NCBI GenBank assembly: GCA_951406725.2
Contig: OX597825.1
Coordinates: 19,220,001-19,284,000, forward strand
From: Octopus vulgaris
Lineage: Eukaryota
DNA length: 64,000 bases
Direction: 5' to 3'
Every line of letters begins with the position of its first letter. Within the stretch, counting starts at the first letter, position 1. Position numbers and translations under genes: made by a program. The notes beneath the pieces were generated by a model, which worked only from the letters and a program-made list of their open reading frames with translations, was not told the DNA's origin and ran no database searches. This document shows positions 1 through 64,000 of this stretch, in pieces.

Positions 1-225
1 CTCAATCGAAGGAGAGGGGCTTCCTCCGTCCGGGTTGCGGATCCGAGGAATAAGCTGCTAGACGAGATGGTGAAGATGCCGACGACCGCTCGGTTCAAAG
101 TCTCCCTTGACCTCAAGTGGCCTGAACTCTTTACATGAACACCACCTTGTACATAACTCCATGTCCCCCTACATGGCCTTGTTTTTTGCCTTTTGAGCCA
201 AAAATTAACTAACTAACTAACTAAC
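1..225 (+). mobile_element. 3' end of a CR1/L2-group LINE (ORF2 C-terminus, 3' UTR, (TAAC)n tail)
   Basis: Frame 1 (1-138) reads LNRRRGASSVRVADPRNKLLDEMVKMPTTARFKVSLDLKWPELFT*. This is a decayed version of the CR1/L2 ORF2 terminal motif FS.RV...WN.LP..VV......FK..LD..W. A short UTR and a tandem AACT/TAAC tail follow at about 205-225. Confidence 0.8.
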
Positions 226-284
226 ATATATGAAAACAGACGTACAAGGATACATACATACATATAAGCATAGCGTCTTTCTTC

Positions 285-490
285 ATCTTGGTTCCAAGGC
301 CAGCGATTTAGGGTGAATAAGCTGATTAAATCACGCTTAGTACTCTCAACTGGTAATTATTTTTTACTCCCCGGAAAAGTGAAAGGCAAAGTTCACTTCG
401 ATCGAATTTGAACTCAAAACGTTAAGATGAACGAAAAGCTACTGAGGATTTTGCACGTTTTGTTGACGGTCCTGCCAGCCCGCTTCCTTA
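285..490 (-). mobile_element. Degenerate tRNA-derived SINE, family A
   Basis: Diverged match to the family-A block (…GAAAGGCAAAGTT/CGAC…GAATTTGAACTCA…) seen in better copies at 4781-5603 and 47326-47524. Confidence 0.7.
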
Positions 491-575
491 CTTTCCCAGC
501 TATTAAAATATAAGAAAATGCAGTGAAGCCGGGCGCATATTCCCTCATGATAAACCTGATATATACAGGAATATT

Positions 576-725
<150 letters not shown>

Positions 726-3700
726 TACGAAACAGCAATGGAATTTAGTTAGAATAGATATTCATATTTGGTAGGTAAATTATTGACGAAGCAAAGAATA
801 TGGATGGAAAATTGCCTGTCTGTCACCTAATGTCACAATACCTCTTAATCGACGAGAATATTGCGTATGATGTTTCGCTAAGTAAAGCTTAAGTGACAAA
901 GAATACTTCAGAAGACTTTGGAATATATGGATACCTGAGCTGTCTGCATTCAACAATTCTATATTCCACAACGTTTTTTTTTTTAAATTCCAGTTCTAGT
1001 ACCAACGCCTGTGATATTTAATTGAACACTTAAAGATATCCGAAAAATGCGCATCAGGACTAGGTCACAGACAATGACTGCTAACCTTCCTCATTAGTAG
1101 TTAAAATTAGGGACAGGCGCAAACGCATAAGTTCAATTCAAACGGTTTTGAATACTGCATCGTATCACTTAGACAATACCTGTTGTACAGAAAGAGAGAA
1201 ATTAGTGCATCACGTGCATACTCATTAGTGAAGGTAATTACACAATGAGATTAGGTGAAGAATTCTTGAAATGCTACTCCGTGTGTTATCAGTACAACTT
1301 TTCTATGTGAACGAAGTGTAGCTGTACTAACTTTAACAAAAATGGAAGAGAATTATGGAGGAGAATATGCCAGCATAGCACATAGCAAGAATAGAAGCCT
1401 CTCCTGCTTCTGTGATAAATATACCATTTCTCATCTAGACGGCTGTATACTTATTATCTAAGGACAGGTGATTTTTTTTAAATATCAGAACAACAAGAGA
1501 GATAAGAAAGCGTCTGAATATCTACGTTGTTATTGAAAATGTTGATTATACAATGCTAGCTTGGTAGATATCTCCCTTAACATCAGCAGTTGGCATAAAA
1601 CAAACAAACGTACATCCGCAATCTTGTTGCTATCCGAATGTAGAAGCGAAGTTCTGAATTCATAATAAAAAAGTGACATCTTTAAACATAAGACGCACCT
1701 TAAAATGCCCATTATACAGCATTTGTAAGGGGGACGTTGCACATTATATCAGCATTCTTGTAGTACTATGGATCTGGATTGTAAATAGCAAATTAGCAAT
1801 GTAATAAATTGTCTTAGATGTGGAACGAGTATTGTGAAAAAGCATTTCCTAGCATATATCATCAAATAGCATCTAAAATATATACCTATCTACTGATAGT
1901 TATGCTATAGAACCAAAGGAAAAATAATCTACTAGAGACCTTGTATTTGACTGTTGTAAAAAACTCGAGTTCTACCTAACCGTGTTTGTCATCCTGTTCG
2001 AATGACGATATATCCTGAATGCTATTTACAAGAATATGGCTAAGGAGCAGGATACAATTATGACATAAAAGCACTGGCCCATGATAAATTCTAAATGTGT
2101 AAATGCCTCTACATTGGTGAATGTGTTTCACAATAATTGCTACGATACATTGTCATGCATTATGAACAGTAAGGAGTCGACGACTTTCTTATTAAGAAAA
2201 CTGCATTGTTTAAATATATTGACGATATGCATTGATTATGTGAAGACGTATTCCTCATTCGTGAATACTAGAAACATTACGTCTTTCTTAGTTTGAGAGT
2301 TGATGCTATTAAAACACTGGCTATAGTAAGGGGTGAAAATAAAGAAAAAAAGGAGTTCGAAAATAAATACTAATCATCGAAGTTATCCCAGGGAAGACAC
2401 CTTATCTGTATTGTTGTTTGTCTTTTACAGGAATACCTTGTCAGCCTCTCTAAATAAATGCCAAAGATAACAGTCGTGATGAGTTGAGAATATAAGGTTT
2501 TAACGTCATCTAGTTTTTATCGATAACCCGAAGTAGTGTCTACGAGAGAAAAAACAGAACCGGTCAAAAGATTTTTCCGTGATACGAGGATGAAATGTGG
2601 ACAGGATATGCATTTATGTATGAGTATCAAATAAGCAAATATAGCTTACCTATCAGCATTTTCTTTAATGCTGTAAGTTTCTAAGTTTCTCCGAAACGAT
2701 GTTAATGTTTTAAATGATGGAATTGTAAATGATGGAATTGTAAAACTCTGATAAGAACAGAATACGTTAACAGACTTCGTCAGGTATAGAAGTAAGGTGT
2801 CCGCATTCAATTTCATAATACCCCACAATGATTTCTCAATATCAATTCTAACACTAAAATCTACATGATTGGACATTTGAGGACCAAAACAAGAACATCA
2901 AGATCAAGAAGACAGCTTCTTACTTCCACGACAAGGAACATCTTGTTATGATGTATGTTAGCCAGAATAGGGAGACAACTGCTCGAAGTTATTCCAATTG
3001 CTGCATCGAATCACTTATTAAACAATATAGGGATGAACGAGCATATTAAATGCATTCTAAATCATTGATGCAATAATAACATCTCGATGGCAGACAAAAA
3101 AAATAATAAATAATTCGTACCCTAAGGGTACATTTTCCCGATGTTACCAGCAGACTGACAGCAGTATTCATTAAAATCATATGGAAGAAACATCACACCA
3201 GCAGAAATTTATGTATGGGTGCATATTATGAATACTAGTAAATGAAAAAGTAGTTTTTCTTTAACCTATGGGAGATATACTGCATACGATATAAAATGTG
3301 ACGTTGTTATACAGAACGAAAAATATTTATTGAATAAATAACAGATACGATAAGGATATTTTCAAACAAACGCATCTCGATAAAAAAAGGCCAATTGTAC
3401 TTTAGTAGAGCAAAAGCTAACATCTTTATCATCATCATCCTCATAAGCATCACCGCTCCCCCTCCAACACCAGCAGAGTAGTTCCTTCACGCGGATATGA
3501 CATTGTTGCCAAACACTACGTAGAGTGCTAAATGTAGGGGGAAATTAATCTGATAATTTACTAAAGAAAGCTCATCGGAGATAAATGGCACCCATGTATC
3601 TTTTTTTTTTAAATGACAAATGCTGGATCGTTTCAATAATTACAGCTATCCCCCGATAAAACACCTCTGATCATGTCTTCTAGCATAAGAAACGAATGTT

Positions 3701-4089
3701 AAGAACTGTGTTTAAGTTCAGCTGTCTATAGGATGAGAATATATTAAAGTTACAAAAAAATAGCAACAGCCATGTTAAACGACCGCAAAACTTACCGCTC
3801 TTGTTTTTGCCTACACAGTTCCATTTATATCTATTATCTTAGTGCTCTGAGCTATATAAACGTATATATATATATTCGTGTTCTGCAAGTACTAAGGAAA
3901 CAGAGTTGCATGCTCTAAATTCAATGAATGCGGGGTAAAGTTATGATTTGTATGATATTCATACAATGAGGTATTTGTTTCTTCACTTTTAGTTGAATAT
4001 ATGCATATATGAGCACTAGGTATACAGCTACATGCGCTTATGAAAGCAAGTAGAAAAGAGACATTTGCACTCATTACTTGAATATAAGT

Positions 4090-4400
4090 GGAGGTGCAAT
4101 GGCCTAGTGGTTAGGGCAGCGGACTCGCGATCGTAGGATCACGGTTTCGATCCCCGGACCGGGCCTTGTGAGTGTTTATTGAGCGAAAACACCTAAAGCT
4201 CCACGAGGCTCCGGCACGGGGTGGGGATGATCCCTGCTGTACTCTTTCACCACAACTTTCTCTCACTCTTTCTTCTGTTGGCCTGCTCGTTTAGCCAGCG
4301 GGTTGGCGTCATTTCAAGGTTAAAACAATGCGAAGCGCATTGTGACCAGCGATGTGTAGCAACATCTGATAGCCTGGCCGGTCACGTCACGTCACGTCAC
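4090..4400 (+). mobile_element. tRNA-derived SINE, family C, tail type 1 ending in (GTCAC)n
   Basis: The head GGAGGTGCAATGGCCTAGTGGTTAGG…GGTTTCGATCCC has pol III box A and box B-like motifs. The first ~180 bp are shared with copies at 11.0-11.35 kb and 50.5-50.85 kb. It ends in (GTCAC)4. Confidence 0.85.
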
Positions 4401-4780
4401 TTGAATATAAAGCATACTCACACGGGTACCTGTAAACTGCACCAATACCCACAGAGATGTGAATGTATTTTGTTTGTGCCTGAGTGTGTGTGCGTGTGTC
4501 CGTGTGTGCGAGAGTGCAATGCGTGCGCATTGAGCACAATTTTACAAATCAGAGATTCCTTTTCATTTGCAAATACTTTCTTGATATTAACTACGAGTCC
4601 TCGGGGAAATAGTGTTCTGAGCACAGAACATTCTTCCGAACATTTTCTAATGAAACGGTCATAAAATCTGAAATATTGTAATGCAAAAGTACAAACCAAC
4701 TTTTCGTATTATTTTTTTATAACTTCTATTGTTTTCGCTTTATTAAAACAAAAATTAAATACACCCATATATGTACATTC

Positions 4781-5603
4781 TTTTCTATTCCAGGCACATG
4801 GCCCGACATGTTGGGGTAGGGGTCCAGTCGATTAGATCGACACCAGTACGCCACTGGTACTTGATTTATCGAAACCTAAAAGGATGAAAGGCAAAGTCGA
4901 CCTCGGCGGAAGTTGAACTCAAAACATAATTTTTAATACTCTAGGCACAGGACCCGACATTTTGGGGTAGGGGTCCAGTCGATTAGATCGACATCAGTAC
5001 GCAACTGGTACTTCATTTGTCGAACCCCGAGAGGATGAAAAGGAAAGTCGGCCTCGGTGGAAGTTGAACTCAAAACATAATCTTTTCTATTCTAAGCACA
5101 AGAACTTGAAATTTTGGGGTAGAGGGCCAGTCGATTAGATCTATCCAAGTACACAACTAGTACGTACTTAATTTATCGACCCTGAAAGGATGAAAGGCAA
5201 AGTCGACCTCGGTGGAAATTGAACTCAAAACATAATATTTTCTACTCTAGGCACAAGGCCCGAAATTTTGGGGTAGGGAGCCAGTCGATTAGATCTACCC
5301 AAGTACACAACTGGTATGTACTTAATTTATCGACCCCGAAAAGATGAAAGGCAAAGTCGACTTCGGCGGAAGCTGAACTCAAAACATAACCATTTATACT
5401 CTAAGCACAAAGCCTGAAATTTTGGGTAGGTGTCCAGTCGATTAGATCTACCTCAACACACAACTGATACTTACTTAATTATCGAGCACGAAAGGATAAA
5501 AGGCAAAGTCGATCACGGCGGAATTTGAACTCAGAACGTAATGACAGACGAAGTACCGCTAAGCATTACGCCCGGCGTACTAACGTTTCTACCAGCTCGC
5601 CAC
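4781..5603 (-). mobile_element. Family-A SINE with its 3' ~150 bp tandemly amplified (5 units)
   Basis: Units begin near 4781, 4930, 5081, 5238 and 5391, each containing GGCACAAGGCCCG…CCAGTCGATTAGATC…GAAAGGCAAAGTCGACCTCGGCGGAA.TTGAACTCA. Only the last unit continues into the tRNA-like head (5520-5603). Confidence 0.9.
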
Positions 5604-5605
5604 CT

Positions 5606-5770
5606 TACACATATATGTATAATATATATATTCGCACACACTCACACACACACACACACACACACATGTATCTATATATATATATGTATATGCATATATA
5701 CATAAATATATACATATATATATAAAAGTATACACAGATACATATATATGTCTGTGTGTGTGTGTGTATG

Positions 5771-5802
<32 letters not shown>

Positions 5803-6017
5803 TATGCTATATAACTAGTTCCTACTATGCAGATACAAGACTTAGATATGAAGAGAAAGCAATGAAATTCACGCTTTTCTGCAGTCATTAGCGACGTTAC
5901 TGATGAGAAATGGCTACAATTAACAATCTGAAAGTTTCTGATAGTAGTGTGTCTCTCCGTCTCTTTCTCTCATTCTCTCTCTGTATATATATACATATAT
6001 ATGTGTGCGTATGTGTG

Positions 6018-6109
<92 letters not shown>

Positions 6110-6112
6110 CAT
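5606..6112. repeat. (TA)n/(CA)n/(TG)n microsatellite cluster
   Basis: Read directly from the sequence; explains the overlapping Y/I/H/T ORFs. Confidence 0.9.
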
Positions 6113-6353
6113 ATCAGTTTGTCTGTATTGATTGGTAATGCTTATTTAAATGTTTAAATGTTCCTCTCGAGTATCATGATACATTCATTTTACAACATTC
6201 TTAATTGAAATGTCAAATTAATTGAAATAACAAATTAACACACTATAAAAATCTTTCCGCCTAGTCTGATGTTGACGCTTTTTTTCTAGATATTGGTGCT
6301 TTTTTAACTCGCCATTGTTGTGCTTTTTTAAATTGTGTAATTTATTTTATCTC

Positions 6354-6355
<2 letters not shown>

Positions 6356-6433
<78 letters not shown>

Positions 6434-6462
6434 CATTATTATCATTATTATTATCATTATTA

Positions 6463-6533
<71 letters not shown>
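6356..6533. repeat. (ATT)n microsatellite, about 175 bp
   Basis: Near-perfect ATT array with a few ATC interruptions. Confidence 0.97.
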
Positions 6534-6746
6534 TTGTTAATTAAAGGTGATATTCGCTATAAATCATCTGGATGGTTTTTTTTATTTTGTTTCTTTTTTC
6601 TTGTAGACGAGTGGAAATTTTGCTACGGTAATATATGTTGTTTACATACACTCATAAAGACGTCACGCTGATAATATACATGACAACCTATTTACAACGG
6701 CTTCCTCCTTACCATTGTGGTTTTTGCCGCCTTCGATATTGTTGTT

Positions 6747-6747
6747 C

Positions 6748-6798
<51 letters not shown>

Positions 6799-6930
6799 TG
6801 GTGGTGGTGGTTGTGGTGGTGGTGGTGGCGGTGGTGTTGATCATCATCATCATCATCATCATCATCGTTATCATCATCATCATCATCATCATCATCATTA
6901 CCATCTTCATGATCATTATCATGGTCATTA
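6747..6930. repeat. Compound trinucleotide repeat (GAT)n-(GGT)n-(CAT)n
   Basis: Read directly from the sequence; the outer blocks are reverse complements of each other. Confidence 0.95.
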
Positions 6931-9900
6931 TGCAGTCGATGCTCTCGCTCTCAGCCCAATGTAAGCACTGATCAGGCAGGCATATAATAAACAAAAAACG
7001 TGTTCCGACAGAGACAATCCGGTTTTTTTTTAAATGTTTCTAGTTATCATTTTTTATCACTAGCTTCTTGCTTTTCAAGGTATTCTCTTTGGAAGACAGG
7101 ATTTCCCAACTATAGATGATGTTGATAGCGATTTCTTGCAACAGCATTGAGTTTTTAATGGCATAATGGGTTCGCTTCTGGTTTGTAATGGTCCCCTCAT
7201 TGTTTGCCTTTTATTAATGCTGATGTCACAATTCTCGTCATCGTTCTTCAAAGCAGACAAGAAAATAGCCAATAGCATTTCAACTATAACTAACAACTAG
7301 TTAAATATATTTACATGTATTGTCTACCCAGGACTACATAATCGAATGAGTCGTGACCATTTTAAAGAAGTTATAGGTGTGATCTGTGGGAGATACAGGT
7401 ACTATTTTTAACCAAATGGAGAAACTTCGTAGAGACTACAGAGAGGATGTGATTTCTTAATGAGTAGGTTTTATTATTTTCAATTAGCAAAATGCACGGA
7501 GTTCTCAATGACTTGTGTTGATAATTAGTAAAACAAAATTTCAAGTGGTGGAATAGATATTATTCACATTATTTACATATCCATATTTGTCAAAGTTAAA
7601 GCATATTTGGGTTTATGGATTTACTAATTAGGTTAATACTAGAATCATTACGTCTTTCTTAGTTTGAGAGTTGATGGCTGATAATTGATTCGACGCGAGT
7701 GCATGATAAACGACAACATTGCTCAAGATACAACGCACTGAGACTAAATCCGAAACTTTATTATTTCAAAGATAGCTTCTCCGCTATTCAGGAATGCCTA
7801 CTTTGTCACAAATGTATACACTCACACACACCCACTATCTCTCTCTCTCTCTTGCTCTCTCGCTCCCTCTCCACACACACACATGCACACATTCTAAACG
7901 TGCCCTAATGTTGTCAAACACCTGTACACAGACATAAATTTTACTCTTTCGTTCTCTCTTCCAATCCATGTCTTTTCCCTTTCACTCTCTTTATCTCTCC
8001 TGCTCACACTTTTCCTGTCTCTCATACACACACTTGTATCTAACCTTATTCAATAGACGACTCCTTCATATATCAACGTATCGACAACACTTTTTGTTCA
8101 ACTGTATATTGACTATACCCTCGCTGTTACTATTTTTTGATTTGGATAAGAAAATTCTACGTAATCACGTAGTCTACTAGCAATGGAAGAAAAATATCCC
8201 TCAAACATCATCGTTTACTCAGTCAAACATGGAAGGATACATTGGATAATGTAATCTCAGATACATAAGGAATACAGTGTGCTCATTCAATCAATGGGAT
8301 TGGAACCCGAACAAGAAGTTTGTGAAACAAACTGTGTAATCACACACACACGTACATACACACACAGAAACAGACACCATGAAAAAATCTACATTGTAAA
8401 AATTCTTCAATACAACGCTATGTGATGTCTGCAAATTACCATCCTCCAGAGCGCTTATAACAATTGTTCTTTTTTACGAGCCACACATAGTATATATTCC
8501 GCAGGTTTTAATAGCACGGCGGTATGACGTTCATGCCTTTAGCATTGTCTATGAATTAAAATAACTGCGATCAGGTTTAAGAATCATACAGTGAACTTGT
8601 TTTTGCTTGGAGCTTAATTTTTGGTCTGCAGAATTCACTATACTTGATAATATGTAGTAGGAAATATTTGAAGTAGTTGACATAAAGAAAAAAAGAACAT
8701 ACAAAAATAACTTTTATTCTGATAAAATTTATTTCATGACAGAGAAATGTTTTCGTATGGAAATTATTTTTTGTTGTTGTTGGTATTGATATTTCTTTTA
8801 CTTTTATCATTTTCACGATACAGATGTAAAGTGCCTTGAAGCAATGTATATAAATTCAAATTTCTTTGCAAATCTCAGCCTCACCTCAATATTGATTTAC
8901 AATTACAGTTCAATATCACAGAGGACGATATGTTAATGAAAAGTAGGTTGTTGCATGATACAAAATTAATTAGATGACTTTCATGTGTACATAGTTTTTC
9001 TTTTGAAGGAAAAAAAATCACTGTCGCATAATTTTTCCCAAGACTTACACAAAGCTTAAAATAAATAAAATGGTAAATATTTTTTTTTAATAAGAGAAAT
9101 GAGCGAATTAATAGTTTATCAAGCAAATAAGGAAAAAGAAATCATCTCACCTCTAGAGAGATTAATCTGAAAAACATCTGTCCAAATATATAGTATATAT
9201 TTCCATATAAATGTCTTTCCACAGCCATATTGAAAATTACAGTAAGTTCAAACTAAATTCTCTTTTAAAGTAGGAAAATAAAAAGGACATTATCAGGAAG
9301 TTTCAGGAGGATATAAATTAATATTCAAGAAATTATTTTCTTATGGTTGTTCAGCTTATTGGAAGCCAGACACTGAGAGATTTGTTGAGATTTCATTTCC
9401 ATAGAATACTATATTAGCAGAGCAGTTCTACGTCATGGGAAATTGTGGTGATTTCTATAGACATTATATTCACCTGGAAGTGTCAGTTTGTAACTATAAA
9501 GGAAATATTATAAGTTAGAGCAACTACAGCGGTTTATACATAATATGGAGATTTACAAGGCGAGATCAAACCGTTATTGTTCTTTCATTCATTAATTAGG
9601 ATAAAGAAATAACGGATGATTTCAGCAAATGAAATATACAATTACTGGAAACAATATAAAACCAAAGTGAACTCAAATGTCCAGTGCAGAACAACATGCA
9701 GAAACTTCGAGGCATCAACATGCAATGGTGGATTAGTCATATTCTTTCTCTATTTACAGATCAGTTTTGTAGCGTTCTATATGGTCATAAGAGAAACAAA
9801 GTGCTTCAAAATGTAAAAACATATATTATACACCCGATTCGTGTGTAATCGATAAAATGTTATACAAAAGGTGCCAAGAAAGTCGTTGAGAAATTAAAGA

Positions 9901-10523
9901 ATAGCTTAAGCAACAATTATGTGCTAACATCCGTCGTCTATGAACAATTCATGTACGATGATTCTGTGAATAAACATAAAGATATAGATAGATAATGCTA
10001 AATACATTGCCCGGTCTCTCCTAATTGAACATATATCTACTCATACTTCCCCCAAGACACTGAATTTTGACATCGCTACAAAATATTCATCGTGAGAAGT
10101 TTAGTAATGCATTTATATTTTGATCCCTTGCTGAAGTTCATGATAAAAGGAAACATCTAATGAATGTTAAATATGTGAGATCCTACGAACCGCGTTAACA
10201 CTCTGTATAAGTAACAAAGCAGCATCGGAAGCCAACATTATCTTTCTAAACACGAACATTTGAAGGTCTTTATGTTGAAGCTGAGAACTTAAAAGTTCGA
10301 AATGAACAACAAATATTTCTTTGAAGATATGAATAATCATGAGGAAAAATTATAAACTATAACATCCGCGTTTTCAGGATAACACTTGTGATTCTGAGTG
10401 TATGCGTACCTAGTTCACCACTGTGTGTTTATGTGTGTTTGAATGCCTGTGTTTGTTTCTGTGTGGGAAATGTGTTCGTGTTTGTGTGTGTGGGAGGTGA
10501 TCGTGGTTGTCTCACTTACGTTA

Positions 10524-10709
10524 CAAGTACCATAACTGCCAATTATAAACCCACGTTGGTTTGTTTACATTTCTGAAGAAAAAAGAAACCCTTTTCTCCC
10601 ACCCCTAACCCTAACCCTAACCCCACATATATAAAAAAAAAAACTTTACGGAGAGTGACGATCTTCTTCTTCAAATGTAAACAAACACACGTGGCAGTTA
10701 TGGTACTTG
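10524..10709. mobile_element. MITE-like element with ~45 bp inverted arms and internal (CCCTAA)3
   Basis: CAAGTACCATAACTGCCA…ACGTTGGTTTGTTTACATTTCTGAAGAA (10524-10580) is the reverse complement of TTCTTCAAATGTAAACAAACACACGTGGCAGTTATGGTACTTG (to 10709), apart from an 11-bp insertion and a few mismatches. CCCTAA repeats lie at about 10603-10623. Confidence 0.75.
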
Positions 10710-10990
10710 AACCGAAAGATGGCCAATTACTCTTGTTCTGGATGTGACCTTTTATCTGTTCTGCTTAACGTTTCATAACATAGAGATATACAAAATATGT
10801 ACAAGTAGCGAAAAAACATCCAGGTCGATGAAGGTGAGGCTTTAAACCCGTGAAATCCTTTCTCCAGCATGGCTGTAGTCCAGTGACTGATGGCAATTAC
10901 AACATTACAAGAATTTGTGCCGGATTTGAATCATTTTTTCTTTTAGAAATCCATCAGCTATCCGGATCACGCTACTAACGCTGCTTATTT

Positions 10991-11353
10991 CTGACGATGA
11001 GGGTCCCAGCTGATACGATCAACGGAACAGCTTGCTCGTGGAATTAACGTGCAAGTGGCTGAGCATTCCACAGACACGTGTACCCTTAACGTAGTTCTCG
11101 AGGAGATTCAGCGTGACACAGAGTGTGACAAGGCTGGCCCTTTGAAATACAGGTACAACAGAAACAGGAAGAAAGAGTGAGAGAAAGTTGTGGTGAAAGA
11201 GTACAGCAGGGTTCACCCCCCCCCCTGCAGGAGCCTTGTGAAGCTTTTAGGTGTTTTCGCTCAATAAACACTCACAATGCCCGGTCTGGGAATCGAAACC
11301 GCGATCCTACGACCGCGATCCGATGCCCTAACCACTGGGCCATTGCGCCTCCA
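10991..11353 (-). mobile_element. tRNA-derived SINE, family C, tail type 2
   Basis: Reverse complement matches the head and body of 4090-4270. It then diverges into a different ~180 bp tail (…AAGGGTACACGTGTCTGTGGAATGCTCAGCCACTTGCACG…). Confidence 0.85.
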
Positions 11354-11739
11354 CACTACTCTCCAGTACAAGCGGGGGTAGCTGTTTGTTAGTTGCACCG
11401 CAGTGTAAATCTTTGTGAATGATATTTGAGAGAAATACGTCCAAAATTCTGAGTATCATACGAGATTAGATGTGGTTTCTATGCCAAATTTGCGACCCAG
11501 CTTTTTGCGTTTGAAGCTAGTTTATTTCCCTTACATCTATAACACCATTAAGAAACAAAGATACTATCTCATAACTCCCCTTTATATATCTAAGTTATTG
11601 ATACTGTGTCAGAAAGCAATATTGTTATCTAAAGATTATCAAACTACAGAGAGTCAAGATGAGTTTACGACAAAAGTTTTACTAAGGTGAAGTCGATTTT
11701 CTCCATCGATAATATCGCAGCAAAAGCAGCAAAATATAA

Positions 11740-12120
11740 ATAATAATAAAATTAATAACAATAACAAAAACATCAACACCAATAGTAACAACAATAGTAA
11801 TAACGAAAAAATAACAATAATAATAATAAGAGTAGTAGTTGTTGTACTAGTAGTTGTGGTAGATAAATAAATATAGTAGTAGCGGCAGCAGCCGCAGCAG
11901 TGGAGGTAGTAGTAGTAGTAGTAGTAGTAGCGGTGGTGGTGGAATTGGTTCTGGCGGTGGTAGTAGTAGTAGTATTAGTAGTATTGGTGGTAGGTAAATA
12001 AATATGATAAATAAATATAGTAGTAGTGGCAGCAGCAGCAGTAGCAGCAGTAGCAGCAGTAGTAGTAATAGTAGTAGTAGTAGTAGTAGCAGTCGTAGCA
12101 GTAGCATTAGTAGCAGTAGC

Positions 12121-12159
<39 letters not shown>

Positions 12160-12244
12160 GGTTGTCGTGGTGGTAGTAGTAGTAGTAGTAGTAATGGTGG
12201 TGATGGTGGTAGTAGTAGTAGTAGTAGTGGCGGTGGTAGTAGTT

Positions 12245-12292
<48 letters not shown>

Positions 12293-12300
12293 TAGTAGTA
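11740..12300. repeat. Compound trinucleotide repeat (AAT/AAC)n-(AGT)n-(GGT)n-(AGC)n with internal duplication
   Basis: Read directly from the sequence. GATAAATAAATATAGTAGTAG.GGCAGCAGC occurs at about 11862 and 12006. Confidence 0.93.
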
Positions 12301-12889
12301 AGAACAATTGAGCGATATATGTACAATAAAATTATACCCTACTACAAGTATATGGCTTTACCCCCCCACCCTCATCCCCACCCCGAAAAATATAATAATA
12401 ACAACCAATATCACTGTTCTGTGATATCTCAGGATTATATAGATATCGCTGTAGACAAAGACTTTGACTTGTTTAAACGAAAGTTGAAATACGATACTTT
12501 CGCTAAGATACAATGATCTGATAATGAAGAGAAATAATAATGTTAGAAATCACGGTAAATTGCTGTGAATAACAAGCAGAATAAACTCTTTAGCATCTCC
12601 ATGAAAATAACGTCGTCCTAATATTTGTCCATTGTGCTGTATCTTATTTGCGTTGACTTTATCATCTCTAATTCTGGTATCATTGCTTATTAACAACACA
12701 TGGTTATATAGAGGCACATAGTCGTTAGAATTTAATATTATCTTTTTTTCTAAACTCAACAGGTACTTCAGATATATTTATGACAATAACAGATAACCAA
12801 TTTAGAAATAATATCTACAGTAAATTTCCCAGACATAACATTACGCGCATATTAAATATGAAATATAAAACTGCTGCTTATATGTTCGT

Positions 12890-13208
12890 GTCTGTATGTG
12901 TATGAATACATATATACATACATACACATACACATATATGCATGTATATTTATATATTATATATATTATATATATATGGATGTATATAAGCATTATATAT
13001 ATATATATATATATATATGGATGTATATATGTATTATATATATGCATATATATATGTATGTATATATATGTGTGTATATATATATATATATGTATGTATG
13101 TATAAATATGCATATATATATATATGTATATATATATATGTATTATATATATATATATATGCATATATATATACATACGCTTGTATGTATATATATATAC
13201 ATATATAT

Positions 13209-13262
<54 letters not shown>
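12890..13262. repeat. Imperfect (TA)n/(TATG)n microsatellite field
   Basis: Read directly from the sequence. Confidence 0.93.
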
Positions 13263-13264
<2 letters not shown>

Positions 13265-13918
13265 CATACCTTCAATGACGGTAGAACAGTTTATCATTAT
13301 ATAATAATAATACATTTGATCAGTCTCAGATATATTCATTGAAGTTCATTGACTTATTTCTTTTTTCTTTCTCCCCCTCTGCTATTATTATCACCTGGTG
13401 GTTTATGGCTACGTGTTATATTTATTTCATAAATTCAAAGATAGGAGACGTGACAGAAGCAAACCAGTCAAAGGATTAGCGATTCGAAACACTGCGACCA
13501 CAGATTTGCCAACAACAAAGTCTGTCCAGCTTCTATTATTAAACAAATGTCCATATTTCTAGATTTCGTATGATAGTAGATAAAATATTAACCACGTTTT
13601 GTGGGCTTTCGCTGACATATAAAACCCTATAGATTTTTATCGTTGTTCTTACAGTTGCTGTTGGTATTATCTATTTACAATCTAGTCTTAGCTGAGCAAA
13701 TTATGTTCAAAAGTGTTACAAATCTGAAATCTTTGTCCTTTCATTTTCCACATACAATGTATCTTGGGATAACGTCATGCACTGTATCGTTCCTTCAATA
13801 AAGTAGGTCGATATTTCATGAAGATGAAGACTTTATATGTAGCAGGTAAGATAAATACATGAAATCATATTGGTTTCACACTCTCCACTCACAAGCAGGT
13901 TTGCTTTATATATATATG

Positions 13919-13950
<32 letters not shown>

Positions 13951-14414
13951 CATGTGTATGTGATATATTTGGTGTGTTGTGGTGTATGTGTGTAACAGTG
14001 GATTCAACTGAAGATGATCAATCGGATTCGTGCCTACAGAAGTGATCCGAAAATTCTGAAACTGCAGTATTAAATTATCCTCCATTCTTCTAACGGTCTC
14101 CGTAGAGGTAAGACAGAACGTTACTATATTCACCGCCCGCAAACATTTCTACCTCTAAACATTCAGTCAAGTTCTATATAGCGCCGATAAATTACCGGCT
14201 GCTATTTCAAGCAATGATCGTACTTCTTGTACATTCGTTTTGTGTGTGTGTATATATATACATATATACACTGTTGAGCACAGTGAAAACGAGTGCTCAA
14301 CAACTCAGTCGTGATATATATTCATTTGGTAACAGAGCTCAATAATTGCTTAGAGATTCCTCCTACATAAAAACATTGGTAGCCTTGGTAACCCACTAAT
14401 AATGTACATAGAGA

Positions 14415-14680
<266 letters not shown>

Positions 14681-15167
14681 GAAATTAAAAAAGGAAAATG
14701 CATACATTTTACATAGTTTTAATATACTTTAGAATATATTTTATATTGCGTTTGTCGACCGGTTTTCCTTTCGCTAATCATGACATTATAATTATTTTAA
14801 TTACGTACGTTCTTATAAAAAAATATATTGTCCATGTTGTGAGTAAAGTTTATGAATGAGTGATTCAAGAAGTAAAAAAATCTATGGTGATCGGTGTTAT
14901 TGTGGACAGAGGAGATACTTGTTCATCTTTCGCTGGGTGGTGGTGGGAATATACATAAAAATTCAAAAGCGAGAGTAGTGGGTAAAAATATGTACAGTGA
15001 TGGGTAAGTAATCGTGAATTAAAATATGTATAGAGATCAAAGATGGTTATGCGTGCATATTTAGATGTGTTCTGCATTTTTCGATGAATAAATTTTCTTT
15101 ATTCAAACGTTCTTGTATAGAAATTGTATCTTTGCACTGGTACAAAGAAAAACAGAAATTTGGTTTG

Positions 15168-15205
<38 letters not shown>

Positions 15206-15832
15206 CACACACACATAATACATATATATATATATATATATATGAAATATAGATTCAGAGAATCGTGTGGTTATCACAATAGACTTAGCTGTCGTTCAAC
15301 TTAGTGATCAGTTATATACTAGAGAAAAATATCTCTAACTGAAAATCCAGATAACCAGAGTGATACATTATTCATTAAGGGTTATACAAAACATGAAATC
15401 ATGAGCTTATTAAGTTAAAATATGTAATAGTCCAGCGCCCATAACAATGAAACAATATTAAATTAACGTTCAATCTAAACATTTGTAAATTTTTGTTGAG
15501 GTCAATGAAATTATGTAGGAGCAAAGTACAGGGGACGATACAATTTATGTACCCATAAATTACTGTTTTTGCGCAAGTTTTAAAAGCAACCATTTATCTT
15601 ATTTACTGTGACGTTTTCCCGGAGTTGTTTGATTGTCAGCAAAAACATTTTTCTATCTTCGTTCCGGCTCATTAGCTTCTGAATTTACATACTAGCGTGT
15701 CCAATACTTTTTTATAGCCTATCATCCTTCAATGGTCGAAGAAAGAAACTACTAATAATTTATTAGAAATGATCTTCAAATTTCTGGCCTTGCACAAATG
15801 CTAGCAAATATAAATTAGTATTAGGTGGCATG

Positions 15833-16012
15833 CAGGCATGGGTGTGTGTTTAAAAAGCTTGCGTTGAAACCACGTGGTTTCGGATTTAGTTCTAATGCGT
15901 GGCCTAGTGTGGGCATGTGTCTTCTACTATAGTGGTGGGCTGAGCAATGCCATGCTAGCGTAGTTGATAGCCCGGAATTGTGTAGGAACCCGTCACATCG
16001 TGTGTTCGTGAG

Positions 16013-16055
<43 letters not shown>

Positions 16056-16209
16056 AATAAATACTATGAAGCATTGTGTAGAATATATTGTATAAAGGAT
16101 CGTGGGTGAGGCCACACCACACACGTTCATACACACGCACACACACACACACATATACGAGCATACATATATATTCTCGCATATATATATACGTGTATCT
16201 ATATATATA

Positions 16210-16259
<50 letters not shown>

Positions 16260-16550
16260 CATATATATATACATATATATATACATATATATTCACGCGT
16301 ATATATATACACGTACATACATACGTATATATAATAGACTTATGTATATATATATATATATATATATACACATAAATGTATGTGGATAAATGTGTGTGCT
16401 GTCGGTAACAGGCCTCGTTTTATTTCCATGCCCGTAACGTAGCGATTCAACTCCAATAAATAGCTAGAAAACATACCAGACATAAAAAATATTTTCTTAC
16501 TGCAATGTCTGAAGATGGCCACCATCCAAAGCATGATGCAAGTAAAATAT
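15833..16550 (+). mobile_element. Old family-B SINE with a greatly expanded internal microsatellite
   Basis: 15833-15993 is a diverged family-B 5' half (…GGGCATGTGTCTTCTACTATAG…). 16395-16550 is a diverged 3' half (…CCCGTAACGTAGCGATTC…AAGATGGCCACC…CAAGTAAAA). About 400 bp of mostly TA/CA repeat lies between them. Confidence 0.6.
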
Positions 16551-16825
16551 AACACACTTGTTGATCGTGAATAAGAGTCCTTTACTTTAACTCACAAATC
16601 TTCTTATCTTCTCCATGTCCTTTATTATTTCTTCCAAACTTTTCGTAAATATATACATTACTGTTTAGTCCTTAAGCCAGATTCTTATCACGTCTATTTC
16701 TTTATCATTATTTCTATGTTTGTATGTATGTATGTGTGTATGTATGTATGTATCTGTCTATCGCTCGATCTATCTATATGCAAGCATACTTAAACATATA
16801 CATATATATGTACATATATATATAC

Positions 16826-16939
16826 TGTTGTGTGAACGCCCCCAGACGATGAAGTAGACTAGCCCAATACGTGGATATAGGGGGAGAAGTCTAGACGTCG
16901 AGGGGTTGAGTAGAGGTCATCCGAACATGCGACATAACA
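16826..16939. mobile_element. Miniature solo-LTR-like insertion (114 bp)
   Basis: Starts TGTTGTGT and ends ACATAACA (TG…CA with short terminal inverted repeats). Flanked by TATAC on both sides (16821-16825, 16940-16944) as a candidate 5-bp TSD. GC-richer than its flanks. Confidence 0.55.
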
Positions 16940-17005
16940 TATACAAATATACATACACACACACGCACACATATATATATATATATACTATAACTACATA
17001 CATAC

Positions 17006-17065
<60 letters not shown>

Positions 17066-17190
17066 CATTCCTTTTCAGAATTACAGCTATTAGTGGTTTC
17101 TAGTTTAACTACTATTTCTAGCGAGTCAGATGTCCTATTATGGCCATATATTATGTGTTTAAATGTACACTGTATTTTTATATGAATTAT

Positions 17191-17257
<67 letters not shown>

Positions 17258-18136
17258 CACACATAAACACATTTATATACACACACATATATATGCATAT
17301 AAATGTACGTGTTTACCTGTATATAATTATGTTTTTGATGTTTTGAGTGACACAGACAGAGAATAAGAGCCAAGTATTACCAATAGATTCTATACTCTCC
17401 CATTGGTTGATAAGTTTCCATTGATTTGTAAAAGTGAGAAATCGTGGTAAATTTTTCACAATAATTATTTCTCATCTTAATCTTCCTTTATCTTTCGCAA
17501 GTATTAAGGGACTCCGTAACTGTATCTCTTAGTATATACTTCACGGAGATAAAGGAATATTTCTACATTTGTATATTTTTATGTGTTTTCTTATTTGACT
17601 TTCTCCTCGTTAAAATTGTCTTATGATTGGAACTTTACGTCTTGAGATGGCTGCCGTCTAGTGACTGGAACACGTCAACGTTGAAAGATATTTAGAAGGG
17701 AGTTAGATGTCCTAGCATCAATTACAGACCGATGACCGTTTAGTAGTTCTGCGACTTCTTTTTTGTTTGCCATCAACGTATTTGACTTTGTTATTTAGAA
17801 TTTAATATCTGAGTCAAATATATATATATTTTTTTAAAATTATGTCTTTGGAAAATATGAAATTATCTCCGTCATGGTTGTTTGTCTATGATACACAGAC
17901 TGGTATCCACTCGAAAGGAATCAGTTTGTTCAAATGTTTGGGGAAATCTAAGTTATATATTTATATATAAATTCTGCAAATATAAACGTACTTGAAAATG
18001 TAAGAGCATCATTGAATATCACACACACAAAAAACTTAATAATAATCACTTCATACACAGATATATACGTTAGCTATGTATACATACACACATATATGTG
18101 TATATATACGTTATGTATGTACACACACACACACAC

Positions 18137-18186
<50 letters not shown>

Positions 18187-18222
18187 ACATGTGTGTGTGT
18201 CGTGTATATGTGTGTGTGTGAA

Positions 18223-18430
18223 GGCACATGGTCAGAGGTTAAAGTGTCGAGTCCACAATCTTGAGGTAGTGAATTTGATTTCCGGATCGGGCAGTGTGCT
18301 GTGTTCTTGAGCAAGACACTTTCCTTGACGTTGTTCCAGTTCACTCAGCTGTAGAAATGAGTTGCGACGTCACTAGTGCCAAGCTGTATTAGCCTTTGCA
18401 TTTCACATCGGTGGCGTGGAGTGGGGAGGA
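18223..18430 (+). mobile_element. tRNA-derived CORE-like SINE, family D
   Basis: Degenerate box A/B head followed by TGTGTTCTTGAGCAAGACACTT (CORE-like) and CCAGTTCACTCAGCTGTAGAAATGAG. A related reverse copy lies at about 34.4-34.54 kb. Confidence 0.7.
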
Positions 18431-18499
18431 TTGCCCAGACTTATTGTCTGAATGGAACTTTGTAGGTGCAATAGTATGTTCATTGATTGGCGGAACGGG

Positions 18500-18550
<51 letters not shown>

Positions 18551-18565
18551 TAGATAGATAGATAT

Positions 18566-18596
<31 letters not shown>

Positions 18597-18610
18597 TATA
18601 TTATTATTTT

Positions 18611-18873
18611 TAAATCTTTCAACTAGAGACATTCAATAACAGTACTCTAGAATAAAGATTAATGCCAACATAATGTGGCAGTCCTGGTTAGGATGAATGT
18701 TACTGATATTTTGCCCCAGGAAATATCGTTAGCAGCTGTCTATAGGACATGTTATTTGTGTCTTCATATTTTCGAACAAGGTAGTTTTATCCTAACCATG
18801 ACTCCCACATTATGTTGGCAAATAAACTTTACTCTAGAGTACTGTTACTGAATGTCTTTCGTTGAGTGATTTA
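18611..18873. repeat. Long inverted repeat (~85 bp arms, ~94 bp spacer), foldback/MITE-like
   Basis: 18611-18694 (TAAATCTTTCAACTAGAGACATTCAATAACAGTACTCTAGAATAAAG…GGTTAGGAT) is the imperfect reverse complement of 18789-18873. Confidence 0.85.
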
Positions 18874-19349
18874 TAAATTTTTCTATTTATTCGATGAGCA
18901 ACTGTGTGTCACTTTGAAAATTATATATTTCGAACAAGAGTTTAGTCGAAATATTGCACAAATTATAGCAACATATACTATTAAAATAATATCGAAATAT
19001 CAGAACAGCGATTACAGTCAGAATAGCATAATAAATTCGATGCATGATAACGTCAAACGGAATAAAGAAAATCAAATAGAAGGGAACGTTAAGAAAATAA
19101 ATGTCGCGGAAAGAAAAACAACCCAATTTGACATAATCGTCAACTCGAATAAAAGTTCAGTTAGAAACAGAACAAAGATTACGTTATCTGAAGGAGTAAA
19201 TAGTAATAGAGAACTTGGTGAAAAGGAAATTTAATTTTACAATCAACGGCATAACTGAAACTAAATCTGATGGAAATATGTTTGTGTGTGTGTCTATGTA
19301 TGTATGCATGTATATGCCTTCATATTATATTTGAATGCAAGTATTTAAA

Positions 19350-19413
<64 letters not shown>

Positions 19414-19435
19414 CTTACATATGCACACACATATG

Positions 19436-20243
19436 CAGGATGTGATGTTAAATTGTCGCCACGTTATATCTTTATTTCTCGCAAGCGCATTGTTTGTTTC
19501 GATTGTGTTGAATGCACAGTATAGTAGAGACTATTGGGCACCGTCTATGATGGAAACAGCACTATTACACAATTCGCTCTGCCAGAATTTTGGAAATGAC
19601 ATGCTATAATGCCGTAAGCTCCAATATGAGCATTTTAGAGTGTTAAGGTGTCGATCTAAGGTAAGTGCAATCTGAGGACATGTACCAAGGGTGATCAAAA
19701 TTAAACATTCTGTCAACATTATAGTGTCAGTAGGGATCTGGTGACGTTATGCCTCCATACAACTTCCCACATGACCTTAGATTCAACACATAGAACGGAG
19801 GAGGTAGTGCTGCCCTGGGTCAAGAGGATGACTGCTGGAAGACCCCATGTCTGGCAACAGGACCCTGCACCATGCCACACAAGCAGGAGAGCCCTGTCAT
19901 TGCTGTCAGACAATTTCTACGATCACATCACTCCTAACATCTGGCCACCTAACTCCCCAGACTGCAACCCACTTGATTATTATGTGTGAGGCACAGTTGT
20001 GCGAGAGACCAACAAAACCTCTTGTAACACCAAAGATGAACTAAAGGCAAGAATTATGACAACATTCACCGACTTAAACAATGAGACAGTCTAGAAGATT
20101 CTGAAGTCGTCTGGAGGCCGTGGTTGAAGCCAATGGCGATTTTATAGAAAACATTTACTCTTATAAGTATATCTGTTAGAATGAAATCTCAGTGTTATTT
20201 TCTTTTTTGCGTAAGTTACACGACAATATATTCACCGCACCCT
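19436..20243 (+). mobile_element. Internally deleted Tc1/mariner DD37D (maT-type) transposon relic
   Basis: ORF 19741-19989 contains WQQDPAPCHT…WPPNSPDCNPLDYYV with exactly 37 residues between the 2nd and 3rd catalytic D. Degenerate TIRs are CAGGATGTGATGTTAAATTGTCG and CGACAATATATTCACCGCACCTC. Confidence 0.85.
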
Positions 20244-23042
20244 CCATACGTTGTTATACCTCAGCGTTTTATGTGTATTTATATGTCTGTCCGTGCGAGT
20301 GTGTATGTTTGTTCGTGTATGTTGGTCTGTATACTTATGTACACGCTCACACAGTAAACACGTGGATGCAGGCTTGAACAAGTCTGTCTAAGTACTTTTT
20401 TTCCCTAAATATTTAAGAAAATAGTTTCATCAGAGTATTTATGAATACATTTACCTTCTTAAAATCTCTAGGTTAAAAGCAAAACGTCTAGTAATGTGTT
20501 CAGATACGTTAAATACGTTATATAATTTTTGTCTTTTATTTTAAGTGATTCTATTATAAATGTCAAAGTAATTGGAACTTAACTGATAGAAGCAAAATAA
20601 AATAAAAAAAGTTCTTGTCAAAATATATAAAGTTATGGATAGAGAGTTTAATCGTATTTTAGTGTGCTTTAGGTGGTTTGTGTGTATGTGTCCCTGTTTG
20701 AGAGCCGCTTGGTCGTTCATATGTATTGCTATGTGTATGTGGAATGTTGGACAGCTACATATTTTGATAGACAGAAACATTTTATATTTTAGAATGTATT
20801 CTATGAATGTATCCCCAGTATATAAATTTATTGAATAATATATGGATGAAATGATTAATTTATAGATGAATGAATAAGCGCGCTTATTGATAAACATTTA
20901 ATCTAAATAAATTGATGTAAATAAATTGATATCTTGATTTTATAAATACTTAATAGTATTTTTTTCTGTGTTGTCAGAGGAGGGGTGTAGTAGAGCTATA
21001 TTAATCTGAACAACAAATTGGTGGTATTCAAAATGAATTTATTTGTTCGTCTGTGGATGTGCGCACGCTTGTATGTCTATAATGAAAATTCAACTACTTA
21101 TTTATGCATGTTTGATTAAATATATGACAGGAAATCTTTATCCAATTTATATCGCTTTTACTTTCCAGCATCACGTCAATCTGGTAATTACTATCGGCGA
21201 ATTCTCCGTCGTTTTCTACGATGAGTATTCAGTAGGTTTATCAATGGAATTTTCCTTTTAAGAATTAGCTTAAATATAGTTGCGTATTCCGCAACCAAGT
21301 GTACAGTTAACGCATATACCTACAAGTGTACATCGCTGAGTGATGTCGTTGAACTTCGATCAATTGAGATTCTGCAAGAAAAGAGTTGAGAAATCTTCCC
21401 CTGAGTTTTATTGAGTCTAAAAATTGACAAAGAGATAAGCATTTTCAATTGATTAAAATTCTACGTTTTTGTGACAATATGGTGGGATTGCAGGGATTTT
21501 TGAATAGCAGATACCATTTGCAAAATAGTAAGAACGGCACACAGTGAGAATGTGAGAAAATCAGAATCGACAGACGAAGAATTGCTTTCGTACTTTAGTT
21601 ATTGTTATTGAGGTTCACGGAATTTGGACTCAGTGTGCAGAATGCCCGAACAAATAACGCCAGGCACTCTATCCGATAATCTAAAGCTTCAGTGATGTTG
21701 TTGAAAATTTCGATTAATTGAGACTAGGCAAGAAAATTGTTGACAAAACTTCTCATGTATCTTTATAAAATCTGAAAATCAACAGGTAACTATTCTCACT
21801 AGAACAAATTCGACAAATTAGTAGATAAGCTTGTAAAATAGTAAGTGGCATATATGTAACGATGTCACTAAGTGTGAAGGAAGACACTTTCCCAAAGTGC
21901 CACGAAGTCGGACATTTTATTTTGAATAATAAATGTATTTTTATGATTGGAGAACTCTATAGATGTTTCAAGCTATCGGTTCATCAGCATGCCGATTGAG
22001 CATGGACCCATGTAATTTTGCAGCACAACTGTTGCATATTTTACATGACTCTAAGAGATACGCGGTCCTTTTGCCGAGTATCCTTTCTCAGGAAACATAA
22101 ACATAAATGCTAATCTTCGCCAGATCCCTGAAATATTCAATCTCCCATTAATTAATAAACAATATTATATCAAATTGGCGATTCAGTCATCGCTATTTCC
22201 GGAAACAGAATGAGGTATGTGCATCATTGAAGTGGTTAGAATAACATTAAAATCCGTACATCGCTTGTATTTATTAGAAAAATATATCGTTTATTTTTAC
22301 TTTTACTTTTGCCTGCACTCACATTACTATTTAAAAATTTAGCGTTCCGTGTATTAAATATTCTATCCGCCACATCTATTATTATTTGTATTTTGAAATA
22401 GGCCTTCAAAGCCCCATCTACTTAACACGATAAACACATGAAAAGAGGATCGGAACTACGTGCAGTGGACATTTAGGGCAAAAATCTGATATAATTGAGA
22501 TAATATAAACTTTTGTTTCATGACAAAATAAACATCAAGCACTAACATCTCACGATAAATCAATGCGTAAATAACATTTTTATGAGGTGTCTTGACAAAA
22601 GCCAACCTCATCCACGCTATAAGTAAACTCTAACCTGTGATATGCTATCTATAGATAGATGTTCCTTGTTTTATGTTATTCTCTAAATACAAAAATATGT
22701 TCAATATCGATTCAATAACCACTGGAACTTACTTTTGTCAGTTGGCATTATATTGATACAGAAAAATATTAGACGAAGGTGAGAAATATATATGTGTATT
22801 GATATGCATTTATAAATATATATAATATGTATGCGTATGTATTCATCTGTATGTATGTATATGCCTGTGTGTGCGTGTATGTGTAAAGCGATTGTGCATG
22901 GAAAAGAAAGGGTAAGAAAGAATGAGCATCTTCTGAAGTTCAAAAGGCAGATCGATTGCTGGTAAGATATGCGAAAATAATATTCAGTTGAATAGATCTT
23001 CGGTGTTGTGCAAAAGATAAAAAGAAAAACAGAATAGACACA

Positions 23043-23078
<36 letters not shown>

Positions 23079-24262
23079 AGAGAGATGGAGAGATAGAGGG
23101 AGGGAGAAATAAATTTAGAAGGCGGAGAGAAAATATGTTTTAACATAAAGTGCCGTAAGGAGCTGTAAAATATGGTTGCATTTAGGATGTTGCGTTCGGG
23201 GATTTTGTTTATGTAAGTTATTTGACTATTGGAAATATTCACTGTGCACTAAACGACCTCGTTGAATTCCTACTTAACTCCAATACGATTCAATAAGATC
23301 TGCTGCTGGCAATAATATTTCCTTATGCAAAATACATTGAATAGTAACTAATACAGTATCTATTCAATGAAATGTCTAAATAACACTTGCAAAGAATTAA
23401 ACTTAAGAATACCATACACATTCACTCCTCTTTTATTTTCTACATAGTAGTAAAATGTGAAATTTATTGCTGGGCGTAAGGGTGGAAGATTATTGAGAAT
23501 TTCCTGGCCTTTTCAAGGACACTAATAAATAAACTGAGTAGATATGGTCAAAAACGAGACTATTTCCTTTTCAGTTTCAACATCGTCAATTTTATGTCAT
23601 TAACCGATCGAAATGTATCGATCGAAACTTATCGAGTGGCTCTCGGGTTCATCCTTCAATAAGAGGTTAGTGGTTCACACATAAGAGCTATTTATACAAT
23701 ACGACTAAATATATGTATATTCAATATAGGAATGTGAACTGATAATTCATCCACATATTGTTGTGATTTAGTAATAAAAAAATGTGTGCCTTTGTATAAA
23801 GACCAGTCACATATCCTTTTATACTGTGATTATACAAAATTGTGCATTGAAACTACTCCGCTATCAACTGATGAGACAATATACACCATTTTAACGAAAT
23901 TTGCCTGCTATATATGGGATGAAGGCCGGCCAAGTAGAAGCGTATATTTTCGCTACTTTCCAAAGTTGTTCTTGTCTGAGGTAACATGAAATTATTTCAG
24001 CAGAGCATGAAGTTTTGAATTATCCCTCTTTTCAACTACTGCATAATCTAAACAATGGTCTGGATATTAGTAGTAAAGTGCAATATTCGGTATGTTAACA
24101 AGAGGTAACTGATGTCTATGATGTGCATTTGTTTCTAATCTATGGTAAATACATACCTATGTTTATGATTGAAGTCTCATAAAACAGCCATTTTTTTGTG
24201 TGAGCGTGTTTGTGTTTGTGTGTGTATGAGAATTTGCGTGTGCGTTCCGTTATCACAACTCT

Positions 24263-24474
24263 TATTATTTCAGTCATTTGAATTTGGTCATTCTGAAGCA
24301 ACGCCTTCAGTCGAACAAATCGACTCCATGACTTATTCTTTATAAGCCAAGTACTTATTTTATCGTTCTCTTTTGCCGAACCACTAAATTACGGGGACGT
24401 AAACACACCAACATTAGTTGTCAATGATGGTGTGGGGACAAAAACAGACACACAAATATATAAATATATGTACA

Positions 24475-24524
<50 letters not shown>

Positions 24525-24683
24525 CAGGCTTCTTTCAGTTTCCGTCTACGAAATCCTCTCAAAAGGTATTAATCGGCCCATTGCTATAGAAGACATACTT
24601 TGCTAAGGTACCACACAGTGGGACTGAATCCGGAACCATGTGGTTGCAATGTAAGCTTCTTACCACACAGCCACGTTTGCGCC
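24263..24683 (-). mobile_element. Family-B CORE-like SINE with internal (TA)n
   Basis: Reverse complement of the family-B consensus seen at 27406-27870. Confidence 0.85.
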
Positions 24684-26809
24684 TAATATGCTCACTTCGC
24701 TTGCTAAATCATTTTTCTGTAGTTATTGCTGCAGTGTGGCGTTCAGAAAATAAAATTATCATAGAAATTTAGTGCTGGAAACCTAAAAAAAAATAGCATT
24801 GATGATAATAATTTGAATGAGAGAAAATCATGTCAATAACGTCGGCTAGCTGTATAGCTATACGGGTAGTTATACAATATCGTAAATTACATGACTGTTT
24901 TCCTCTTCTCCTTTGTAAGGAAAAAAAGAAATTAACTCAAGGTATTGCTTTGAAGATAAGTCAGCGTCGCGTCAAAACGAAATCACGAACAGGTTATAAT
25001 TTTATGGATAAATATTTGACATTGAAGGGAAGTCATTGTAACATGTTATATCTCATTAAATACTTACCCATTTTCTGTCAATATTTCTCTATTTATTATA
25101 TTTACTATCTATTATTTTCACAGCAGTGTACTTCAGATAATCGAAAATAAGGTATAAATAAAAGACAGTACGCACTTATTTCCTTATAATATCATTTAAT
25201 CGGTCTCTGTCAATTCTTGTAAAACAGCTTTAATCAAACCGGACTCTTTAAGTCACATCTGTCACTTTTCGTTAGTAACAGAATATAGAGCTGACATTAT
25301 TAAAGAATTTAGCTGTAAAGAATACGGTCCGTTTTAGTTGTTCGTAACAAAATCGCTGAGATATGAACGCATTTTCCCTCGCACCTAAATTGAACGTCAG
25401 CTTATAGGAAACCTGTCACTTGCAATGTCTCTTGTGACAGGACTTATAATCTCTGTTTAATGTTTTAAGTATTGATTTATCTGTACCAGGGCTTAGTATC
25501 AGTCAGTTCTGCAGAAATGCAGTTTTACTTCTTTTAACAATAGAGTTCAGTTACATTCTCAGATTTATCAGTGTCAGAGCTGGTATCTTTTATACAATGT
25601 CAAGGTAAAATTTTATAATAACGTGCTTTTCAGTATATCATTAATATGTGCATATGAATAGCTTTCATTAATCCTCTGTTTGTGTCGAATAGTTGTACAT
25701 AGATAGAAGTGAGTAGAAAACCTTGGAAAAACGATAAATGTTTTTACGATTATAATTCCTTTGAGAAAATATACATTAATTGAAATGAATTACTAGGATA
25801 TCAGCTATCAATAAACCTTGCCAGTGAATTTCATATTATGCAATATATTAAATAGATAGAATTAGATTAGAAAATATAAAGTTATCAAGAATTTATAGTT
25901 TACACTGATTGAAAAATTTACCACGTCATTTTGTAAAATATTATCGTAATACACGGTGTCATTGAGTATAAATTTTCGTTCCAAATGAAAAACGAAACAG
26001 AATATTTTCATTTATTATTTGGTTTCCATTATTGTTGATGTAATATCATTTGATGAAGCTAATTGTTTTATCCAGGGTAGGTCATTGTGACAATAATGTA
26101 CAGAGGTACAGGTTCTGGTTTCCTCTTTTTATAAGTCAATTTGTTAACTATTTAATATGTTAACTAATTGATTTGCTTAATTGTTGGGCGAATGAAGACG
26201 ACTTGTTAATTGGTTAAATGCCTAAATAGACTAATAGAAATAAAACAAATGAAATGGATCTAAGCACGTGTTCATTATTGCTATAATGACCGTCCCGAGG
26301 TACAAAAATAAAAATGTATTAAATTGTTTTGTATATAGTCTTGTTTTTACAGAATTATTCAATCTTATTACACATCCGAGAAATGCTCTTGAAATAATAT
26401 TACAATTTACTTTACGTAACAAAATAAAATATATAATAAGAAAATGGTAAACCGCAGCAGCTTCGAAGGGATGTCTGGTAAATATGTCAGTGTGAATTGC
26501 CCTTCAGGTTACGTGTAGAATCTATCGATTGAAATAATTTGTTTACATCCCCGAGATACGGAAAAATATATTGCATTTAAATAATACTTTATTTAAGTAG
26601 AATAAGAGAGATCAAAAGCAATTATACGTAAACGACCTCACATGTGGATATATGCATAAAAAATACGTATACTGACTCACACAAACTTATATGCAGACAT
26701 AAATATACACGAATTCCATCACATATAGACTTGAAGAGAGATACGAATGTAGGTACTCTCTCTCTCACACATACACACACACACTCACACGCACATGCGT
26801 CTTATATTT

Positions 26810-26840
<31 letters not shown>

Positions 26841-26985
26841 CACATATATATATATGCACATGCGTCTTAAATTTACACATATATATATATATATATATAT
26901 ATAAATATACATACATATATATATATATATATATACATACCTATATATAAATGAATATATAAATATATATGTGCATACAGATATA

Positions 26986-27032
<47 letters not shown>

Positions 27033-27075
27033 CGGTTGGAATGACAAATAAGAACGTAAAATATATATATATATG

Positions 27076-27121
<46 letters not shown>

Positions 27122-27405
27122 CGGTTGGAATGACAAATAAGAACGTAAATATTGTCTGTTGTATGTTCACAATTTCAGAAACATATAACTAAAAAGGAAC
27201 GTAACAGAAAATAAAATTTTAATCTGAAACACACCTTTTCTTTCTTAAATTCTACAGGAATGACCTTAAAGGCAACCTTATATATCGTCGTATTACTTTT
27301 CTTTCTTCCACTATAAATTTATTCATATCCCTCCAACCCTATGCTGTTTCCTATTTTCCATATTCTCCGCAAAAATTATAATATTTATTCAGAAAATTCA
27401 CGTGA

Positions 27406-27571
27406 GGCGTAAAAGTGGCTGTGTGGTAAGTAGCTTGTTTACCAACCACAATGGTTCCGGGTTCAGTCCCACTGCATGGCACCTTGGGCAAGTGTCTTCT
27501 ACTATAGCCTCGGACCGACCAAAGCCTTGTGAGTGGATTTGGTAGACGGAAACTGAAAGAAGCCCGTCGTA

Positions 27572-27651
<80 letters not shown>

Positions 27652-27870
27652 TGTGTGTGTTTGTGTGTCTGTGTTTGTCCCCCTAGCATTGCTTGACAAC
27701 CGATGCTGGTGTGTTTATGTCCCCGTTACTTAGCGGTTCGGCAAAAGAGACCGATAGAATAAGTACTGGGCTTACAAGAAAGAATAAGTCCCGGGGTCGA
27801 GTTGCTAGATTAAAGGCGGTGCTGCAGCATGGCCGCAGTCAAATGACTGAAACAAGTAAAAGAAAAAAAT
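27406..27870 (+). mobile_element. Family-B CORE-like SINE, full length, internal (TA)n(TG)n
   Basis: Head GGCGT…GTGGCTGTGTGGTAAG…GGTTCAGTCCC (box A/B-like), then CORE-like GGCACCTTGGGCAAGTGTCTT, an internal microsatellite at about 27570-27670, and the 3' end CAGCATGGCCGCAGTCAAATGACTGAAACAAGTAAAAG. Confidence 0.92.
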
Positions 27871-28044
27871 ATACTTAATCCTTGTGATAGACCTGTATAT
27901 AGAGTATTATCTACATGACCATATTCGCATGTAAACTTGTATTTATATATTTATATTCCTATCATTGTACATTGTGTATGAGTGTGGGTGCGTGTGTGTA
28001 TGTGCATGAGTGTATGTTTGCGTAAATATATACATAGGTATATG

Positions 28045-28790
28045 ACTGCCAGACAACTTGCACATGCAAGTTCTACCAGTCGAGAACTCCGTATGCCGGA
28101 AGCCAGCAAGTGCATGGGGTCATCAGAAGAGAATGCGCGCCGTTTCGGTGCCTCTCGAAGGTATCAATGCGCACCTCTCTCTGATATGATGCCCCGCTTG
28201 CTAGATTAACTGGTAGTTTAAATATAGCTCAATATGCCTCTAGCCATCGCTCTCGTCTCTTTTAAATCAAATCCAGTGGCTAGCCTTCACTGTAGTTTGG
28301 ATATCGGTCATGGTGGTATTACCTTACGATGACTTAGGTCTAACGATAACAACAGTCGTCTCATATTGTGTCCAACAAATCCTCTACATCTGACTTCGAT
28401 TGGAAAATGCTTCGCTTTCCAGCCTGCGTCTTCACATTCCTCGAGGAGGTTTACAGAACGGTCAATCTCTTAAGCCCAAGCGGCGACCATGTTATCTTTC
28501 TGAGGAACCGTCAACTCGACTAAATTTACAACTTTATTTCCTTCACACCACAGGAAAATGTCCGGTTTTTTCGTAACCGAGATTGGAAAGAGTCCCTGGC
28601 ACCCTGTTAAATCTGCAGTCATCTCCCAATAGTCATCTCCCAAGATGTCATCACTCTCTGTTTCTGCTTTCCACATCCTGGCTGTTTCCACCTCTGGTGG
28701 GTTACGCCTGATTTCCATGTCCTTCGATTCTCTCAGCATCATCACCGTCCGTATCTTCCCCAGTTTATATATTTCTACTAATAACGCTAG
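28045..28790 (-). mobile_element. 3' fragment of an RLE-type non-LTR retrotransposon (Hero/NeSL-like) with structured 3' UTR
   Basis: Minus strand reads KKPDIFLWCEGNKVVNLVELTVPQKDNMVAAWA*…LLEECEDAGWKAKHFPIEVRCRGFVG. This is a PD-(D/E)xK restriction-like endonuclease with the ELTVP and PIEVG/CRGF signatures typical of Hero-clade elements. The in-frame stop shows decay. Confidence 0.85.
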
Positions 28791-29059
28791 TGGTAACTGC
28801 AACGAACCTCTTTTACGATAAAGAGCTGAACTGTTCAACATCATAGTTAGGTACTTTCAACGGTTTTTTTCTCACTTTTGTTAAGATCAATTTGGTTCGT
28901 TATAACATTGAAGATAACCTTAAGGACCAGATTATGTCTCCATGTATACCTGTTCAATGCCTATGAACAGATGGAAATAATATGTTTACATATATTCACA
29001 CACTTGCGTGGACGAACACAGATGCAGACAAAGACACATAGGTACATACATATAAATTT

Positions 29060-29436
29060 ATGATGGGCTTCTTTCAGTTTCCATCTACCAAATCTACTCA
29101 CAACGATTTCGTCTACCCGAGGCCGTAGGAGAAGACACCTGCTGAAGGGGCCACGCAGTGGGACTGAATCCGGAACCATGTGGATGTGAAGCATGTTCCT
29201 TACCACAGAGCCACGTCTGCACCTACTCTTTTACTCTTTTACTTGTTTCAATCATGTGACTGTGACCATGCTAGAGCACCGCCTTTAGTCGAGCAAATCG
29301 ACCCCTGGACTTATTCCTTGTAAGCCTAGTACTTATTCTATCGGTCTCTTCTGCCAAACCACTAGGGTTACGGGGACGTAAACAAACCAGTATCGGTTGT
29401 CAAGCGATGTTGGTGGGGACAAAAACAGACACACAA

Positions 29437-29473
<37 letters not shown>

Positions 29474-29637
29474 CGACGGGCTTCTTTCAATTTCCGTCTA
29501 CCAAATCCACTCAAAAGGCTTTGGTCGGCCCGAGGCTATAGTAGAAGACACTTGCCGAAGAGGCCACGCAGTGGGACTGAACCTAGAACCATGTGGTTGT
29601 TAAGCAAGCTACTTACTACACAGCCACTCCCACGCCT
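29060..29637 (-). mobile_element. Two tandem family-B SINEs (full copy 29227-29637, 5' half 29060-29223)
   Basis: Both match the reverse complement of 27406-27870. The left copy stops at the internal microsatellite. Confidence 0.88.
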
Positions 29638-30864
29638 ATTAATTATCTTAAAATAAAACTTTATTGCCTTGGGAGAATCATTACCTTAATGTTAATAACA
29701 CATGCATTGGCTCAATCACACCGTTTCAATTAATAGATCATTTAGTTAAACTGTCAGCCGTTTGTTTTACTTTTGCTTGTCTTCAAAGTCTTTTCATTGG
29801 CAATTGCAAACTTTTCGGTGACTTCTCATTTTGCCCGTGTTATTAATATTGTTGTAATGATTCAACCTAGATACAAAAAAAATGTTTCAACACACGAATT
29901 CACATAAAGAATCATTCAAAACAAATACAATAACAAAAAGTTTAAATAAAATCCTTCACCTAAACAATACAGAAATTGTGTCACCCAATCTCATTTAACC
30001 CCACTGAAAATTCTAAATACTTATGCCTATGTAAAAACTCATTATTCTCTTAATTGAAAAAATCTCATTAATTTTGTTTTAAAAAATGGCTTATGATATT
30101 ATATTGTAAAAATAATCGCGGGTTAAAACCTCTCAAAAGAACATGTTTATAAGAATTTTTGATGATTTGCGATAGTTTTTTTTAAATATTTTTGGTGCTA
30201 TATATCCAACCTAATTTTCCTACAACGGTGTAGGTTTCAGAGCAATTGCACGAAAATAATTATAGTAATTCACTGTAGAAAAAAATAATCATACAGAATT
30301 CGTGGAAGAAGTCACGATATTTTCTTCTCCCGGAACGCACAATGTTTCTATATATCAACAAAACCACAAATTATTTTATAACACTAGAATTTTTTTTGCA
30401 TGGAATTAATTAGTTCATTTACTCTTTGCTCAGATACGTAATTACCAAAAATTTCAACAGGCTATTTCTTTCATTTCTCTATTATAGATTTCAGCTATAT
30501 TGCGTTATCTAATATCTTTGAGGGTTTCATGTACACCAAAACAAAAACTGTTCGAGTTGAACTAACATGCACGCATTCTTTTTCCTGTCTGCTTTAGTTT
30601 GTGATAAAACAAACGTATCCTTTCGGGAAAATCAAAATATTGCACAAATATGGAACCAAAAATGAAAGTAAGGTCAACAGGTTGGGTTTGGAACCACATG
30701 TTTTGTAGTTCAGTATTACTATACGAAATCTTGAGTAACTGAAACCTGCCCTGCACATTAGTTGGCTCGTTCCTTAATAGTACTAAACATCAAGTAATTG
30801 TGCGTAATCCTGGATTATGCAAATACATACACACACATATACAAAACATACCCATACTCACTAT

Positions 30865-30943
<79 letters not shown>

Positions 30944-31132
30944 GGGTGACGTGTAAGTGGACATCCATTATGCAAGAAGAAGATCTGCTATGGTCTTACC
31001 ACTAAGAAAGAAATATTCTCAAGAAAATTTAGCAAATGGCAGAACGTAAGCGAGCAAAGATACAAAATATAGATTAATCACAAAGCAGGTTTCGTTGTTA
31101 ATGTATTACGTATTCATTTACGTAATCATCCC

Positions 31133-31171
<39 letters not shown>

Positions 31172-31268
31172 TGACTCGTCCTTGTTTTTTCCTGTCTTTT
31201 TTGTAACGTCTAACTGTCCGGATGCTTTGTTGTCGCCTGTTACATTCTTGTTCCATTTTTTGTTTTCT

Positions 31269-31302
<34 letters not shown>

Positions 31303-31344
31303 GCGTACGTTCACTTATGGTTTCATATATATGTATATATATAT

Positions 31345-31452
31345 GAGTCATTCCTGAGAGTATGAGACCTTCGGGCCATTTGACGTTGGGGAAGTGGAAA
31401 TCACCCATAAGAAATATGGTCACGTGGTGTTCCATTTTCCTGAGGATTTCTT

Positions 31453-31455
<3 letters not shown>
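31345..31455 (-). mobile_element. Isolated APE-endonuclease fragment of a CR1/L2-like LINE between two (TA)n tracts
   Basis: Reads KEILRKMEHHVTIFLMGDFHFPNVKWPEG, matching the APE motif hhhhGDFN.P.h.W. Confidence 0.65.
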
Positions 31456-31511
<56 letters not shown>

Positions 31512-31516
<5 letters not shown>

Positions 31517-32020
31517 CTGTGTGCCGAGTGATATTGTTGTTTTTAGTCGCAAGTTGTAAAATTTTTGCATTTGTGATTAGGGGTATGCTGCAGTCTGTGA
31601 TTTCATCATGGAGAGGAAGTTGGAACAAAGCGCCAGCGTGAAATTTTGCGTTAATATTGGGAAGTCCGCCACAGAAACATCGACCATGCCTCGGCAACAT
31701 TGCAGTGAGGGGACAATGGGTTTTACACAATTTTTCGAGTGGCACAGGCGCTTCAAAAAGGGCAGAATACCCCCTGGGAGACGGTGAGTTACCTGGAAGG
31801 CCTGTTACGAGCGTCAACCCCGGGAATATGGAGAAAATTCATCAGCTTCTACACAAAGGTCGGAGGTGGACAATCAACGACATAGCTGATGTTGTTCGCT
31901 TCTCGTATGTGTCCATACGGGCAATCCTAACGTCTCAGTCAAGCTTTCCCCCGCCTGCTGACCACAGAGCAGAAAGAACATGGCATCGATGTATGTCGCT
32001 TATACTTCGTTTTCGATAGG
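31512..32020 (+). mobile_element. mariner transposase N-terminal relic (frameshifted)
   Basis: From ATG 31608 it reads MERKLEQSASVKFCVNIGKSATET…FFEWHRRFKKGR…GRPVTSVNPGNMEKIHQLLHKGRRWTINDIADVV across frameshifts. These are the paired HTH motifs and GRP linker of mariner transposases. Confidence 0.85.
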
Positions 32021-32038
32021 AGAGTCTATCACCATCAT

Positions 32039-32100
<62 letters not shown>

Positions 32101-34379
32101 CGTGTATGTGTGTATGTGTGCGCGTGTGTTTTTTTGTGTAAATATCGTTTGTGACAGAAGAGCCCGTCATATATATGCACATATATAAGTAGGCGAATAT
32201 ACATACAGGCATAGATATATCAATATCTTATTATCTTGTTGGAAATTAATGGAGCAAGATATACAGAGCAAATCGTGAGCAATAGTTGTTTATCTTCTTA
32301 ATATTCGCTATTACAAAAGAGAACTGCAACAGCATGCAGTGAGAAAATTTGGATGAAAATGGATCAGCCACTGTCACAATGGTAATCTAAACGCTGTTGA
32401 AATCTATTAAAAAGTCATTGTAAATATCCCACGTAATTACAGAGAACAAAATGTACACAAGAAACTGATTTAATTTTGCGAAATATGAAATATCACCGGC
32501 AAAGCTTGATTGTTACACATTAATTAAAAATGCAATATACGAGATAGATAAGGATAGTGATAATACTTGTAAAATTGTGGTGGTAATAATGATAGGGATT
32601 TTACTGCTGTAGAGAAGGAAAAGACCCTAAAAGCAGTGAAAATATTATAGGTATGACAATTAAGAAATAAGGCCAAAATTATATATCACATTTCATCAGT
32701 TACAAAGTTATGAAGATTAGTATTAATAAATAATATCCATGTTGCTTGGAGTGAACGAGAAATTGATATAATAGGTTATCAGTAAAGGCTTAAGAACTGA
32801 GAACAAATAGAAGAGAAAATTCCATGTACAATAGAAGTTAGTTTAGAAAGAAAAAAGAACTGTTGCGATATGAGAGTAGAACGTATCTTTGTATTTTTGT
32901 ATTATCCTAGCAAATGAAAATGCGAGATTAAATGAAGTATTCTTACTGAAAATAGAAGACTGGAAAACATTAAAAGACAATAGATACTTTATGTAGCAAA
33001 CGAGTGAGATAATCCAAATGTCACTTGGCATTTCTTCCAGAAAAATGACGTAACGGTAAATAAATAAACCACGTATATTTTTCAAAGAGGTTTGTAAACA
33101 ATGTAAGCCACAAAACAAAGCATGTTCACATGTAATAGATTAAACTGTATAGCTTGAAAGAAAGAGATTCTTTTAAAACAGCGTTTTCAAAGACTAAAGT
33201 TATGCACAGTTCTATTGAATGATACTATCAACTGTAAAGAAATAGATTCGAAATGATTAAAGGAAAAAGACATTTATTTTCGAATCGATTTTTTTTAAAA
33301 ACCAAGTTACATAAAGAGAAATATGAGTGCATAGAATAATTTTACATGGCGAATGCCATGTTTATATCAACAGAGTATGCTGAATTACATAAAGCGGTCT
33401 GGAACTCATCTAACTTCTCTTTTGAGCGTGTGTAAAATCTCATTCGCCATTTTCGACCAACAAAAGTATGTTGCTATCATCCTTACTCTTGTCTTACGAA
33501 AATCCACCTTTAAAAGATTGTTCTGTCTTGTGACATATGTCTTCTGTTTCCTAGAGTCAAGATCTGTCCCTCTATGTATTCTTGCTTTTGCAGCTAATAC
33601 TACTGTTTTCATTTGCGTTTGTCAAAATAAAAGTGTCTATATGTTCCTTTCTTTTTCTTATTGCTTCATTTTTACATCTCATTAAAAAAAAAAAAATTGC
33701 AGGACATGTATTTTGGGAACTTCCTACGATCCCAACTTCTTCAGAGACCATGCTTAACTATTTTGAAGCTTAGGGCAGGAGAGTAGACTAAATTGGCCAC
33801 AGTGATTATCAGCCCCAGCAAGATTGAAGTCAAAATATTTTTTGGCCCCGTATTTGAACTCAGAACTTAATGGTTCATAAGGAATTATTGTAAGGCCTTC
33901 TTTCTGACTTTCCAACATTATCTTAAACATTAAAATAGCTATATAACAATTTCACAATCGCTCGTTCGGACACGCTGAAGTGGAGATTTCTTTGTTCTCA
34001 TTTTCTGGACATTACGGACAGATTTTACCTTCCTTTCACATCTATACTATACTCCATCACCATATGACGACGCGATCATATCAATAAAACCTAAAATATA
34101 TAAAGTTAAGTATAAATATTAACACTGATTCCAACGTTGACACATACTCCATTTCACTCCATTCAGTCATCAACGTACTTGATTGGAAGTTTTATTTTAC
34201 TAACAATGGGAAAATGAAAGATTAGTTTAACGCAGCAAGATTAGGCTCAACGTTATTAATAATAATAATAGTCTCTCGTGCCAAATAAGACGATTCTTCA
34301 ACTTGCTTCTGAACAATCTCAACCGATCATTTGTTTTATAGTGATCATGAGTTTATGCTGTATATTAGTGCAATCCCTC

Positions 34380-34544
34380 CATCAAATCGATGTTGACTGT
34401 ACAGGTGCACGGTATCCGACACAACAAATGTCAACGTGATCGCAGAGCAGCATGAAATGAAGTGTTTTGCTCAAGAGCACAACACAGCATCCGGTCGGAG
34501 AACAGAAACCACGATATTATGATTGCAAGTACGATACTCTAACC
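34380..34544 (-). mobile_element. Degenerate family-D SINE cut by the hAT insertion
   Basis: AAGTGTTTTGCTCAAGAGCACAAC is the reverse CORE-like motif. The tRNA head stops at CTCTAACC, exactly where the hAT terminus CAGAGG begins. Confidence 0.55.
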
Positions 34545-35640
34545 CAGAGGTGTTTTAATTTTTTTTTACTACCACGCCTCTACTAGGAAATTTTCCTTCT
34601 CTCCACGCCCTCCTTGCGTCTATGAATAAGGTTCCCTCCCACATTTTAAATAAAATCTAAATTATGCTTTAAGACGTTTTATTGAATATGTATTAGTCAC
34701 ATTATACAACATATGTATAATTTTATATATAATCACATTGTACAAAAAGTGAGATACTTGACAGTGCTTCATAACAAAAAATGTATTTCTTATTGAATTT
34801 GAATTAGTCACATTATTATTGAGATTCTTGACGCTGCTTCTTAGCTACAATATTTTGAATGCATGGTTGAATGCCAAAGAGAGCACAGAGTAATTCACTT
34901 TAAACGTTGAGCTTCTTTCTGTACTTGGTCTTGACAGCAACGAGCGTGGAAAATGCAGCTTCACAAAGATGTGTGGATCAAAACATAGCTAAAATCCGAA
35001 GCCTGATGTGAGATCAGAGGATAAATAGGAAGGTACTTGGGCCAAAACGTTTCAAGATCTACTTCTTGGAAGTCTTCTTTAGCTGGGGAGTTGAACTTCA
35101 GCACAAGAAACTCCTCTTGCACTTCATCCAAAGAGAAGTTTTCGATAGTGAAATCAGAGAAAATTTGTTTGCACTAACTTTCACCAGAACGAGTTCTGCT
35201 GCAAGGAGTAGATTTGGTTTTATGAGAGACTCTCCCATGATATGGCTCTTCCTGCTCTTTGCAATCAACATGGCGATCTCATGGGAAGCCTCAACAAACC
35301 TTAAAGTTTGTTGCTGAAATGCCCCACTACTGTCCAACTTAGAAAGCTTCAAGGAATGTCTTTTTGTTTCAAGGAATGCCTTGAGCTTGTCTACAAGAGC
35401 AGGATGTGATGTCCTCAAGTAGCGTTCAAAGCATGAGGGTTGCATTCCACCATTGCTCAAAGTTTTGTAACATATCACACACTAGGGCCATCTGTGTCAC
35501 CCTTTTGGAGGGACACGAATCAAGATCTAATATATTCGTCAAGATACTTCCGTATCTTTGCATTCATTGCGAATTATTTGATGTACAGTGGTCAGCTCAA
35601 ATGTGCGAACTAAAGATAAGGCATGTGTAAGGTAATGTCA
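34545..35640 (-). mobile_element. Internally deleted hAT (Buster/Charlie-like) transposon relic
   Basis: From ATG 35567 it reads MNAKIRKYLDEYIR…CVICYKTLSNGGMQPSCFERYLRTSHP (BED finger)…EASHEIAMLIAKSRKSHIMGESLIKP. It then jumps to the C-terminal dimerisation domain (…LCEAAFSTLVAVKTKYRKKLNV…QESQ*, stop 34816-34818). A CAGAGG terminus sits at 34545; the other terminus was not located. Confidence 0.88.
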
Positions 35641-36296
35641 AGTTAGAATGCTTGGAGTAAAAAATTCTGAAAAAAATTCAAACAAAAAAATAAACTTTTG
35701 AAATAAAGTTAAATTTAAAGAAAAGATATACGAAAAATTTGCACAGTAAAATATTGTATTTATTTGTACGAAAATATGAAAAAAAGATTCTTTAAAAAAG
35801 AAAAGATTTTGCACAGATTTTAGTTTTACCTAGTATTTTCTGTAATATTTAAACCTGAAATTTAGTTTAACATTTGGTTTTATATTATAAATTTTTCTTT
35901 AAAAGAATTACTACGAGTAACCTAAACATTTAATATCAAAAATTTTGCTTATTTAAATTTTTTTTATTTTTCCAATCTATGTTTCAATTTCTTTAAAGAC
36001 TTAATTAAATTGAGGAGTAGTGGAACCTACAACATACTTCTTGTTTTATTTCCTATTTTTAAATATATCCCATTTTTATCTTGCTAAAGTTAAAAAATAT
36101 TTTTCAATGTTTTAAATTAAGCTAATATTGCTTAGCATGTTACTATAATGATTTGATAATATTTTCAGCATTTCTCTTGATTTTTAAAAATCACATTATT
36201 TCATATATATGAAAATTGCGGATTAAACTTGTTTATAATTTATTAACTGAAAAAAGATGGTTGTATTTACACGATAATAATATCTAAGCTTTATAC

Positions 36297-36433
36297 AGTG
36301 GTTCTTAACCTGAGTCTCGTGACAAAAATAATTACAAAATAAAGGCAAATGTTAAAACTACAATTCAGAATTAGAGACGGTTTTGAGGGATATAACGGGT
36401 GTCTATATGTATGGAAAATGTTAAGCAGCGCTA
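36297..36433. mobile_element. Small hAT-type MITE (degenerate)
   Basis: Left end CAGTGGTTCTTAACCT and right end ATGTTAAGCAGCGCTA form an imperfect Charlie-like TIR pair. Confidence 0.45.
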
Positions 36434-37962
36434 AGATAGTAGGATAAGAAAACTAAAGGTATAAGGTAAATACTTTTGCATTTTTTCATAAATGTCCCAT
36501 TATTTGACCATGCTCTCGTTAAGAGACTAACAAATATAACCAGAAAGCCTCACGCCACTCTTGAAAATTATTGGGCGCCCTCCCCCAATGAAACTCCTTC
36601 ACAAGGTGTAAAAGACGTAGCTAAATGCAATCCATCGTAAAATGTTATATGACCAACAATATTCGAAGTTATTCCTTTGTCGAAATAAACGCTTAACCTC
36701 CTGAGTAATCTGGTCAAATCGTCCTAGAATAGTATGATGAGGCTGAATATTTAAATTATTTTTAAACATTCTTAGATATCACAACGATACATCATAGTTA
36801 AGGTTGTTTATATTACATAAAAGTTATTGTCAACATTGCTAGGAATACACGCTTTAGCGAATTATAACCGACCCTGCATGGCGTAATACAGTTGAAATAC
36901 ATTATAGCGCAAAAAAGACACTTCCTAGATTATCGAATCTGTAAAGTCATCGATCAGTTGTGAAGTCAATCAGGGGTTAAATAACAGCTACTTCTTATAT
37001 CAATATTGCCATGTTCACCGGATATGACTACAGGGTTAACACTTTTTTTAACATTAGAAAACAACTAATTACTCACCAAAGCTGCATCGTAAAGTAGAAG
37101 ACGAAGGGTCAGTAATTGTCAACTTAATTTAAAATTTTCTTGATTACTCAGAATTAGGATACTAAATAATACAAGATATTTACTCCAGAATTCTTAATTG
37201 GATATCTTAAAAATTAAGGATATTATCTAGGACAAGATATAACACATGGAGTGAAGTGCAGCAGAAACCACGCGAAAACAGAATAAAGAATACATATTAA
37301 AATGAATACACTTGTTAGTACGACTGGGCTAAACTTTATTGAAAAAATTGTGGCTTTGATAGACAAGGCGCCGGTTGAAAAACAAAGTATTTCTATTAAG
37401 ATAGTCTCGTATATGAAATAATGATTTTTATTCCAATGATATTGCTGTAGGTTACTATGTCTTGCACACATCAATATTCATCTAGGAATCGATCGAATTG
37501 ATTACTAATAATTTGGGAAAATATTTTCCGACCTCTTCGAAGCATCAATATCAAAACAAATACTAATATTTATTATTTTTTTTTCATCTTAGAATAAAAA
37601 CAAAAGAAGAAATGATATGAAATAACTAAGTTGTTGAAAATATCGATTAGTTCACAAAAGCATTCAGGTGGAAAGAAACACTATATGGTTCAAAACAAAA
37701 AAGAATCAAACACAAAAATCTTATAGCTGGACACAAATCCACTAAATTTAAAATATATGAAAGAATAGCGTCAACTCCTGAAGATAAAGAAACGAACACC
37801 TTAGTGGCAAGTAAACGTCAGGACTATACAATAATATTTCATACTAAGGAGTTAAGAAATGAGGCATAAACTACTGATAGTAATAATCATGTTCATCTGT
37901 ATCATCATGCTCTTGTGTTTTTTCTCTTTATTTCAACTTTGCTGTTTTGATCGTATGTATGA

Positions 37963-38278
37963 GGTCATTTAACCCTATTATCTCCCCTGATTTCGCTCTT
38001 GCGTCTCCCGTTTGATCTTTGACTTCTGGCCGAAATCAGATTGCCATGTTGATTCGCTAGCCTCTGCACGCATTTTTTTTCTCTCCTTCTTCCTGTGTTT
38101 TTTCTCTGTGTATCTTTCTGTAGAAGAGCGTAGGCTCGAAACGTTAAAGACTTGTTTTATTTATATTTCCTGAGCGCCATACTAATACAATTGTTTGTTT
38201 GTATTCCACCTGCCTTCGTCTTTTGTTTATTTCCGTAAACCTGCCTTCGTCTTTTGTCTATTTTCATGAAGCTTCCCG

Positions 38279-38280
<2 letters not shown>
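37963..38280 (+). mobile_element. Solo 3' terminal repeat of the Penelope-like element, with hammerhead-like motif
   Basis: Close reverse-complement match to 59717-60000. Ends CTTCCCGTT directly into (TA)n and has an extra ~30 bp tandem duplication of CCTGCCTTCGTCTTTTGT. Confidence 0.92.
38113..38150 (+). ncRNA. Minimal type-I hammerhead-like ribozyme, variant core
   Basis: TCTTT-CTGTAGAA-GAGC-GTAG-GCTC-GAAACGTT-AAAGA: stem I TCTTT/AAAGA, stem II GAGC/GCTC, palindromic stem III ACGT. The core has A6 replaced by U. Confidence 0.6.
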
Positions 38281-38334
<54 letters not shown>

Positions 38335-38359
38335 TATAATTATATATGTATGTATATAC

Positions 38360-38390
<31 letters not shown>

Positions 38391-38449
38391 CACACATATA
38401 TTTATATATATGTCTGTGTTTGTCTGTGTGTCTGTGTGTGCGTTGAATT

Positions 38450-39185
38450 TGAACTCGGAACGTAAAGATGGATGAAATGCCACTAAGCATTTTTCTGAAC
38501 TTGCTAAAAATTTTGCCACCTCATCTCCTTCAATACTACTTTCATACTGGGCCTAAATTTTAGTACGCGGCAAAAATGTTCACAGGGTCCGGGTGAGTCG
38601 AATACATGGAGCCCAGCGCTCAACTTTAACATATGTTATCGAACCGAAAGGATGTACGGCAAAGTTGATCACGGTGGAATTTGAACTCAGAACATAAAGA
38701 CGTACGTAATGACGCTAAACATTTTTGCCCGCTTGCTAACGATTCTGCCAGCTGGCAGCCTTAACCACTTTTTATGTTGTCAAATACAAGGCGGCAAGCT
38801 GGCAGAAACATTAGCAGGCCGGTCGAAATGCGTAGCCGTATTTCATCTGCCGTTACGTTCTGAGTTCAAATTCCGCCGAGGTCGACTTTGCCTTTCATCC
38901 TTTCCGAGTCGATAAATTAAGTACCAGTTACACACTGGGGTCGATGTAATCGACTTAATACCCATGTCTGTCCTTGTTTGTCCCCTCTATGTTTAGCCCC
39001 TTGTGGGTAGTAAAGAAATAGGTATTTCGTCTGTCTTTACGTTCTGAGAACAATTTCGGCCGAGGTTGACTTTGCCTTTCATCCTTTCGGGGACAATTAA
39101 ATAAGTACCAGTTACGCACTGGGGTCGATGTAATCAAAGAGTCCCCTCTCAACAAATCTGAGGCCCTGTGAACAGCGAGGTATAA
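38450..39185. mobile_element. Cluster of family-A SINEs (minus: ~38450-38530, ~38550-38760; plus: ~38790-39010, ~39021-39185)
   Basis: The plus copy begins GGCGGCAAGCTGGCAGAAAC…GAGTTCAAATTCC and contains GTCGACTTTGCCTTTCATCCTTTC…GATAAATTAAGTACCAG. The other pieces match it on either strand. Confidence 0.85.
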
Positions 39186-39263
39186 CTACAGTAGATATTC
39201 TGATTGATACGGTGAGAGAGTAATACCAAGTGAGTCTATGGATGTATGCAAATATATTAATAG

Positions 39264-39296
<33 letters not shown>

Positions 39297-39298
<2 letters not shown>

Positions 39299-39688
39299 CG
39301 CAGGAGTGGCTGTGTGGTAAGTAGCTTGCTTACCAACCACATGGTTCCGGGTTCAGTCCAACTGCGTGGCATCTTGGGCAAGTGTCTTCTGCTATAGCCT
39401 CGGGCCGACTAATGCCTTGTGAGTGGATATGGTAGACGGAAACTGAAAGAAGCCTGTCGTATATATGTATATATATATATATATTTATATATATGCATAC
39501 ACTTTCTGTTTAAGATTTATTGTAGTGTACATAAATATTATTCTTGAGTGGCTGTGTGGTAAGTAGTTTGCTTACCAACCATATGGTTCCGGGTTCAATC
39601 CCACTGGGCAGGTGTCTTCTACTATAGGCTCGGGCCGATCAAAGCCTTGTGAGTAGATTTGGTAGACGGAAACTGAAAGAAGTCCGTC

Positions 39689-39727
<39 letters not shown>

Positions 39728-39953
39728 ATATATATGTGTGTGTGTGTGTGTGTGCGTGTATGTCTGTGTTTGTACCCCCAACATTGCTTGACAACCGATA
39801 CTAGTGTGTTTACGTTCCCGTAACCTAGCGGTTCGGCAAAAGATACCGATAGAATAAGTACTAGGCTTACAAAGTCCTGGGGTCTATTTGCTCGACCAAA
39901 AGTGGTGCTCCAGCATGGCCACAGTGAAATGACTGAAACAATTAAAATAGTAA
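39297..39953 (+). mobile_element. Two family-B SINEs (5' half 39297-39460; near-full copy 39546-39953)
   Basis: Both match 27406-27870. The first ends at the internal (TA)n. Confidence 0.9.
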
Positions 39954-41077
39954 GAATTTGGGTGCAAACAGTAGAAATGATATTTGCATTGGATGCAAAG
40001 ACTCTTTTTCGTTAAATGGAAATATTTTCTTCATTGATTCAGCACCCGTATATTATTATCCTTTATCTAACCACCACCTATCGTTAATATTATTGGACAA
40101 TTATTGGTGATCTGCAATATTGAAAATATGTTACAACTGTATACGAACATGTTTGTATTTAATCGAATCATTACTTGATCGAAACTTCAATTTATCGAAC
40201 TAGAAATGATGAACGGCACAGTTGCGTTTTGTAGGGTTAGAACTCAGAATGTAAAGGGCCGAAGCTAAAGACTGTAAATCATTTTGACTAAGCCACTCTA
40301 CCAGTTCTGACAGCCGCAACCATCTCGGCATTAATTATAATTTTTGAACAACATCAATAACAACACATAACAAAGTCAATTGAAACACTAACATTGTGAT
40401 AAACAGAAATAAATAACAAGTGCAGTAAATTTAGTTAAATTATACTAAATTAAGACAATAATTCATTATATAACACAATATAACATGTTAGAAACAAAAA
40501 ATCAAAAGAAAATATAACATATTTAGAAAACACTAGAAAACAACGGAAAATTATTCAAGTTTGCGACGCAAAGAAATTAAGAAGATATTTCTCTATAATT
40601 TATTACAGTAAACAGAAGTGTGCTATTCCCTTGCTGCTGAATGAAGCAATCCGTTTAAATAAACATTGTTCGTTTACATCAATTGTCTGTATATCTTTGC
40701 GCTTGCGTGTTTCGATGTATGTAGTGCGAAGTATGTGTTTTTACTATCGTACCGCTTTCTAAGGTTTCACGCTTGTGCGTTAATACGAACGTATATTTGC
40801 GGGTATTCTCTGTCTGTGTTTATGTACAAGTGTTCTTGTGTTCTTGTGTGTGCTTGTGTGTATGTGCGGGTGAATAATTGTGTGTGAATGCATGTGGTAG
40901 CGTGTATGAAAGAGTGCTTATCTGTAAACTTCATTTCTCTACTGATGTGTGATTGTGTGGGTTTGTATATATATGAGTGTGTATGAGAAGAGAGAAAATG
41001 AAGAGGAGAGCCTGTTCATGTGATCAAGTGTGAAGTTTCGAACGTGGACACGTATTTTAGTGTTTATAATGTGTAAC

Positions 41078-41084
41078 ATTATTA

Positions 41085-41127
<43 letters not shown>

Positions 41128-41355
41128 CATCATTGTTAATATTATTATTATTAGTAGTAGTAATAGTAGTAGTTGTAGTAGTAGTAGTAGTGGTAATAGT
41201 AGTAGTAGTAGTATTTTTATTATCATCATCATCATCATCATCATCATTATTATTATTATTGTTTATATTATTATTTTTTAATATTATTTTTGTTGTTACT
41301 GTTGTTACTGCTGCTGTTGTTGTTGTTGTTGTTGTTATTATCATCATTATTATTT
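41078..41355. repeat. Compound trinucleotide repeat (ATT)n-(AGT)n-(ATC)n-(GTT)n
   Basis: Read directly from the sequence. Confidence 0.93.
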
Positions 41356-41859
41356 TCTGAATCCTTTCTGTAAATAATGAGTGGTGCTCCATTACTGCAA
41401 TTTAAACAATTTAAACGAGAAAAAATAATACGATATATTTTAGAAAATTCATGTTCATTTTCGCCTTTTTTTTTAATTGGCGGATTCATTTAGACGGTTA
41501 CATAGAAATGGTCGAATAATTACAATGTTGCCACAGTATTAATGGGGTGTGCCTTGATGTCACTGCATCTTTATAAACTTGAAACTGCCCAGTTATTGAT
41601 AAAATAAGTCCAGTAAAACAAAAGAGTGTGGAGACTGACGAGATATCCATATTTGGATGGAAGTTTGTAGATTATTGTATGTGTAAATCTATTCTGAAAA
41701 TATTTACGAAATAATACACGCAAGATATTTCTATCTCTATTTCACTTCTTTTTTTTTTGTCCACTGTCAGGAGAAGAAAAAATAAGAAATGGATGGGTTT
41801 TAATTTTTAAGTGAATTCAGATGTATTTTAGAATCTCAACCTACGTCGTGCAGAATGTG

Positions 41860-42844
41860 TTCATTCATTTTCTACCACTGTACTATAAAGCTTCAAGCGA
41901 ACTACAAGGCTCTTGTATTATCTGTATAATAGGCAGTGAGAGGGAAGAGCATGCCTGACTGATGACCAAAGAAAGTGTTCGTGCAGAAAGTCGCACAGAA
42001 TGAATTGGTACCATCCACGGCTACCACATACTTTAATAAAAGTATTTTATGAAAATAGATGCATGTTATTTCCAATATTTTTAATAATCATTTCTCCACA
42101 TATGAAAAATGACCATAGAAGAGATTCTGTATCCCAAAGTAGCACACTCACCTTAAAAAGCAAATCCAAGAAACTCAACTTTCTATGTGTTTTAATTACA
42201 GAGTCTCAAGAAAGAGTGTGCTTATGACTTTCTATGCAAGTGGCGGGTGATGTCGCAAATGTTTCGCTTCATATTTGAGACCAGAAAGAAAAGCTTAAGC
42301 AGGAAAGGAGCGCAATATGACTGACATACGGGAGAGTAAGGATGGAAAAATTGATTAGTGCGACATCTGGCGGTTTGGGATTCCCTGTTGAGTGTAGGAA
42401 ATGAGAAAAGTGTCGATTGAGTGATGAGTATCTGTGTAGAAAACCAAAAGAGGAGACAATGTCATTATACTATCAGAAACGAGAAAGAAGACCAGTGTCT
42501 AACAATGCAGAGAGTGTTAAAGAAATTTTTATATTTCTGTTGAATTTGGGGAACTGTTGTTACTCTCATAATCACTGCTGCTATTAGCACAAGCACCGCA
42601 CTAACGAATATGCCACAATCTATGTAAATACACATTTATTGTCTGTAGTCTTCTGAGGATAGACTTTTACACCCGAAATATAAAGATTGCTTAAACTTTC
42701 TGCACTGTTAGAAACTTTCCTTATTTCTCATTTCATTCATTTTCTACCTCCGTACTATAAAGCTTCAAGCGAACTACAAGGTCCTCTTGTATTATCTACA
42801 TAATAGGCAGTGAGAGTGAACAGCATGCCGGACTGACGACCAAA
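41860..42844. repeat. Direct repeat pair, ~110 bp (41860-41970 and 42732-42844)
   Basis: TTCATTCATTTTCTACC…GTACTATAAAGCTTCAAGCGAACTACAAGG…ATAATAGGCAGTGAGAG…GACCAAA occurs twice with scattered mismatches. Confidence 0.9.
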
Positions 42845-43388
42845 ATCTGGAGCGATTCTCTCTCATATTGTCAACCATTTGAATAATTCTCCGGATGTCT
42901 GTGTGTGCAGCAGCAGCCCCGTCTCTGGTATGGGAGAAGTACTGTTGTGCGTCATATGTGCAACGCAGTGGGACTGAAATAGGAACCATGTGGTCGGTAA
43001 GGCAACTTCTTACAACACAGCCACTGTTCAAGTTCTTAGAAACACTCCATCTTGTGAATATCATGACACGTTTCACATATTCTCAAGCTTTCTCGTGTCT
43101 TATTTTCCAACTAAGCATTCTTCACGTTATATAATCCATGTATCCCTAACTGCTATCAGCTGGAATTCCATTACTGGAAGCCTTATATCGACTGTTATAA
43201 TGAACATCAACCACATTGATTTCAGAAATATAGAAGTTCATTCGTGGGTGACAAGCAATGCATTTCTCATATGCGATGGCAACGCAAAATACAAACTACG
43301 ATTGAGATAATAATAAGGCGCACTACGAATGAGGATTACTGTGATACGTACCTCCTTACCAACACAAGAGCATGTACTGTTAACAAGA

Positions 43389-43610
43389 TACGTGGATGTG
43401 CTGAAAAGTTCCTGGTTTTAAGAATGTCGCGGAAAGCCTGGCTGGGGACTCAGCCTTCCGTGTTTTCTTACAGTGCTTAGAAAAACTGAAGGACAGCTGC
43501 AATAAGTGTGCGAATCTGAGAGAAGAATATGTTGAATAAAATCATAATTAATTTTATCCTCCTGTATTTTCTTTAACCCAAAGCCAGGAGCATTTCAGCA
43601 TCCCCTCGTA
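43389..43610 (+). mobile_element. mariner-derived MITE with TIRs and TA target duplication
   Basis: Ends are TA|CGTGGATGTGCTGAAAAGTTCCTGG and CCAGGAGCATTTCAGCATCCCCTCG|TA. The interior retains the transposase C-terminus KLKDSCNKCANLREEYVE*. Confidence 0.85.
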
Positions 43611-44078
43611 TATAACTAACAAATAGACTAGTTCACTTAACATTAAAAATGGAACATAGAACTACACACTTAACTATTTACACTGAAGCAACGCGATGAA
43701 TAAAGAAATGAACGAATCCTTCATGAATTAAAAATTAATGAATATTTCATGAAGATTTTATTTTCCTGATATCAAATCCCCTCGTCAAAGTGTCTTGTAA
43801 AGAGATGGCTTAAAACCAGCTGACTTTCTGTATATAGATACTATGATGGCGATGTGTAAGTTTGCACGGCATTCATGCTTGCTTAAACATTTAAATGTTT
43901 AAACAATCGGTTATGTACATATCTATCTGTATTACTACACACGCGCATACACCGTAATACCATAGACATTCTGAAATATATATATGTATATATATATGTT
44001 TGTATGCATATATATATGTGTGTGTGAATGTATATGTGTATATATGTATGTGTGTATGTATGAATGTACGTATGTATT

Positions 44079-44165
<87 letters not shown>

Positions 44166-44853
44166 GTATGTATATATAACATCATAAATACAAAGAGAGA
44201 CAAAGAGGGAGAGAGGGAGAGAGATTCATGCATACATAGATTGAAGGATAGACAGATATACATAAAAACACACAGGAATATATGCATACAGAAATACGTG
44301 AGAGTATGTATGAGAAATGAAATTATTGCTTTTAACACGGAGTTAAATTTATTAAAAATTCATGGATGACATTAACGGGCGATTTATAACTAAATTCATT
44401 TCCGTTATCGATGTTGAATATTAGAATTATTCATAATTATAAAAATGTGTCATTATCCATTCCGAACGCGGAATATCGTTTCCATTTCAGTAAATGGAAG
44501 ATATACGAAGATACGTTTTTGTTAAATTCATATTTGTACTACCTCTCACTTTTAATGATAACGATATAAATATGTGTGTGTGTGCACGCGCGCGTATTTC
44601 CTTTCTCATTAGCAATACCCTTTCCTTTATATAAGCATAAATGTAATTCTTTTCCAAAATAAATATCCCTTCATACTCGAGGCTCCAGTGAAATTATAAT
44701 GTGTTACTTAGGCACCCAGCTATGAGGCCACAACATCTTATCACAGAAATATTTATTAGCTAATGAAGTTCATAAGATAATCGTTTCTTCTTTGATATCT
44801 CATTACACCAACAAACACACACATATACATGTATTCACATCTATATATACTTA

Positions 44854-44921
<68 letters not shown>

Positions 44922-45364
44922 TAGAGAAAGAAACATGAATCGTTACTTCTTCATATAGATATGTAAATATAAATAAATGAGTTTGAAATATACCGAAATA
45001 TAATTAATTTCTTAATTCATTCTCTACATGAATACGTAGATTATTTTTGTGTGCGATCTTTTTAAAATTATATATGCTTGTGATATTCAATGATTTATAA
45101 ACCTTTTCTCTATCTGATCTTTTCAGACATTTCTGTTTTATTATTGTTCTCGAATAGTCTGTTGCCAGTTTTGTAGAAAGTGGCCTAGATTACTTCACAT
45201 ATGCACGTATCCAGTTAGGTATGGATTTAAAGCATGGTTTACATACATGGGAGTGTTGATATTTTTCACAAGTATTTCGTTGATATTTATCACAAGTGAA
45301 GATAGGTATTATGCGAAGCACATTTTGCAAAAATAAAGTGCGAAAACATACGTTTCATACTTCA

Positions 45365-45431
<67 letters not shown>

Positions 45432-45799
45432 CCGAATTTCAATTCATCTTATCATTTCAGCAATTAATGAACATTTTTCTCTCATTTAAATTATGCCAAT
45501 ACCTCATATGAAACGTTATGTCAAGATCTGAAGTTTATTTAAAGCCATTTATATATTTAATTTAACGAAAGTTGAAAGAAAATTTTTAATTGCAGACATT
45601 TAATTTGTCGTTTGAATAAAATATTTTACAACAATAGTATAGAAACCACTTTATTCTCTTTTCCTAAAGAAGGGTGAATGGTTGAGACAGCGATTTTAAT
45701 TCTTCACAGTAAATCACATTCAATTTATTTCATTTTGTATGAATTGTATGACCTTTTATATATATACTCACTAAAATCCTTCGATTCTAGGTCTGATCT

Positions 45800-46015
45800 T
45801 TACTCGTTACTCTTTTACTCTTTTACTTGTTTCAGTCATTTGACTGCGGCCATGCCGGAGCACCGCCTTAATCGAGCAACTCGACTTATTCTTTTTGTAA
45901 TCCCAGTACTTCTTCTATCGGTCTCTTTTTGCCGAACCGCTAAGTGACGGTGACGTAAACACACCAGCATCGGTTGTCAAGCAATGCTAGGGGAACAAAC
46001 ACAGACACACGAACG

Positions 46016-46057
<42 letters not shown>

Positions 46058-46222
46058 TACGACAGGCTTCTTTCAGTTTCCGTCTACCAAATCTACTCAC
46101 AAGGCATTGGTCGGCCCGGGGCTATAACAGAAGACACTTACCCAAGATGCCACGCAGTGGTACTGAACCCGGAACCACGTGGTTGGTTAGCAAGCTACTT
46201 ACCACACAGCCACTTCTGCGCC
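45800..46222 (-). mobile_element. Family-B SINE, full length
   Basis: Reverse complement of the family-B consensus, with internal (TA)n. Confidence 0.9.
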
Positions 46223-46351
46223 TAATTTGTTTTCTCTGTGAACTAAAATAAATACTTCAATTTATTGCTAACTTTTTTTGCCACTAAGATGTTACTCGCC
46301 AATGTATGGTTAATTTGTTATCAGAAATGAAATTTCTAAAATAAATTTATA

Positions 46352-46712
46352 TGCGTGGCTGTGTGGTAAGAGGTTTGCTTCCCAAGCACTACTTGCCACC
46401 TTGGTCAACTGTCTTCTAATTTAGCCTTGGACCGATCAAAACCTTGTGGGTGGATTTGATAAACAGAAACTGAGAGAAATGTATGTATAGGTATGTATTT
46501 GTGTGTGTGTGAGTGTGTGCGTGTGTGTGTGTTTCGCCCCACCATCGCGTAACAACCGATGCTGGTGTTTTTTTTTATTTCCCCTTAATTTAGTACAAAG
46601 ACTTACAAAAAATAAGTCTTGGGTCGATTTCGTAGACCAAAATCCTTTAAGGTGTTGCTCCAGCATGGCCGCTGACAAATAACTAAAACAAGTAAAAGAA
46701 TAAAAGAATAAA
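46352..46712 (+). mobile_element. Older family-B SINE
   Basis: GTGGCTGTGTGGTAAG…CCAGCATGGCCGC…ACAAGTAAAAGAATAAAAG; more diverged, with internal (TG)n. Confidence 0.8.
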
Positions 46713-47325
46713 ATAATATGACAGCTAGAATATTAAATATGCATGAATGCATAACGGAGGCGAAGATTGTTTATCATATATTCACTCTGGAAGGCTTTGA
46801 GAACCCTAATCACCATAATGATGGAATTCAAAAAAACAAACTCGGTTGTGAATGTATATCATGAGAAATGAGGATTTATATATTCTAATATAATCTAATT
46901 CTTTCATGTTTATTTTTTTTTACGTTTGATAGCCACTCAGCTATTCTAATCTTTGGTCTATAGCATATGGTAAATTTCTCGAAATTTCAAAACTATCATT
47001 TTGTTTAACCCGCGCAGAAACATTACTCCCATATTGTTCTTTCTACCACATGCATTCTTCTAACAATTGTTCTGCATCTCTTGATATCGCAAGATCGTAG
47101 TGACCTGAACAATCCATATGGATGACATTAATTTTAGTTATTCATTAATTTTAGTTACAGCAGTTCATTTAGTGTCGTTAAATTTAATGTACTTGATATC
47201 AAAATCCTATGTAAGTATGCAACGTAGAACACTCGACATAAACTGTATATCTAGTGATATTTCTCAAATTTCGTCAGTAAGCGAGATGGCTCAGGGTATA
47301 TTTCCGTATTATACACATCCTTAAA

Positions 47326-47524
47326 AAAGAATAGACAAACAAGGACAGACATAGGTATTAAGTCGATTACATCGACCCCAGTGCGTAACTGGTACTTAAT
47401 TTATCGACCCCGAAAGGATGAAAGGCAAAGTCGACCTCGGCGGAATTTGAACTCAGAACGTAACGGCAGACGTATTACGGCTACGCATTTCGCCCGGCGT
47501 GGTAACGATTCTGCCAGCTCGCCA
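47326..47524 (-). mobile_element. Young family-A SINE with the alternative 3' tail
   Basis: Clean family-A head and core. The tail AATACCTATGTCTGTCCTTGTTTGTC matches the one at 38957-38985 rather than the tail in the 4.8-5.6 kb array. Confidence 0.9.
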
Positions 47525-49593
47525 CATTCAGAAAACAGTATATCTTAAAGCAGTACAACATTCAGATGAATTATTCCACAAGACCTTCAATATGAAAAAT
47601 ACTAATAAATTTAGTGTGAATATATTTAATGTAGAATGCGACAAAAAGCTATGTAAAATAGATATGCAACGAAGAGACGATACCATTGACTCAGGGATTC
47701 AGTGTCTCATATGCGTAAACATGGTTTTGTGTTTAATAGTTCACTTCTCAAATTCGCGGCTTCGGTTTCTATTTCATTGTGCGACACCTTGCCGAAGTGT
47801 CATTTTCTAGATTCGTGATTTGTGGGTGTAATTTAGTAAAGTGAATATCAGTGGATATCCATCTGAGATACAGTTTCTGTTTTTGTCAACTAGACTTAAT
47901 CTGGCGGCTAGTTAAATTGACTAATTATCATTCGGTTGCTTTAGAAACTCCGTGAGAGGCATTTTATTCAGTCTAAAGTTATCCTCCTCAATTCATCTGC
48001 CGAGGTGCAAAAGATCTTCCTTTTGACTCACCTGCTACAAATATATATATATATATATATACTTTATTTAAAAGTAGCAGAAATTCAACAACACCTGTTC
48101 CTCGAAGTTTCACGAGGAGTTTCAAGGGTAGAGTAATAAAGCATATCACTCTACCCTTGGTATTTGAGTACTCGTTTTTCCACCTTGTTTCACATTTATG
48201 TGTTTACTCCGGTATATATATATACATACATATATATATATATATTAATGATCACCATATACAGGACATACTTAGCGAAGTGTATAACTCACCCAACTAT
48301 CCGAAGTAGTAGTGACAAGAGAGCAACTATATAGTGTAGCAATATATTACACGAATAGGTGTGAGAAATAAGCAAAATTAAAAAGACAGTCAAAAGCGCC
48401 GTCCTCACGTAAAACAATAATCATATTGCACATATCGAATAAATGAATAATTCTCTAAGTATGTAGTAAGAGAAAGACAAAATAATCGCTGTTAATATTT
48501 TAATTGATTTTTAAAGCAGAAAGTGGAAGTATTCTTGAGCAGCTTTTAGCTTTATTAAACAATCTTTAGGATAATACACCATAATTCGTTATACGTATTT
48601 ATAAAACATGGCGTGGTTACATACATTAATAAAGGGATATATTACACTCTGAAATTAGAATAAAGGTAAAATTTTCGGCATAATCTAGATGAGTAGTAAT
48701 CATTCGAAGTTCAATAAATTAATTCGTGATTTTGAAGACATGTACTTTGAGAATTTAGAAATACGTGTAAATGATAAAAGATTAAGAGAAGTAAACTTTT
48801 TTCTATATATGAGTGAGCATACATTTTTTTTTCCATATTCCATACGCGTGAATAACATTCAACAACAAAATATACTTAATCACATTTTTTTATATAGTAT
48901 CCAAGAAAGTTTTTTAAAGAACTTCTGTATATAATCAAATGTCAAAATAAATGAATAAATAAAATATGTAGTTTAGTGCAACTATTTATTATAGTACTTG
49001 CCAGAAACATTTCCTATTAAATTCACGCCAATTTTTCTATTTCAAAATACAAGATTTTTTTGTTTATTTTGTTTTCTTTACCTATCGACAGAATAAAGAA
49101 ACTGATTAAATTACAAGAACTAATCGCAGATTTTAGTATTTTTAGATTATTCACAACGAAATATAGGCTGTATACATTCTAAAAGACAGAGGGGGGGGAG
49201 TATATCATAGATTTACATTCTGACACATATGCAGAGAAAGTTTTGCTTTTCAGAGAAACATTTTATTGCGTTAACTGAGGCACAGCAGCTTTAGACTCTT
49301 CTAAAAGGCTGAATAGACGTCTATTCATCATAACAATTTCTACTGTGTATCAAAAGACTAATTTACTCACAAAAAATCCATCAGTCCTCCGAATTAAACG
49401 CTTCCCGGATGAAATTAGTATCATTATTTCTCTAATACTTTTCCCCCTAACACAAAAACTATTTACTGAAACGAAAATATAGGTGATAATGTGTGCATTA
49501 TACATTGATATACAGACGTGTACAATGGTATTTTTGTGTCCATACACGTTTTGTCATATATTGTTATATACACATAACCACAACCACGAACAC

Positions 49594-49695
<102 letters not shown>

Positions 49696-50172
49696 TTGTG
49701 TGTATTGATTCATATATCCTATATATAGACAATATATTTCTCTCTCACTCTCTCTTCGACTATCTCTGTCTACAAACCTGTCTGTCTATGTATCAATATG
49801 CATGCACACAAACATACACACACATTCACATGAGCATAATCTATATTGCAATTTACGAGAACAAATGTAATTTACGGTATTTATATGTAACAATAAACCA
49901 GAAATCGAACCCACACGCACATGAAAACGCATATGTATATACTTACACGGATATATGAATATGCGGAGGTGTGAAGCGAAAAGAAAAATATTCAAGTATT
50001 TTTTCTTTGTTTGATGGTCAATTCGATACATGTACATAATATGTGTGCATTCTTGTATGTGCGTGTCCACATACACACATACAAACACACACATATTCTC
50101 GCAAAAGCACATACACACGAGCACACACACGCTTATGCATGTATGTATGTGTATATATATATATATATATAT

Positions 50173-50232
<60 letters not shown>

Positions 50233-50542
50233 GTTAAAGTAGAACGTTGGAATGAGTGTTCAACACAGCATTGGTGGATAAATAATCTCTTTATTTGTGA
50301 ATTAAGGCCACCATTGATTTCATGTTAAGAAGAGTGGAAAAATATCAAAGTATCTTAACAACATTTCAAGCCGATCACGCTGAGAAAGGTGTTCGCCTCC
50401 ATATATATATCCAGGAACATTTTCATGCAGGCGTAGAATCGTACGTTATGATTGAGGTCTTTGAAATGATAGTTTGTACATTTTAGACTCACTATGGAAA
50501 TATATATTAGCGACAAAGGCAATATTGATACAAAACGATAAA

Positions 50543-50846
50543 CGTCGCCCTTTTCTAGCCTAGCCAGGCTCATGGGCCCGGTTTTCCGGTTTCTGTGGCG
50601 TATGTGTTCCCCCCAGCTGGACGGGACGCCAGTCCATCGCAGCGTTGCTCAAGAAATAGGAAGAGAGAGTGAGAGAAAGTTGTGGCAAAAGAGTACAACA
50701 GGGGTCGCCACCACCCCCTGCCGGAACCTCGTGGTACTTTTAGGTGCTTTCGCTCAATAATCACACACAACGCTAGGTCTGGGAATCGAAACCGCGACCC
50801 TCTGACCGCGACTCCGATGCCTTAACCACTGGGCCATTGCGCCTCC
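50543..50846 (-). mobile_element. tRNA-derived SINE, family C, tail type 3 (V-domain-like)
   Basis: Family-C head and body, then GCGATGGACTGGCGTCCCGTCCAG…TACGCCACAGAAACCGG, which resembles the V-SINE central domain. Confidence 0.85.
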
Positions 50847-51389
50847 ACATTATTATTACAGAGAAGTGATATTTTTTCCCAATTAAATGTGGCTGTTGAG
50901 TTAAAACAATCTTTACTGCTGTAGTTACCATAAGAGAAATTCTCATACTGACTTTTGGTGCAAAATGTACTCTTGTTTATATCAATAACGGGGAGATAAT
51001 TCCTCGCCATCTCTAGATGCCAACCACGAAAAAGATTTTTGTAACTGAATACCCACGTTTGAGTGAGGATCATTATAGCAACACCACAGAAAAGATTCTG
51101 CTATATACAGTTTGACTTCCTCCGGTTTATAACCAACTGTTATATTTTGTGATATATGGGCCAGTACACAATGTCTGCTCTTTGGATGAATTTTAAAAGC
51201 ACGTTCAAAGATGTAGTTCTAAGTATTAATTTCTTGAACACATCTCGAGAATTAGGCTGTAGTAAATGCCACCTATTGAAATAATAACATTATATTTTAT
51301 AATAATAGCATTATATAGGTATTGTTTACATACTTAGAAACTTGTTTCATAATGTTAGTAAGAAATATTGCCAGAATTTTCTGAATTTT

Positions 51390-51775
51390 CTTTTACTCTT
51401 TTACTTGTTTCGGTCATTTCAATGTGGCCATGCTGGAGCACCGCCTTTAGTCGAGCAAATCGCCCCCAGGACTTATTTGTGGAAGCCTATTACTTATTCT
51501 ATCGGCCTCTTTTGCCGAACCGCTAAGTTACGACCCAGCATCGTTTATCAAGAGATGTTGGTGGGGGTGGGTGGACAAAAACAGACACATATATACATAC
51601 ATACATGCATATATACATATACATATATACGACGGGTTTCTTTCAGTTTCCGTCTACCAAATCCACTCACAAAGCTTTAGTCGGCCCGAGGTTATAGTAG
51701 AAGACACTTGCCCAAGTTGCGACGCAGTGGGACTGAACGCGGAACCCTGTGGTTCGTAAGCAAGCTACTTACTAC
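51390..51775 (-). mobile_element. Family-B SINE
   Basis: Reverse complement of the family-B consensus. Confidence 0.88.
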
Positions 51776-52182
51776 ACACACACACACCTAAGCCTACATA
51801 ATAATTTCTTCGTCGACTCTGGATATCTTCATCTTAAATAGGAATTAACACTGAGATTGATAAACAGATACTGAAATAAATAGTTTTGTTTGTTGCGACA
51901 GTACAATAGTAGTAAATGTTTTTGCTATTGCAAATGCAGTCCGCAGTTAACTCGACGGTATCTCTGTGTATAATGCATTGATTTGTCACAATATCATGCC
52001 CCACGAATATAATAAACAAAATGCTAAATAGCGTTTAGAGAATATCCATTTCAAAGACATTCCCTTGCAATTCTGAACGACATACATTGTCAGGCACATA
52101 TAATGAATACTCACAAACCCCATCTCTCCCTTCCTCTCTCTTTCACTATTTCTGCCTCTATCTCTCTATATGTACATATAGT

Positions 52183-52385
52183 ATGTGACCTCGTCTGTAT
52201 CACTAGCGGGTTTTTTTCCCCTGTCTTCTCTTCTCGGGATCCTTCCTTCTCCTATGTTTCCGACGAAGGGCTCCGCTCGAAACGTCAAACCCTCCTTCTT
52301 CCCTTCTTTCTTGAGCGTCCACTAATACTTTATTTGTTCCACGTCCTTGCGTTGTTTCTTTGTTTTTGTTTTCTTGTTTGGATTA

Positions 52386-52390
<5 letters not shown>
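52183..52390 (+). mobile_element. Short Penelope-terminal-repeat-like element (second family) ending at (TA)n
   Basis: Pyrimidine-rich body, a hammerhead-like motif, TGAGCGTCCACTAATAC, then a T-rich end running into (TA)n. Same architecture as 37963-38280 but a different sequence. Confidence 0.7.
52256..52290 (+). ncRNA. Minimal type-I hammerhead-like ribozyme, U4C variant
   Basis: GTTT-CCGACGAA-GGGC-TCC-GCTC-GAAACGTC-AAAC: stem I GTTT/AAAC, stem II with one G:U pair, palindromic ACGT stem III, GUC cleavage triplet. Confidence 0.65.
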
Positions 52391-52425
<35 letters not shown>

Positions 52426-52645
52426 AATACACGATACATACACATACACTCAAACACACACACACATATACACATATACTTAAACACATTTATGCATGCA
52501 TATGTACGTGCTCCTTGAAAGTGCAGTCGAAATGAAAGTGCTGTCGAAATTGTGAGAAGTTTTCTCGGTAACTGATGAGTGATGAGCGTGTACCCGTCTT
52601 ATAGATACATGTATATACATACACTTGTATACATATGTATGCCGT

Positions 52646-52717
<72 letters not shown>

Positions 52718-53027
52718 CTGAAGTACGATAATATGTATTGATTGACCCATTCTAGAACATGCTGTCCCGTAATCAATCACCCTAGAAATTGTGAGCAGTG
52801 TCTCACGAGTATGTATATTATCTTGTTACAGATCGGAATTGTTAAGTTCATTCAAACGTTTCCATCTATATTTCTGAGAAATTTTCATATGCTAAATGGA
52901 AAAAAAAATAGTTTATTACTTTTTACTTTTATTTGAGCTACTTTACCCATATAACATAATATATAATAGAATCGGTCATAAAGTATAAAAAAAAGAACAA
53001 TTACACAGTAGTTTAGATGCATCCTCA

Positions 53028-53801
53028 AATTGTTCTAGAACAAGTACCTATATATAGTATTGTGATGTTCTCATTCTTAAATACCTTTCTCTTTGTATAA
53101 ATGAATAATTTGATTCAGAGGAAAAACTCAATCTAATTTATCAGTTAGAAACGGATAACAACAATATTACTGCAAAGAGATATGCGAATATTTCCCCTCA
53201 CAGCAAAATAGAACATTAATATTCAACACTTTAACCATGCACAATCAATGGACTTGAACTGCAGAAGACAACAGTCAAAAAGCCCTGAAATCTTGCCATA
53301 TTGTCTTCCAGCACCAAAGTCAGATTTGATAATGTAGTCCTAGAAACTCTATAACTAAATAAGTGATGGGATAGTCAAAGAGATACCATAATTCATTTGA
53401 GATTTTTATCACATCATTCTATTCTAGCCATTATTTTGTGTTCGTTGCAGACATTTCCCTGTACTTATTCCGATTTGAAAAATGTATGGACATCAAAATA
53501 TTCTAATTCGTCTGCACCAATCTTATTCACTTAAATTCCTCATGCTTCTTGCACGTAGGAAGAGAAAAAATTATGATTTATGTTTATATCTCATCAAAGG
53601 TCTCAGAGTGCTCATATTTCTATAAATATATAGCCAAGGAATCACTATTTTACAGTTCACTTCATAGCGTTCCATCTAGAATATTCCTGTCATTTGTTTT
53701 CCTACAAGTTATTCAGCAACAGACAATCTGCTTTGATTTTCCTGTACCGGATATTATATTTTTAGCATAATCTCTAATCTCTTTAAGACTACAAATATAT
53801 G

Positions 53802-53841
<40 letters not shown>

Positions 53842-54543
53842 CAGTTCTGACTCTCTTTCATTCGCATACATATGTATGTCTGTACATAAGCGTCTACACA
53901 TGTATATACATAAGGATATATATGTGTGTGTGTATGTGTGTAAGAAAGAAGAAGGAAAAGGGATAAAATATCTGCAATTTCGGGATGGAGGTAACGTAAC
54001 GGAAACCTAATTTTATGAATTGGTTTCGATTTCCAATGCCATGTAATTATTCCATTCGTTTTGAGAAATTTGCTATCGTGAAGTACTAGTTTCGATTTTA
54101 CCGCACGATATCTAGGGCACATGTGTTTGACCATACCCACGTGTGAACCTAGATCTTGTGAGTAGAACTAAGGCAGATGGAAAGTGTGTACTAATATTTT
54201 CTTGTTATGAAGACACGCGACAAGGCAAGTTTTTCTTATGTGCCATTTGTCTCTTCAGGCTCTGAGCACTTGATATGTTCAATTGTCCTAGAACAAGTAT
54301 CTATATATAGTATTGTGATGTTCCCATTCTTAAACACCTTTCTTTTTGTATAAATTAATAATTTCATTCAGAAGAAAAACTTAATCTAATTTATCAGTTA
54401 TAAACAAATAACAACAATATCACTGCAAAGAGATATGCGAATATTTCCCCAGCAAAATTGAACATTAATATTCAACACATTAACCATACGCAGTCAATGG
54501 ACTTGAACTGCAGAAGACAACAGTCAAAACACCCTGAAATCTT
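53028..54543. repeat. Direct repeat pair, ~265 bp (53028-53294 and 54281-54543)
   Basis: AATTGT.CTAGAACAAGTA…GGACTTGAACTGCAGAAGACAACAGTCAAAA..CCCTGAAATCTT occurs twice, roughly 90% identical by eye, with a 4-bp indel. Confidence 0.93.
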
Positions 54544-55864
54544 TCAAAGCCATGACGCAGGTATATGAGGACCCACGAGGAAAAACAGAGAAAAAGCGAA
54601 AAGGTTGATGCAAAATGTGGTAAGGTGAATAAAAGTGGACAAGAGAATTAAAAAAAATTGGAGTTACGTCCCCTTTGTGTGTTGATGTCCTTATGAAACA
54701 GGTTGCAAGAATATAAGTAAACGGTGTGGGTTCCAATGTCTGCGAGACAACTGTGCAATACGGAGAAGGCGGTTCACCAAAAAAACTTTGTCCATATGTT
54801 TGCACTTGCCGAAAATTAAAGGTCTGGTATTGAGCAATGTACAGGGATTCTTAGATGTAAAATGAATGTGCGATCTTTCAGCTACGCTTATGTTGCATTT
54901 CTAACATTCAATGATATATGGTATGAATTTATAATTCTCCACTCGATTGTACGTGGTATGCAATTGGTCTTCATAATACATACGAGTAAAGCCAACCAAA
55001 TAGCTTTACTTTTATCGATGTGCCGGAAGGAAGGATGGTGGTTCCCATAATATCTTCTGAAATTGGCTTCGCATAAACCGATGCAATTATTCTTTTCAGG
55101 TATGTTATCTTGAAGTGTTATTGTGAGTTGTGTCTCATACATAATGGGGTCTATCATACACGCCCAGTCCCAAGGAAAAGCTGCAGAGTTTTTACAGATA
55201 CAACTGTGTCGGGTGGTTGGTGAGGCTTACGTGTGATATTGTTCTTCAGCGTCTATTAAAAAAATATTCCTGCATTTATGGTTTACGGGGAAATAACTCT
55301 CTAAAGGACATAAAAAGTTCTTGCTATGTTAGGTTTAATATTTGGAGTGAAAGGGTAGGCCTTATTATTTTCGTAGGCCTATTGTTAGGCATCATAGTTT
55401 TAATTAAAGGGTTCTAACATAACTTTGAAATCGTTGTTATGTGAGGAATGTTATATTAGGCAGCTACCTTCTGAAATATTTCCTTAGAAGAGGAGAGAAT
55501 AGAGATCTTATTGATGCTAGCTATCACGTTAATAAGGAATTCTAGGTCAAAACGGACGAAACTCTAATTTGCTTTTTTCAGTTTTGTCCACTCTTTCAAT
55601 TTTTGGGTCAGCTTTCTAATTTTCTCACTTTTCTCTTGACTTTTCATGTACCAGATTTCTGATTTTAAAATGACACAAGTCTTGTCCTCAAAGCCCAGAG
55701 ATGTTTTTCAAGACATAAGGCATGTTAAAAAAACCTCATGCTTTGTAGCAAGAAACTTTTCGTAGCTCTTATTTTTATACAGAGCACATTAATGATATTT
55801 CTCACTGGATGGAGTACACTTTTTTATCTCATCTTAACGGAACAGTGATGTATGTACGTATATA

Positions 55865-55930
<66 letters not shown>

Positions 55931-55937
<7 letters not shown>

Positions 55938-56143
55938 CCCCACACAAAACGAAGAACAGACACATGTAAATAACAACAACGCGATGACGTCGTACATGCA
56001 AGGTATTAGCAGACGCTCAGACCACGGAAGAAAGGTGGTTTTACGTTTCGAGCAAAGCACTTCTTCAGAAACTGGAGACAGAGAAAATGAAGACGGAGGA
56101 AAAATATCGCCAACGATTCACATGTGGTTATATTTTGAAAAGT
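55931..56143 (-). mobile_element. Short Penelope-terminal-repeat-like element (third family) flanked by (TA)n on both sides
   Basis: Minus strand carries a hammerhead core, TGAGCGTCTGCTAATAC and a T-rich end running into (TA)n. Confidence 0.7.
56038..56072 (-). ncRNA. Minimal type-I hammerhead ribozyme, canonical CUGAnGA core
   Basis: Minus strand GTTT-CTGAAGAA-GTGC-TTT-GCTC-GAAACGTA-AAAC: stem I GTTT/AAAC, stem II with one mismatch, palindromic ACGT, GUA triplet. Confidence 0.7.
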
Positions 56144-56344
56144 GATATATATATATATATATATACTGGGAAAAGAATTATATGGTAAACGGACATTATG
56201 TCCAATTTTCGGCATATTTGGCATTAGAAATTTTTTCGTTTGCCCTTATTTATAAGTTGTTTATAAATTAACCTTTAAAGGTATTTTTTAATATGCTGGC
56301 CATTGATAAATTTTTTTTTCGAAAAAAAAAATTTATCCTACATT

Positions 56345-56388
<44 letters not shown>

Positions 56389-56397
56389 TCTTTATCT

Positions 56398-56797
56398 TTC
56401 TTTTATCTTTTACTTGTTTCAGTCATTTGACTGCGGCCATGCTGAAGCACCGCCTTTAGTCGAGCAAATCGACCCCGCGACTTATTTTTTGTAAGCCCAG
56501 TACTTATTCTATCGGTCCCTTTTGCCGAACCGCTAAGTGACGGGGACGTAAACACACCAGCATCGGTTGTCAAGCAATGCTAGGGGGACAAACACACAAA
56601 CACACCCACATACACACACACACACATATATATATACATATATACGACAGGTTTCTTTCAGTTTCCGTCTACCAAATCCACTCACAAGGCATTGGTCGGC
56701 CCGGGGCTATAGCAGAAGACACTTGCCCAAGATGCCACGCAGTGGGACTGAACCCGGAGCCATGTGGTTGGTTAGCAAGCTACTTACCACATAGCCG
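56398..56797 (-). mobile_element. Family-B SINE, full length
   Basis: Reverse complement of the family-B consensus. Confidence 0.9.
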
Positions 56798-57041
56798 CTA
56801 TGTGTGTGTGTGTGTGTGTGTGTTATACCGCTTGTGCATTGCATTATAGGTACAAGCACCCAGCCGTTCATCTACTTCCAATCATTTTATTGTTCTATAT
56901 AATCATCTGAGTGAATAACTGAAAGCCTATCAATGAAATAGACGGCGGAAACACTATTCGTACTTCATCATCCTTGACATTTACTGTAGGCGATATCAAA
57001 CACCTTCAACGGAAATTTTGCGCAGATGTAATGTATCCACA

Positions 57042-57122
<81 letters not shown>

Positions 57123-57316
57123 CTCTCTGTATATATATATATATATATATGTTTATATATATATATACATATATAAACAACAGTTTGACAGTTTGTCTCA
57201 TTGTGTCAGGCTATCTATCGACACATCTATATGATAGATTCATTATATTTTCCGGATTTTTTCAGATCTGTCACTCTGACGCTCTCACCAACTCTCTGCT
57301 TTTCTGTCTATCTCAA

Positions 57317-57358
<42 letters not shown>

Positions 57359-57360
57359 TT

Positions 57361-57407
<47 letters not shown>

Positions 57408-57454
57408 GCGAGGGTGAGTGATTGTGCGTGTGTTTTGTTTGTGTTTGTGCATGT

Positions 57455-57501
<47 letters not shown>

Positions 57502-57526
57502 CACACACGCGCACACATACACACAT

Positions 57527-57572
<46 letters not shown>

Positions 57573-57584
57573 GCGCGCACACAT

Positions 57585-57636
<52 letters not shown>

Positions 57637-57660
57637 CATACATATATTATATACATATGC
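57042..57660. repeat. (TATC)n, (CT)n, (TA)n and higher-order (CA)n(TA)n repeats
   Basis: Read directly from the sequence. A (CA)n(TA)n block recurs three times at about 57455-57632. Confidence 0.9.
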
Positions 57661-57914
57661 ATAGAAAATATTTTACTAATTCCAGCTAATGTTCTGTAGT
57701 TGCCGTATAACTCTGCCATTAATTTATTATCTCCCTCGTCTTCTACTTAATTTTTCAGAATTAGACTGATTGATATATGTTCTAAGTTTTCTTTAACCTT
57801 TCCCAGTTAAACAGTCAATATCCGGTTAAAATAGTTTACCATTTTACGCTCATACCAGCTAGATCTCGCCTCTCACATGTAGCCTACATTGTTATTGTAA
57901 ATATATACAATCAC

Positions 57915-59460
57915 TAAGTTCTAAGTCCCTCTTAAATAAGTCTCCCATTCTATTTCGGTCTGTTGCTAAAACCTTGCTATACTTAACCGATTCTGCTTTG
58001 ATTGCTTTCTTTTGAGTAGAGTAAACCACCATTTGTTGTTGACGATACCTCCCGTCAATGCCCTCTTAACTAATGTGCTAAGCTTGTCTTGTCGGGAAAG
58101 ATGCGTTTAACTTCCAGTAACCGGGATCCTGCCGTTGATTCTTATCTAAGTCGAGCGTACAAGTCACGAATGTTTGGGCTGTGTAGCTGACTATGTGAAA
58201 TTGTGGACAAACTACATTATCCCTATCCACTATCATAAAGAATACTCTATCTAAATACGATCTGGACGACCCGATGCGGTTGCTTCATGCCCACATTGGC
58301 ACATTCGAGTAGTCCAGTCGGTACCCGTCAGAGTCAGAAACGTCTGAGCAGGTCAATAAGGCACTTGCATCCCTTCTTCCTATCTATACCCACATAGTCT
58401 AAATGAATGTTCAAGGTAGCGTCCCGATCCCCCACTAAAATCAATGGTGGAGACGTTCCTAGGAAAATCTCTTGACGAAAGAAAAACGGCCGACCTTATA
58501 AGGATGGTGCATACACTGATATTAGTCGAAAAGCACAGCATTTACTGCCATAGAGATCCAAGAAGACCAGCCTGCCCTTCTGCTATTGGAATACTGCCCT
58601 TCTTTCAGATCCAGACTCTTTCACAAAAGCATCGCAATACCACCACCGCCCATTTTCTGCCGAAGATGGGCTACAGGGTCCGAACATGGGGTTGAAGATT
58701 CTGGTTTCGCTTATGGTTACAATATCTATATTTTGTGACTTGATGTCGTTTAACAGGTAACCTTGTTTCCAAGGCTACTCCAAGCCACGCACATTTATAC
58801 TACATATCTTTAGCATGAATCCAGCAAAAGTTTTGTTTCAGACACAAAACGAAAACAAAAGGTGGGAGAGAAAGGAAGTCACTTACTGTTTCGGAAGTTG
58901 GGAACTTTGTCCTCAGTTTCCGTGAAGAGATTTTTATATAGTTTTGACAGATGTTTTTTAAATATCCCTACTGCATTAGGGTAGAGAGATTTCATTAATT
59001 TACGTGTGTTTTGTGTGGTGTGTTGTATGTTAATGTGTTGTGGAAGGGTTGTGCGTAGGTGGTCGTGTGTTTTGCAACTGCTTTTAGTTCTCGGTGTGCG
59101 ACCTGACGTATTGCATCCGGTTCAAATTGTTTATGTTGATTACGGTAGCACTGTTGGTGCTTGTATATTTATAGTTTGGTGCTGGTGTTGTTGTTATGTC
59201 TGGGTATATTGTTGTTGGGAGTGCTATATCTTCCGGCTTTGTTCAATTGAGTGGTTGTTCTTTTCCTTTGGCTTCTTCCCACTGTGGACATTTACCCTTC
59301 TTCCGTCGCCTTCATCGGACGAGATGTCGGAGGAATCAGAACATGGGAGGGGAAGGGTATTGAGGTAAATTTGTTGGTGTGTTGATATTGTTGCAGTTGT
59401 TAGTTTTGGTTGGTGGTTGTTGGGATGTGATGTGTGGGTAGTTGCGGATGAGGGGTTAGT
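57915..59460 (-). mobile_element. Decayed L1/Tx1-clade LINE fragment (probable ORF1 end plus APE endonuclease)
   Basis: Minus strand reads PLILVGDRDATLN…VPMWA*SNRIGSSRSYLDRVF…HIVSYT…DPGYWKLNASF. These are the GDxN, SRxDR, SDH-region and GYWKLN motifs of L1/Tx1 ORF2. Upstream 59.0-59.46 kb encodes a low-complexity T/Q/S/D-rich ORF1-like stretch. Confidence 0.8.
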
Positions 59461-59602
59461 CTACTGTTATTACACCGACAGAGAAGACGGCAACAGACAA
59501 CAATACCGTACTTTCCAAAGAAATTATTTTTCATAGGTACATTCATGTACTTATTGACGCACAGACAGAAACATACATATAAAGACACAACGAACCACGC
59601 AC

Positions 59603-59645
<43 letters not shown>

Positions 59646-59815
59646 CGCACACACGCCCGCACGCACACACACATATGTGTGTGTGAGTATGTGTATATGT
59701 ATATATATATATATATAACGGGAAGCTTTATGAAAATAGACAAAAGACGAAGGCAGGTGGAAAACAAACGAACAATTGTATTAGTATGGCGCTCAGGAAA
59801 TATAAATAAAACAAG

Positions 59816-59853
59816 TCTTTAACGTTTCGAGCCTACGCTCTTCAACAGAAAGA
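59816..59853 (-). ncRNA. Minimal hammerhead-like ribozyme in the Penelope 3' repeat, variant core
   Basis: Minus strand TCTTT-CTGTTGAA-GAGC-GTAG-GCTC-GAAACGTT-AAAGA. Confidence 0.6.
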
Positions 59854-60025
59854 TACACAGAGAGAAAAAAACACAGAAAGAAGGAGAGAAAAAAAATGCG
59901 TGCAGTAGCTAACGAATCAACATGGCGATCTGATTTCGGCCAGAGGTCAAAGATCAAACAGGAGACGCGAGAGCGAAATAAGGGGAGATAATAGGGTTGA
60001 TAATATGGTTGAAGGACCAGCTAAT

Positions 60026-60365
60026 AGTGCGTAGGAGGGGTCTGGACGTGTGTATGTATAGGGTTGGTGTATGTATTAGAATGTATAAGGGTGTGTGTGT
60101 GTGTGTGTGTGTGTATGAGAGAGTATTAGTGCGTAGGATTGGTGTGGACGTGCGTATGTATGGGGTTGGTGTATGTATTAGTATGTATTAGTATGTATTA
60201 GTACGTATTAGTATGTATAAGTGTGTGTGTGTGTGTGTATGAGAGAGTATAAGTGCGTATGAGGGGTCTGGACGTGTGTATGTATAGGGTTGGTGTATGT
60301 ATTAGTATGTATTAGTATGTATTAGTACGTATTAGTATGTATTAGTTGGTGTATGTATTAGTATG
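60026..60365. repeat. Minisatellite in the Penelope 3' region (three ~100-125 bp units with nested GTATGTATTA and (TG)n)
   Basis: AGTGCGTA.GA..GG..TGGACGTG.GTATGTAT.GGGTTGGTGTATGTATTAG recurs at about 60026, 60128 and 60252. Confidence 0.88.
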
Positions 60366-60407
60366 GCACATCATATATGATATGATGTGTGAAGTCGTGT
60401 GGTGTAG

Positions 60408-60730
60408 TGAGGAGAAGAGGGGGGAGAAAGGGGGAGAAGGGGAGAGGGGGAGGAGAGGGGGAAGATGAGAGGAGGGGGGAGAGAGAGGAGGGGGAGAAGG
60501 AAGGGGATGAGGGGGAGGAAGGAGGAAAGAGGGAGAGGGGGAGTGAGGGAGCAGAGGGAAGGGGAAGAGGGAAGGAGGGAGGGAGAAAGAGGGAAGAAGG
60601 GAAGGGGAGTAGGGGTGAAAGGATGAAGGACTGAAGAAGTAGGGGTCGGGGGGAAAGGATAGGTGAGGAGGGGGAGAGGGGGTTAGATGAGGAGGGGGAG
60701 AGGGGGGTTAGATGAGGAGGGGGGAGAGTT
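60408..60730. repeat. ~320 bp polypurine/polypyrimidine G-rich tract
   Basis: Almost only G and A on the + strand, with many GGG+ runs. Confidence 0.9.
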
Positions 60731-62149
60731 GAGACCAAATGGCGTATAAGAGCGAAGAGAGAAGATTAATTCCTGTTCACGGCGCAAACGGGAATCCGGA
60801 TGGCCTCTGTGTAAGGACAAACCGAACACAGATAGGTGTTGCAAGGACTGACCGGTGGAGCGGAAATGGCGTGAGACCGGTGTGTCGTTCGCAAGGTGGA
60901 TGTCACGAAGGTGTTCCGCGAACCGGTCAGCCAAGCGGCGTCCCGTTTGTCCGATGTACAAGGAATTGCAGAGAGAGCAAGAGATGCAATAGATAATATT
61001 GCTGGAGGTGCAGGTGAAGGAGTGGATGATGGGATAGGGTAGATGGTGGGTGCTAGTGAGGCGGGTGGTGTTGGAGAGGTAAGGGCAAGTGCGGCAACGT
61101 GGGCGGGAGCAGGGGAACGAGCCGGGTTGGGAGGTAGGGTCAGGGAAGGAGCTATGGACCAAAAGGTCTCGAAGGTTGTGGGCTCGTTTGAAAGAGGGGA
61201 GGGGTCGGTTAGGGAAGAGGTGTGAAGTGGACGGGTCGGACTGGAGATGACGGAAAGCTCGAAGAATGGTGCGTTGGAGACGTAGGGTCGTGGGGTGGTA
61301 AGTGAGGGGAAAAGGGAGGCGGGAGACTACAGGGCGGGTTCGGGGAGAGAGAGCAGATACACGGTCCACGGACCGTGCTCTGGCAAGGGCGGTGTGGATA
61401 GTGGTGAGGGGGTATCCACGTAGGGTGAAGTGGTGAGCCATACGTTGAGACTGAGTCTCAAAGTCATGGTCGTCACTACAGAGCCTACGTAGACGGAGGA
61501 ATTGGGAATAGGGGATGGAAAGCTTGGTGTGTTCTGGGTGGGAGGAAGAGAAGTTGAGGTATGAGTGTGAGTCTGTGTGTTTGTAGTGAATGGAGGTGGT
61601 AAGAGTGGAGTGAAGAATGCTAACCGAATTGTCGAGGAAGGAGACAGAGGTGTTGGAGATAGTGGAAGTGAAGTGGAGGGCTGGATGGAAAGATTGGACG
61701 AAAGAGAGGAAGGAATCTAGATGTTCGCGGGAGAGTGAGGTGGCACCGATAATGTCGTCGATGTAACGACCATATAGTTCGGGAGTGGGACCAGTGAAAT
61801 TAGAGAATATTTGGGCCTCAACATAGCCAACGAACAGGTTCGCATAGTTGGGGCCCATTCGCGTTCCCATGGCCACTCCCGAGACCTGATGGTAGAACTC
61901 GCCCGCGAACAAGAAGCAGTTCAGAGTAAGGACAAGTTCGGCCAGATGAATGAGTGTGGAGGTGTCAGGTACAGGGTTAGAGCGGAGGTCAAGAAAGTGT
62001 CGAAGGGCCTGCAGTCCTTCGTGGTGAGGGATAACAGTATAGAGGCTTTGGATGTCCATAGTAAAAAGGATTTTGGAGGAGCCGGGAGGAAAGGAGAAAG
62101 AGTTGAAAAGCCGGAGAGCATGGTTGGTATCGTGGATGTGGGAGGGAAG
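60683..62149 (-). CDS. Penelope-like reverse transcriptase plus GIY-YIG endonuclease (N-terminally truncated; 488 open codons)
   Basis: The frame is open 30 codons upstream of the listed Met (LPSHIHDTNHALRLF…). RT motifs are MDIQSLYTVIP, QVSGVAMGTRMGPNYANLFV, RYIDD and VSFLD. A Cys cluster CSRPRCRTC precedes the endonuclease NIIYCISC..C…YIGQTGRRLADRFAEH…RLRREQELI…GLN. No stops or frameshifts. Confidence 0.96.
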   Translation of the reverse strand, partial: LPSHIHDTNHALRLFNSFSFPPGSSKILFTMDIQSLYTVIPHHEGLQALRHFLDLRSNPVPDTSTLIHLAELVLTLNCFLFAGEFYHQVSGVAMGTRMGPNYANLFVGYVEAQIFSNFTGPTPELYGRYIDDIIGATSLSREHLDSFLSFVQSFHPALHFTSTISNTSVSFLDNSVSILHSTLTTSIHYKHTDSHSYLNFSSSHPEHTKLSIPYSQFLRLRRLCSDDHDFETQSQRMAHHFTLRGYPLTTIHTALARARSVDRVSALSPRTRPVVSRLPFPLTYHPTTLRLQRTILRAFRHLQSDPSTSHLFPNRPLPSFKRAHNLRDLLVHSSFPDPTSQPGSFPCSRPRCRTCPYLSNTTRLTSTHHLPYPIIHSFTCTSSNIIYCISCSLCNSLYIGQTGRRLADRFAEHLRDIHLANDTPVSRHFRSTGQSLQHLSVFGLSLHRGHPDSRLRREQELIFSLRSYTPFGLNSPPSSSNPPLPLLI

Positions 62150-62260
62150 ATATATGTATATGACGCTTTGTTTAATATATTAATTGGTACCTCAATTATT
62201 CCCTAACGGATTTCAAATATAATTACTTAAACAATTATAATTACTCAACAAACATTGACA

Positions 62261-62726
62261 TCTCTTATTATAAAAGGCAGATTTTATCTGCCTCCCTTTG
62301 GGAGTTATAGAAATCTACAATATAGGATTTCTTCAATTACAATTTACCTAGCATTTTTAAGAGTAGAATGCATCGCGTCATGCCAGGTCCAGTTTTTAAA
62401 ATTTAAACTCCAATTAAGCAAAATTTACAGAAAACTCACATTCTGGTGTGTGTGTCAAATGCTTTTCTTAGTCTGGTTTACACCACACGCAAACGCACAC
62501 ACACAGTGGGCAACGAATAAAATGAAAGTAAATAGCGACAGAGTGATTTGAGGAAGACTAAACTGAAAGTATTCTGTCTATGACGCTGATAGATACATGA
62601 GTAAAATGTATGGGAAGCTAAGAGCTAAGAGTGAGTGAAAATGTTTTTGGAAGAGAGTAAATAGCGAGAGAGAGAGAGTGATTTGAGGAAGACTTTACAT
62701 TAAATAACCGTAGTGGCTTGTGTTAG
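62261..62726 (+). mobile_element. Non-autonomous Helitron-like element 1
   Basis: A|TCTCTTATTATAAAAG 5' end, an internal duplication of GTAAATAGCGA…GAGTGATTTGAGGAAGACT, and a candidate TTAG|T 3' end with no clear hairpin. Confidence 0.5.
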
Positions 62727-63007
62727 TAATAAAATAAACATACACTCATACATACATACATACATACATACATACATACATACATACATACATACACACA
62801 CACATACACACACACACACAGTATTGAAGCTTGAGAACAATCAGATACATTTGCAACACATTTGTTGAAAATATTATTGTTCACACACATACATATACAT
62901 ATATACATACAAACAGACAGACAGATAGACACACACACACACACATGATCCAGCATGGCCACAACCTCAAGGCTGAAACATATAAAAGAATAACAGAATA
63001 TAAATGT

Positions 63008-63362
63008 GTGCAAAGTACAAGAAATATTAATGCAGTATATGGGGATTGGACAATAAGCGTAATGCAGTGTCAATGGTGGTTCCAGAAATCCCGAGCCATA
63101 AACTACAGCCTAGAAGACGAGCCTCATCCTCAAAGATCTGTAGAACTCGACAAGGACATCCTGAAAACCCTGGTGGAACAAAATATCATCGTAACTGTTG
63201 AGGAACTAGCAGAGAAGCTTGGATTTGGTCATTCAACCATTCATTGAGACCTGTGTGCTATCGGAAAAGTCAGCAAATTGGGTCAATGGGTTCCTCACGA
63301 ACTTTCCGAGTCCAATTGCATGCAGAGAGTGAATGTATGATTTTCTTTGCTGTCACATCTCA
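63008..63362 (+). mobile_element. mariner transposase relic
   Basis: STRNINAVYGDWTISVMQCQWWFQKSRAINYSLEDEPHPQRS…TVEELAEKLGFGHSTIH*DLCAIGKVSKLGQWVPHEL, containing the diagnostic WVPHEL motif. Confidence 0.9.
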
Positions 63363-63382
63363 CCACTACTGCGCTATGTATA

Positions 63383-64000
63383 TCTATATATATAAAACTG
63401 TAGTTGTGTGAGTGTCTGTCCCCTTCGATTTAGATTCCTAACTACTCCCACATTTTGCGGTGCAGTTTAACCAAATTCGGGTAGCTTATAGTCGTGATTC
63501 ATATCGAGCCCGTCTGAATATTAGCGCTCGTCTACGATGAGTCTACGATTTTAAAAATAATTTAACATCATTTTTTATTCCATTTTAATGCATAATTTTT
63601 CGTGTGTCGATGGCGGCGGAGTTGGCGTCCACGCTCACACCTGCACCTGTGGGGAAGGGAGTGTAAGGAAATCAACGTCGTAATGCGTTGTCAAGGAGAC
63701 CAGTGTTCTTTTAGAACAACGACTTCATGGCTTGAAGTCACCAAAACAGAAATGGCCAAGAAAGCGTCTACATGAGTCTACGATTTAAAAAAAAAATACC
63801 ATCGTTTTTTTTTCCATTTTAATGCATTTTTTCGCTATTATATAAGGGAAGTAACTCTCTAAAAATGTCTACGATGAGTCAACGATTTAAAAAAAAATTT
63901 ACCATCATATTTTTTCCATTTTTAATGCATTTTTTGCTATTTTTTGGCTATAACTCTCTAAAAATGCTTATATAGTTATTTCCCTTACAAACCCGAGCAA
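63383..64000 (+). mobile_element. Non-autonomous Helitron-like element 2 (runs off the window end)
   Basis: A|TCTATATATATAAAACTG 5' end. Three internal repeats GTCTAC(G)ATGAGTC.ACGATTT…CCATTTTAATGCAT lie at about 63529, 63766 and 63868. The window ends in ACCCGAGCAA, which looks like the first arm of a Helitron 3' hairpin. Confidence 0.7.

Follow-up and report, generated by a model that had tools for sequence, protein, structure and literature searches.

A conserved box downstream of hammerhead ribozymes in octopus Penelope-like elements is complementary to a strand beyond the pLTR end, and the predicted RNA helix probably marks an internal start of reverse transcription

The 64,000-nucleotide stretch of Octopus vulgaris contig OX597825.1 that was analysed here (the window) contains four copies of a small hammerhead ribozyme, and an initial annotation had noticed a short box, written TGAGCG..CTAATAC, about 20 nt downstream of every hammerhead. 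The question raised by this locus is which element carries the box and what a second conserved sequence beside the ribozyme could be for. A minimal type-I hammerhead of family 1 lies at 38111..38153 on the plus strand, with U at core position 6 and a predicted cut after 38145. A family-2 hammerhead with C at core position 4 is located at 52253..52294 (plus), a family-3 hammerhead at 56034..56075 (minus), and a second family-1 hammerhead at 59813..59855 (minus), in the 3' pLTR of a family-1 element; only family 3 has canonical core nucleotides throughout. A covariance model, whose training set included three of the four, recovered these as the strong ribozymes of the window (E < 1e-10; next match 0.11), and all of them had the box. 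Stems I and II covary around the core, with 90% of cells paired and 7 of 8 pairs changed on both sides in 20 sequences. Rfam, at its gathering scores, returned no match. The substitution of U for A at core position 6 (38111-38153 and 59813-59855) occurs in a family that is both young and abundant.

The family-1 box occupies 38171-38188 (plus). It consists of an arm at 38171..38177, the predicted 5' strand of a long-range helix in a copy that is without the partner strand, and a conserved tail, TAATAC, at 38183..38188, for which no consistent partner is predicted and which is a candidate single-stranded protein contact. The other boxes are located at 52312..52328 (plus, family 2), 56003..56019 (minus, family 3) and 59778..59795 (minus, in the 3' pLTR of the family-1 element). 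All four ribozyme motifs of the window are followed by the box, as the initial annotation claimed, and it begins 23-26 nt past the ribozyme 11-mer in these copies, slightly more than the distance first estimated. The form with a five-base spacer was found twice in the window and at most once in window shuffles. When the box was sought beside the ribozyme core throughout the host genome (labelled G000 below, with C8, C10 and C16 as its contigs and L numbers as locus labels), 14,256 exact core-plus-box matches were found, and the reversed control gave 0.

The stable parts of the box are GAGCG and TAATAC, and to that extent the motif first written down was right; its C before TAATAC was not, as 27 of 30 family-2 copies have A there and read AATAATAC, the C being present only in the window copy. 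The association with every hammerhead likewise holds in the window and fails elsewhere: among 23 ribozymes met incidentally the box was exact in 12, near in 5 and absent in 6, the last group comprising one 3'-truncated ribozyme, two decayed ones and three of other types. G000 hammerheads of other types without the box were seen at L119:2087, L119:2330 and L121:2260. Across three families reached by protein search, identity in all three was 86% for the box arm and 83% for the box tail, compared with 25-29% for linker, loop and flanks. The families of the window had been called unalignable by eye, but the families align along the pLTR (42-76% pairwise); they share ancestry but are not one recent family, their RTs being 61-93% identical. 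The proposal of a second cis-element under selection fits a box that is better kept than its flanks and that has a covarying partner, described below, and the same two observations are consistent with a putative RT binding site, one of the functions first suggested. In the family-1 3' UTR (window 60070-60375, minus) there are many tandem 10-nt units with CTAATAC, one of them preceded by a near copy of the box middle. No description of the box or of a covarying pLTR-tail helix was found in the openly accessible texts that were searched, and hammerheads are not mentioned in the accessible text of an octopus repeat paper (PMC13282606).

Judged by its domain layout, the carrier of the box is the pLTR of a Neptune-type Penelope-like element (PLE). 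The copy at 59.8 kb is the 3' pLTR of a 5'-truncated family-1 element, inserted into (TA)n with its 3' terminus at 59711..59718 (minus) and bearing an ORF at 60683..62153 (minus) with RT, Cys linker and a GIY-YIG-type end. The remaining three window copies are short pLTR insertions: a 5'-truncated family-1 copy at 37971..38279 (plus), with a short internal duplication, which ends at a (TA)n run; a short family-2 copy at 52179..52389 (plus, ends approximate), which stops at (TA)n; and a short, older family-3 copy at 55932..56141 (minus, ends approximate). The Neptune layout, as given in the accessible text of PMC8557442, comprises RT, Cys linker, C-terminal GIY-YIG and partial tandems. The ORF protein matched RVT_1 with E=2.5e-6, weaker than the Pfam cut-off; CxxxxCxxC stands ahead of the endonuclease motif in the translation, as that paper describes for the Cys linker; and the GIY-YIG-type motif was read in the translation, Pfam having given no report of it for this protein. 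Partial tandems with an upstream partial copy made up 17 of 20 long-ORF loci, with a unit of ~4.5 kb, and a preference for (TA)n targets was seen at 52 of 57 scorable ends. The Neptune label rests on this layout, the RT tree being one without named Neptune reference sequences. All 144 scored RT candidates were 98-100% identical in the RT, and pLTR pairs differed slightly less within an element (1.6) than between elements (2.4) among 13 elements.

Several neighbouring observations were made. A second young PLE family (L394-L397; G000:C10:97.80-97.82 Mb and C16:15.98-15.99 Mb) forms head-to-tail arrays with a 6.2-kb unit and shows 68% aa identity to family 1 over RT-EN. Animal-type PLEs were present in two bacterial MAGs (L358-L363), with host contamination as the most likely origin, and a scan of viral contigs found no relative. 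Elsewhere in the window, 27450-56800 contains other dispersed 150-200 nt repeats in many copies and both orientations, and a short open frame at 35012-35481 gave, from its translation, the impression of a decayed DNA-transposase piece.

A strand complementary to the box arm was found where family-1 copies lie in tandem. Past the upstream pLTR there is a 7-nt TA tract, then 3 nt, and then GCGCTCA, the complement of the box arm TGAGCGC (L064 is an example). All 15 of the long upstream pLTR copies of family 1 were followed by this partner, and its 18-mer was exact in 13, the other two having one change outside the helix and one inside it, respectively. Genome-wide there were 149 exact family-1 junctions compared with 6,039 exact boxes, and none of 70 consecutive family-1 box copies carried the partner. 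Of the 57 copies in this sample whose ends could be scored (13 of 70 were unscored), 52 stop at the same base, at the TA tract before the TA run. The partner survives only at tandem junctions and was therefore invisible in the window to the initial annotation.

The junctions also indicate where copies end. Among 30 junction loci, 22 continue to the edge of the examined stretch and 8 (7 distinct) are short. Seven distinct mini-tandems, namely six short junction loci and an array on C8, have units that continue beyond the junction for ~240-310 nt; nevertheless, six of these terminate at the junction, in front of (TA)n, and one also holds a piece of the ORF. Copies therefore terminate within the unit, at a point that lies in the predicted loop. 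The mini-elements themselves (L444 at G000:C8:18598500-18604000, L417, L425, L428, L429, L432 and L440/L441) are non-coding, ~470-630 nt long, retrozyme-like and derived from family 1, and in four of them the sequence breaks at a common position ~122 nt upstream of the box, the 3' point to which it is joined differing between them. L146, L149, L161 and L164 are tail-to-tail palindromic pLTR insertions that turn inside the loop after the box.

The five core pairs of the family-1 helix had a predicted probability of 1.0. For a wider comparison within G000, an alignment (A3) was made from the matches to a pattern requiring five complementary bases, which gave 166 matches and 1 in the control. From 56 distinct matches, 18 were dropped (4 palindromic insertions, 13 microsatellite or chance matches and 1 near-duplicate), so that A3 contained 38 sequences and family 1. 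The box-partner helix was the only one predicted by RNAalifold on A3, where the five core pairs are invariant by selection, and hence circular and uninformative. The pair next to these five is U-A in 37 sequences and C-G in family 1, and the pair past a one-base bulge is C-G in 14, U-A in 14, U-G in 3, unpaired in 6 and a gap in 2 of 39 sequences; the outer pair is broken in 14 of 39. At the innermost position of the helix, families 1 and 4 of G000 have C-G and the other families U-A. A protein search, which made no use of the partner, also led to family 4 and to one family-2 junction; the family-4 helix is the C-G version with one G.U wobble and one A.C mismatch. Folding of the G000 junctions was no better than that of shuffles (z 0.45, 0.31 and -0.05), and the helix is absent from the minimum-energy fold of family 2.

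Outside the octopus, 80 metagenome loci and six genome-contig loci yielded 49 ribozymes with enough flank, and the G000 box was absent from this set (the genome contigs being inspected by eye). Other boxes, located 16-23 nt past the cut, are present in lineages A, A2, B and C, whose RTs share 50-63% identity with that of family 1. Each of these boxes is complementary to a strand just before an ACG motif, and ACG also follows the G000 partner. In ten rows anchored on ACG, 65 of 70 cells were paired compared with 17-30 in slid controls, the anchor and registers having been picked after looking. Two or more pair types occur at every one of six positions in the anchored rows, and when boxes were combined with non-cognate partners, 5 of 6 pairs were reached in 8 of 72 combinations. 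The anchored shuffle test was significant for family 1 (6/5000), family 2 (5/5000), A (4/5000), A2 (50/5000) and B1 (194/5000), and not significant for family 4 (443/5000), B2 (460/5000) and C (4968/5000). The anchor was present in 26 of 52 sequences, compared with 15% by chance, and 5 of 25 anchored rows had four pairs or fewer. Helix and duplex searches made without the anchor were weak for each single element, with 1-4 of 100 shuffles for the best rows and more than 10 for most. Folding z was -2.3 for A, -1.7 for B1 and -2.2 for L214; the helices in L214, L218, L260, L238 and L249 were drawn by eye without an anchor and lie outside the count of 65 of 70.

In lineage A a long end, a candidate tail, recurs at a fixed distance of ~36 nt beyond the partner. 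Among 23 of its copies, 14 end well past the helix, mostly at ~36 nt, and 9 near or before the helix. The helix therefore does not fix one start everywhere.

The sequences show the position of the box, its complementarity to the strand past the pLTR end, the covariation of the two strands and the copy ends inside the loop that they enclose. Considering all the above results, we think it probable that the box arm and the strand past the pLTR end form a predicted 6-7-bp RNA helix, and that this helix likely marks an internal start of reverse transcription. In the model that we propose, RNA spanning a tandem junction would fold the box-partner helix, and the RT-endonuclease of the element would bind it and probably recognise TAATAC and the ACG that follows the partner as well. 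The enzyme would nick (TA)n DNA, the nicked end would pair with the short UA tract lying 3 nt upstream of the partner, and copying would then proceed back through the box and the uncut ribozyme. Under this model, nearly all genomic copies would carry an orphan box because the partner, being situated 3' of the start, is left uncopied. Against it, solo-pLTR transcripts without the partner could be the source of short copies. The choice of an internal start by PLE RTs, and the roles of the pLTR end and the tail, have so far been studied in vitro for one element. A covarying short helix allows exact compensatory mutations to be tested, in a family with many near-identical open frames, and predicts that RNAs such as the mini-tandems could be mobilised in trans by a PLE enzyme.

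The 5' ends of copies bear on the template. In family 1, 25 of 70 copies start 125-140 nt before the box, 10 of them at -134, and 5' ends cluster within 120-145 nt before the box in 26 of 30 family-2 and 19 of 30 family-3 copies, in sets chosen to cover the query. This pile-up (L288-L357), which maps to window 59920-59935 (minus), is a candidate transcription start or RT stop. The cluster and the mini-element break suggest that an RNA 5' end lies there and that templates are uncut, as for PAc, the Poseidon element of Anolis carolinensis. Ribozyme cleavage as the origin of the 5' ends of copies was ruled out, since only 1 of 70 family-1 copies begins at the predicted cut site. A simple model in which copying starts at -134 and jumps once was also ruled out, as 0 of 17 upstream copies of long-ORF loci begin at the -134 cluster.

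The alternative that survives best, although we judge it unlikely, is an element that acts as DNA. Inverted half-sites, or the tail, would be read in DNA or cDNA by a dimeric endonuclease-RT, or else the junction, with its TA tract, CACGTG and initiator-like word, would be a promoter. According to the accessible texts, the D. virilis tail is needed for endonuclease recognition and a PAc dimer is predicted (PMC11167929), a rotifer pLTR has TATA and an initiator-like word (PMC3846280), and an internal promoter has been described (PMC2377424). Read from the complementary strand, A.C mismatches in the helix would be wobbles. Of 24 CACGTG-type junctions, 12 are followed by an initiator-like word, which is present in 1 of 15 other junctions. 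The arm spacing varies, with the anchor at cut+69 to +126, and the pairs change identity freely from one lineage to another, a pattern more in keeping with pairing than with a fixed protein site. Furthermore, the 5' ends 125-140 nt upstream of the box point to an RNA start upstream of the junction.

Improbable too, and ranked behind the DNA-level element, is a ribozyme switch in which cleavage would be shut off by the box invading stem II, and switched on when the downstream partner captures the box. The pairing of GAGCG with stem II suggested by the initial annotation is indeed possible in G000 (5-6 bp), and box and stem II have complementary words in common in G000 and in lineage A2. Predicted box-ribozyme pairing was 0.36-0.53 in 2 of 14 junctions and, with the partner removed, 0.45-0.94 in 3 of 14, the removal raising it from 0.02 to 0.94 in L180 and from 0.53 to 0.76 in L171; the near absence of copies that start at the cut site would also suit a ribozyme held off. 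However, stem II is probably not the main partner of the box. It is invariant across the G000 families, so that nothing covaries with it, and its possible pairing with the box comprises 4 bp in lineage A and no more than 2-3 bp in lineages B and C, whereas the box-partner helix persists. Lineage A has the same stem-II strand as G000, yet its box has changed and matches its own downstream partner, and in family 1 the predicted box-ribozyme pairing is only 0.00-0.08.

Shared ancestry alone, with the box and the complementarity as chance survivors, is very unlikely: the G000 families align throughout and the unanchored tests are weak, but the box is 83-86% identical when the flanks are at 25-29%, and both strands change together several times. 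Least credible of all is the TAATAC half as the branch point of a retained 5'-UTR intron, since, for all its resemblance to the branch-point consensus CTRAY, the C is absent in family 2, the family-1 pLTR has no AG acceptor between the box and an AAAG-ending run near the pLTR end, and no AG acceptor lies at a position common to the families. PLEs do keep 5'-UTR introns in the accessible texts of PMC4209133 and PMC8557442; in contigs of four runs, none of the 15 listed joints, out of 25, was a GT..AG joint at the pLTR, and as such contigs cannot show ends, this carries no weight either way.

For a helix at the start of reverse transcription, the closest known thing is the stem-loop of PAc (Frangieh et al., 2024; PMC11167929), in which the RT starts inside the stem-loop and requires RNA 3' of the start. 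Both systems have an internal start downstream of a hammerhead, 85-92 nt past the cut in PAc and about 103-109 nt here, and they are alike in an AT-rich target, the use of uncut RNA and a role for RNA 3' of the start, which is needed in PAc and inferred here. The letters of PAc Fig. S1, read by eye, give a 7-bp helix closing an AC-rich loop. Insertions that end inside the paired region while the template runs on, as in PAc, were found in G000 and in part in lineage A. PAc differs in clade and sequence, and its structure, shown in a single element, is situated within the ORF; the accessible text contains no stem-mutation or covariation test of it. In contrast, the box helix is non-coding, encloses a U-rich loop of ~35-90 nt and has a UA tract corresponding to the (TA)n target; 70 box copies and 30 junction loci of family 1 showed no tail of 30-40 nt.

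The ribozymes resemble the minimal type-I hammerheads of PLEs (PMC4209133) in the core, the extra base before stem II, the palindromic helix III positions and the many single dispersed copies; they differ in the downstream box and the long-range helix, neither of which is described in the accessible text. With the Neptune clade (Craig et al., 2021, PMC8557442; Arkhipova et al., 2013, PMC3846280) the element shares RT, Cys linker, C-terminal GIY-YIG, partial tandems, inverted truncated pLTRs and microsatellite targets. The Neptune tail is ascribed there to endonuclease resolution, and the accessible parts of these papers describe no pairing between pLTR and tail. The mini-elements of ~470-630 nt resemble animal non-LTR retrozymes (Li et al., bioRxiv 10.64898/2026.07.22.740005) as non-coding hammerhead repeats from a PLE pLTR, and differ in that the deletion points can be mapped here and the parent element shows 98-100% identity.

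The predicted helix also offers a concrete RNA feature for comparison with telomerase RNA. PLE RTs are the sister group of TERT, and P1, the helix that encloses the core of telomerase RNA, is likewise a long-range helix with a large loop that contains a primer-annealing stretch (PMC4993307, accessible text). P1-like geometry is found in G000, where primer annealing is our inference, and the likeness is geometric. P1 sets a 5' boundary at which copying stops, whereas here the start would lie beside the 3' strand and the 5' strand is read through, 68 of 70 family-1 copies, in a sample selected on the whole box, reaching more than 3 nt upstream of it. By analogy, we tentatively raise the rather doubtful possibility that a template-enclosing helix is a general and ancient feature of PLE RNA that offers a telomerase-related RT a short tract for annealing of the primer, and that it is the retroelement counterpart, possibly the homologue, of the telomerase core-enclosing helix. 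If so, the PLE tail would be accounted for as the strand that the helix requires for its closure.
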